64,000 nucleotides of DNA from Escherichia coli (GTDB lineage: Bacteria > Pseudomonadota > Gammaproteobacteria > Enterobacterales > Enterobacteriaceae), in the NCBI RefSeq assembly GCF_044324785.1, contig NZ_CP172127.1. One strand, 5' to 3'. A program made the position numbers and the translations under genes. Under the pieces are notes generated by a model. It ran no database searches. It was given only the letters and a program-made list of their open reading frames with translations, and had not been told where the DNA came from. Each line of letters opens with the position of its first letter. Positions within the stretch are counted from its first letter, which is position 1. This document shows positions 1 through 64,000 of this stretch, in pieces.

Positions 1-573
1 TATACAAAAGGTACGCAGTCACCCCATAAAGAGGCTCCCACTGCTTGTACGTACACGGTTTCAGGTTCTTTTTCACTCCCCTCGCCGGGGTTCTTTTCGC
101 CTTTCCCTCACGGTACTGGTTCACTATCGGTCAGTCAGGAGTATTTAGCCTTGGAGGATGGTCCCCCCATATTCAGACAGGATACCACGTGTCCCGCCCT
201 ACTCATCGAGCTCACAGCATGTGCATTTTTGTGTACGGGGCTGTCACCCTGTATCGCGCGCCTTTCCAGACGCTTCCACTAACACACACACTGATTCAGG
301 CTCTGGGCTGCTCCCCGTTCGCTCGCCGCTACTGGGGGAATCTCGGTTGATTTCTTTTCCTCGGGGTACTTAGATGTTTCAGTTCCCCCGGTTCGCCTCA
401 TTAACCTATGGATTCAGTTAATGATAGTGTGTCGAAACACACTGGGTTTCCCCATTCGGAAATCGCCGGTTATAACGGTTCATATCACCTTACCGACGCT
501 TATCGCAGATTAGCACGTCCTTCATCGCCTCTGACTGCCAGGGCATCCACCGTGTACGCTTAGTCGCTTAACC
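1..573 (-). rRNA. rrlH: 23S rRNA, 5' portion (continues beyond window start)
   Basis: Reverse complement of 556-573 matches the canonical 23S 5' end GGTTAAGCGACTAAGCGTACACGG; position after 16S-tRNAIle-tRNAAla spacer fits rrnH-type operon. Confidence 0.9.
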
Positions 574-747
574 TCACAACCCGAAGATGTTTCACTTCAG
601 AGTTGCGAAAATTTGAGAGACTCACGAACAACTTTCGTTGTTCAGTGTTTCAATTTTCAGCTTGATCCAGATTTTTAAAGAGCAAAACTTCGCAGTGAAC
701 CTTTGCAGGTACACTCTGAAGTATTTTTTATTTAATCACTACAGAGA

Positions 748-823
748 TGGTGGAGCTATGCGGGATCGAACCGCAGACCTCCTGCGTGCAAAGCAGGCGC
801 TCTCCCAGCTGAGCTATAGCCCC
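748..823 (-). tRNA. alaV: tRNA-Ala (UGC) in 16S-23S spacer
   Basis: Reverse complement reads GGGGCTATAGCTCAGCTGGGAGAGCGCCTGCTTTGCACGCAGGAGGTCTGCGGTTCGATCCCGCATAGCTCCACCA. Confidence 0.95.
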
Positions 824-865
824 ATAACATGTAGTTAAAACCTCTTCAAATTTGCGGTGCAAATT

Positions 866-942
<77 letters not shown>

Positions 943-1010
943 GTAGAGGTTTTACTGCTCATTTTCATCAGACAATCTGTGTGAGCACTACAAAGAACGC
1001 TTCTTTAAGG

Positions 1011-2552
<1,542 letters not shown>

Positions 2553-2677
2553 AAAAGTTTGATGCTCAAAGAATTAAACTTCGTAATGAATTACGTGTTC
2601 ACTCTTGAGACTTGGTATTCATTTTTCGTCTTGCGACGTTAAGAATCCGTATCTTCGAGTGCCCACACAGATTGTCT

Positions 2678-2697
2678 GATAAATTGTTAAAGAGCAG
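2678..2697 (-). promoter_or_regulatory. rrn leader boxA antitermination element
   Basis: Reverse complement contains TGCTCTTTAACAATTTATCA, the conserved rrn leader boxA. Confidence 0.6.
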
Positions 2698-2734
2698 TTG
2701 CGACGCGGCTTTCAGCTCACTGTCGCGAGGTGGC

Positions 2735-2766
2735 GTATATTACGCTTTCCTCTTTCAGAGTCAACC
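2735..2766 (-). promoter_or_regulatory. rrn P2 promoter (-35 TTGACT, -10 TAATAT)
   Basis: Reverse complement GGGTTGACTCTGAAAGAGGAAAGCGTAATATACGCC about 180 nt upstream of mature 16S 5' end. Confidence 0.55.
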
Positions 2767-2844
2767 CTAAATTTCAGGATTTTTCTCTTCAACCGAACCG
2801 GCTGTTTGTGTGAAGTGATTCACATCCGCCGCGTCGATGGAGGC

Positions 2845-2900
2845 GCATTATAGGGAGTCGGCTCAGGAAGACAAGCGGAAAAATGCATTTTTATTTCAAC
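2845..2900 (-). promoter_or_regulatory. rrn P1 promoter with AT-rich UP element (-35 TTGTCT, -10 TATAAT)
   Basis: Reverse complement AAAAATGCATTTTTCCGCTTGTCTTCCTGAGCCGACTCCCTATAATGCGCC, classic rrn P1 architecture about 290 nt upstream of 16S. Confidence 0.6.
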
Positions 2901-2917
2901 CGCTCATCTTTTAATCA

Positions 2918-3490
2918 TTACGCCGGTTTTTGCTGCTTTTTTATCGCTTGCGGCAGGTCTGCCAGGCTATTTAACACCCAATCCGCCGCGTTTTCTGCTT
3001 CAGGCGTAACAGGTTTACCCGTACGCACCAGCACTTTTGTTCCCACGTTCGCCGCAGCCGCTGCCTGCATATCTTCTAATTTATCGCCCACCATATAAGA
3101 AGCGGCCATATCAATATGCAAATAATCGCGTGCCGATAAAAGCATCCCCGGATGTGGTTTGCGGCAGTCGCAGACCTGGCGAAACTCTTCAACACTACCC
3201 TGCGGATGATGCGGGCAATAATAGATGCCATCCAGATCGACATCGCGGTCCGCCAGCGACCAGTCCATCCACTCGGTCAGCGTTTCAAACTGTGCTTCAG
3301 TAAATTTACCGCGAGCAATGCCAGACTGGTTGGTTACTACCACCAGCGCAAAGCCCATTTTTTTTAGCTCGCGCATGGCGTCAATAACACCGTCGATAAA
3401 TTCAAAGTTGTCGATCTCATGGACATAGCCGTGATCGACATTAATGGTGCCATCACGGTCAAGAAAAATTGCGGGTACGCTCTTCGCCAC
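2918..3490 (-). CDS. gmhB: D-glycero-beta-D-manno-heptose-1,7-bisphosphate 7-phosphatase
   Basis: 190-aa ORF, HAD-family DxDGT motif (FLDRDGTIN), recognised as GmhB; conserved position upstream of rrnH. Confidence 0.92.
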
Positions 3491-3571
3491 CTTTTATAGC
3501 TCCTTAATAAGGCATGTGACGCTAGTATCGCATGTTTCGACCAGCAAGAAAGTGCTCTTCGCATAAACCTG

Positions 3572-3595
3572 ATTGATTTAGACGTCTGGATGCCT
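3572..3595 (+). promoter_or_regulatory. Tandem MetJ boxes (met-box) in metN promoter region
   Basis: TGATTTAGACGTCTGGATGCCT contains a perfect AGACGTCT octamer flanked by degenerate 8-bp repeats, about 90 nt upstream of metN ATG. Confidence 0.5.
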
Positions 3596-3677
3596 TAACA
3601 TCCATTTCATTGACGGCGTTGCCCGTTCCAGGCATTCGAAATGCCACGACTAACTTAATGACGATAATAAATAATCA

Positions 3678-4709
3678 ATGATAAAACTTTCGAATATCAC
3701 CAAAGTGTTCCACCAGGGCACCCGCACCATCCAGGCGTTGAACAACGTCAGCCTGCATGTGCCAGCTGGACAAATTTATGGCGTTATCGGTGCCTCAGGC
3801 GCGGGTAAGAGTACGCTTATACGTTGTGTAAACCTGCTGGAGCGCCCAACCGAGGGTAGCGTGCTGGTCGATGGCCAGGAACTGACCACGCTGTCAGAAT
3901 CCGAGTTGACCAAAGCTCGCCGCCAGATTGGTATGATTTTCCAGCATTTTAACCTGCTCTCTTCACGTACTGTTTTTGGCAACGTGGCTCTGCCGCTGGA
4001 GCTGGACAACACACCGAAAGATGAGATCAAACGTCGCGTGACGGAATTGCTGTCATTGGTTGGTCTTGGCGATAAGCATGATAGCTACCCGTCGAATCTT
4101 TCCGGTGGGCAGAAACAGCGTGTGGCGATTGCCCGTGCGTTAGCCAGCAATCCCAAAGTATTGCTGTGTGATGAGGCCACCAGCGCGCTGGATCCGGCAA
4201 CGACACGTTCTATTCTCGAACTGCTGAAAGACATCAACCGCCGTCTGGGTTTGACGATTCTGTTGATCACCCACGAAATGGACGTTGTGAAGCGCATTTG
4301 TGATTGCGTGGCGGTCATCAGCAATGGCGAACTGATCGAGCAGGACACGGTAAGTGAAGTGTTCTCGCATCCGAAAACGCCGCTGGCGCAGAAGTTTATT
4401 CAGTCGACCCTGCATCTGGATATCCCGGAAGATTACCAGGAACGTCTGCAAGCGGAGCCATTCACTGACTGCGTGCCGATGCTGCGTCTGGAGTTTACCG
4501 GTCAATCGGTCGATGCCCCACTGCTTTCTGAAACCGCGCGTCGTTTCAACGTCAACAACAACATTATTAGCGCGCAGATGGATTACGCCGGTGGCGTTAA
4601 GTTCGGCATCATGCTGACTGAAATGCACGGCACACAACAAGATACGCAAGCCGCCATTGCCTGGCTGCAGGAACACCATGTAAAAGTAGAGGTACTGGGT
4701 TATGTCTGA
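3678..4709 (+). CDS. metN: Methionine ABC transporter ATP-binding protein
   Basis: 343-aa ORF with Walker [13 protein letters not shown] signature LSGGQKQR, C-terminal NIL domain. Confidence 0.95.
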
Positions 4710-5355
4710 GCCGATGATGTGGCTGCTGGTTCGTGGCGTATGGGAAACGCTGGCAATGACCTTCGTATCCGGATTTTTTGGGTTTGTGATTGGTCTGCCG
4801 GTTGGCGTCCTGCTTTATGTCACGCGTCCGGGGCAAATTATTGCTAACGCGAAGTTGTATCGTACCGTTTCTGCGATTGTGAACATTTTCCGTTCTATCC
4901 CGTTCATTATCTTGCTGGTATGGATGATTCCGTTTACCCGAGTTATTGTCGGTACATCGATTGGTTTGCAGGCAGCGATTGTTCCGTTAACCGTTGGTGC
5001 AGCACCGTTTATTGCCCGTATGGTCGAGAACGCTCTGCTGGAGATCCCAACCGGGTTAATTGAAGCTTCCCGCGCAATGGGTGCCACGCCAATGCAGATC
5101 GTCCGTAAAGTGCTGTTACCGGAAGCATTGCCGGGTCTGGTGAATGCGGCGACTATCACCCTGATTACCCTGGTCGGTTATTCCGCGATGGGTGGTGCAG
5201 TCGGTGCCGGTGGTTTAGGTCAGATTGGCTATCAGTATGGCTACATCGGCTACAACGCGACGGTGATGAATACGGTACTGGTATTGCTGGTCATTCTGGT
5301 TTATTTAATTCAGTTCGCAGGCGACCGCATCGTCCGGGCTGTCACTCGCAAGTAA
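4702..5355 (+). CDS. metI: Methionine ABC transporter permease
   Basis: 217-aa hydrophobic ORF overlapping metN stop by 8 nt; recognised MetI. Confidence 0.95.
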
Positions 5356-5394
5356 CGTTCAACACAACATAAATAATTGAAGAAGGAATAAGGT

Positions 5395-6210
5395 ATGGCG
5401 TTCAAATTCAAAACCTTTGCGGCAGTGGGAGCCCTGATTGGATCACTGGCATTGGTAGGCTGCGGTCAGGATGAAAAAGATCCAAACCACATTAAAGTCG
5501 GCGTGATTGTTGGTGCCGAACAGCAGGTTGCAGAAGTCGCGCAGAAAGTTGCGAAAGACAAATATGGTCTGGACGTTGAGCTGGTAACCTTCAACGACTA
5601 TGTTCTGCCAAACGAGGCATTGAGCAAAGGCGATATCGACGCCAACGCCTTCCAGCATAAACCGTACCTTGATCAGCAACTGAAAGATCGTGGCTACAAA
5701 CTGGTCGCAGTAGGCAACACTTTTGTTTATCCGATTGCTGGTTACTCCAAGAAAATCAAATCACTGGATGAATTGCAGGATGGTTCGCAGGTTGCCGTGC
5801 CAAACGACCCAACTAACCTTGGCCGTTCTCTGCTGCTGCTGCAAAAAGTGGGCTTGATCAAACTGAAAGATGGTGTTGGCCTGCTGCCGACAGTTCTTGA
5901 TGTTGTTGAGAACCCAAAAAATCTGAAAATTGTTGAGCTGGAAGCACCGCAGCTGCCGCGCTCTCTGGACGACGCGCAAATCGCTCTGGCAGTTATCAAT
6001 ACCACCTATGCCAGCCAGATTGGCCTGACTCCGGCGAAAGACGGTATCTTTGTCGAAGATAAAGACTCCCCGTACGTAAACCTGATCGTGACGCGTGAAG
6101 ATAACAAAGACGCCGAGAACGTGAAGAAATTCGTCCAGGCTTATCAGTCTGACGAAGTTTACGAAGCAGCAAACAAAGTGTTTAACGGCGGCGCTGTTAA
6201 AGGCTGGTAA
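5395..6210 (+). CDS. metQ: Methionine-binding lipoprotein
   Basis: 271-aa ORF with lipoprotein signal/lipobox LVGCGQ; recognised MetQ. Confidence 0.95.
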   Translation: MAFKFKTFAAVGALIGSLALVGCGQDEKDPNHIKVGVIVGAEQQVAEVAQKVAKDKYGLDVELVTFNDYVLPNEALSKGDIDANAFQHKPYLDQQLKDRGYKLVAVGNTFVYPIAGYSKKIKSLDELQDGSQVAVPNDPTNLGRSLLLLQKVGLIKLKDGVGLLPTVLDVVENPKNLKIVELEAPQLPRSLDDAQIALAVINTTYASQIGLTPAKDGIFVEDKDSPYVNLIVTREDNKDAENVKKFVQAYQSDEVYEAANKVFNGGAVKGW

Positions 6211-6247
6211 TTTTTAGGCTGTTTCCACAATTTGTAATATCATTCAG

Positions 6248-6276
6248 GACGGGCGCTTGCCCGTCTTGTCATTTTT
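6248..6276 (+). terminator. Rho-independent terminator after metQ
   Basis: GACGGGCGCTTGCCCGTC hairpin followed by TTGTCATTTTT. Confidence 0.55.
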
Positions 6277-6327
6277 ACAAGCTCCTGATTCAATATTGAC
6301 GTTTTGATCATACATTGAGGAAATACT

Positions 6328-6732
6328 ATGCGTGCTTTACCGATCTGTTTAGTAGCACTCATGCTAAGCGGCTGTTCCATGTTAAGCAGATCCCCTGTCG
6401 AACCCGTTCAAAGCACTGCACCCCAGCCGAAAGCGGAGCCTGCAAAACCGAAAGCGCCGCGCGCCACGCCGGTCCGAATTTATACCAATGCAGAAGAATT
6501 AGTCGGCAAACCGTTCCGCGATCTCGGTGAAGTCAGTGGCGATTCTTGCCAGGCCTCCAATCAGGACTCTCCGCCGAGCATTCCAACCGCACGTAAGCGG
6601 ATGCAAATCAACGCCTCGAAAATGAAGGCCAATGCGGTATTACTGCATAGCTGCGAAGTCACCAGCGGTACGCCAGGCTGCTATCGTCAGGCTGTATGTA
6701 TCGGTTCTGCGCTTAACATTACGGCGAAATGA
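6328..6732 (+). CDS. rcsF: Rcs phosphorelay outer-membrane lipoprotein sensor
   Basis: 134-aa ORF, lipobox LSGCS, Pro/Lys-rich linker, four-Cys C-terminal domain; recognised RcsF. Confidence 0.93.
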   Translation: MRALPICLVALMLSGCSMLSRSPVEPVQSTAPQPKAEPAKPKAPRATPVRIYTNAEELVGKPFRDLGEVSGDSCQASNQDSPPSIPTARKRMQINASKMKANAVLLHSCEVTSGTPGCYRQAVCIGSALNITAK

Positions 6733-7436
6733 GCAGTTTCCAGTTCGAGCAAATAGGCGTTATTCGCTCGCCCTATAAAGAAAAATTCGCCGTTCCGCGC
6801 CAGCCAGGTCTGGTAAAAAGCGCCAACGGCGAACTGCATCTCATTGCTCCCTACAACCAGGCCGATGCCGTTCGCGGCCTGGAAGCGTTCAGCCATTTAT
6901 GGATCCTTTTCGTCTTTCATCAAACGATGGAAGGCGGCTGGCGTCCGACTGTGCGTCCACCGCGCCTCGGCGGTAATGCCAGAATGGGTGTTTTCGCTAC
7001 GCGCTCCACTTTCCGCCCTAACCCGATTGGTATGTCGCTGGTAGAGCTGAAAGAGGTTGTTTGCCATAAAGACAGCGTGATTCTGAAGCTCGGCAGTCTG
7101 GATCTGGTAGATGGTACGCCGGTGGTGGATATCAAACCGTATCTCCCCTTTGCCGAATCGCTTCCAAATGCCAGTGCCAGCTATGCGCAAAGTGCGCCAG
7201 CGGCAGAGATGGCGGTGAGCTTTACCGCAGAGGTCGAAAAGCAGCTTTTGACGCTGGAGAAGCGTTATCCGCAGTTAACGCTGTTTATCCGCGAAGTACT
7301 GGCGCAGGACCCGCGCCCGGCCTATCGTAAAGGTGAGGAAACGGGCAAAACCTATGCCGTCTGGCTGCATGATTTTAACGTTCGCTGGCGCGTCACCGAC
7401 GCAGGTTTTGAAGTCTTTGCGCTGGAACCGCGTTAA
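6729..7436 (+). CDS. trmO: tRNA (adenine37-N6)-methyltransferase (formerly YaeB/TsaA)
   Basis: 235-aa ORF overlapping rcsF stop by 4 nt; recognised YaeB/TrmO. Confidence 0.9.
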   Translation: MSSFQFEQIGVIRSPYKEKFAVPRQPGLVKSANGELHLIAPYNQADAVRGLEAFSHLWILFVFHQTMEGGWRPTVRPPRLGGNARMGVFATRSTFRPNPIGMSLVELKEVVCHKDSVILKLGSLDLVDGTPVVDIKPYLPFAESLPNASASYAQSAPAAEMAVSFTAEVEKQLLTLEKRYPQLTLFIREVLAQDPRPAYRKGEETGKTYAVWLHDFNVRWRVTDAGFEVFALEPR

Positions 7437-7546
7437 ATTCGCTCCCTTCTCTTTTGACATTTCTTTTGCACTGGTAAACTAAATCACTTTTTTTGTCCCA
7501 GGCTCGCCTTGAGCCTGTTCTACCTTCCAACTGGAACCGTAACAAC

Positions 7547-9265
7547 ATGCGTACTAGCCAATACCTGCTCTCCACTCTCAAGGAGACACCTGCCGACGCC
7601 GAGGTGATCAGCCATCAGCTGATGCTGCGCGCCGGGATGATCCGCAAGCTGGCCTCCGGGTTATATACCTGGCTGCCGACCGGCGTGCGCGTTCTGAAAA
7701 AAGTCGAAAACATCGTGCGTGAAGAGATGAACAACGCCGGTGCGATCGAGGTGTCGATGCCGGTGGTTCAGCCAGCCGATTTGTGGCAAGAGAGTGGTCG
7801 TTGGGAACAGTACGGTCCGGAACTGCTGCGTTTTGTTGACCGTGGCGAGCGTCCGTTCGTACTCGGCCCAACTCATGAAGAAGTTATCACTGACCTGATT
7901 CGTAACGAGCTTAGCTCTTACAAACAGCTGCCGCTGAACTTCTATCAGATCCAGACCAAGTTCCGCGATGAAGTGCGTCCGCGTTTCGGCGTCATGCGTT
8001 CCCGCGAATTCCTGATGAAAGATGCTTACTCTTTCCATACTTCTCAGGAATCCCTGCAGGAAACCTACGATGCAATGTATGCGGCCTACAGCAAAATCTT
8101 CAGCCGCATGGGGCTGGATTTCCGCGCCGTACAGGCCGACACCGGTTCTATCGGCGGTAGCGCCTCTCACGAATTCCAGGTGCTGGCGCAGAGCGGTGAA
8201 GACGATGTGGTCTTCTCCGACACCTCTGACTATGCAGCGAACATTGAGCTGGCAGAAGCTATCGCGCCGAAAGAACCGCGCGCTGCTGCTACCCAGGAAA
8301 TGACGCTGGTTGATACGCCGAACGCGAAAACCATCGCGGAACTGGTTGAACAGTTCAATCTGCCGATTGAGAAAACGGTTAAGACTCTGCTGGTTAAAGC
8401 GGTTGAAGGCAGTAGCTTCCCGCTGGTTGCGCTGCTGGTGCGCGGTGACCACGAGCTGAACGAAGTTAAAGCAGAAAAACTGCCGCAGGTTGCCAGCCCG
8501 CTGACTTTCGCGACCGAAGAAGAAATTCGTGCCGTGGTTAAAGCCGGTCCGGGTTCACTGGGTCCGGTAAACATGCCAATTCCGGTGGTGATTGACCGTA
8601 CCGTTGCGGCGATGAGTGATTTCGCTGCTGGTGCTAACATCGATGGTAAACACTACTTCGGTATCAACTGGGATCGCGATGTCGCTACCCCGGAAATTGC
8701 TGATATCCGTAACGTAGTGGCTGGCGATCCAAGCCCGGATGGTCAGGGTACGCTGCTGATCAAACGTGGTATCGAAGTTGGTCACATCTTCCAGCTGGGT
8801 ACCAAGTACTCCGAAGCACTGAAAGCCTCCGTACAGGGTGAAGATGGCCGTAACCAAATCCTGACGATGGGTTGCTACGGTATCGGGGTAACGCGTGTAG
8901 TAGCTGCGGCGATTGAGCAGAACTACGACGAACGCGGCATCGTATGGCCTGACGCTATCGCGCCGTTCCAGGTGGCGATTCTGCCGATGAACATGCACAA
9001 ATCCTTCCGCGTACAGGAGCTGGCCGAGAAACTGTACAGCGAACTGCGCGCGCAGGGTATCGAAGTGCTGCTGGATGACCGCAAAGAGCGTCCAGGCGTG
9101 ATGTTTGCTGATATGGAACTGATCGGTATTCCGCACACTATTGTGCTGGGCGACCGTAACCTCGACAACGACGATATCGAATATAAATATCGTCGTAACG
9201 GCGAGAAACAGTTAATTAAGACTGGTGACATCGTCGATTATCTGGTGAAACAGATTAAAGGCTGA
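7547..9265 (+). CDS. proS: Prolyl-tRNA synthetase
   Basis: Recognised ProS; start placed at MRTSQYLL (572 aa) rather than the upstream in-frame ATG of the 590-aa ORF. Confidence 0.93.
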
Positions 9266-9271
9266 TGCCAG

Positions 9272-9301
9272 AAAGGGTCCTGAATTTCAGGGCCCTTTTT
9301 T
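9272..9301 (+). terminator. Rho-independent terminator after proS
   Basis: GGGTCCTGAATTTCAGGGCCC hairpin followed by TTTTTTT. Confidence 0.7.
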
Positions 9302-9317
9302 ACATGGATTGTATAAA

Positions 9318-10142
9318 ATGGATAAACCAAAGGCGCATTGCTGCCTGCTTCTCCCCTGCTTTCTTTTCCTTTCGGCCTGTACCGTAGATATCAGCCAGCC
9401 AGACTCATCAGCCACAGCGGTAGATGCCGGGGCAAAAACATGGGCTGTCAAATTCCAGCATCAAAGCTCTTTCACCGAACAATCAATAAAAGAAATAACG
9501 GTACCTGATCTCAAACACGGCGATTTGCTGTTCTCCTCAAGCCTTGGGGTAACCTCATTTGGAATCCGCGTCTTCAGCACTTCCTCTGTGAGTCACGTTG
9601 CAATCTATCTGGGTGATAATAACGTTGCAGAAGCGACAGGCGCTGGCGTCCAGATTGTTTCCCTCAAAAAAGCGATGAAGCATAGCGATAAGCTTTTCGT
9701 CTTACGAGTCCCGGATCTTACCCCGCAACAAGCCACAGAAATCACCGCGTTCACCAACAAAATTAAAGATAGCGGTTACAACTATCGCGGCATTGTCGAA
9801 TTTATTCCCTTTATGGTGACTCGCCAGATGTGCTCACTGAATCCGTTCTCCGAGGATTTTCGTCAACAGTGCGTCAGCGGCCTGGCGAAAGCGCAGTTAA
9901 GCAGTGTGGGCGAAGGAGACAAAAAGTCGTGGTTTTGTTCGGAATTTGTCACTGATGCATTTGCTAAAGCCGGGCATCCGCTTACACTGGCGCAATCGGG
10001 CTGGATTAGCCCTGCCGATCTGATGCATATGCGTATTGGTGATGTCTCTGCGTTTAAGCCAGAAACGCAGTTACAGTATGTTGGGCACCTGAAGCCAGGG
10101 ATTTATATCAAGGCGGGTCGCTTTGTTGGGCTGACTCAGTGA
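9318..10142 (+). CDS. yaeF: Predicted NlpC/P60-type lipoprotein YaeF
   Basis: 274-aa ORF with lipoprotein signal (FLFLSAC lipobox); recognised as YaeF from sequence and position; start chosen at second ATG. Confidence 0.8.
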   Translation: MDKPKAHCCLLLPCFLFLSACTVDISQPDSSATAVDAGAKTWAVKFQHQSSFTEQSIKEITVPDLKHGDLLFSSSLGVTSFGIRVFSTSSVSHVAIYLGDNNVAEATGAGVQIVSLKKAMKHSDKLFVLRVPDLTPQQATEITAFTNKIKDSGYNYRGIVEFIPFMVTRQMCSLNPFSEDFRQQCVSGLAKAQLSSVGEGDKKSWFCSEFVTDAFAKAGHPLTLAQSGWISPADLMHMRIGDVSAFKPETQLQYVGHLKPGIYIKAGRFVGLTQ

Positions 10143-10144
10143 TG

Positions 10145-10168
10145 AAAGCCGGAGAATGCTCCGGCTTT
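10145..10168. terminator. Hairpin shared by convergent yaeF and nlpE (bidirectional terminator)
   Basis: AAAGCCGGAG-AATG-CTCCGGCTTT perfect 10-bp stem in the 29-bp gap between the two stop codons. Confidence 0.5.
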
Positions 10169-10171
10169 CAA

Positions 10172-10882
10172 TTACTGCCCCAAACTACTGCAATCCTGGT
10201 TCGGATAAAATTTACCCGCCGTATCGGGCGCTAATACTTTGGTTGGCGCACCGGTATCCGGATTAGCCTCAAGCGTAAAGTGCCCTTCTAATGACAGTAA
10301 CATCGGTTTTTCACTATGACCGCGCGCAGCCAGGTAGCCACGCTCCAGCTCTGCGTTATTCGCTACCATGAAACGTTTTCCGGTCGCGCAATCAGTGAAG
10401 GTCGCCGCATCAGCCATATAAAAATACATGCCCCGCAGGGTCATCGGCGTCATGGGTAAACTGGATTGTGCCGGTTCCAGCGTATAGTTGAACTGCGATT
10501 CAATCGGATTACCTTCACGATCGAGCATCTCCAGCGCATCTCCTTTCGCCCGATAATATGACTTTTCACCTTTGCTGTCGGTTAATACCAGCTTGTCAGC
10601 GGTTCGCGCCCATGTACCGTAGGAAGCGAAAGAGGAAGGCTCTTCACGCGCACCAAGATAGCGTTCATTCATCACCCAGGTTCCATCTTTTTCGAGGAAC
10701 AAAGAGGTTTCGATCCCTTCGCAATCGGCACACGGCAGCACGCCGCGCCAACTTTGCGGCATCGGTTTCAGTTCGGCAGCCTGCGCCGGAGAAAGCGTGT
10801 CGACTTCGGCCCGATTATTACATCCCATCAGAGTAAAGAGGCTGATTACAGCCATCGCTGTCACTATCGCTTTTTTCACCAT
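10172..10882 (-). CDS. nlpE: Cpx-pathway outer-membrane lipoprotein NlpE (CutF)
   Basis: 236-aa ORF, lipobox LMGCN, CxxC motif; recognised NlpE. Confidence 0.93.
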   Translation of the reverse strand: MVKKAIVTAMAVISLFTLMGCNNRAEVDTLSPAQAAELKPMPQSWRGVLPCADCEGIETSLFLEKDGTWVMNERYLGAREEPSSFASYGTWARTADKLVLTDSKGEKSYYRAKGDALEMLDREGNPIESQFNYTLEPAQSSLPMTPMTLRGMYFYMADAATFTDCATGKRFMVANNAELERGYLAARGHSEKPMLLSLEGHFTLEANPDTGAPTKVLAPDTAGKFYPNQDCSSLGQ

Positions 10883-10895
10883 CCATTCCTTCTTT

Positions 10896-11318
10896 TTATT
10901 CCCGACCGCTGCGCACTTTGCCGCGCATCGCCTTCACGCTTGATTTTTGTGCTTTCGATGCCAGCCTGCGCTCTTTTGATGCGCGGGTGGGCCGCGTGGG
11001 TCGTCGGGCTTTTTGTTCTGTTGTTAAATCTTTAATCACTGCCACCAGCCGGGCCAGCGCCGCTTCGCGGTTGAGCTCCTGATTGCGGTATTCCTGTGCC
11101 TTAATGACAATCACCCCATCACTGCTGATCAAGTGATGGCTGGCGGCGAGCAGACGTTCTTTGTAATACTCTGGCAGGCTGGACGCCCGAATGTCAAAAC
11201 GCAGATGAATAGCCGTTGAGGTCTTATTAACATGCTGCCCGCCCGCGCCCTGCGCACGAATGGCGGTGATCTCAAGCTCACCATCGGGGATAGCAACATG
11301 TCGGGAAATCACAATCAT
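10896..11318 (-). CDS. arfB: Alternative ribosome-rescue factor B / peptidyl-tRNA hydrolase
   Basis: 140-aa ORF with GGQ motif ([12 protein letters not shown]) and basic C-terminal tail; recognised ArfB (YaeJ). Confidence 0.93.
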
Positions 11319-11860
11319 GAAGGTTGTTGCCAGGCGGTTAAGTTCACTTCCAGATTATTCTTATCATCCGATAACCAGATCACGCCATCCTGAATCGTTG
11401 CCTGCAGTGTCATGGTACGATCGGCAAAGGCGCTTACTTTCGCCAGTTGTTCATCGTCCAGATACCAGATGGAAAGATTGGAAAACTGCGCGCATTTGCT
11501 CTGATTTTGCTGCCACCAGATTTGCGCCGCCCGACTATTATAGGCAAACAGCGCCACTTCTGCGGCCTGGGTGCAGGCTTTCTTAATCCGCCGCTCATCC
11601 GGCAGCCCCAGCTCAATCCACAAATCAATGCCCAGGTGATCGTTACGCAGCCACGCTTCCGGCTCATCATCGGCACATAAACCACGGGTAAATTGCAGAC
11701 GTTCATCAGCATATTTCAGCCACGCCAGCAGGCGCAGCATCATACGCTCCTGGGTTTCTGAAGGATGGCGCGCCAGCGTCAGAGAGGCATCGAGAAACTG
11801 GTTACGGTCGAGATCGGCCACATTAACCGTTGCTTTATAAATTGTCGCTTTAAGCGCCAT
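11315..11860 (-). CDS. yaeQ: YaeQ family protein
   Basis: 181-aa ORF overlapping arfB start by 4 nt; recognised YaeQ. Confidence 0.9.
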
Positions 11861-12025
11861 AAGAAAACTCCTTTCGAATCAGGAGGCCATTGTAACGGAA
11901 TACGTGCAGTTGCGGCGCTGATATTGCAGAAATGAGTGTGGTATAGTCACCTTGCGAAACAGAGTTTATCTTCGTAGGCTTAGACTTGCATCCACGGTTA
12001 AGTCAGAGTGCTGACAGGAGGGCAT

Positions 12026-12226
12026 GTGGAAAAATATTGTGAGTTAATACGCAAGCGGTACGCGGAAATCGCCAGCGGAGACTTAGGATACGTTCCGGAC
12101 GCGCTGGGCTGCGTTTTGAAAGTGCTGAATGAAATGGCTGCCGACGACGCCCTTTCTGAGGCTGTCAGGGAAAAAGCAGCATACGCTGCGGCAAACTTAC
12201 TGGTGAGCGATTATGTCAATGAATGA
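12026..12226 (+). CDS. yaeP: UPF0253 small protein YaeP
   Basis: 66-aa protein recognised as YaeP; probable GTG start inside the 72-aa ORF. Confidence 0.8.
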
Positions 12227-12473
12227 TACGTATCAACCAATCAATTGTGATGATTACGATAATCTTGAGCTCGCCTGCCAGCATCATTTAATGCTGACAC
12301 TTGAGCTGAAAGATGGCGAAAAATTGCAGGCGAAGGCCAGCGATTTAGTCTCCCGCAAAAATGTGGAGTATCTGGTCGTCGAGGCCGCTGGTACAACCCG
12401 CGAGCTGCGTCTGGATAAAATTACCAGCTTTAGCCACCCGGAAATCGGTACGGTGGTGGTGAGCGAGTCCTGA
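12213..12473 (+). CDS. rof: Rho-binding antiterminator Rof
   Basis: 86-aa ORF overlapping yaeP end; recognised Rof (YaeO); exact start (first or third Met) uncertain. Confidence 0.88.
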
Positions 12474-12482
12474 TTGACTTTT

Positions 12483-12515
12483 GCCGGATGCGACGTTTGA
12501 TGCGTATCCGGCCTT
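12483..12515. repeat. REP-like imperfect palindrome between convergent rof and tilS
   Basis: GCCGGATGCGACG...GCGTATCCGGCC resembles REP consensus (GCCGGATG ... CATCCGGC). Confidence 0.45.
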
Positions 12516-12521
12516 CACTGA

Positions 12522-13817
12522 CTAACCATTTCTCTGCCAGACAAAACTTACTCCATTCTCACTTTCAGCCATACCTTCTTGCGTCATAAATACTCCTGCC
12601 GCCGCAATCAGCGTTTCGCCATAAAACAGCAGTGGCGTGGTGTCACGTAGCCACGGCGGAACGCCCAGCTCCTGCCAGATTTTCTTCAGCTTACGTCCGC
12701 CGTTGCGCCCGATAATATGCAGCAATCCTGGCGCTTTGAAACGCACGCTGACCGCTTCGTCTGCACGCGGAGGGCGAATATCGCCTCCCGCAGTAAGCTG
12801 TACACTTCCCAGTCCCGCCGGTAATTCCAGCGGTTGTAGCCACGTCTGCCACGGCACAATGGTTTCGCTTTGCCCAGTGACGGATTTAATCCACCACAGT
12901 TGCGACTGATAGCGGCGGATTTCAAACGCGCCCAGGCGTAAACAGGGGGAAGCATCTTCCCGCGCCAGCGCCACTTCCTGCCAGATCCTCACCAACGCGT
13001 CGCGGGAAGGCATCGGTGCATTCTTCCCTGCCAGCCAGCGGCGTATAATCGCCGCGCGGCGGGCATCACTCATCGCCAGCATTGGCGCAATCTGCAGCGT
13101 CCCCTGCGACGTTTGACAGTGCGCTATATCATCCGCCAGCAGTTCATCTAACAGGCTCTCTTGTTCAGCGCAAAGCGCAGCGCTGCGGGCCGTTGCTTCG
13201 GCAAAATGCGGCCAACGCTGCTGCAATAACGGCACCACGCGCAGGCGCAGAAAGTTACGATCGTATGAGTCGTCCTGATTACTTTCGTCTTCAATCCAGC
13301 GTAAACCATGCGCCAATGCCCACTGCGCCAGTTCCCCCCGCGTGCGGGCAAGCAACGGACGGATAAGCCGTGTTCCGGCAAACTCCGAAACTTCCGCCAT
13401 AGCCGAAAGCCCGGCAGGGCCGCTACCGCGTTTTAGCGCCAGCAGAAAAGTTTCACATTGATCGTCGAGATGTTGCGCGGTGACCAGCACTTCACCGGGC
13501 AACAAGGTGCGGGCAAATGCCTGATAACGCGCCTGCCGCGCCTGGGCCTCAATCCCCAGCCCCTCTTGCGCAAGTTGTACGCGTTCGACCACCAGCGGCA
13601 CCTGCCACTGTTGGCAGATGTTCTCGCAATGCCTAACCCAGGCATCGGCATTGGCACTTAAACCGTGATGCACATGGATAGCGCGTAGAGTGACGCCCGG
13701 ATTTTCCGTCCGCCACTGCACCAACTGATGCAGCAAAACGGTGGAGTCAAGCCCGCCGCTAAAGGCCACCAGAATCTGGCGTGAGGTGAGAAGTTGTCTA
13801 TTGAGCGTGAGTGTCAT
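12522..13817 (-). CDS. tilS: tRNA(Ile)-lysidine synthetase
   Basis: 431-aa ORF with PP-loop SGGLDS motif; recognised TilS (MesJ). Confidence 0.93.
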
Positions 13818-13881
13818 GATGGTGCGATTTTACAGTAGCAATGCCCGGCACGTTACCGGGCAAATGCGGCGATGACAAGCC

Positions 13882-14271
13882 TTACTGCTCATACAGTTCC
13901 AACGGCAGCCCGTCCGGATCGTTAAAGAACGTGAAGCGTTTTTGCGTGTATGGATCGACACGGATGGCTTCACACTTCACGTTATGGCTTTCAAGGTGCG
14001 CCGCTGCCGCATCTATATCATCAACGCTAAAAGCCAGATGACGCAGGCCGCAAGCTTCCGGTCGGCTGGGGCGCTCCGGCGGGAACGGAAATGAGAAAAG
14101 CTCAATCACATATTGCCCATTAAGCGCCAAATCCCCTTTCCACGAGTCGCGCGCTTCGCGATAGACTTCGCTTTGCAGCGTGAAACCAAGAATATCGCAG
14201 TAGAAAGCTTTGCTCACCGCATAATCCGTCGCAATAATCGCAATATGGTGAACCTGTTTTAAACCCAGCAT
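13882..14271 (-). CDS. yaeR: Glyoxalase/VOC-family protein YaeR
   Basis: Recognised YaeR; start placed at internal Met (MLGLKQVHH, 129 aa); upstream Met at 14298 is an alternative. Confidence 0.85.
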   Translation of the reverse strand: MLGLKQVHHIAIIATDYAVSKAFYCDILGFTLQSEVYREARDSWKGDLALNGQYVIELFSFPFPPERPSRPEACGLRHLAFSVDDIDAAAAHLESHNVKCEAIRVDPYTQKRFTFFNDPDGLPLELYEQ

Positions 14272-14327
14272 AACGTCTCCTTTATTTGTTAACAGCACGT
14301 TACTCGCCCGGAAGCCGCTCTGGCAAG

Positions 14328-16469
14328 TTATCCCGCCATTTTTAGGACTCGTACACGGTAAACGCCGTCTTCGTCCTGTTTCGCGCCGTGAATATCCGTT
14401 TCAAAACCGGGGTAATGTTGCCCTACGGAACAAAGCATCAGTAGAAAATCGAGTACCGTGCGGCTCTCTTTGGTCAGCATTTCTCCTGGCATCAGCAGCG
14501 GTACGCCAGGTGGATAAGGCAGGATCATATTTGCCGATACTCTACCGACCAGTTGTTCCAGCGCAATGGTTTCCACTTCGCCTTTAATCTGTCTCTGCCA
14601 TGCCTGATGTGGCGTCATGATCATTTCCGGCAAAGTATCGAATGCCCGCAACATCAAACCGGAAAGATCGTGTTTACGAATCAGCTTATGGATCCCTTGC
14701 GCCAGATTCTGAATACGCATATTGCGGTAGAAATCGGGATCTTCAGCATAGAGATCGGGTAGCATATTTTTGATCCGCAGGTTGAGATCGTAAGAGCGCT
14801 TAAATTCCGTCAACCCACGCAATAATCCCATTGCTTTGGTTTTATCGATGCCAATACTAAAGAGAAACAGCAGGTTATAAGGACCGGTTTTCTCTACTAC
14901 GATCCCTCGTTCGTCGAGGAATTTTGCTACCAGCGCCGCCGGGATCCCCTCCTCGCTCATATTGCCCTGCTCGTCCATCCCCGGTGTCAAAATAGTGACT
15001 TTAACCGGATCGAGAAACATATGATCGGCATCCGCATCGTTAAAGCCGTGCCACTGTTCGCCAGGCGCAACGGGCCAGCATTCGGCTTCATCCACCTGCG
15101 GCGGTTGCCAGATATCGAAAAACCAACCGTCAGACTCTTCCCGCAGCCGCTGGACCTCTTTGCGAAAATGCAGCGCCCGCTCCACCGAACGGTTAATCAG
15201 CCGTTTGCCCGGATTACCACGCAGCATCGCCGCCGCCGTCTCAACCGAAGCAACAATGGGATAACTGGGCGAGGTGGTGGTATGCATCATAAAGGCTTCA
15301 TTAAACGCCTCTTCGTCATACTCGCCTTTAATGTGGATCAGCGAAGCCTGCGATAACGCCGCCAGCATTTTGTGGGTCGATTGCGTTTCGAAGATCACTT
15401 TTCCCGCAACACGCTCACCGCTCATACCACTTTTACCCTGGTAGATCGGATGAAAATGGGTGTACGGCACCCAGGCAGAATCGAAGTGAATCGACGGGAC
15501 ATCCAGCGTCTGTTTGATCCAGTCGGTGTTGTAGAGCAAGCCATCATAGGTGGAGTTGGTAATCACCGCATGAACCGGCCATTGTGCTTGCGTGGTAGCA
15601 GCGACTTTCTCTGCGATGCTGTCGCGAGTAAATTCACGGCGCGGGATCCCACCCAGAATCCCCAACGCATTACGCGTCGGTTTCAGCCAGACTGGCACTA
15701 CATCGTTCATCATCAACAGATGCGCCAGCGATTTATGACAATTGCGGTCGATCAACAGCGTACTGCCGGATGGCGCGGCGTACATGCCCACAATTTTGTT
15801 CGACGTCGATGTTCCGTTGGTAACGATATAACTCTGTTCCGCGCCAAAAGTCCGGGCGATGTACTCTTCCGCTTCCAGGTGTGGCCCGGTGTGGTCGAGC
15901 AACGAGCCAAGCTCAGTTACCGAGATAGACACGTCCGCCTTGAGGGTATTGCCGCCGAAAAAATCATAAAACAGACAGCCAACCGGGCTTTTCTGATATG
16001 CGGTGCCGCCCATATGCCCCGGCGTACAAAAGGTGTACTTCCGCTCTTTGACGTAGGTAAACAAGGCTTTCGTGAACGGCGGTGTAATGTTATCAAGATA
16101 TTCGTTAGTGTACTGACGAATACGAATGGCGATATCTTCTGCCTGCCCCAGCGCATATTCAAAAAACCAGAGCGCCATCCGCATATCCTGCACGCTGACA
16201 TCCATCGTCGAGTGGGTGTTGATAAAGGCATAAAGCGGAAGATATTCATTAAGTTGATTGATATCGCTACATAAATCGAGACTGTACTCATCCCAGTCAA
16301 AAATCACGCCGCAAATTCGTGGGTTATGTTCGATAAACTTCAGCAAATCAACGCTGTTCTGTGGCCAGATAATCTGAAAGCCTTGCGCCACCAGCGCCGA
16401 CTCCAGTTCTTTGATGGGCTCATCTTTATAAAAGACGCCATGCGGTCCCATAATGGCAATGATGTTCAT
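14328..16469 (-). CDS. ldcC: Lysine decarboxylase 2 (constitutive)
   Basis: 713-aa ORF recognised as LdcC (Orn/Lys/Arg decarboxylase fold). Confidence 0.95.
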   Translation of the reverse strand: MNIIAIMGPHGVFYKDEPIKELESALVAQGFQIIWPQNSVDLLKFIEHNPRICGVIFDWDEYSLDLCSDINQLNEYLPLYAFINTHSTMDVSVQDMRMALWFFEYALGQAEDIAIRIRQYTNEYLDNITPPFTKALFTYVKERKYTFCTPGHMGGTAYQKSPVGCLFYDFFGGNTLKADVSISVTELGSLLDHTGPHLEAEEYIARTFGAEQSYIVTNGTSTSNKIVGMYAAPSGSTLLIDRNCHKSLAHLLMMNDVVPVWLKPTRNALGILGGIPRREFTRDSIAEKVAATTQAQWPVHAVITNSTYDGLLYNTDWIKQTLDVPSIHFDSAWVPYTHFHPIYQGKSGMSGERVAGKVIFETQSTHKMLAALSQASLIHIKGEYDEEAFNEAFMMHTTTSPSYPIVASVETAAAMLRGNPGKRLINRSVERALHFRKEVQRLREESDGWFFDIWQPPQVDEAECWPVAPGEQWHGFNDADADHMFLDPVKVTILTPGMDEQGNMSEEGIPAALVAKFLDERGIVVEKTGPYNLLFLFSIGIDKTKAMGLLRGLTEFKRSYDLNLRIKNMLPDLYAEDPDFYRNMRIQNLAQGIHKLIRKHDLSGLMLRAFDTLPEMIMTPHQAWQRQIKGEVETIALEQLVGRVSANMILPYPPGVPLLMPGEMLTKESRTVLDFLLMLCSVGQHYPGFETDIHGAKQDEDGVYRVRVLKMAG

Positions 16470-16566
16470 GTGTTCCTCCTGGAAAATCCTTCCTTAATCA
16501 TAGCCTGCTCAAACCGTGGCGATAAAAAAGGGCCACCGAAGTGACCCTTTTCAGAACATTTGCGAA

Positions 16567-17526
16567 TTACGCGTAACCGTAGCTCATCAGGCGCTGATAA
16601 CGACGATTTTTTAAATCTTCAGTGCTTAACACGTCGAGATCGGCCAGATCCGCCAGCAGTTGCGCTTTCAACGATGCCGCCATCGCTTCCGGGTTACGGT
16701 GAGCACCACCCAGCGGTTCCGGGATGATGGAGTCGATCAGTTTCAGTTCTTTCAGACGCGGAGCAATGATACCCATCGCTTCAGCCGCCAGCGGCGCTTT
16801 GTCGGCGCTCTTCCACAGAATGGACGCACAACCTTCCGGCGAGATAACGGAATAGGTGCTGTATTGCAGCATATTCACTTTATCGCCCACGCCAATCGCC
16901 AGCGCGCCGCCAGAACCACCTTCACCGATAACGGTACAAATAGTCGGTACGCTAAGGCGAGACATTTCACGCAGGTTGCGTGCAATGGCTTCAGACTGAC
17001 CGCGCTCTTCTGCGCCCACGCCCGGATAAGCCCCCGGGGTGTCGATAAAGGTGATGATTGGCATCTTAAAGCGTTCAGCCATTTGCATCAGACGCAGTGC
17101 TTTGCGGTAACCTTCTGGCGCTGGCATACCAAAGTTACGGCGAATTTTTTCTTTGGTTTCACGACCTTTTTGATGACCAATGATCATCACCGGACGACCA
17201 TCGAGACGGGCGATACCACCGACGATAGCTTTATCGTCTGCATACGCGCGGTCGCCAGCCAGTTCGTCAAATTCATCAAATGCCAGGCGAACGTAATCCA
17301 GGGTATAAGGACGCTGTGGATGGCGTGCCAGTTGCGCAATCTGCCATGCACCGAGATCGGCGAAGATTTTACGTGTCAGTTCTACGCTTTTTTCACGCAG
17401 ACGATGCACTTCTTCATCGATGTTAATATCCAGTTTCTCATCCTGACGGCTAACCGCAGTCAGAGAATCGATTTTCGCTTCCAGCTCTGCAATCGGCTGT
17501 TCAAAATCAAGGAAATTCAGACTCAT
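16567..17526 (-). CDS. accA: Acetyl-CoA carboxylase carboxyltransferase alpha subunit
   Basis: 319-aa ORF recognised as AccA. Confidence 0.96.
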
Positions 17527-17538
17527 AGTATTCCTGTA

Positions 17539-20500
17539 TTAGTCAAACTCCAGTTCCACCTGCTCCGAACCAATGAGGCCACGGAGATCGTTTAATAAAC
17601 GATCGCTCGGAGAGACACGCCACGTCGCGCCAAAACGCAACCGCGCGCGTGCATCCGCCCTCTGATAGTAGAGATGTACTGGAATTGTCCCAGAGCGGTG
17701 GGGTTCCAGAGACTGACGGAGTCGGTTTAAAAGCTGGTCATCAATTTGCCTGTCCGTCAGCGAGATAGCAAGCCCGCGAGCATATTTTTCCCGGGCTTCG
17801 TCAATATCCATCACTTCGCGAGCGGTCATTTTAAGCCCACCGCTGAAGTCATCAAAGCTGACCTGTCCGCTGACGATAAGTATGCGGTCTTTTTCCAGCA
17901 ATTGCTGGTATTTATCCAGGGCGTCAGTAAACAACATCACTTCCAGCCGCCCGGAACGGTCATCCAGCGTGCAGATACCGATACGATTGCCGCGCTTGGT
18001 GACCATAACCCGCGCGGCAACAACGAGCCCCGCAGCCGTGATGACTTTACCACGTTCTGTCGGGTGCATGTCTTTCAGCCTTACGCCTCCGACATAACGC
18101 TCAATCTCTTTTAAATACTGGTTGATAGGGTGTCCCGTCAGGTACAGACCTAACGTTTCACGTTCCCCATCTAACACCACCTGCTCCGGCCACGGTTGGC
18201 AGCTGGCGTAGGATTGTTCAATTTGTTCCGGCTCTTCGGCCAGCACGCCGAACATATCGGCCTGACCGATAGCTTCCGCTTTCGCGTGTTGATCTGCCGC
18301 TTTTAACGCATCGCCCAGCGAGTTCATCAGCGCCGCGCGGTGTGGCCCAAGACGGTCAAACGCCCCGGACATGATCAGTTTTTCCAGCACCCGCCGGTTT
18401 AACTTTTTGGTGTCGGTTCGGGCGCAGAGATCAAACAGTTCGCGGAAGTAGCCGCCTTTATTACGGGCTTCGATGATGGCCTCAATCGGACCTTCACCGA
18501 CCCCTTTGATCGCGCCAATACCATACACGATTTCGCCGTCGTCGTTGACGTGGAAATGGTAAAGACCGGAGTTTATATCTGGTGGCAGGATTTTCAGCCC
18601 CATCCGCCAGCACTCATCCACCAGGCCCACCACCTTCTCGGTGTTGTCCATATCGGCGGTCATTACCGCCGCCATAAACTCCGCCGGATAGTGCGCTTTC
18701 AGCCATAACGTTTGATATGACACCAAAGCATAGGCCGCAGAGTGCGATTTGTTAAATCCGTAACCAGCGAATTTTTCCACCAGGTCGAAGATTTTCATCG
18801 CCAGTTCAGCGTTGATTCCGTTCTTTTCTGCACCTTCAGCAAATACAGAACGCTGCTTAGCCATCTCTTCCGGCTTTTTCTTACCCATCGCACGACGCAG
18901 CATATCCGCGCCACCGAGGGTATAACCAGAAAGCACCTGCGCAATCTGCATGACCTGTTCCTGATACAGGATGATGCCGTAGGTTGGCTCCAGTACCGGT
19001 TTCAGGCTTTCATGCTGCCACTGTACGTCCGGATAGGAGATCTCTTCGCGACCATGTTTACGGTCGATAAAGTTATCCACCATCCCTGACTGCAACGGAC
19101 CAGGGCGGAACAGTGCCACCAGTGCGATCATATCTTCGAAGCAGTCAGGTTGCAGACGCTTGATCAGGTCTTTCATACCGCGCGATTCAAGCTGGAATAC
19201 CGCCGTGGTTTCCGAGCGTTGCAGCATGTCGAAGCTTTTCTTATCATCCAGCGGGATCGCGGCGATATCCAGCGGCGGCTCGCCATTCTTCGCCCGCCGC
19301 TTGTTGATCATCTCCAGCGCCCAGTTGATGATGGTGAGCGTACGCAAACCAAGGAAGTCGAACTTCACCAGTCCGGCGTATTCAACGTCGCTTTTATCAA
19401 ACTGGGTGACCGGATGTTTGCCCTCTTCATCGCAGTAAAGCGGCGCAAAATCGGTAATTTTGGTCGGTGCGATAACCACCCCACCGGCGTGCTTACCGGC
19501 GTTACGGGTGACCCCTTCCAGTTTGCGCGCCATGTCGATCAGCGCCTTAACTTCTTCATCCGCTTCGTAGATTTCTGGCAGCTGCGGCTCGGCTTCAAAC
19601 GCTTTCGCCAGCGTCATCCCCGGATCGGGCGGGATCAGTTTCGAGATACGATCGACAAAGCCGTACGGATGCCCCAGCACGCGACCTACGTCGCGGATCA
19701 CCGCTTTCGCCGCCATCGTACCGAAGGTGATGATCTGCGATACCGCATCACGACCGTACATGTCCGCCACGTGTTCGATAACCTGATCGCGTTTCTCCAT
19801 ACAGAAGTCAACGTCAAAGTCAGGCATGGAGACACGTTCCGGGTTAAGGAAACGTTCGAACAGCAGGTCAAATTCCAGCGGATCAAGGTCGGTGATTTTC
19901 AGCGCGTAGGCCACCAGTGAACCCGCACCGGAGCCACGGCCTGGCCCTACCGGTACGCCGTTATCCTTCGACCACTGGATAAATTCCATAACGATGAGGA
20001 AGTAGCCCGGGAAGCCCATCTGGTTGATAACCTGAAGTTCAGTCTCCAGACGTTCGTCATATTCCGGGCGACGCTTCAGACGTTCTTCCTCGTCAGGGAA
20101 TAAAAATGCCAGACGCTCTTCCAGGCCCTCTTTTGCACGCATGACCAGATAATCTTCGGTGCTCATGTCCCCGGTCGGGAACTGCGGCAGGAAGTATTCA
20201 CCAAGACGCACAGTTACGTTACAGCGTTTGGCGATCTCAACGGTGTTGGCAAGGGCTTCTGGGATGTCGGCAAACAGCTCGCACATCTCCTCTTCGCTAC
20301 GCATATATTGCTGCGGCGAATAGTTACGCGGGCGTTTAGGATCGTCGAGGGTAAAGCCGTCGTGGATTGCGACGCGGATTTCGTGTGCGTCAAAGTCGCT
20401 GCTGTCGATAAAGCGCACGTCGTTGGTCGCCACGACGGGCAAACCGCGCGCTTCCGCCAGTTCCACCGCCGCGTGCAGATAGCTTTCTTCGTCCGGCCTG

Positions 20501-21021
20501 CCGGTGCGGATCAGCTCGAGAAAATAGCGATCCGGGAAGTGTTCTTCATAAAACGCGACACACTCATCTACCAGCGCGCTGTTACCACGCAAAAGACTGC
20601 GTCCGACGTCGCCCATGCGCCCGCCAGAAAGAAGGATCAGCCCTTCGTTTAATTCGATAAGCCAGTCGCGATCGATGATCGGCCCGGCAGCACCGTACCC
20701 GCGCTGATACGCTTTTGAGATCAGCAACGTCAGATTCTGATAGCCGGTATTGTTCGCCGCCAGCACCGTCAGGTGGGTTAACTCATCACCCAGCAGGTCG
20801 CACTGGACATTAAAATCTGCCCCGACGATAGGCTTAATCCCTGCGCCATGTCCCGCTCCGTAGAACTTCACCAGACCGCAAAGGTTGGTGAAATCGGTGA
20901 TCGCCAGTGCTGGCATCCCTAACGCCGCCGCCTTTTTTACCAGCGGCGCGGTTTTGGCCAGGCCATCGATCATCGAGTAGTCGCTGTGCACCCGCAGGTG
21001 TACGAAACGTGGTTCAGACAT
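17539..21021 (-). CDS. dnaE: DNA polymerase III alpha subunit
   Basis: 1160-aa ORF recognised as DnaE (PHP domain N-terminus). Confidence 0.97.
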
Positions 21022-21057
21022 CTTCAGATTCCGGTTTACTTAATCTCGACACAAGAA

Positions 21058-21654
21058 TCAGGACGCAAGTCCCAGTGCGCGTTTGACAGGCCCAAAGCTG
21101 CGCCGATGGTGTTCGGTCGCGCCGTGTTCAGCCAGTTTTTCCAGATGAAAAGCGGTTGGATACCCTTTGTGTTGGGCAAAACCATATTGCGGGAAAACAA
21201 TATCCAGCGCCGCCATTTCGGCGTCACGCGTCACTTTCGCCAGGATAGACGCAGCACTGATTTCCGGTACGCGGCTATCGCCTTTCACCACTGCCATCGA
21301 AGGCATCGGTAATTTCGGGCAGCGGTTACCGTCAATCAACACATATTCCGGCGCAATATGCAGCCCAGCGACGGCACGCTGCATCGCCAGCATGGTCGCG
21401 TGTAAAATATTCAGTTCGTCGATTTCGTGGGGTTCCGCGCGGCCCAGACTCCAGCTCAACGCTTTCTCTTTGATCTCTTCACAGAGCGCCAGACGGCGTT
21501 TTTCGCTCAGCTTTTTGGAATCATTCAGCCCGGCAATCGGGCGCGATGGGTCAAGGATCACCGCAGCGGTGACGACCGCGCCAACTAACGGCCCGCGTCC
21601 GACTTCATCCACACCCGCAACCAGCTGCGTGTGCGGATAAACAAATTCGATCAT
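21058..21654 (-). CDS. rnhB: Ribonuclease HII
   Basis: 198-aa ORF recognised as RnhB; overlaps lpxB stop by 4 nt. Confidence 0.95.
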
Positions 21655-22799
21655 TGTGCTAACTCCAGAACGGCTTGTGCCGCCTGCTCATCGGCATTGC
21701 AGCGGATCTGCTGATGCAGTTCACGGAAGGTGTCGTGCATCGCGTGGCTGGTTTTCCCGTTCGCCAACAGCGGTAACAGCGCCGCAGCCAGTTTTTGCGG
21801 CTCACACTCTTCCTGCAATAACTCTTTGACTAACTCTCTGCCCGCCAGCAAATTGGGTAGAGAAACATAATCAGTTTTCACCAGTCGCTTCGCCAGCCAG
21901 AAGGTAAAAGGCTTCATGCGATATCCCACTACCATCGGGCATTTCGCCAGCATGCACTCCAGTGCTGCCGTCCCCGACGCCAATAGTGCCGCATCACTAG
22001 CGACCATCGCCTCACGGCCCATCCCATCCAACATATGAACCGACAGGTCTGGCGCAACTTCAGCTTTGATGCGTTCAAACTGCTCGCGGCGTTTGGCATT
22101 CACCAGCGGCACCACAATTTCGAGATCCGGATATGTCTGGCGCAAAAGCTGGGCCGTTTTCAGGAAATCGGCACTAAGCATTTCGACTTCTGCACCACGG
22201 CTGCCCGGCAACAATGCCAGACAGTGGGCATCGTGAGGGATCCCCAGCACATCACGGGCACCATTTTTATCTGGATCTAATGGCATGGCATCAGCCATGG
22301 TATGACCGATAAAGCGGCACGGTACGTTGTATTTGTCATAAAACGCTTTTTCGAAAGGCAGAAATGCGAGCACCAGATCGGTGGCTCTGCCTATTTTGAA
22401 AACGCGTTTCTGTCGCCACGCCCAGACGGACGGACTGACGTAATGAATGGTTTTGATACCCTGCTTTTTGAGGTTACCTTCAAGGGTAATATTGAAGTCA
22501 GGCGCATCAATACCGATAAAAACATCTGGCTTCAGTTCGCCAAAACGCGTTGTCAGATCGGCACGAATATGCAGTAAGCGACGCAGACGCCCGAGCACTT
22601 CAACAATGCCCATCACCGCCAGCTCTTCCATTTCGTACCAGGCTTCGCAGCCTTCAGCCTGCATTCGTGGCCCGGCAACACCAACAAAGCGGGCGTTGGG
22701 CACACGTTCTTTCAGAGCGCGGATTAAACCGGCCCCCAGGATATCGCCGGAGGTTTCTCCGGCGACCAGGGCAATCGTTAATGGACGCTGTTCAGTCAT
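21651..22799 (-). CDS. lpxB: Lipid-A-disaccharide synthase
   Basis: 382-aa ORF recognised as LpxB. Confidence 0.96.
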
Positions 22800-23587
22800 T
22801 AACGAATCAGACCGCGCGTTGAGCGTGCAAAGAAATCGGTAAAGGCTTTCACTTCCGGATATGTTTCCGCCAGTTCAGCAATTTCCGGTTTCACTTCATC
22901 GAGCGTTTTACCGCTACGATAAATCAGCTTATACGCATTGCGGATAGCGGTAATCGCCTCACGGCTGAATCCGCGGCGCTTCAGCCCTTCGATATTGACA
23001 CCAAACGGTGTTGCGTGGTTACCCTGCGCAATGACATAAGGAGGGACGTCCTGCGCCACACCGGAGCAGCCGCCAACCATCACATGCGCACCAATGATGC
23101 AGAACTGATGGACTGCGGTCATGCCGCCGATGATCGCGAAGTCGTCAACCGATACGTGACCCGCCAGCGTTGCGTTGTTGGCGAGAATACAGCGGTTACC
23201 TACCGTACAATCGTGCGCAATGTGCGCATTGATCATCAGTAAGTTGTCGCTGCCCACCTTCGTCAATCCACCGCCCTGGACTGTGCCACGATGAATGGTG
23301 ACGCTTTCGCGAATGCGGTTACGATCGCCGATTTCCACACGGGTCGGTTCGCCAGCATATTTCAGATCCTGGTTAACTTCGCCGATGGAGGCGAACTGAT
23401 AAATCTCATTATCGCGGCCAATTTTAGTATGACCATTCACGACAACGTGAGATTTCAGTACGGTACCCTCACCAATTTCGACATGGGGTCCAACGATACA
23501 AAAAGGACCAATGTGAGCGTTAGCGCCAATCGACGCGCCCTCTTCCACAATGGCGGTTGGATGCACAAAGGCGGATTTATCAATCAC
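22799..23587 (-). CDS. lpxA: UDP-N-acetylglucosamine acyltransferase
   Basis: 262-aa ORF with hexapeptide repeats, recognised as LpxA; 1-nt overlap with lpxB start. Confidence 0.96.
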
Positions 23588-23590
23588 GTA

Positions 23591-24046
23591 TCAGGCCTCC
23601 CGGCTACGAGCACACATCATCGTTGCTTCGCAAACTACTTTACCGTCGACCAGAGCAACCCCTTTAAAACGGGTCAGGCCGCGGCGCGTTTTTTCGAAAG
23701 TGACTTCCATGATCATTTGATCGCCAGGCACGACCGGGCGCTTGAAGCGCGCTTCGTCAATACCAGCGAAGTAGTACAGCTCACCCGGTTCCAGTTTTCC
23801 TACGCTTTTAAACGCCAGAATACCTGTTGCCTGTGCCATTGCTTCCAGAATCAGCACACCCGGGAAAATCGGTTTTCCAGGGAAATGGCCCTGGAAGAAT
23901 GGCTCATTGACAGAGACATTTTTTACTGCGCGCAGAAAACGACCTTCTTCAAAATCCAGCACGCGATCCACCAGTAAGAACGGGAAACGGTGCGGCAGAA
24001 GTTCTAAAATCTCTTCAATCTGCAGAGTATGAGTGTTAGTAGTCAA
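23591..24046 (-). CDS. fabZ: 3-hydroxyacyl-ACP dehydratase
   Basis: 151-aa FabZ recognised ([28 protein letters not shown]); known TTG start, so the 182-aa ATG-initiated ORF is trimmed. Confidence 0.92.
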
Positions 24047-24150
24047 GATACTCTTCCTGTCAAAATATAAGAAACGACAATAATAACACGGCCTGCCGCA
24101 ATCGTAAGAATGAGACAGGCCGTAAAGTTTGGCGAACAAAAGATGGAACG

Positions 24151-25176
24151 TTAGTCTTGTTGATTAACCTTGCGCTCAAGCGATTTCAGACGCTTGCTCA
24201 TGTCATCAATGTTCATCACCAGTGCAGCGGTTTTGCGCCAGACTTTGTTGGGTTGCAGCGGAATGCCTGAGGAATAGACGCCTGGTTCAGTGATGGGACG
24301 CATCACCATACCCATGCCCGTAACCGTCACTTTGTCGCATATTTCCATATGCCCGTTGATTACGCTGGCTCCGCCGATCATGCAGTAACGACCAATTTTC
24401 AGGCTGCCCGCCATAATGACGCCACCGGCAACCGCCGTATTGTCGCCAATCACGACGTTATGTGCAATCTGGCACTGGTTATCAATGATCACGCCATTGC
24501 CAATAACAGTGTCATCCAGCGCGCCGCGATCGATGGTTGTGCAGGCACCGATCTCCACGCGATCGCCAATAATTACGCGACCAATCTGTGGGATCTTCAC
24601 CCAGTTACCACGATCGTTGGCATAACCAAAGCCGTCTGCGCCTACCACTGTTCCGGACTGGATCAGGCAATTCTGACCGATCTGGATCTCATGGTAAATG
24701 GTTACGTTCGCCCAAAGACGCGAACCTGCACCGATTTTGCTGTTTTTACCTACGAAGCAACCGGCACCGATAATCACGTTATCGCCCAGTTCAACGTCGG
24801 ACTCAATCACCGCGTTAGCGCCAATCGATACGTTGTTACCCAGCTTCGCCGTCGCGTCGATCACCGCACTGGGTGCAATGTTCTGCGCGGGCTGCGGCGT
24901 GGTATCTAAAATTTGCGCCATGCGCGCGTAAGTCAGGTAGGGATTCTTCACTACCAGTGCGGCACTTTTCGCGAAAGGAAGATCGTCCTGGGTCATGACA
25001 ACCGCGGACGCCTGGCACAAGCCTAAATGCTCACGGTATTTTGGGTTAACCATGAACGTGATGTGACCTGTTTGTGCAGATTGCATGGACGCAACGCCGG
25101 TGATGACGATATCGCCATCACCGTGTAGTTCTGCATCCAACTGCTGCGCTAAATCAGCCAGTCGAATTGAAGGCAT
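24151..25176 (-). CDS. lpxD: UDP-3-O-(3-hydroxymyristoyl)glucosamine N-acyltransferase
   Basis: 341-aa ORF with hexapeptide repeats, recognised as LpxD. Confidence 0.96.
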
Positions 25177-25179
25177 TAC

Positions 25180-25665
25180 TTATTTAACCTGTTTCAGTAC
25201 GTCGGCAGTGATGTCTTTTACATCGCTGCTGTTGTAAGCAACGGCGTTTGCATCAACAACCAGATCGATATCCTGGCTGTTGGCAACGGATTTCACAGCA
25301 GTCTGGATACGAGTAACCAGTTTGCCGCGTTCTTCGTTGGAACGACGTGCGCGATCCTGCTCAAAAGCCTGCGCTTTCTGAGCAAAAGTCTGGCGCTGAG
25401 CCATCACGTCTTTTTCCAGTTTGGTGCGATCGCTGCCCGCTTTCATGGACTGCAGCTTTTTCATTTTAGCCTGCAGATCGGTTTCCATACGCTGCAGTTC
25501 GCTGGCACGGCCTTTGAACTCATTTTCCAGCGTGTTAGAAACACCGGTTTTCTGCGCTACCTGCTGGAACAGGCTGCCCATATTGACGATTGCAATTTTG
25601 TCAGCCGCCTGAGCAGAAGTTGCCAGTGCTAAACCAAGACCTGCAGCTAATAACCACTTTTTCAC
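25180..25665 (-). CDS. skp: Periplasmic chaperone Skp
   Basis: 161-aa ORF with signal peptide, recognised as Skp (HlpA). Confidence 0.96.
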
Positions 25666-25786
25666 AATAAACTCCTTACCATCCCATTTGCACCGGAGGG
25701 TGCAGTTCTTTGCGTGGCCCGGCGATCTTATATTGATCGCCTAAAGTCATCGCTACACTACCACTACATTCCTTTGTGGAGAACAC

Positions 25787-28237
<2,451 letters not shown>

Positions 28238-28248
28238 CTAACTAACTC

Positions 28249-29601
28249 TCATAACCGAGAGAAATCATTGAAAAGTGCAAGCCCCATTAACAGCACCAGC
28301 AGAATCGAGCCAATGCGATAACAAAAGTCTTGAACCCGCTCGGATACCGGTCCGCCCTTGATCTTTTCGATCGCAAGGAACAGCAGATGCCCCCCGTCAA
28401 GTACGGGCAACGGAAACAGGTTAATTATCCCTAAGTTCACGCTAATAAGCGCAAGAAACGGCAGGTAATAAACTACCCCGAGTTCCGCTGTCATCCCAGC
28501 CCCCTTGGCGATAGAGATCGGCCCACTGAGGTTGTTCAGTTTCACATCACCGGTGATCAATTTTCCCAGCATACTGACCGTCAGCTTCATCAGCTGCCAC
28601 GTTTTGTCCGTGGCTTCGACGATGGCGTTGAACGGCCCATACTGGCGTACAACTTTATACTCATCTGGCAAAGGAATGACTTTCGGCTCAATACCGACAA
28701 AACCAATCGCTTTACCATTACCCGGTTTACTCTCCGGGATTAATGTCAAAGACAAGGGACTCCCCTGCCTTTCGATTTCTAACGCTAAGGATTTACCCGG
28801 GTTATCCCGGACAAGCATCACAAAGGTCACCCACTGCGTTAAGGGCTGACCATCGACTTTAACGATCCTGTCGCCTGCTTGCAAACCTGCCTTGCTTGCC
28901 GCCGAGTTTGGCTGCACATTTTCCAGTACAGGTTCAATTTGCGGCCCACGAGGACGAATCCCCAGCGAAGTTACCGGATCTTCTTTATCAGGCTCAAACG
29001 CCCAGTGACGTAAATCGAGCTTTACATCCCGCCGTTGGTCGCTGCCAAATGGCGCTACCGTAATGGTGGTGCTTTCATCGCCAATTTTATCGACCAACTG
29101 CAAACGCACGGCATCCCAATCAGGCGTTTCGATACCATCTACGGCTTTTAGTTCCGTACCTGGTGCAATTTGTGCTTCCGCAGCTATCGAATTGGCTGCT
29201 ATTTCGCCAACCACCGGACGTACGCCAGGCACACCAATAATAAAAACCAGCCAGTAGGCAAAGATAGCAAAAATGAAGTTTGCAACCGGACCTGCGGCAA
29301 TAATCGCCGCTCGTTGGCCGACAGATTTATTATTGAAGGCATGGTGGCGGAGTTCCGGAACGACCGGTTCTGCGCGCTCATCCAGCATTTTGACATAACC
29401 GCCCAGCGGGATCAGGGCGATAACATATTCGGTGCCGAGCTTATCAGTTCGCCGCCAGAGCGCCTTACCAAACCCTATAGAGAAACGCTCAACGCGAACA
29501 CCACAACGCCGGGCAACCCAGAAATGACCAAATTCATGCACGGTGATAAGTACACCCAGTGCAACGATGAACGAAGCCAAATCCCAGAGAAAACTCAGCA
29601 T
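28249..29601 (-). CDS. rseP: Regulated intramembrane protease RseP (site-2 protease)
   Basis: 450-aa protein recognised (HEFGH zinc motif, PDZ domains); start at MLSFLWDL inside the longer 465-aa ORF. Confidence 0.93.
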
Positions 29602-29612
29602 ATTACCTTCCG

Positions 29613-30470
29613 TTAAAGCGTCCTGAATACCAGTAACAACAAGCAAGCAAAGACCGGTACCGCAGCCGTCAGACTATCAATACGATCTAAAATACCACCG
29701 TGTCCTGGAATTAAATGACCGCTGTCCTTAATTCCTGCTTCACGCTTAAACATACTCTCGGTCAGATCGCCGAGCACTGAGGCTAACGCTGCGACAATAG
29801 AGCAAATGAGTAAGGTGACGGGAGCGACGTCGAGATTCGCCCACATGCCATAACCCCATGAGATTACCGCTGCAGTCGCGAGTCCACCGATAAAGCCTTG
29901 CCAGGTTTTACCCGGAGAAACCTTCGGTGCCAGTTTATGTTTACCAAACAATTTGCCAAACATATATGCGCCAGAGTCAGCACCCCATACCAGGATCATG
30001 ACATAGAGCAGCCATATTGCGCCACTGTAATGATTCTCGTCGTAGTGCCAGGCCCGTAATGCCAGCATGCCCCAGAAGAAGGGAACAATGGTTAGCACGC
30101 CAAAAATAATGCGCAATGTTTTAGAGTTACGCCAGATTGCTGCGGAACCTGGGTAAAACAGCACCAGCAATAGCGCGACAATCCACCAACCCAGCGAAGC
30201 CCAAAGTGAGATTTCAACCAGCGGTTGATGAATATTTCGGTGATATTCCGGCAACAGAAAAAGCATCAGCGCCAACAATAACCCGCATAACACCGCCAAC
30301 CATACTCGCTGCGAGCGAGTGGTAAAACCGCTAAGCTGTCCCCATTCCCACGCTGCCAGCATGCAGACCACCAGCGTTACAATGGCGAACCCCACCGGCG
30401 GCAACAGAAACAACGCCGCGATGACGACGGGTATTAACACAAAAGCAGATATCAGGCGATACTTCAGCAA
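29613..30470 (-). CDS. cdsA: CDP-diglyceride synthase
   Basis: 285-aa polytopic membrane ORF recognised as CdsA. Confidence 0.95.
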
Positions 30471-30482
30471 AAGCGACCCCCA

Positions 30483-31244
30483 TCAGGCTGTTTCATCACC
30501 GGGCTCGGTGCCGCCGAAACGACGCTCTCGATTAGCAAAGGCATTTAACGCCCCTTCAAAGTCTTGTTCATCGAAATCGGGCCAGAGAACATCTGTAAAG
30601 TAAAGTTCGGCATAGGCAATTTGCCAAAGCAAAAAGTTACTAATGCGATGCTCTCCCCCAGTCCTAATTACTAAATCTACAGGGGCCAGTTCATGCATAC
30701 AGACATGCTGGTTTAGCATCTCTTCATCTATCTGATCTGGTTGCAGGTTTCCTTGCTGCACCTTTTCAGCCAGTTGCCTGACTCCCTGGACTATATCCCA
30801 ACGTCCACCGTAGTTCGCCGCAATATTCAGCGTCAGACCGGTATTCCCGGCTGTTAGCGCTTCAGATTTACGAATACGTTCTTGCAAACGCGAGTTAAAG
30901 CGACTGGTATCGCCAATAATACGCAGACGCACGTTATGTCGGTGCAGACTCTTTACTTCGCTATCAAGCGCCCACACAAACAGTTCCATTAACGCACTGA
31001 CTTCCTGCGCTGGTCGGTTCCAGTTTTCACTACTAAAGGCATACAGAGTTAACGCCTCAATACCGTTGTTGGCCGCAAAAGAGACAGCCCGGCGGACGGA
31101 TTTTGCCCCGGCTTTATGCCCAAAGGCACGAATCTTCCCTTGCTTTTTTGCCCAGCGACCATTGCCGTCCATAATGATCGCAACATGACGACAGCCATGC
31201 GCTGGCAATTTTTCGCTAAGTGGTTGAGTAGCAGACAACATCAC
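30483..31244 (-). CDS. uppS: Undecaprenyl pyrophosphate synthase
   Basis: 253-aa ORF recognised as UppS/IspU (IIMDGNGRWA motif). Confidence 0.95.
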   Translation of the reverse strand: MMLSATQPLSEKLPAHGCRHVAIIMDGNGRWAKKQGKIRAFGHKAGAKSVRRAVSFAANNGIEALTLYAFSSENWNRPAQEVSALMELFVWALDSEVKSLHRHNVRLRIIGDTSRFNSRLQERIRKSEALTAGNTGLTLNIAANYGGRWDIVQGVRQLAEKVQQGNLQPDQIDEEMLNQHVCMHELAPVDLVIRTGGEHRISNFLLWQIAYAELYFTDVLWPDFDEQDFEGALNAFANRERRFGGTEPGDETA

Positions 31245-31429
31245 GCGTTTCTTATTCCCTGACAGGGTTTACGGTACTCAGGAATACTGAAGCCTATACA
31301 AAAAAAAGCCGTGTAAAACCACGGCATACCTGACCTTATAAAGCCAACTACTTACGATCAGATGGCGCAGACTATATCACTGAAGCCCTACGCTAACAAA
31401 TAGCGCGACTCTCTGTAGCCGGATTATCC

Positions 31430-32626
31430 TCAGCTTGCGAGACGCATCACCTCTTTTCTGGCGACTTCACGCGCGTTCGCATCAACAGATAACACATCGT
31501 CCACACATTGTGGTTCGCGCATATCCATTTTTTCCAGTACGGATAAATTCAACGCGGCGATATCCGTAAAGCGGATTTGTTGCGCAAGAAAAGCAGCAAC
31601 GGTGATTTCGTTTGCGGCATTCAATGCTGTCGTCGCTGCCTGGCCTTGTTCGAACGCCTCCATCGCCAGTTTCAGGCATGGATAACGATCATAATCCGGT
31701 GCGGCAAATGTCAACGCACTTAGTTTGCAAAAATCGAGCGGCTTCACGCCAGAGTTCACGCGATTCGGCCATGCCATGGTGTGGGCAATTGGCGTACGCA
31801 TATCCGGTTCCCCCAGCTGCGCCAGAACACTGCCGTCCTGATAGCGCACCATTGAGTGAATCACTGACTGCGGGTGAATCAGCACTTCCATCTGGCTGGC
31901 GCTGGCGTTAAACAGCCAACGCGCTTCAATGTATTCCAGACCTTTGTTCATCATGGTAGCCGAATCGACAGAAATTTTACGCCCCATCGACCAGTTCGGA
32001 TGACGGCAGGCTTGATCCGGCGTCATTGTTGCCAAATCGCGCAATGGCGTCTCACGGAAAGGGCCACCAGACCCGGTAAGTAAAATGGACACCACGCCAT
32101 TTTGCTCAAGGTCAGCGTATCCCAGATTATGCTGGATAGGTTGCGGTAAACTCTGAAAAATGGCGTTATGTTCGCTATCGACCGGTAACAATTGCGCTTT
32201 GCTCTGCTTTACGGCGTCCATAAACAGACGTCCGCAAGTAACCAGTGATTCTTTATTGGCCAGCAAAATGGTTTTACCCGCGCGGATCGCAGCAAGCGTA
32301 GGTAACAGCCCAGCAGCACCAACAATGGCTGCCATCACCTGATCAACCTCCTCAAGCGCTGCCATATCGCAAGCGGCTTGTTGCCCACTTAAGACTTCGG
32401 TGCAGCTCCCCTGTTGCTGTAGCATCGTTTTAAGAAGTTTCGCACTCGCTTCATCGTCCATTACGGCATAGCGGGGAGAGAATTCCAGGCACTGTTCTAC
32501 CATGCGAGTGACATTTTTGCCTGCCACCAGCGCAACTACGCGGAAGTGTTCGGGATTATGGCGCACCACGTCCAGCGTGCTGCAACCAATCGAGCCGGTC
32601 GAGCCCAGAATGGTGAGTTGCTTCAT
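31430..32626 (-). CDS. dxr: 1-deoxy-D-xylulose 5-phosphate reductoisomerase
   Basis: 398-aa ORF recognised as Dxr/IspC (GSTGSIG NADPH motif). Confidence 0.96.
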
Positions 32627-32639
32627 GAAACATCCAGAG

Positions 32640-32700
32640 TTGAGACAGAATAAAAAGCAAAACGCCGCCAGCCGATCCGCAAGGATCTACTGAGCGGCGT
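32640..32700 (-). terminator. Compound hairpin downstream of frr (possible terminator/attenuator before dxr)
   Basis: AAACGCCGC ... GCGGCGTTTT outer stem with nested GATCCTTGCGGATC palindrome, followed on minus strand by U-rich run. Confidence 0.35.
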
Positions 32701-32717
32701 TTTTGTCGTTCAAGAAA

Positions 32718-33275
32718 TCAGAACTGCATCAGTTCTGCTTCTTTGTCTGCCAGCGCCGCTTCAATTTTCTTGATTGCAGCATCAGTCAGTTTCTGTACAT
32801 CGTCCTGAGAACGGCGATCGTCGTCTTCGCTGATCTCTTTATCTTTCAACAGTGCTTTCACTTTGTCGTTCGCGTCACGACGCACGTTACGTACTGCAAC
32901 ACGCGCTTGTTCTGCTTCACCACGAACGATTTTGGTCAGATCTTTACGACGTTCTTCCGTCAGCGGCGGCAGCGGAACACGGATGTCGCTACCCGCAGAG
33001 TTCGGGTTCAGGCCAAGATCGGACGCCATAATCGCTTTTTCAACGGCCGGAGACATTGAACGATCAAACACGTTGATTTTCAGAGTACGGGAATCTTCTA
33101 CCGTTACGCTTGCCAGCTGACGCAGCGGCGTCGGCGTGCCGTAATATTCCACGACAATGCCATCCAGCAGGCTGGGAGAAGCACGACCCGTGCGTATTTT
33201 GCTGATTTGGGTTTTGAACGCTTCTACGCATTTGTCCATGCGTACTTCAGCATCTTTTCTGATATCGCTAATCAC
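32718..33275 (-). CDS. frr: Ribosome recycling factor
   Basis: 185-aa ORF recognised as Frr. Confidence 0.96.
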
Positions 33276-33566
33276 GTTACGAATCCTTGAAAACTTGTCT
33301 CAGTCAGACCAGACAGTCACACACAGTGGAAGTGTGCTAAGTATAGCCCTGATTAAACATATTACGGGTAATCGTCTGGATTATTAGGCTATTTTATTTG
33401 CCATTTTGGCCCTGGGCAGTGCTCGCCATCCTCACGCACTTGTGTACGCTCCGGTTGCTGCGCGCTGGCCGTGACCAAACTGCCTGCAACAATAACGCCT
33501 TATAACCAGACTTACGCCCCCGCGATACTTACGCGGAATCTTACCCTTATTTATCCATCACGGGAA

Positions 33567-34292
33567 TTATTCCGTGATTAAAGTCCCTTCTTTTTCACCC
33601 ATTACCACACGGCGCAGCGCACCCGGTTTGTTCATGTTGAAAACACGAATCGGTAATTTATGGTCACGAGCCAGCGTGAAGGCCGCCAGGTCCATGACTT
33701 TCAGCTCTTTTTCGAGCACTTCGCTGTAAGTCAGTTGCTCGTACATGGTTGCGGTTGGATCTTTCGCCGGATCAGCGGTAAACACGCCGTCAACTTTGGT
33801 TGCTTTCAGCACCACATCGGCTTCAATTTCGATACCACGCAGGCAAGCTGCTGAGTCGGTGGTAAAGAACGGGTTACCTGTACCGGCGGAGAGGATCACC
33901 ACACGGTTGTTGCGCAACAGGCTGATAGCTTCTGCCCAGCTGTAGCTGTCGCACACGCCATTCAATGGAATAGCGGACATCAGACGAGCGTTCACATAGG
34001 CGCGGTGCAGTGCATCACGCATTGCCAGGCCGTTCATTACGGTCGCCAGCATCCCCATGTGGTCGCCCACAACGCGGTTCATACCCGCTTTCGCCAGACC
34101 AGCGCCACGGAACAGGTTACCCCCACCAATCACCACACCAACCTGAATACCCAGTTCAACCAGTTCTTTGATTTCCTGAGCCATGCGATCCAGTATGCTT
34201 GCATCAATACCGAAGCCTTCAGTGCCCTGCAGAGCTTCGCCACTCAACTTAAGCAGAATGCGTTTATAGACGGGTTTTGCATTGGTAGCCAT
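33567..34292 (-). CDS. pyrH: UMP kinase
   Basis: 241-aa ORF recognised as PyrH. Confidence 0.96.
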
Positions 34293-34396
34293 GTTTCTTT
34301 CCTGAGACTGTCAACGATTGAAATGAATTAATACTAGCGACATTGTACGTCGCTTTTCAGCGCAGCCCCACAAGGGTTAGCTGAATTTACAAGATG

Positions 34397-34428
34397 GGCA
34401 CAAAAAGAAGCCGCCCTCAGGCGGCTCC
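34397..34428 (-). terminator. Rho-independent terminator after tsf
   Basis: Minus strand reads GGAGCCGCCTGAGGGCGGCTTC hairpin followed by TTTTTGTG. Confidence 0.7.
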
Positions 34429-34438
34429 TTTTCGATAA

Positions 34439-35290
34439 TTAAGACTGCTTGGACATCGCAGCAACTTCTGCTGCAAAGTCAGTCTCAACTTTCTCGATGC
34501 CTTCACCCACTTCGAAGCGGATGAAGCCAGTCACTTCAGCGTTATGCTCTTTCAGCAGCTGACCAACAGTTTTGCTTGGTTCCATAACGAACGGCTGACC
34601 GGTCAGAGAAACTTCGCCGGTGAATTTCTTCATGCGGCCTTCAACCATTTTCTCTGCGATTTCTTTCGGCTTACCAGACTGCATCGCGATATCCAGCTGT
34701 ACCTGGTATTCTTTTTCTACCACTTCAGCGGATACGTCTTCCGGTTTGATGAATTCTGGCTTGCTTGCAGCAACGTGCATAGCGATGTGTTTAACCAGCT
34801 CTTCGTCAGCGCCTTTAGCAGCAACCAGAACGCCGATACGCGCACCGTGCTGATAAGAACCCAGAACGTCGCCTTCCAGCGCAGCAACGCGGCGAATGTT
34901 GATGTTTTCACCAATTTTCGCTACCAGCGCAACACGTTCTTCTTCGAACTGTGCTTTCAGAACTTCAACGTCAGTGATTTTGCCAGCAACAGCTGCGTCC
35001 AGAACTTTGTCTGCGAACGCCTGGAAACCAGCGTCTTTTGCAACGAAGTCAGTCTGGCAGTTAACTTCCAGAATGATGCCGTAGTTGCCGTCGATTTTGG
35101 TTTTGATCACGCCGTCAGCAGCAACGTTGCCTGCTTTTTTCGCTGCTTTAATAGCACCGGACTTACGCATGTTTTCGATTGCCAGCTCGATGTCGCCGTT
35201 AGCTTCAGTCAGTGCTTTTTTGCAATCCATCATGCCTGCGCCAGTACGCTCACGCAGCTCTTTTACCAGGGATGCGGTAATTTCAGCCAT
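34439..35290 (-). CDS. tsf: Elongation factor Ts
   Basis: 283-aa ORF recognised as EF-Ts. Confidence 0.97.
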
Positions 35291-35334
35291 TCTAAAATCC
35301 TCGGAGATGTGATCTGCCCGGCATTAAACCGCAC

Positions 35335-35372
35335 AGATATAAAAGTGAAAAAGGGGGCCATATGCAGGCCCC
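35335..35372 (-). terminator. Hairpin/attenuator between rpsB and tsf
   Basis: GGGGGCCTGCATATGGCCCCC stem-loop followed by TTTTTCACTTTTAT on minus strand. Confidence 0.6.
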
Positions 35373-35547
35373 CTAACCAAACGTGTACTACCTGGTCTAT
35401 AAGGGCTCTCCCCCTTCATATTTCGCGCCGCAGATGCGTTATCTTCGCTCGCTCATCCCGGTCACTTACTGATGTAAGCTCCCGGGAATTCTCGAGCTTG
35501 CCGCCTTTCTGCAACTCGAACTATTTTGGGGGAGTTATCAAGCCTTA

Positions 35548-36495
<948 letters not shown>

Positions 36496-36640
36496 TCAGA
36501 CGTTGAATTTTCTATTATAGAAAACCTTCAGTGGCACGTTTGGCGAAATTCAGAATGATTCTCAATTTGCCCGGGTGTGATACCATTGACGGCACTTACA
36601 TATATATTGTCGGTATCACCGACGCTGATGGACAGAATTA

Positions 36641-37435
36641 ATGGCTATCTCAATCAAGACCCCAGAAGATATCGAAAAAATGCGCGTCGCTGGCCGACTG
36701 GCTGCCGAAGTGCTGGAGATGATCGAACCGTATGTTAAACCGGGCGTCAGCACCGGCGAGCTGGATCGCATCTGTAATGATTACATTGTTAATGAACAAC
36801 ACGCGGTTTCTGCCTGCCTCGGCTATCACGGTTATCCGAAATCCGTCTGCATCTCTATTAATGAAGTGGTGTGCCACGGTATCCCGGACGACGCCAAGCT
36901 GCTGAAAGATGGCGATATCGTTAACATTGATGTCACCGTAATCAAAGATGGTTTCCACGGCGATACCTCGAAAATGTTTATCGTCGGTAAGCCGACCATC
37001 ATGGGCGAACGTCTGTGCCGCATCACGCAAGAAAGCCTGTACCTGGCGCTGCGCATGGTCAAACCTGGCATTAATCTGCGCGAAATCGGTGCGGCGATTC
37101 AGAAATTTGTTGAAGCAGAAGGTTTCTCCGTCGTTCGTGAATATTGTGGACACGGTATTGGTCGTGGCTTCCATGAAGAACCGCAGGTACTGCACTATGA
37201 CTCCCCTGAAACCAACGTCGTGCTGAAACCGGGGATGACCTTCACCATCGAGCCAATGGTCAACGCGGGTAAAAAAGAGATCCGCACCATGAAAGATGGC
37301 TGGACGGTAAAAACCAAAGATCGCAGCTTGTCTGCACAATATGAGCATACTATTGTGGTGACTGATAACGGCTGCGAAATTCTGACGCTACGCAAGGATG
37401 ACACCATCCCGGCGATAATCTCGCACGACGAATAA
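36641..37435 (+). CDS. map: Methionine aminopeptidase
   Basis: 264-aa ORF recognised as Map. Confidence 0.97.
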   Translation: MAISIKTPEDIEKMRVAGRLAAEVLEMIEPYVKPGVSTGELDRICNDYIVNEQHAVSACLGYHGYPKSVCISINEVVCHGIPDDAKLLKDGDIVNIDVTVIKDGFHGDTSKMFIVGKPTIMGERLCRITQESLYLALRMVKPGINLREIGAAIQKFVEAEGFSVVREYCGHGIGRGFHEEPQVLHYDSPETNVVLKPGMTFTIEPMVNAGKKEIRTMKDGWTVKTKDRSLSAQYEHTIVVTDNGCEILTLRKDDTIPAIISHDE

Positions 37436-37437
37436 GA

Positions 37438-37466
37438 TGAAGCCGGCGAATGCCGGCTTTTTTAAT
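37438..37466 (+). terminator. Rho-independent terminator after map
   Basis: AGCCGGCGAATGCCGGCT hairpin followed by TTTTTTAAT. Confidence 0.75.
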
Positions 37467-37478
37467 GCGATAATTTAA

Positions 37479-40169
<2,691 letters not shown>

Positions 40170-40199
40170 TGTGTTTACTGATATGAAAAGAGTTTAACA

Positions 40200-41024
40200 A
40201 TGCAGCAGTTACAGAACATTATTGAAACCGCTTTTGAACGCCGTGCCGAGATCACGCCAGCCAATGCAGACACCGTTACCCGCGAAGCGGTAAATCAGGT
40301 GATCGCCCTGCTGGATTCCGGCGCACTGCGTGTGGCGGAAAAAATTGACGGTCAGTGGGTGACGCATCAGTGGTTGAAAAAGGCGGTGCTGCTCTCTTTC
40401 CGTATTAATGATAATCAGGTGATCGAAGGGGCAGAAAGCCGCTACTTCGATAAAGTGCCGATGAAATTCGCCAACTACGATGAAGCGCGTTTCCAGAAAG
40501 AAGGCTTCCGCGTTGTACCACCAGCGGCGGTACGTCAGGGTGCGTTCATTGCCCGTAACACCGTGCTGATGCCGTCTTACGTCAACATCGGCGCATATGT
40601 TGATGAAGGCACCATGGTTGATACCTGGGCGACCGTCGGTTCCTGTGCGCAGATTGGTAAAAACGTCCATCTTTCCGGTGGCGTAGGTATCGGCGGCGTG
40701 CTGGAGCCATTACAGGCGAACCCGACCATTATTGAAGATAACTGCTTCATTGGCGCGCGTTCTGAAGTGGTTGAAGGCGTAATTGTCGAAGAAGGTTCCG
40801 TCATTTCCATGGGCGTATACATCGGTCAGAGCACCCGTATTTACGACCGTGAAACCGGCGAAATCCACTACGGTCGCGTTCCGGCGGGGTCTGTGGTTGT
40901 TTCAGGTAATCTGCCGTCGAAAGATGGCAAATACAGTCTTTACTGTGCGGTTATCGTTAAGAAAGTTGACGCGAAAACTCGCGGCAAAGTCGGCATTAAC
41001 GAACTGCTGCGTACCATCGACTAA
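40200..41024 (+). CDS. dapD: Tetrahydrodipicolinate N-succinyltransferase
   Basis: 274-aa ORF recognised as DapD. Confidence 0.96.
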
Positions 41025-41076
41025 AAATCAGTACACGGGCAGCATGACGCTGCCCGATTTTTTGCAGGGATGGATG

Positions 41077-41889
41077 ATGATCACACGCAGGCGTTTTTTA
41101 CAGGCAGCCGCCGCGACGTTAGCTGCCGGATCAAGCCTCAGCTATATGCATTATTGGGAACCTGGCTGGCTTGAAATAACCCATCACAGCATCAGCTTTT
41201 TTAAAGACAAAGCCCTACCTTTTAAAATTCTTTTTCTGGCAGATCTCCATTACTCCCGCTTTGTTCCGCTTACCTTGTTTTCAGACGCCATTAATCATGG
41301 AGTGGCACAAAAGCCCGATTTGATTCTGCTAGGCGGCGATTACGTATTGTTTGATATGCCGCTGAATTTTTCAGCCTTCAGTGACGTACTCTCTCCCCTT
41401 GCCAAATGTGCGCCGACATTTGCCTGTTACGGCAACCACGATCGCCCCGTGAGAACGGAGAAAAATCACTTAATTGGCGAGGCGTTAAAGACGGCGGGGA
41501 TCACGGTGTTATTTAACGAAGCCACGCTTATCTCCACTCAGAAGCAGCAATTTGAACTGGTTGGCGCAGGTGATTTATGGGCCGGGCAATGTAATCCACC
41601 CGGCGTAAATGACGCGAGTCTGCCACGGCTGATGCTGGCGCATAATCCCGACAGTAAAGAACGCCTGCGCGAAGAAAAATGGGATCTAATGCTTTGCGGT
41701 CATACTCACGGCGGGCAGCTCCACGTGCCGTTAATAGGCGAACCTTTTGCGCCTGTTGCCGATAAACGCTACGTCGCCGGGTTAAATGCCTTTGGCGAGC
41801 GGCAAATTTACACCACCCGCGGCGTGGGAAATTTGCATGGCTTGCGTCTGAACTGCCGCCCGGAAGTGACGATGCTGGAACTGATTTAA
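41077..41889 (+). CDS. yaeI: Tat-signal metallophosphoesterase YaeI
   Basis: 270-aa protein with twin-arginine signal (TRRRFLQAAAATLAAG) and calcineurin-like GDY/GNHD motifs; start trimmed from the 368-aa ORF that runs back into dapD. Confidence 0.88.
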   Translation: MITRRRFLQAAAATLAAGSSLSYMHYWEPGWLEITHHSISFFKDKALPFKILFLADLHYSRFVPLTLFSDAINHGVAQKPDLILLGGDYVLFDMPLNFSAFSDVLSPLAKCAPTFACYGNHDRPVRTEKNHLIGEALKTAGITVLFNEATLISTQKQQFELVGAGDLWAGQCNPPGVNDASLPRLMLAHNPDSKERLREEKWDLMLCGHTHGGQLHVPLIGEPFAPVADKRYVAGLNAFGERQIYTTRGVGNLHGLRLNCRPEVTMLELI

Positions 41890-41903
41890 CTGGAGATTCA
41901 ATA

Positions 41904-42614
41904 ATGGATTATTTTCTCGGCGGCTATATGTTGCTACATTGCCTGCCCGTTGAGGGGCTTCATCCGCAACTTAAAGGTAAACCACTGCTAACGTGCAGTA
42001 CCTGTTTTAATGAAAGTCTGCTTTGTGCCTGGTCTTACGCGTGGTTAGGTTCCGATAAAGACTCTCCTTATGATGGCAATATGTCACTTTACGAACATCT
42101 GGAAGCCACTTTTTTGCTTACAGACGAAGACAGGGAACAGATCCGCATCCGGGCAAATGATTGGTTCAATGAGGATAAAGTTGGCTGGGAAAGTATATTC
42201 ATGGATAAATCGACCGCTATTGAATATAAACAAAGTTTCTTTCCCCATATCGAGAATTGCTACCTTCTTGCAATCTATATCAGAGAACCGAATGTACAAG
42301 AGTTCTCCCTTTATCCATCCCATGATGGTATTGCTGCAAGGCTTCTTCGCAGGCAGCCTGAACGAAATGAAATGGATGAAAAGTTATTAGGTTACGATAT
42401 TCTGGGTCTGGAAATCGGCGGGCAGTTCCATACATCTCACTGCCATCCATTGTATAACGAACTCCACCAGCGCTTCGGTCTCACCCTCAATCAACACGGA
42501 CTTTATAACGAAATCCCGGACTGGCAACCGGTCGTGGACTATATGAACGACGACGCCACGGGATGCGAACCCGTCCCCTGGGGTATCGCCACAATAAAGC
42601 AGGTAATTTTTTGA
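41904..42614 (+). CDS. Hypothetical protein, unrecognised family (accessory ORF between yaeI and yaeH)
   Basis: 711-nt ORF filling an otherwise intergenic gap; GGAG Shine-Dalgarno 8 nt upstream of ATG; starts 14 nt after yaeI stop, same strand; AT-richer than neighbours; no signal peptide or TM segment evident; 7 Cys incl. CSTC and HTSHCH motifs. Confidence 0.72.
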   Translation: MDYFLGGYMLLHCLPVEGLHPQLKGKPLLTCSTCFNESLLCAWSYAWLGSDKDSPYDGNMSLYEHLEATFLLTDEDREQIRIRANDWFNEDKVGWESIFMDKSTAIEYKQSFFPHIENCYLLAIYIREPNVQEFSLYPSHDGIAARLLRRQPERNEMDEKLLGYDILGLEIGGQFHTSHCHPLYNELHQRFGLTLNQHGLYNEIPDWQPVVDYMNDDATGCEPVPWGIATIKQVIF

Positions 42615-42733
42615 TTTTTACGCCATGATAGAAGTCTGGAAGAAAAAGGCTTTCTGCGATCACAGTCGAGCCGAGCGGGCCAGGCCAAATGCTAAAATAA
42701 GCACAATTTACTGACTCATTTTGAGGTAACGCT

Positions 42734-43120
42734 ATGTACGACAATCTGAAAAGTCTGGGTATTACCAATCCTGAAGAAATTGATCGTTACAGCCTCCGGC
42801 AGGAAGCCAACAACGATATTCTGAAAATCTATTTCCAGAAAGACAAAGGCGAGTTTTTTGCCAAGAGCGTGAAATTTAAATATCCGCGTCAGCGTAAAAC
42901 GGTCGTCGCCGATGGTGTGGGTCAGGGTTATAAAGAAGTGCAGGAGATTAGCCCTAATCTTCGCTATATCATTGATGAGTTAGATCAAATCTGCCAGCGT
43001 GACCGCAGCGAAGTTGATCTTAAGCGTAAGATCCTCGACGACTTACGTCACCTGGAGTCAGTAGTAACCAATAAGATCAGCGAGATTGAAGCCGATCTGG
43101 AAAAACTGACGCGTAAATAA
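42734..43120 (+). CDS. yaeH: UPF0325 protein YaeH
   Basis: 128-aa ORF recognised as YaeH; GAGG SD upstream. Confidence 0.92.
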
Positions 43121-43132
43121 TGCCATTCTGTG

Positions 43133-43164
43133 GGCCGGGTAAAGTCTCACCCGGCTGTAATTTT
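43133..43164 (+). terminator. Rho-independent terminator after yaeH
   Basis: GCCGGGTAAAGTCTCACCCGGC hairpin followed by TGTAATTTT. Confidence 0.6.
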
Positions 43165-43173
43165 GTCATCGAC

Positions 43174-44331
43174 CTACCGCTCTTCATCCAGTTGTAACGC
43201 CACATACAGCAGCAATCTGTCATCAAAATTGCCCAAATCAAGCCCGGTCAGTTCCGATATACGATTAAGCCGATACTCCAGAGTATTACGATGAATAAAC
43301 AACGCCTTTGACGTTGCCAGCGGTTGCACATTGTGGCGAAACCACGCCGCCAGCGTTCGCCGCAGCAAGCCGTTATTGTCCATCGCTTTCAGCCGCGCCA
43401 GCGGTCGCGCCAGTTCGTTGGCCTGCCAGTCGCCACGCAAACTGTCGAGTAACACAGGCAACATCAGATCCTGATAAAAATAGCAGCGACTTTCAGGCAT
43501 TCGCTGTTTACCCACCACCATCGTCGTTTTCGCCGTACGATAGGATCGGGCAATACTGCCCGGTCCGGTAAAATAGTTGCCCAGCGAAACGCGAAAACGC
43601 AGCTGGCCGTACTCTTTCATGCGGGTAATGAGTTGTTCAACTCGCTTACGATGATCTTCTGCATCCCAGCGCCCAAAAGAGTTCAACGCCGGTTTCAACA
43701 CCACCATTTCGGTCAGCGAGACAATCGCCACCAGATTATTACGCTCAGGCGTAGTCAGCGCGTTTTGCAGTTGCTGTAACTCCGCCATTGCGCTGTCCAC
43801 GCCAAGCTGACCGCTGTCGACCTCAACAATAGCCACCACTCGCGGTTGATTGAGATCGATCCCCAGCCGTTGCGCCCATTCAGTAAGTGCGGGGGTATTC
43901 TCCTCAGCCTGAATCAGGTTCATCACCAGTTCTTCCCGCAAACGGCTATCCTGCGCCAACAGGTGCATCAACCGCGACTGTTCCAGCATCATTTCAGCCG
44001 TCATGCAGACCAGTTCGCCATATTTACGCAGGTTCTCTGGTTCACCAGTCAGGCCAATTACGCCGACAATTTCACCTTCCAGCCGTAACGGTAGATTAAT
44101 CCCTTGCCGCACACCGTGCAGATGACGTGCCACCGCGTCATCGATATCCACTACTCGTCCCTGTGAAAGTACCAGCAATGCACCTTCGTGCAATTCACCA
44201 ATACGCTCACGATCGCCGCTGCCGATAATTCGCCCGCGGGCATCCATTACGTTGATATTGGTATCGATGATGCGCATGGTACGTGCCACGATATCCTGCG
44301 CCATTTTGGTATCAAGATGCCAGCCAGCCAT
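43174..44331 (-). CDS. cdaR: Carbohydrate diacid regulator (SdaR)
   Basis: 385-aa protein recognised as CdaR with C-terminal HTH; start at MAGWHLD inside the 391-aa ORF. Confidence 0.9.
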   Translation of the reverse strand: MAGWHLDTKMAQDIVARTMRIIDTNINVMDARGRIIGSGDRERIGELHEGALLVLSQGRVVDIDDAVARHLHGVRQGINLPLRLEGEIVGVIGLTGEPENLRKYGELVCMTAEMMLEQSRLMHLLAQDSRLREELVMNLIQAEENTPALTEWAQRLGIDLNQPRVVAIVEVDSGQLGVDSAMAELQQLQNALTTPERNNLVAIVSLTEMVVLKPALNSFGRWDAEDHRKRVEQLITRMKEYGQLRFRVSLGNYFTGPGSIARSYRTAKTTMVVGKQRMPESRCYFYQDLMLPVLLDSLRGDWQANELARPLARLKAMDNNGLLRRTLAAWFRHNVQPLATSKALFIHRNTLEYRLNRISELTGLDLGNFDDRLLLYVALQLDEER

Positions 44332-44439
44332 AAGTCCTCCGTTATGCACGGCTTAGCATAAGGAAGTACGTAACGTACGGCATTGTGCAAATGCCCAAAG
44401 GATGATGAAGATGTATGGAGTTGTGGCGAAGTTCACAGA

Positions 44440-44477
44440 TTGTAAGGAGAACCCCTTCCCGTATTCAGGAAGGGGTT
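44440..44477 (-). terminator. Terminator hairpin after degP
   Basis: AACCCCTTCC-loop-GGAAGGGGTT 10-bp stem immediately downstream of degP stop. Confidence 0.55.
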
Positions 44478-44485
44478 GAGGGAGA

Positions 44486-45910
44486 TTACTGCATTAACAG
44501 GTAGATGGTGCTGTCGCCGCGCTGAATGTTCAGTGCCAGCACAGACGGTTTGCTGTCGAGAACTTTACGCAGTTCAGCGATATTTTTCACTGCCTGCTGG
44601 TTCGCGCCAATAATCACATCACCTTTTTTCAGGCCGATCTGCGCAGCCGGAGTGCCCGTTTTCACGTTGTTCACTACCACGCCCTGATCTTTGCCTTTGT
44701 TGCTCATCTCAGCGCCTTCAATGCCGTTGAAGATGGAGCTGGAATCAACCTGATTCTGGCTGCTCTGCTGCAGTTCCAGGTTCACGTTAACCTGCTTACC
44801 GTCGCGCAGTAAGCCCAGGGTCAGTTTGCTACCCACCGGCATAGTACCCACCTGAGCACGCAGCGCGGCAAAGCTGCTGATTGGCTTACCGTTCAGTGAG
44901 GTGATCACATCACCCGCTTTAATGCCCGCTTTTGCAGCGGAGGAGTTAGGCAGAACCTGGCTTACGAAAGCACCGCGCTGGGCGTCAACTTTCATCGCTT
45001 TCGCCAGTTCGGAGTTCAGCTCAGTCCCCATAATACCCAGCTCACCGCGTTTCACCTGGCCGTATTCCACCATCTGAGAGGTCAGGTTTTTCACCATGTT
45101 ACTCGGGATAGCAAAACCGATACCGATGTTGCCGCCGTCCGGTGCGAGGATCGCGGTGTTGATACCGATCAGTTCGCCGTTCAGGTTAACCAACGCACCA
45201 CCGGAGTTACCACGGTTGATCGCTGCATCGGTCTGGATGAAGTTTTCGTAGTTTTCAGCATTCAGGCCGCTACGCCCCAGCGCAGAGACAATCCCGGAAG
45301 TTACCGTCTCACCCAGACCAAACGGGTTACCAATTGCTACGGTGTAATCACCCACGCGCAGTGCATCAGAATCCGCCATCTTAATTGCGGTCAGATTTTT
45401 CGGGTTCTGGATCTGGATCAGCGCGATATCAGAGCGCGGATCTTTGCCAACCATCTTCGCGTCGAACTTACGACCATCGCTCAGCTGGACTTTAATCACC
45501 GTCGCGTTATCAACAACGTGGTTGTTGGTGACGACATAGCCTTTATCGGCATCAATGATGACGCCGGAACCCAGCGCCATGAATTTCTGTTGCTGGCCGC
45601 CGCCATTACCGCCCTGGCCCCCCTGGCAGAACGGAGAGCTCTGGAACGGAGAACCTTCCTGGCAGAACGGAGAATCATCACCGAAGAACTGCTGGAAATT
45701 ACGCGGCATACGCGGCGTATTAACGGTTGTGCTACCTTCTACGTTAATGCTGACCACTGAAGGCATCACCTTTTCGAGCATCGGTGCAAGGCTTGGCATC
45801 TGCTGGGCTGTCGTTGCTGAAGAAGTCTCAGCCGCCGTTGCAGAGAGCGGAGATAACGCCAAACCTAAACTCAGAGCCAGTGCACTCAGTGCTAATGTGG
45901 TTTTTTTCAT
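44486..45910 (-). CDS. degP: Periplasmic serine endoprotease/chaperone DegP (HtrA)
   Basis: 474-aa ORF with signal peptide, trypsin-like domain (GNSGGAL) and two PDZ domains; recognised DegP. Confidence 0.97.
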   Translation of the reverse strand: MKKTTLALSALALSLGLALSPLSATAAETSSATTAQQMPSLAPMLEKVMPSVVSINVEGSTTVNTPRMPRNFQQFFGDDSPFCQEGSPFQSSPFCQGGQGGNGGGQQQKFMALGSGVIIDADKGYVVTNNHVVDNATVIKVQLSDGRKFDAKMVGKDPRSDIALIQIQNPKNLTAIKMADSDALRVGDYTVAIGNPFGLGETVTSGIVSALGRSGLNAENYENFIQTDAAINRGNSGGALVNLNGELIGINTAILAPDGGNIGIGFAIPSNMVKNLTSQMVEYGQVKRGELGIMGTELNSELAKAMKVDAQRGAFVSQVLPNSSAAKAGIKAGDVITSLNGKPISSFAALRAQVGTMPVGSKLTLGLLRDGKQVNVNLELQQSSQNQVDSSSIFNGIEGAEMSNKGKDQGVVVNNVKTGTPAAQIGLKKGDVIIGANQQAVKNIAELRKVLDSKPSVLALNIQRGDSTIYLLMQ

Positions 45911-45949
45911 GTATTTCAGTCTCGATTAACAGATAACGCAAAATTGCTG

Positions 45950-45990
45950 TGTTCTTCAGATTCGTTTTATAGCGCGAAGTTCCGAACTAA
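45950..45990 (-). promoter_or_regulatory. Sigma-E (RpoE) promoter of degP
   Basis: Minus strand reads CGGAACTTCGCGCTATAAAACGAATCTGAAGAACAC: -35 GGAACTT and -10 TCTGA with canonical spacing. Confidence 0.7.
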
Positions 45991-46039
45991 AGTTTCTGCA
46001 AAAGGTAAAAATTTATTGTTCGTCTTTACAAAAGCCTGG

Positions 46040-47557
46040 TTATTGTTCTACGGCCATCAGACGTCGGTATTCATCCCAGGCATAGAGGTCGGTCATACCG
46101 CTGATATAATCCTGCAGCAGGCGGCAACGGTAATAATATTCCCATAGCGGAAACTCAGGAGAATCTGACGGTAATTTACTGACAGCCTCGACATAGGCCA
46201 GCCGATGGCGCGTCGAGAGTTTGTGGAATAAGCGCGATTCAATAGGGAAACGTTTCACCCGTTCTTTTTCTACCAGTTCAGTAAAGTCTGATAACGACAG
46301 GCTTAATAAAGGACGATAAATCTCTAATAATCCGCTAATGACCCGATAGCCCTGCAATTCAAGCTGCTCGACATCTGGATGGCTAAATACATGTTTTACA
46401 GCGACATTTTTATATAGCTTTAGAAGATCGCTGCATTCGCTGGCATCTTCCAATAATGCATGATTAAACGTTCCGGCGAAAATCGCAGGCAGATTATCAA
46501 TAAATCGTTGTGCCGCGTAGGGTACCAGTTTATTTAGGGTGTTTACCCGTAAATACATAAAAAACTGATCTTCCGTACTGCGGCTTAAAGTATTTGAGCG
46601 TGATTTTTCCCAGGCATTTTCAACCACCAGCGAAAAGAGCGAACCTTTCTCATGCTTGCCCCACGCTTCGTGCAAATGATGATAAAGCTGCTCAACGCTA
46701 AATATTCTTTTCTCTACCGCATCTTCAAGATCTGCCACACAATAGGAGATGTCGTCGGCAGCTTCCATAATCCACGTTAATGGAAAACGACTGTAAAGCG
46801 CCAAATTAAGTTCTTTACGCAACCGGGCAATATAGGCTTCTTCAGAAAGATAATAACCCGGCTTTTTCATTAAATAGTGATGTGTCTCAGGCGTTTCGCC
46901 ACGCCACCACGCCGGACGGGTATATTTTAAAATAACGCCAACCTGTGCCCAGGTGAGATTCATCCGCATCAATGTATGCACCAGACGAATGCCTTGTGCA
47001 TTCCCCTCAAAATGACATAAGTCCTGACGAATCTTGCGCCGCAGCTCGTTAAGCGGTTCTTCCCCGTCCCGTAAACGTAGTGCCGCCACGCTGCAGCGAT
47101 CGTCAGTCAGAGGCTGGCTTTCGGCATCTTCCGGGTGCAAACGTTGGCGAAACCAGTCATTTATCGCTGCTTCGCCAAAATGACCAAACGGCGGATTGCC
47201 GATATCGTGCATCAGGCATGACATCTCAACAATGCTTTCAAAAGGTCCGGTCAGTTCATCCAGGCCGTATGCTTCCAGCAATTTAAGCTCTTTCAGACGG
47301 CTTAAAATTTCTTTGGCGATGTAGCGCCCCACCTGCTGGACTTCCATTGAGTGGGTAAGACGCGTGCGCACGGCAGCATTGCGCTCCAGTGGAAAAACCT
47401 GGGTCTTTTGTTGCAGACGACGAATTGCCGGAGAGTTGATGATACGCCCGCGATCGCTCTCGAAGATCCGCAGAATCTCATGTTCGGTTTTAACGCCCTG
47501 CGGTGAACGGTAACGACGATGCCAGTTTATTTTTTTTCGGAAATCAATCTGTGCCAT
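46040..47557 (-). CDS. dgt: dGTP triphosphohydrolase
   Basis: 505-aa ORF with HD motif; recognised Dgt. Confidence 0.95.
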
Positions 47558-47640
47558 GTCCTCTCCCGCGTGAGAAATACGCTTCCCCGTAAGCGCATGG
47601 TAAACTATGCCTTCAAATCGGGCTTATCGCGAGTAAATCT

Positions 47641-48339
47641 ATGAAAATCGGCATCATTGGTGCAATGGAAGAAGAAGTTACGCTGCTGCGTGACAAAATC
47701 GAAAACCGTCAAACTATCAGTCTGGGCGGTTGCGAAATCTATACCGGCCAACTGAATGGAACCGAGGTTGCGCTTCTGAAATCGGGCATCGGTAAAGTCG
47801 CTGCGGCGCTGGGTGCCACTCTGCTGTTGGAACACTGCAAGCCAGATGTGATTATTAACACCGGTTCTGCCGGTGGCCTGGCACCAACGCTGAAAGTGGG
47901 CGATATCGTTGTCTCGGACGAAGCACGTTATCACGACGCGGATGTCACGGCATTTGGTTATGAATACGGTCAGTTACCAGGCTGCCCGGCTGGCTTCAAA
48001 GCTGACGATAAACTGATCGCTGCCGCTGAGGCCTGCATTGCCGAACTGAATCTTAACGCTGTACGTGGCCTGATTGTCAGCGGCGACGCTTTCATCAACG
48101 GTTCTGTTGGTCTGGCGAAAATCCGCCACAACTTCCCACAGGCCATTGCTGTAGAGATGGAAGCGACGGCAATCGCCCATGTCTGCCACAATTTCAACGT
48201 CCCGTTTGTTGTCGTACGCGCCATCTCCGACGTGGCCGATCAACAGTCTCATCTTAGCTTCGATGAGTTCCTGGCTGTTGCCGCTAAACAGTCCAGCCTG
48301 ATGGTTGAGTCACTGGTGCAGAAACTGGCACATGGCTAA
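47641..48339 (+). CDS. mtnN: 5'-methylthioadenosine/S-adenosylhomocysteine nucleosidase
   Basis: 232-aa ORF recognised as Mtn/Pfs. Confidence 0.96.
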
Positions 48340-49132
48340 GTCACTGTTCAGGGCGCTGGTCGCCCTGTCTTTTCTTGCGCCACTGTGGCTCAACGCCGCG
48401 CCGCGCGTCATCACGCTTTCTCCCGCCAACACTGAACTTGCCTTTGCCGCCGGGATCACGCCGGTTGGGGTCAGCAGCTATTCCGACTATCCTCCACAAG
48501 CGCAAAAGATTGAGCAGGTTTCCACCTGGCAGGGGATGAATCTGGAACGCATTGTCGCGCTGAAACCCGATCTGGTGATTGCCTGGCGTGGAGGTAATGC
48601 CGAGCGGCAGGTTGACCAGCTGGCTTCTCTGGGAATAAAAGTGATGTGGGTCGATGCGACAAGCATTGAACAAATTGCCAATGCGTTACGTCAACTGGCC
48701 CCCTGGAGTCCGCAACCAGACAAGGCCGAACAAGCCGCGCAATCCCTGCTGGACCAGTACGCGCAATTGAAAGCGCAATATGCTGATAAACCTAAAAAAC
48801 GTGTTTTTCTGCAATTCGGCATTAATCCGCCATTTACCAGTGGAAAAGAGTCGATTCAAAACCAGGTACTCGAAGTTTGTGGCGGAGAAAACATCTTTAA
48901 AGACAGCCGGGTTCCCTGGCCGCAAGTTAGCCGCGAACAGGTGTTAGCACGCTCGCCACAGGCGATTGTCATTACAGGCGGACCGGACCAAATTCCTAAA
49001 ATCAAACAATACTGGGGTGAACAGCTCAAAATTCCCGTTATTCCTCTCACGAGTGACTGGTTTGAACGTGCAAGCCCACGTATTATCCTCGCTGCACAAC
49101 AGCTCTGTAATGCGCTTTCACAGGTAGATTAG
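48332..49132 (+). CDS. btuF: Vitamin B12 periplasmic binding protein
   Basis: 266-aa protein recognised as BtuF with signal peptide; start (MAKSLFRAL) overlaps mtn stop by 8 nt. Confidence 0.92.
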
Positions 49133-49169
49133 CGCCTGACCTTTTCAGGTGCTCAGTGGGGATTGAACA

Positions 49170-49793
49170 ATGCTCGTCTATTGGCTGGATATAGTCGGCA
49201 CAGCGGTATTTGCCATCTCCGGCGTTTTGTTAGCCGGAAAATTGCGTATGGACCCTTTTGGTGTTCTGGTATTGGGCGTAGTTACCGCAGTAGGCGGCGG
49301 AACAATTCGCGACATGGCGCTGGATCACGGCCCGGTATTTTGGGTGAAAGATCCCACCGATCTGGTCGTTGCAATGGTCACCAGCATGCTGACCATCGTG
49401 CTGGTGCGCCAGCCAAGACGCTTACCAAAATGGATGTTGCCGGTGCTGGACGCCGTTGGTCTGGCGGTGTTTGTCGGCATTGGCGTGAATAAAGCCTTTA
49501 ATGCGGAAGCCGGTCCGTTAATCGCGGTTTGTATGGGCGTCATTACTGGCGTTGGCGGCGGGATCATTCGTGATGTACTGGCCCGCGAGATCCCCATGAT
49601 TTTACGTACAGAAATCTACGCAACAGCCTGTATTATCGGCGGTATTGTCCACGCTACGGCTTATTACACATTTTCCGTACCACTGGAAACAGCCAGTATG
49701 ATGGGCATGGTCGTGACGCTATTGATTCGACTGGCGGCTATTCGTTGGCATCTTAAGCTACCGACGTTTGCGCTGGATGAGAATGGGCGTTGA
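49170..49793 (+). CDS. yadS: UPF0126 inner-membrane protein YadS
   Basis: 207-aa hydrophobic ORF with duplicated Gly-rich halves; recognised YadS. Confidence 0.9.
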   Translation: MLVYWLDIVGTAVFAISGVLLAGKLRMDPFGVLVLGVVTAVGGGTIRDMALDHGPVFWVKDPTDLVVAMVTSMLTIVLVRQPRRLPKWMLPVLDAVGLAVFVGIGVNKAFNAEAGPLIAVCMGVITGVGGGIIRDVLAREIPMILRTEIYATACIIGGIVHATAYYTFSVPLETASMMGMVVTLLIRLAAIRWHLKLPTFALDENGR

Positions 49794-49802
49794 AGAGAGA
49801 AG

Positions 49803-49829
49803 ATGTGCCGGATAGTTTATCCGGCACAT
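49803..49829. terminator. Perfect 12-bp hairpin between convergent yadS and erpA
   Basis: ATGTGCCGGATA-GTT-TATCCGGCACAT. Confidence 0.45.
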
Positions 49830-49839
49830 GAACAACAGA

Positions 49840-50184
49840 TTAGATACTAAAGGAAGAACCGCAACCGCAGGTGCTTTTCGCGTTCGGGTTGGTCACGATG
49901 AAACGAGAACCTTCCAGACCTTCGGTATAGTCAACGGAACCGCCGACCAGATATTGCAGGCTCATCGGGTCAACCACCAGGCCAACGCCCTGTTTTTCGA
50001 TGGTCATATCGCCTTCGTTCACCTGATCATCAAAGGTGAAACCATACTGGAAGCCGCTGCAACCGCCACCGGTGATATACACGCGTAATTTCAGATTCGG
50101 GTTATCTTCGTCAGCGATCAGGCTTTTAACTTTGTTGGCTGCTGCGTCGGTAAACTCCAGCGGCAGTGCTACGTCATCACTCAT
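49840..50184 (-). CDS. erpA: Iron-sulfur cluster insertion protein ErpA
   Basis: 114-aa A-type carrier recognised (CSGFQYGF ... CGCGSSF); start trimmed to MSDDVALPL. Confidence 0.93.
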
Positions 50185-50265
50185 ATTTTGCTCCAAACGA
50201 CATCGGCAATTGGGCAAATTCTAACCCAATAATAATCGCCATTATCTAATACCCTGGTATTTCGT

Positions 50266-51705
<1,440 letters not shown>

Positions 51706-51911
51706 TCATACAAATAAGATGACGGCATTTTACTCGCACGTTCCATGAAAATCCTTTGCAAAGCGTAATGTTTCAAATGCACAAAACTTTTATACTCTAA
51801 GAAATCAGGATTGCACCAGTACAAGCAGCCTGATGTTTGACGAGTATTTAACTTGTTATGAATAACATAGAATAGCAGCCATTCACTTTTTCTACGAATC
51901 AGGAACCCTCC

Positions 51912-53192
51912 ATGAGTAAGTCTGAAAATCTTTACAGCGCAGCGCGCGAGCTGATCCCTGGCGGTGTGAACTCCCCTGTTCGCGCCTTTACTGGCGTGGG
52001 CGGCACTCCACTGTTTATCGAAAAAGCGGACGGCGCTTATCTGTACGATGTTGATGGCAAAGCCTATATCGATTATGTCGGTTCCTGGGGGCCGATGGTG
52101 CTGGGCCATAACCATCCGGCGATCCGCAATGCCGTGATTGAAGCCGCCGAGCGTGGTTTAAGCTTTGGTGCACCGACCGAAATGGAAGTGAAAATGGCGC
52201 AACTGGTGACCGAACTGGTCCCGACCATGGATATGGTGCGCATGGTGAACTCCGGCACTGAAGCGACCATGAGCGCCATCCGCCTGGCCCGTGGTTTTAC
52301 CGATCGCGACAAAATCATTAAATTTGAAGGTTGTTACCACGGTCACGCTGACTGCCTGCTGGTGAAAGCCGGTTCTGGCGCACTCACGTTAGGCCAGCCA
52401 AACTCGCCGGGCGTTCCGGCAGATTTCGCCAAACATACCTTAACCTGTACTTATAACGATCTGGCCTCTGTACGCGCCGCTTTCGAACAGTACCCGCAAG
52501 AGATTGCCTGTATTATCGTCGAGCCGGTGGCAGGCAATATGAACTGCGTTCCACCGCTGCCAGAGTTCCTGCCAGGTCTGCGTGCGCTGTGTGACGAATT
52601 TGGCGCGTTGCTGATCATCGATGAAGTGATGACCGGTTTCCGCGTAGCGCTAGCTGGCGCACAGGATTATTACGGCGTAGTACCAGATTTAACCTGCCTC
52701 GGCAAAATCATCGGCGGTGGAATGCCGGTAGGCGCATTCGGTGGTCGTCGTGATGTAATGGATGCGCTGGCCCCGACCGGTCCGGTCTATCAGGCGGGTA
52801 CGCTTTCCGGTAACCCGATTGCGATGGCAGCCGGTTTCGCCTGTCTGAATGAAGTCGCACAGCCGGGCGTTCACGAGACGCTGGATGAGCTGACAACACG
52901 TCTGGCAGAAGGTCTGCGGGAAGCGGCAGAAGAAGCCGGAATTCCGCTGGTGGTAAACCACGTTGGCGGCATGTTCGGTATTTTCTTTACCGACGCCGGG
53001 TCCGTGACGTGCTATCAGGATGTGATGGCCTGTGACGTGGAACGCTTTAAGCGTTTCTTCCATATGATGCTGGACGAAGGTGTTTACCTGGCACCGTCAG
53101 CGTTTGAAGCGGGCTTTATGTCTGTGGCGCACAGCATGGAAAATATCAATAACACCATCGATGCTGCACGTCGGGTGTTTGCGAAGTTGTGA
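51912..53192 (+). CDS. hemL: Glutamate-1-semialdehyde 2,1-aminomutase
   Basis: 426-aa ORF recognised as HemL. Confidence 0.96.
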
Positions 53193-53226
53193 TGATTTTG
53201 CCTCGCCCACCGGGCGAGGCATTCGA

Positions 53227-55209
53227 TTAACGGCTCTGCTTTCTCAACAAATAGATAAAATACGGCGCGCCGATAAAGGTCGACAGCAGCCCCGCTGGGA
53301 TCTGGAATGGAAACAGCACCATCCGCCCACACCAGTCAGCGAACACCAGCAGTAAACCACCCACCAGCGCCGAAATTACGATGTGCGGCATCGTCCGTCG
53401 AAAGCCCATCATCCGCGCAATATGCGGTGCCATTAAACCAACAAAACTCAACGGTCCAATGGTCATTGTCGCGGTCGCCGTCAGGCAAGCCGCTAACAGC
53501 AGCAGCGCAATTCGCGTCGGCGTCAGCGCCATTCCCACGGCTCGTGCGGTATCACCTCCCAGCGGTAAAATGGTCAGCCAGCGGCGGCACAGCGGGGTAA
53601 TCGCCAGCAAAATCACCATCACAATTCCCGTGCGCCAGACCTGCGCATCGGTCGCGTTGTAGGTCGAACCGGAAATCCAGGTCAGAACTTGCGCCATTCG
53701 CGGGTCACCACTTGCCTGCAACATCATCAAAAGCATGGTGAACGCGGTACTTAACGCCATCCCCGCCAGTAACATGCGGTGTGGGGAAAATCCACCGCGT
53801 CCGGCGGCGATCATAATGATCAACAGCGTCACTGCCGCCCCGAGACTTCCCGCGGGTAACAGCCAGCCAAAGGCATTACCCGGCACCAGAAACAGCATTA
53901 ATACCACGCCAAACGCCGCGCCGGAGCTAATCCCCAGCACTTCCGGGCTTGCCATCGGGTTGCCGGTCAGCCGCTGAATAATACAGCCCGCCACCGCCAG
54001 CATGACGCCCGCAAACAGCGCCGCCATAATTCGCGGCCAGCGCCAGGGCATCAAATCCTCGAGCAACGCCCCGCTCGCCCACGTCCAGCCGTGCGCATCA
54101 CGACCAAACGACAGCGCCACCACCACAGCCATCAACAGCAGCACGCCGCCCGCGAGGGCAAACGCCAGCACATGTTGGCGTTCAGCAGCGACACGATCGT
54201 TCACCTTCATATCCGGCGCGCTAATGCTGCGTAAACGCGGCAGCAGCCACAGCAGCAGCGGCGCACCGAGGAGCGCAGTGACCGAACCGGTAGAAACTTC
54301 CATCCACACGCGAGTCAGCCAGAGGATGATTTGATCAGAAAGCCACAGAATTAACGCCCCAATCAGCGACGCCAGCATCAATCGTGGCAACAAACGCCGC
54401 GCCCCCAGCATTTTTGCCAGCAGCGGCGCGAACAACCCGATAAAGCCGATAATCCCCACTGCATTCACCAGCAGCGCACTGATGACTATCGCCAGCGACA
54501 GCGCCGCCAGACGCGCCAGCGACAAGGCCAGACCGAGATTGCGCGCCACGCCATCATCAAGCCCCATCAGGGTTAACGGGCGAAGTAGCAATAATGTCAG
54601 CATCACGCCGCCCAGCAGCTGCGGCCATAAACGCTCAACGCCGCCCCAGTCGGTTTGCGTCAGCGTTCCGGTGCTCCACAGGAACATGCTTTGTAGCTGG
54701 TCGTGATGGAAGATAACCAGTAACTGATTGATTGCTCCGCAATAAAGGCTCACCACCAGCCCCGCGAGGATCAGCGTTACCGGCGACAGCCGTTTCCCCC
54801 ACGCGACGCCAAAGACAATTAAGCCAACAACGCAAGCCCCTGCCAGCGCAGCAAACTGGCTCGCCATAGCACCTGGGATCGCCCAGAGCGTAGTGACGGT
54901 AATCCCCAGTTGCGCGCCTGTTGCAACGCCCAACGTCGTCGGTTCCGCCAGCGGGTTACGCAGCACTTGCTGAAACAGCACACCCACCAGCCCCAGGCCC
55001 GCGCCCACCAGCAGCGAAATCGCCAGACGCGGCAACAAGCTGTAGTGAAAAATCATCTGCTCGATGACATCGATATCCGGCGACCAGGCAGCCTGCGCCC
55101 ACTGGCTACGCGGCAGCGCTTGCGAAAAGTTCATCCAGGTGAGCGCCGCTGCGACAATCACCAGCAGCGCCAGCAATAACGCCGGGAAAAGCGCAATTCG
55201 TTTACTCAC
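53227..55209 (-). CDS. fhuB: Ferric hydroxamate ABC transporter permease
   Basis: 660-aa duplicated permease recognised as FhuB; overlaps fhuD stop by 4 nt. Confidence 0.95.
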   Translation of the reverse strand: MSKRIALFPALLLALLVIVAAALTWMNFSQALPRSQWAQAAWSPDIDVIEQMIFHYSLLPRLAISLLVGAGLGLVGVLFQQVLRNPLAEPTTLGVATGAQLGITVTTLWAIPGAMASQFAALAGACVVGLIVFGVAWGKRLSPVTLILAGLVVSLYCGAINQLLVIFHHDQLQSMFLWSTGTLTQTDWGGVERLWPQLLGGVMLTLLLLRPLTLMGLDDGVARNLGLALSLARLAALSLAIVISALLVNAVGIIGFIGLFAPLLAKMLGARRLLPRLMLASLIGALILWLSDQIILWLTRVWMEVSTGSVTALLGAPLLLWLLPRLRSISAPDMKVNDRVAAERQHVLAFALAGGVLLLMAVVVALSFGRDAHGWTWASGALLEDLMPWRWPRIMAALFAGVMLAVAGCIIQRLTGNPMASPEVLGISSGAAFGVVLMLFLVPGNAFGWLLPAGSLGAAVTLLIIMIAAGRGGFSPHRMLLAGMALSTAFTMLLMMLQASGDPRMAQVLTWISGSTYNATDAQVWRTGIVMVILLAITPLCRRWLTILPLGGDTARAVGMALTPTRIALLLLAACLTATATMTIGPLSFVGLMAPHIARMMGFRRTMPHIVISALVGGLLLVFADWCGRMVLFPFQIPAGLLSTFIGAPYFIYLLRKQSR

Positions 55210-56096
55210 GCTTTACCTCCGATGGCGTTATCCAGAATACGCACAAAGTGCATTGCCGAAAGCGTCGCGCCATAGAACCAGACCGCCGGAACGCGCTGAA
55301 AACGTCCTGCACGGACAAACGGCATGGCCTGCCACAGCGGGGTTGCCATTAGCGCATCCATGTCTTTGCTGTTGTCGTGATCAAAACAGAGCACATCAAC
55401 GTCTTTATACGCCGCCAGACGATCGATACTGACGGCGGTACTGCCCCAGAAGTTGGTTTCCCCTTGCCAGGCATTTGGGATGCCGTACTCATCAAGAATT
55501 TCCTGGAACAAGCTGTTTGGACCGAAGACCAGCATATGGCGCGGATCGATAAGCGTCGTCAGCAATAACGGGCGTGCACCACGCTTCACAAAGCGGGGTT
55601 TCATGCTGCGGATAAAGTCTTCATATTGCGCTAAATGCGTTTCTGCTGCGCTTTGCAGGTTAAGTAAATCTGCCATTTCCGTCAGTGATTTACGCGCCAT
55701 CACCAGCGGCTGTTTGCCGTCGCTGAAGTTAAATCCGCGCCCCGGCGCAATGCGTGCCAGCATTTCTGGTGAAGGGCCATATCCTGCCGACCAGACCATA
55801 AACGACGGTTTCATTTCGGTCAGCAGTTCAAGGTTAGGTTCTGTACGCAAACCAACGTCAATCACTGAGTCCGGCAATGGCGGTTCGCTGACCCACAGGC
55901 GATAGTTGATGGTATCCGCCACGCCGTAAGGCACGATGCCGAGCGCCAGCAGTAATTCCACCGGCAACCACTCCAGCGCCACAATACGATTGGGATCAAT
56001 AGCCGCCGCGTGGGCGGTATTCATCTGCCATAACAACGGAGAAAGCGCCATCGCCGTTAACAGTCGGCGGCGCGAAATAAGAGGTAAGCCGCTCAT
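55206..56096 (-). CDS. fhuD: Ferric hydroxamate periplasmic binding protein
   Basis: 296-aa protein with Tat-like signal (SRRRLLTAMA); recognised FhuD. Confidence 0.93.
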   Translation of the reverse strand: MSGLPLISRRRLLTAMALSPLLWQMNTAHAAAIDPNRIVALEWLPVELLLALGIVPYGVADTINYRLWVSEPPLPDSVIDVGLRTEPNLELLTEMKPSFMVWSAGYGPSPEMLARIAPGRGFNFSDGKQPLVMARKSLTEMADLLNLQSAAETHLAQYEDFIRSMKPRFVKRGARPLLLTTLIDPRHMLVFGPNSLFQEILDEYGIPNAWQGETNFWGSTAVSIDRLAAYKDVDVLCFDHDNSKDMDALMATPLWQAMPFVRAGRFQRVPAVWFYGATLSAMHFVRILDNAIGGKA

Positions 56097-56893
56097 CAAT
56101 AAACAAAACTCACAGGTGCAGCACCCGCCGGATGCGGCAGAATACCCATCGGGATGCCATAAATCATTTCGAGGGTTTCGCCGCGCATAATTTCCGCAGG
56201 CGTTCCCTGAGCAATCATTTCACCGCCGCGCAGGGCGACCAGATAATCACAGTAACGCGCAGCCATATTGATATCGTGCAGCACGGCAATGACCGTCAGG
56301 CCACGCTCCTGACTTAAACGATGCACCAGCGCCAGCACATCAACCTGGTGGGCGATATCCAGCGCCGAGGTCGGTTCGTCGAGCAACAGACAACGGCTAT
56401 CCTGCGCCACCAGCATGGCGATCCACGCCCGCTGACGTTCGCCGCCAGAGAGACTATCGACCAGCCGATGCGCCAGCGGTTTTAAGCCAACCAGCGAGAT
56501 AGCTTCCTCGACCTTTTCGCGATCTGCCGCACCAAAGCGCCCCAGCGCGCCATGCCACGGGTAACGACCAATCGCCACCAGTTCACGCACCGTCATCCCT
56601 TCTGCCGGAGGAAGCTGCTGCGGCAAATAAGCCACTTTGCGGGCAAACGCTTTGCTGCTCCAGCTTTCCAGCGGTTGGGCATCAAGAAGAATCTCCCCTT
56701 CCGACGGCGGCTGGTGACGACCAAGCATTTTGAGCAGAGTGGATTTACCAGAACCGTTGTGACCAATCAAACCAGTCACTTTCCCGGCAGGAAAGGTTAA
56801 CGACAGCGGATGCAAAAGCGTGCGCCCTGGCACACGAAAGGAGATATTACGCAGTGCAAAAGTGGTATCGGAATGATTCGTGTATTCCTGCAT
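56096..56893 (-). CDS. fhuC: Ferric hydroxamate ABC transporter ATPase
   Basis: 265-aa protein recognised (Walker A GHNGSGKST, LSGGERQR); start at MQEYTNHSD inside the longer ORF; 1-nt overlap with fhuD. Confidence 0.93.
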   Translation of the reverse strand: MQEYTNHSDTTFALRNISFRVPGRTLLHPLSLTFPAGKVTGLIGHNGSGKSTLLKMLGRHQPPSEGEILLDAQPLESWSSKAFARKVAYLPQQLPPAEGMTVRELVAIGRYPWHGALGRFGAADREKVEEAISLVGLKPLAHRLVDSLSGGERQRAWIAMLVAQDSRCLLLDEPTSALDIAHQVDVLALVHRLSQERGLTVIAVLHDINMAARYCDYLVALRGGEMIAQGTPAEIMRGETLEMIYGIPMGILPHPAGAAPVSFVY

Positions 56894-56943
56894 AACAGCC
56901 AACTTGTGAAGCGGGCACGGAAATCCGTGCCCCAAAGGAAAAA

Positions 56944-59133
56944 TTAGAAACGGAAGGTTGCGGTTGCAACGACCTGACGTTCTGCGCCCCAGAAGCAGCC
57001 ATAGGTCTGGAAGCAACTGGCAACATACTCACGATCGAGCAAATTGTTGACGTTCACAGCAAGGCTGGATCCCGCCATACCAAAGCGTGCCAGATCATAT
57101 TTTACAACAGCATCCATTACAGCTGCGCTACCCACTTTAAAAGTGTTCGCCGGATCACCATAGCTGGAACCAATAAAACGACCACCTGTTCCCAATGTTA
57201 AACCAGAAAGCGGCCCTTCATTGAAGGTATAATCCCCCCAGAGAGATGCCATATGCTCCGGTACTTGTTCTGGAGTTTTACCTTTGAGATTGGTGTCTTT
57301 GGTGTATTCCGCATCGGTGTAGGTATAAGAAGCCGTCAAGTTAATATTGGCATTTAACGCCGCTTTTGCTTCAAGTTCCACACCACGAGCGCGAATCTCA
57401 CCTGCCGGGACTTGCGCTAATGGGTTTGTTGGGTCTGCTGTCAGGTTATTTGTTTTCGTCAATTGATAGACTGCGCCCGTAACAACGACCGGCATATCAT
57501 TCGGAACATATTTTACGCCAGCTTCATACTGTTCACCTTTCGATGGCTTATAGGAAACGCGCGGGTTGCTCCACAGATCGAAAGCACTCGGTTCAAAGGA
57601 CTGGCTATAGCTAAAGTAAGGTGAAATACCATTATCGAATAAGTAATTTACACCACCGCGCCAGGTGAACTGATGATCATTGCGCTCAATATAACCTTCA
57701 GTCGGCGTATAAGAGTTTTCACGAACAGTGGTCGCTTGCTTAGACCAATCGTAGCGTCCCCCCAGAGTGAATACCCATTTATTCCATTCCGCCTGATCCT
57801 GAACATAAATACCTGTTTGTTTGCTTTCATTCATCTGGTATGGCTCTGCGCTACCAAATGCAAAGTATTCAGGATGGTATTTGTTATAAAGATCGATGGA
57901 TGGTGCAGATCCAAAGCTGGCATTGATATCATTGCGCATACGCATGAAGTCTACCCCTGTCAGCAAAGTATGCCCGACGTCACCTGTAGCAAACTTACTT
58001 TCAAGCTGGGTATCAACGCTAAAGTTTTGTAGACGCTCATTATCCACCACTGTCCCGCGGTTTAGGGTATGACCATCGCTGGCAATCCCTGTGCCATAAA
58101 CACTTTTCTGTGAGGTTTTCATTTCACTGAAACGCAGATTCTGACGCACGGTGAAGGTGTCATTAAAACCATGTTCAAAACTATATCCCACCATTTTCTG
58201 GTTACGGGAGTATGTATTATTCGATGCACCTTCATTGAAGTCAGTCGGTAGACGCTTACCATTAGGCAATGGCTCAACGGTCCCCTCTTTCGGCAACCAA
58301 CCGTAATAACCCGTTTCTGGTTCGTTCTGAAAATAGGACAGGAAAGTAAAATTGGTTTTGTCGTCTGGACGCCATGAGAATGATGGAGCAATGGTATAAC
58401 GCTGAGATTCAGAGTTTTTCTGCTGTTCGTTTGTTGAGCGTGCGAGGCCAGTCAAACGGTAGGAGAACTCACCGTTATCATCCAGCGCATCACTGAAATC
58501 GAATCCGGTCTGAAACAGATTATCCGTCCCCATTTTAAACTGAATTTCTTTCAGGGGTTCAGTTGTCGGACGCTTACTCACCATAGAAATAATCCCACCA
58601 GGATTACTTTTCCCATAGAGAACAGACGTCGGCCCGCGCATCAGTTCAACCCTCTCGAGCATGTAAGGATCAATCACAGCATCGTTATAAAAGTTGCCCT
58701 GAAGTTTTAGTCCATCAAGGTAATTATTTTGATTCAGACCAACAGATGAGAAACCACGAATGATAACAAAATCATATGTATTAGAAGCACCACGACTGCT
58801 AACCGTAACGCCAGGTGTATAACCTAATGCTTCTTTTACAGACTGAAATTGATGCATCTGCATCTCTTCATTTGTCACAACCGAAATAGACTGCGGCGTT
58901 TTTTCAATTGGTGTATCCGTTTTAGTCGCAGTAGCAGAGTGCTTCGCCGCAATAGTTGCAGCCGGTCCCCATGCGCTTTCTTGCGGCGCAGGTGCAGCGG
59001 TAACGGTGATAGTGTCTTCTTTCGGTTCAACCGCTGCCTGTGCATAAACAGACATGCCGCTAACCGCTGTGGCTACTACAACTGCGATTTTACGCAGTGA
59101 GTGTTTTGGCTGAGCAGTTTTGGAACGCGCCAT
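56944..59133 (-). CDS. fhuA: TonB-dependent ferrichrome outer-membrane receptor FhuA, divergent allele (729 aa)
   Basis: Signal peptide and TonB box (DTITVTA) plus C-terminal barrel end (ASCFQTYGCFWGAERQVVATATFRF) recognised; much of the intervening sequence differs from the K-12 protein as I recall it. Confidence 0.9.
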   Translation of the reverse strand: MARSKTAQPKHSLRKIAVVVATAVSGMSVYAQAAVEPKEDTITVTAAPAPQESAWGPAATIAAKHSATATKTDTPIEKTPQSISVVTNEEMQMHQFQSVKEALGYTPGVTVSSRGASNTYDFVIIRGFSSVGLNQNNYLDGLKLQGNFYNDAVIDPYMLERVELMRGPTSVLYGKSNPGGIISMVSKRPTTEPLKEIQFKMGTDNLFQTGFDFSDALDDNGEFSYRLTGLARSTNEQQKNSESQRYTIAPSFSWRPDDKTNFTFLSYFQNEPETGYYGWLPKEGTVEPLPNGKRLPTDFNEGASNNTYSRNQKMVGYSFEHGFNDTFTVRQNLRFSEMKTSQKSVYGTGIASDGHTLNRGTVVDNERLQNFSVDTQLESKFATGDVGHTLLTGVDFMRMRNDINASFGSAPSIDLYNKYHPEYFAFGSAEPYQMNESKQTGIYVQDQAEWNKWVFTLGGRYDWSKQATTVRENSYTPTEGYIERNDHQFTWRGGVNYLFDNGISPYFSYSQSFEPSAFDLWSNPRVSYKPSKGEQYEAGVKYVPNDMPVVVTGAVYQLTKTNNLTADPTNPLAQVPAGEIRARGVELEAKAALNANINLTASYTYTDAEYTKDTNLKGKTPEQVPEHMASLWGDYTFNEGPLSGLTLGTGGRFIGSSYGDPANTFKVGSAAVMDAVVKYDLARFGMAGSSLAVNVNNLLDREYVASCFQTYGCFWGAERQVVATATFRF

Positions 59134-59164
59134 TGGTATATCTCTGATGTAAAGTGAATGATAA

Positions 59165-59195
59165 CGTAAACGAGAATGATTATTATAAAGATAAG
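59165..59195 (-). promoter_or_regulatory. Fur box in fhuA promoter
   Basis: Minus strand reads TTATAATAATCATTCTCGTTTACGTTATCATTC about 30-60 nt upstream of fhuA ATG, matching GATAATGATAATCATTATC-type Fur operator. Confidence 0.55.
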
Positions 59196-59352
59196 ATAAT
59201 ATTCGAAACGCTGGCGGGTTCGCAAGCGGTACGCAATCTGAGCGTTCCTGAAGGGTTAATAAACAACCAGATGAAAAGAAAGGGTTAATACTTTGGGTGG
59301 GATGTTATTTTACCGGATGGCTACTCGCCATCCGGTATGTCACGCTTAGACG

Positions 59353-61878
59353 TTAATTACTACCAAACATATCCTTGATCCAACCAGCTACACCGTCGCT
59401 GTCTTTCTGCTCTTGCTGAGCAGGTTGCTGTTGCTGCGGCTGAGAAGACTGATCAAACGGATTGCCTGACGGTTGCTGCTGCATCTCACTCTGCTGGCAC
59501 AGCGATTGCGGATCGCTGGTCCAGACCGGCAAGACACGCATACCACCGCTGCAAACAAAGTTGCCGTCGTAGTCCACGCCCATATCTGCAATATCTTCTG
59601 GCGGAACAAGATTTAGCGGCGTTGGCGTCTGGTTAGCCAGATAACGCTGATAAATCGACATTGCCCCGCTGGCTCCATACAGTTTGGTCGGCTGGTTGTT
59701 ATCACGGCCGACCCAGGTGATGGTCACCGTGCTGCCGTCAATGCCCGCAAACCAGGTATCTACGTTGTTGTTGGTAGTCCCGGTTTTTCCCGCCAGATGC
59801 AGATTTGGATATTTCGCCCCAAGCTGACGCCCCGTACCACGTTGTACCACCTGCTGCATGGTCCATAGTGTCAGATACGCCGCCTGCGCCGGAACAGCGC
59901 GTTCTGCCTGCGGGAAGCTCTGATACAGCACCTTGCCATCTTCCGCGATTACCGAACGCAGCGCAGAAAGCGGAGCACGGTTACCGCCGCTGGCGATGGT
60001 CTGGAATGCCTGCGCCACTTCGATTGGCGTTAAGTTCAACGCCCCCAGCAGCATCGCCGGAACCGGATGCAGCTGATCTTTCGGTACGCCCAGTTTAATC
60101 CAGGTCTCCGTAACCGCAGGCAGCCCCAGCGCCATCCCCAGATTTACCGTCGGCACGTTCATCGAACGGGTCAACGCATCCACCAGCATCACTCTGCCGC
60201 TTTCGCTATAACGACGGTCATCGTTCTGCGGTGACCAGACCTGGCCATTTGGCTGACGCAGCGCGATTGGCGCATCCGCAATCCACGTATTCAGACGATA
60301 GATTTTCGGCTGGCTTAAAGCCGTCAGATAAGTCGCTGGTTTTGCAAGGGAACCAATCGAACGACGCGCCTGCATCGCACGGTTGTAGCCCGCAAACTGC
60401 GGCTCAGAACCACCGACCATCGCACGAACTTCACCGCTAAAGCGGTCAACAACCACAATCGCGGTTTCAAGATCGCTCAACTTACGCTGTTTCTTCAGTG
60501 CCGGAATGCCTTCCACGGCGGCTTTTTCTGCCGCGTCCTGGGCCACCGAGTCAAAGGTAGTGAAGATCTTCACGCCGGAGAGATCTTTTACCTTATCGCC
60601 TAATTTCGCCTGCAGCTCCTGACGCACCAGTTGCATAAAGGCTGGCTGAGGAGAGATCACCCCACCGCGCGGCTGAACACCCAGCGGACGTGCACTCAAC
60701 ATATCATAGAGTTCTTGATCAATAATCTGTTGCTGTTGCAGCAAACGTAGCACCAGGTTACGTCGCTCCAGCGCCAGTTTCGGGTTACGCCACGGGTTGT
60801 AGATGGACGCCCCTTTAACCATACCCACCAACAGCGCCTGCTGATCGAGGCTCAATTCTTCTACCGGACGACCAAAGTAATACAAGCTCGCCAGCGGGAA
60901 GCCGCGGATTTCGTTGTCGCCGCTCTGACCGAGATACACCTCGTTCATATACAGCTCAAGAATACGGTCTTTGCTGTAACGCGCGTCCATGATCAGCGCC
61001 ATGTAAGCTTCGTTCGCTTTACGCCAGTAAGAGCGCTCGCTGGAGAGGAACAGGTTTTTCACCAGCTGTTGCGTCAGCGTACTCGCACCCTGCACCGTGC
61101 GTCCGGCGGTCAGGTTTGCCAGCACCGCACGCCCAATTGAGTAGAGGCTGATCCCATCATGTTCGTAGAAATGACGGTCTTCTGTCGCCAGCAAAGTATC
61201 CACCAGCAAATCCGGGAAACCACTGCGCGGCACAAACAGACGCTGCTCACCGTTTGGCGAAGAGATCATGGTGATCAGACGCGGATCAAGACGGAAGAAA
61301 CCGAACTGACGGTTGTTCTCCATATTGACGATCGTCGCCAGATGATCGCCATCAAAGGTCAGACGTGCACGCACCTGCCCTTCTTTACTGTCCGGGAAAT
61401 CAAACGGACGGCGGATCATCTCAATGCTGTTGGCCTGCACGGTAAATTCGCCGGGACGGGTCATTTTCGACACCTGACGATACTGGGTCGCCTCCAGCAG
61501 CTTCACCATCTCGTTCTTGCTGATGGTCATGTCTGGCTCAAGGTTGACCATCCGGCCATAAACTGCCGCGGGCAGTTGCCAGACCTTACCATCAATACGG
61601 CTGCGAATTTTTTGATCGAGATAAACGCCGTAAATGGCGATCAGCACGGCAAAAACGATAGCCAGTTTTAGCAGCAGCCATAGCCAGCCGCGTTTGCCAC
61701 GAGGCTTACGCCCTTTGCCTTTGCCCTTACCTTTGCGCGGCATCGGTTCTTCATCCTCATAGTCATCATAATCGTCGTAATCATCGTCATCTTCGTAACG
61801 ACGACGGCTTACCTTTTGTTTGACCGGACGCGTCGGTTTCCCTTTGCGTCCAATTGGCTCGCGGTCATTCCCGGCCAT
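59353..61878 (-). CDS. mrcB: Penicillin-binding protein 1B
   Basis: Recognised MrcB (acidic [15 protein letters not shown] and KGKGKGKG N-terminal repeats, TM anchor, transglycosylase and transpeptidase domains); start at MAGNDREP. Confidence 0.95.
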
Positions 61879-61971
61879 GCTTTTTCTCCGCAATATTCAG
61901 GCGCAAAAGCCCGATTTTCTGTTCTTCTGTTGCAAGACAGAAGAAGATATCTCTCAAATTTACTTTGATCT

Positions 61972-64000
61972 TCACGAATACTTTTTCGTTCGTCGCGTTG
62001 GTGCTGTGTTTGCCGGGTCGTCCGGCCAGACATGTTTGGGATAACGCCCTTTCATCTCTTTTTGCACCTCACGGTACGCTCCTTTCCAGAAGGCGCTCAA
62101 ATCACGCGTGATTTGCAGCGGCCTTTGGGCAGGGGAAAGCAACTCCAGCACCAGCGGCACGCGCCCCTGAGCGATCGTCGGATTGGTGGCCTCACCAAAC
62201 ATCTCCTGCATTCTCACCGCCAGCGCGGGCGGGTTATCTTCATGATAACGAATGGCGATCCGGCTTCCCGTCGGCACAGTGTAATGCGCAGGCAATTCAC
62301 TATCCAGACGTTGCTGCATTCCCCAATCAAGTAATCCGCGTAGTGCCTGATAAATGTCGAGTGATTTCAGGCCGCGTAGTGAATGCACGCCGCTCATATG
62401 CGGCAGTAGCCACGTTTCCAGCGTCGCCAACAAACTCTCATCATCAACCGCTGGCCAGTCATATTCCGGCAACCACTTTGCGGCGCATAACAAACGCAAG
62501 CGTAGCTGTTCCGCTTCCGCCGTCCAGTTGAGCACGCTTAAACCTTTATCACGAATGCCGTTAAGCATCGCCTGATGCAACTCGTCTTCCGAGGGTTTCG
62601 CCAGCGGCTGCACTTTCACCGTCAACTGACCGATTTGCAGCCGACGCCAGGCTTTCAGCGTACCTTGCGCGTCATCCCACTCCACAGTGTCAGACTGCTG
62701 TACCAGCTGCGGACAGCGTTGTACTAACTCATCAATATCGACCGGCAGCGCCAGTAAAATCCGTGCATCCGGCGAGGCGCTGCCCTGCAATAATAACGGT
62801 GCGATCAACCATTCGTGGCGGCTTAGCGCATCGTCGGCATCGAGCATCGCCCCCATGCCGTTTGCCAGTTGATAGCGTCCATCTTGCCCACGGCGACGAG
62901 CAATGCGATCGGCATACGCCCCGGCAAGTAGCGGCGCGATAAGCGAACTGTCTGCCTCACCGCCGCGTACGTTTAAACGTTTTAACAGTTGCTGACTACG
63001 TTGCTGCCAGGCGGGTTGATTGCGCGAAAATGCCACGCCCAGGTCACAATTGCCCATCCGTGGCGGCTCTTCGAGAATAGCGGCAATTTTTGCCGCGGTA
63101 GCAGCTTCGTCGTCGCTCTTCGCGCTCACCAGCATTGCCGCTAAACGCGGATCGTTACCCAGCGCCGCCATTTTTTGCCCTTGCGCGCTTAGCCGTTCGC
63201 CATCCAGCGCTCCCAGCATCCGTAACAGGCGTTTCGCGGCCTGTAAATTCACTGCTGGCGGTTGATCCAGCCAGCTCATCTGCGCCGGATCGCTGCATCC
63301 CCATTGCAGTAATTCCATCAGCAAACCGGAAAGATCGCTTTGTAAGATCTCCGGTTCACTTTGCGCGGCAGCGCGTTCTGCTTGTTCTTTGGCGATTAAA
63401 TGCAGGCAGATACCCGGCTCCAGACGCCCGGCGCGCCCGGCACGCTGCGTCATGGATGCCTGACTAACGCGTTGAGTAATCAACCGCGTAAGCCCCGTGC
63501 GCGGATCAAAACGCGCCACACGCTCCTGGGCACAATCCACCACCAGACGAATACCTTCGATGGTTAAACTTGTTTCAGCAATATTGGTCGCCAGCACCAC
63601 TTTGCGCATTCCTTGCGGTGCCGGAAGGATCGCTTTTCGCTGATCGTTCAGCGACAACGCGCCATACAGCGGGCAGAGCAACACATCACTGCCGATGCGC
63701 GAAGCCAGTTGTTCCTGCACGCGCTGAATTTCTCCGACGCCAGGTAAAAATAACAGTAATGATCCGCTTTCCTGACGCAGCATTTCGGCGGTGGCTACCG
63801 CAACGGCTTCGTCAAAACGCTGATGCGCGGGCAGCGGTAAATAACGGCGTTCAACCGGAAACGAGCGCCCTTCTGAGATGACGACGGGCGCTTCTGGCAG
63901 CATTTGCTGCAAGCTGTCGTTGTCCAGCGTAGCCGACATAATCAGCAGTTTAAGGTCATCACGCAGACCTTGTTGCACATCGAGTAACAGCGCCAACGCC
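61972..64000 (-). CDS. hrpB: ATP-dependent RNA helicase HrpB (DEAH-box), 5'-truncated by window end
   Basis: 674-aa C-terminal portion recognised as HrpB; N-terminus lies beyond position 64000. Confidence 0.9.
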   Translation of the reverse strand, partial: ALALLLDVQQGLRDDLKLLIMSATLDNDSLQQMLPEAPVVISEGRSFPVERRYLPLPAHQRFDEAVAVATAEMLRQESGSLLLFLPGVGEIQRVQEQLASRIGSDVLLCPLYGALSLNDQRKAILPAPQGMRKVVLATNIAETSLTIEGIRLVVDCAQERVARFDPRTGLTRLITQRVSQASMTQRAGRAGRLEPGICLHLIAKEQAERAAAQSEPEILQSDLSGLLMELLQWGCSDPAQMSWLDQPPAVNLQAAKRLLRMLGALDGERLSAQGQKMAALGNDPRLAAMLVSAKSDDEAATAAKIAAILEEPPRMGNCDLGVAFSRNQPAWQQRSQQLLKRLNVRGGEADSSLIAPLLAGAYADRIARRRGQDGRYQLANGMGAMLDADDALSRHEWLIAPLLLQGSASPDARILLALPVDIDELVQRCPQLVQQSDTVEWDDAQGTLKAWRRLQIGQLTVKVQPLAKPSEDELHQAMLNGIRDKGLSVLNWTAEAEQLRLRLLCAAKWLPEYDWPAVDDESLLATLETWLLPHMSGVHSLRGLKSLDIYQALRGLLDWGMQQRLDSELPAHYTVPTGSRIAIRYHEDNPPALAVRMQEMFGEATNPTIAQGRVPLVLELLSPAQRPLQITRDLSAFWKGAYREVQKEMKGRYPKHVWPDDPANTAPTRRTKKYS

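Follow-up and report, generated by a model that had tools for sequence, protein, structure and literature searches.

Analysis of mrcB in a 64,000-nucleotide stretch of Escherichia coli DNA (the window) indicates that the repetitive sequence at positions 61690-61810, at the 5' end of the gene, very probably belongs to the known disordered tails of PBP1b, which occasionally lose a repeat unit in frame and so exist as length alleles of low frequency, and that it is not a switch. The flagged tract is ordinary: known biology with a modest slippage polymorphism. Replication slippage or microhomology deletion between short repeat units would occasionally drop one unit in frame; such losses would account for the few minority length alleles of E. 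coli and for the larger length differences between genera, with the acidic-then-basic composition and the sequence right around Met46 remaining conserved. The encoded tails would accordingly be constrained in composition and tolerant in length, and the same kind of event would have taken a 9-bp unit from a C-terminal Q/P repeat, leaving the protein of the window at 841 residues against 844. Slippage as the probable mechanism is what we infer from the structure of the alleles, as we do the near-neutrality of the length changes.

The gene, mrcB (ponB), is an 841-codon minus-strand open reading frame (Table 1) situated between hrpB (upstream) and fhuA (downstream) in the order of open reading frames of the window. 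Its product carries both the glycosyltransferase and the transpeptidase domain of a class A bifunctional PBP (Pfam Transgly, PF00912, residues 209-379, 190 bits; Transpeptidase, PF00905, residues 473-714, 87 bits), together with the markers specific to PBP1b, namely the PBP1_TM N-terminal region (PF14812, residues 1-79) and the LpoB-binding UB2H domain (PF14814, residues 113-197). Orthology with E. coli mrcB is borne out by the hrpB-mrcB-fhuA order, which the K-12 gene shares along with all four Pfam domains, and by a single mrcB-annotated match per genome: a BLAST search with the 5' region found one in each of 5,424 of 5,426 complete E. coli genomes. The cytoplasmic tail consists, in order, of the peptide of residues 1-14, a basic stretch, the acidic D/E/Y tract (residues 29-44), Met46 and the KG tract (residues 49-56), and ends at the membrane helix, which overlaps the PF14812 match in part, since that match stops at residue 79. 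Solved PBP1b structures cover only residues 53, 55 or 58 to 804, according to their PDB constructs, so both variable tails lie beyond the crystallised portion of the protein, consistent with disorder. The PBP1b gene, its two isoforms and its disordered tails are already well described.

Table 1. Features of mrcB discussed in the text, in coordinates of the window.
Feature	Position	Strand	Remarks
mrcB (ponB) CDS, PBP1b alpha form	59353-61878	minus	Single open reading frame, 841 aa plus stop
Alpha-specific N-terminal peptide, codons 1-14	61837-61878	minus	Identical to K-12; conserved across Enterobacterales fragments
Acidic D/E/Y tract, E29-E44	61747-61794	minus	16 residues; imperfect 3- and 9-bp repeats
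GATGAT doublet, D32-D33	61780-61785	minus	One GAT missing in the DDDD-to-DDD allele
TACGACGAT, 9-bp unit flanked by GATTA direct repeats	61771-61779	minus	Missing in strain CFS3292; configuration of E. coli E69 alike
Met46 ATG, internal start of the PBP1b gamma isoform	61741-61743	minus	Position from sequence
Basic KG tract, K49-G56 (AAA GGT AAG GGC AAA GGC AAA GGG)	61711-61734	minus	Translation
GGCAAAGGCAAAGG, sole perfect tandem within the KG tract	61712-61725	minus	One GGCAAA missing in KG x3 alleles
Hydrophobic membrane-spanning segment, about residues 64-87	61618-61689	minus	Boundaries approximate, predicted from sequence
C-terminal Q/P tract, residues 813-824	59407-59442	minus	12 residues; site of the 3-aa deficit of the window
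C-terminal tail, residues 805-841	59356-59466	minus	Outside all solved PBP1b structures

Translation of PBP1b in E. coli begins either at Met1, giving the alpha isoform, or 46 codons further on, giving the gamma isoform (PMC13423804, after Kato 1984 and Broome-Smith 1985). The window has this dual-start layout: codon 46, which lies between the acidic and the basic tract, is an ATG in frame. The intrinsically disordered cytoplasmic N-terminus specific to the alpha form recruits PBP1b to the division site, probably by contact of its first residues (R6, P8-R11) with FtsA, and the first 14 residues are the part of it that is conserved within Enterobacteriaceae (PMC13423804, 2026). The conserved peptide as printed in that study (residues 1-14, including R6, P8, I9, G10 and R11) is present in the window. 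With the FtsA peptide on their N-terminal side and the membrane helix on their C-terminal side, the flagged tracts form the linker between the two and straddle the gamma start.

A sequence-only reading of the window had described an acidic stretch followed by KGKGKGKG, encoded on the minus strand at the 5' end of mrcB by short reiterated DNA motifs. Both tracts are encoded there in that order, together occupying 61711-61794 and lying wholly inside the flagged interval, but they are not adjacent, as P-M-P-R intervenes. The reiterated motifs are present as well: on the plus strand, CCTTTGCC occurs as two overlapping copies (61712-61719 and 61718-61725), and ATCATCGTC occurs at 61780-61788 with a copy bearing one mismatch at 61768-61776. 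The first 241 nucleotides of mrcB in the window align with K-12 at equal length with one synonymous SNP and an identical protein, and the N-terminal 60 residues, comprising the FtsA-binding peptide, the acidic tract, Met46 and KG x4, are those of K-12. The window carries the majority, K-12-type state of both N-terminal tracts.

The claim that such tracts commonly vary in copy number between strains was examined by aligning mrcB 5' ends, with the 241-nt 5' region of the window (61640-61880) as the query against 5,424 complete E. coli genomes. Alleles were counted by BLAST identity band, with a cut-off of at least 99% across about 240 nt, rather than by per-genome extraction, and because collections of complete genomes are clonally biased the percentages are not population frequencies. 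Copy number does differ between strains, by loss of GAT, of GGCAAA, of both or of a DDY unit; with these four in-frame deletion alleles found, the tract is not of identical length in all strains, but variation is confined to about 6% of the 5,424 genomes (about 327 with an in-frame N-terminal contraction) and so is less common than had been claimed. The reference-length N-terminus was matched over the same span at 99% identity or more in 5,086 genomes (about 94%), and the other 338 fell in the 95-99% band. Variant alleles were taken from the tail of the BLAST ranking, fetched, aligned and used as queries in their turn: at 99% identity or more, loss of GAT (DDDD to DDD) was matched in 180 genomes, loss of GGCAAA (KG x4 to x3) in 131, and the double loss of GAT and GGCAAA in 11. 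A 9-bp deletion of TACGACGAT, which removes one DDY unit between GATTA direct repeats, was found in about five genomes, including that of strain CFS3292; these fell in the 90-95% band of searches with contracted alleles as queries. Together these classes cover about 5,413 of the 5,424 genomes, and rare expansions could hide among the up to 16 that are unclassified.

Every indel seen coincides with a direct repeat and has a length that is a multiple of three, each N-terminal length difference removing one unit; all 12 of the variant alleles fetched are in frame, with an intact annotated CDS of 840-844 aa. Between strains, length differences map to whole repeat units, these being GAT, GGCAAA and TACGACGAT at the N-terminus and GCAACAGCC or 12 bp at the C-terminus. 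No expansion allele was present in any sampled row or examined record, and no frameshift allele among the variant alleles examined. The search for expansions led to the record ranked weakest against the KG x3 query, which proved to be the 9-bp DDY-unit contraction of CFS3292. In the alignments at least three SNP backgrounds carry the GGCAAA loss and at least two the GAT loss, a recurrence of the same deletion that fits recurrent slippage and that intragenic recombination could also account for. A literature search on mrcB repeat polymorphism found two incidental mentions and, among the papers covered, no description of it.

Comparison with other species relied on representatives retrieved with a degenerate pattern matching the DNA of the first 23 mrcB codons, and, between genera, on a protein database search with the N-terminal 139 residues, which returned only short fragment proteins and was not used for counting. 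Escherichia albertii matches K-12 in the configuration of all three repeats and has a protein of 844 aa; a K-12-type N-terminus is also found in E. whittamii and in Escherichia sp. E1V33, the latter with the 12-bp-shorter C-terminus. Both E. albertii and E. whittamii share the KG x4 state with most E. coli. In SCPM-O-B-8794 and E69, two GTDB species representatives with records titled E. coli, the acidic tract is shorter and the KG state is x3, and KG x3 is also the state of Citrobacter and of one Salmonella fragment, in which the D/E/Y tracts are arranged differently. Acidic tracts are much longer in Yersinia, Serratia and others. The architecture is nevertheless constant across genera (N-peptide, basic stretch, acidic tract, (E)EPMPRK, basic tract, membrane helix), and one 15-residue segment stays conserved while the acidic tract and the KG count vary. 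Low-complexity disordered linkers and tails of bacterial envelope and division proteins keep their composition as their length drifts by in-frame indels. The tails of MrcB are like this class in their retained composition and in their absence from crystal structures, but the linker additionally holds the internal start Met46, whose surroundings are conserved even synonymously.

This last feature bears on the proposal that linker length is functionally tuned, in which the length of the acidic/KG linker would shift the alpha:gamma ratio through initiation at Met46, or change how far the tether reaches or what charge it carries, so that lineages would differ in septal reinforcement by PBP1b. The acidic codons do lie directly upstream of the gamma start, with the variable part (D30-Y40) 15-48 nt before the ATG, and the alpha-specific N-terminus is functionally important (PMC13423804). 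The Met46 ATG is kept in all Escherichia and Citrobacter loci compared, and synonymous variation across these two genera is almost absent from codons 39-47, a hint of possible mRNA-level constraint at the internal start. Yet the changes amount to one to three residues, the immediate surroundings of Met46 are unchanged in all alleles, and the tract varies far more between genera with its architecture kept. RNA folding at the gamma start (61701-61800, minus strand) gave a minimum free energy of -19.4 kcal/mol, like that of shuffled sequences (z = -0.67), the GAGG that lies about 11 nt before the ATG would be no more than a weak candidate Shine-Dalgarno sequence, and a crude promoter and terminator scan of 61500-62100 found none, with no sign of a gamma-specific internal promoter. 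Functional tuning of this kind is unlikely, and it is quite improbable that the particular linker alleles (DDDD versus DDD, loss of DDY, KG x4 versus x3) are non-neutral and tune the alpha:gamma ratio or the geometry of the tether. Were they to do so, lineages would differ in septal peptidoglycan reinforcement and in osmotic or beta-lactam tolerance.

The second proposal, that mrcB is a contingency (phase-variable) locus in which frequent repeat changes would be an adaptive means of turning PBP1b, or its alpha isoform, on and off or of moving it between states, draws on the presence of tandem repeats in a coding region and on the fact that strains differ in copy number precisely at those repeat units. 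In these respects mrcB resembles the contingency loci of Haemophilus, Neisseria and Campylobacter, in which coding tandem repeats change by slipped-strand mispairing; those loci, however, have long perfect tracts, made of units whose gain or loss alters the reading frame or the spacing of the promoter, and switch at high rates. Tandem Repeats in mrcB are short and imperfect, in units of 3, 6 and 9 bp, because the encoded peptide is repetitive. When TRF was run at a permissive threshold, which gave 11 rows across the whole 64-kb window, it reported a period-6 array at 61712-61736 (4.2 copies, score 36) and period-9/18 arrays at 61751-61798 (scores 44 for period 9 and 54 for period 18). These mrcB arrays are the only ones in the window with four or more copies, and include its top scores, but are weak in absolute terms, with matches of 76-78%. 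The longest perfect tandems are GATGAT(+1), 7 nt at period 3, and GGCAAAGGCAAAGG, 14 nt at period 6, each of two units at most, so that slippage rates should be low.

Nor do the codons appear to have been chosen for repetitiveness. In a synonymous recoding test (post hoc and one-sided, with codons drawn from the usage of three large nearby open reading frames), the 14-nt tandem of the KG tract was unremarkable, being equalled or exceeded by 43% of recodings. The 7-nt tandem of the acidic tract fell below a simulated mean of about 15 nt, and the tract was less repetitive than 97% of recodings (about 3% were as non-repetitive), the opposite of what is expected of a tract selected for mutability; if anything, the acidic tract is codon-scrambled. 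With units all of 3, 6, 9 or 12 bp, every allele seen in frame with an intact CDS, no off alleles and one length in 94% of the 5,424 genomes, a contingency locus is very unlikely. Slippage-prone is a relative description of the tract and overstates the case, as no perfect repeat exceeds two units and every change seen keeps the reading frame.

It is also very doubtful that sequencing or assembly artefacts in low-complexity DNA explain the length differences: although some assemblies made from long reads only contain indel errors, to which low-complexity regions are prone, the indels here are whole repeat units in multiples of three, the alleles are shared by between 11 and 180 independent genomes and go together with particular SNPs, and they are present in the species representatives E69 and SCPM-O-B-8794 and in the Sanger-era sequences of APEC O78 and BL21-Gold.

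In-frame loss of a repeat unit, the reading preferred here, extends to a third repeat of mrcB, in the C-terminal Q/P tract about 2.3 kb from the flagged tracts. The sequence-only reading was correct that the 841-aa open reading frame falls a few residues short of the reference, as mrcB of K-12 MG1655 comprises 2535 nt and encodes 844 aa, but its implication that the flagged tracts are responsible fails. In the full-length alignment with K-12 the only gap is of 9 bp (alignment columns 2445-2453), corresponding to Q816-P818 at the C-terminus; the genes differ by 69 SNPs, mostly synonymous, and the proteins by I782V and the absence of Q816-P818, with nothing else. The deficit is a contraction by one 9-bp unit of a GCAACAGCN x2 repeat, with its junction at 59435/59434. 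The K-12 sequence, CCGCA[GCAACAGCC]GCAACAGCAACC, has a two-unit 9-bp tandem in which eight of nine bases are identical, and the window lacks one unit (GCAACAGCC) of this GCAACAGCC-GCAACAGCA tandem.

With the K-12 allele as the query, the C-terminus is of K-12 length in 4,649 of the 5,424 genomes (85.7%) and shorter in 775 (14.3%); the shorter set splits into two identity bands of 208 and 567 genomes, placing the contraction on at least two SNP backgrounds. An allele shorter by 12 bp is found in at least 26 genomes (about 30), including APEC O78. The 9-bp contraction and the length of 841 aa are shared by MrcB of ST131 and of native E. coli B (BL21-Gold(DE3)); the ST131 gene is identical to that of the window in its 5' region and yet has 92 SNPs and three amino-acid changes elsewhere. 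The same total of 841 aa is reached through the N-terminal loss of GAT plus GGCAAA in LR14 and through loss of the N-terminal DDY unit in CFS3292, making at least three routes, so that length alone cannot tell which tract has changed. These two strains lend contraction of the flagged N-terminal tracts some initial appeal as the source of the 841 aa in the window, but, as the 5' 241 nt of the window are of K-12 length with an identical protein and the sole gap is at Q816-P818, this explanation is almost certainly wrong. A suspicion that short length reflects the flagged tracts is reasonable in general and mistaken for this window.

A laboratory-evolution study reported enrichment of an mrcB 'Q817 frameshift' (PMC12798971), which falls in the C-terminal repeat and suggests that the site is mutable or open to ambiguity in variant calling. 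Three short repeats, each independent of the others, determine the total length of MrcB (840-844 aa), and the natural absence of Q816-P818, relative to K-12, from common strains that include ST131 and native E. coli B matters for residue numbering and variant calling. The natural linker-length alleles are ready-made variants for asking whether the length of the PBP1b linker matters.

No close relative of the window was found in the E. coli complete-genome set (5,424 genomes) when positions 30000-54000 and the mrcB gene (59353-61878) were compared: the top identity was approximately 98.1% over the 24 kb of the former and 98.2% for mrcB, which is 34 SNPs from that of strain N3. Despite this distance at the DNA level, the encoded MrcB protein is nearly identical to that of K-12. 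Other Escherichia species are 92-94% identical to the window. Placed by these identities, the window is clearly assignable to E. coli, and its source is read as either a poorly represented lineage or a group left out of the collection, such as Shigella.

Within mrcB, a single codon is used at eight of the nine positions from D39 to P47, around the internal start (Met46) of the PBP1b gamma isoform, in 12 Escherichia and Citrobacter sequences; the membrane-helix codons of the same 12 sequences use two to three codons at most positions. The low codon diversity at D39-P47 may indicate constraint on the internal translation-initiation region. At the other end of the gene, an enriched mrcB 'Q817 frameshift' was given in a phage-host evolution experiment (PMC12798971); Q817 lies within the C-terminal QQQP repeat, which is one unit shorter in the window, and the frameshift could be true slippage or a repeat-caused effect of variant calling.

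Features of the window by position
Feature	Position	Strand	Remark
fhuA	56944-59133	-	729 aa encoded
mrcB C-terminal QQQP repeat	59407-59442	-	
mrcB codons 39-47 (D39-P47), around gamma start	61717-61761	-	codon comparison, 12 sequences
hrpB-mrcB spacer	61879-61971	-	inverted repeat CTTCTTCTGT-cttgca-ACAGAAGAAC

The inverted repeat of the hrpB-mrcB spacer drew no terminator call in a scan of 61500-62100. In K-12 resequencing, an 'hrpB // mrcB repeat' was named as a cause of a contig break at MG1655 164580-164596 (PMC3045373).

In the genome collection (ecoli_genomes), three mrcB matches are on plasmid-labelled records, two of the 5,426 genomes have no match, and strain H1 (NZ_CP010160.1) has the C-terminal region in two separate places, with 78% coverage. 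These cases may represent mislabelled replicons, deletion, or insertion in the tail.

BL21-Gold(DE3) (NC_012947.1) has an 841-aa mrcB with the -9 C-terminal allele (a 9-bp contraction removing Q816-P818); NZ_CP053601.1 ('E. coli BL21') encodes the exact 844-aa K-12 protein WP_000918162.1, and its adjoining fhuA is interrupted by IS2. It looks as though a K-12 fhuA::IS2 (T1-resistance) marker was transferred into B along with the neighbouring K-12 mrcB.

The fhuA of the window is a strongly divergent allele, with many substitutions relative to the K-12 FhuA structures 8a60 and 1by3, a 17-residue gap at the site of K-12 PANAYSKQCAALAPADK, and smaller indels further along. The PANAYSKQCAALAPADK segment presumably lies in a surface loop with an implied role in the binding of phages and colicins, and the divergent allele has probably altered the phage and colicin receptor properties of FhuA.
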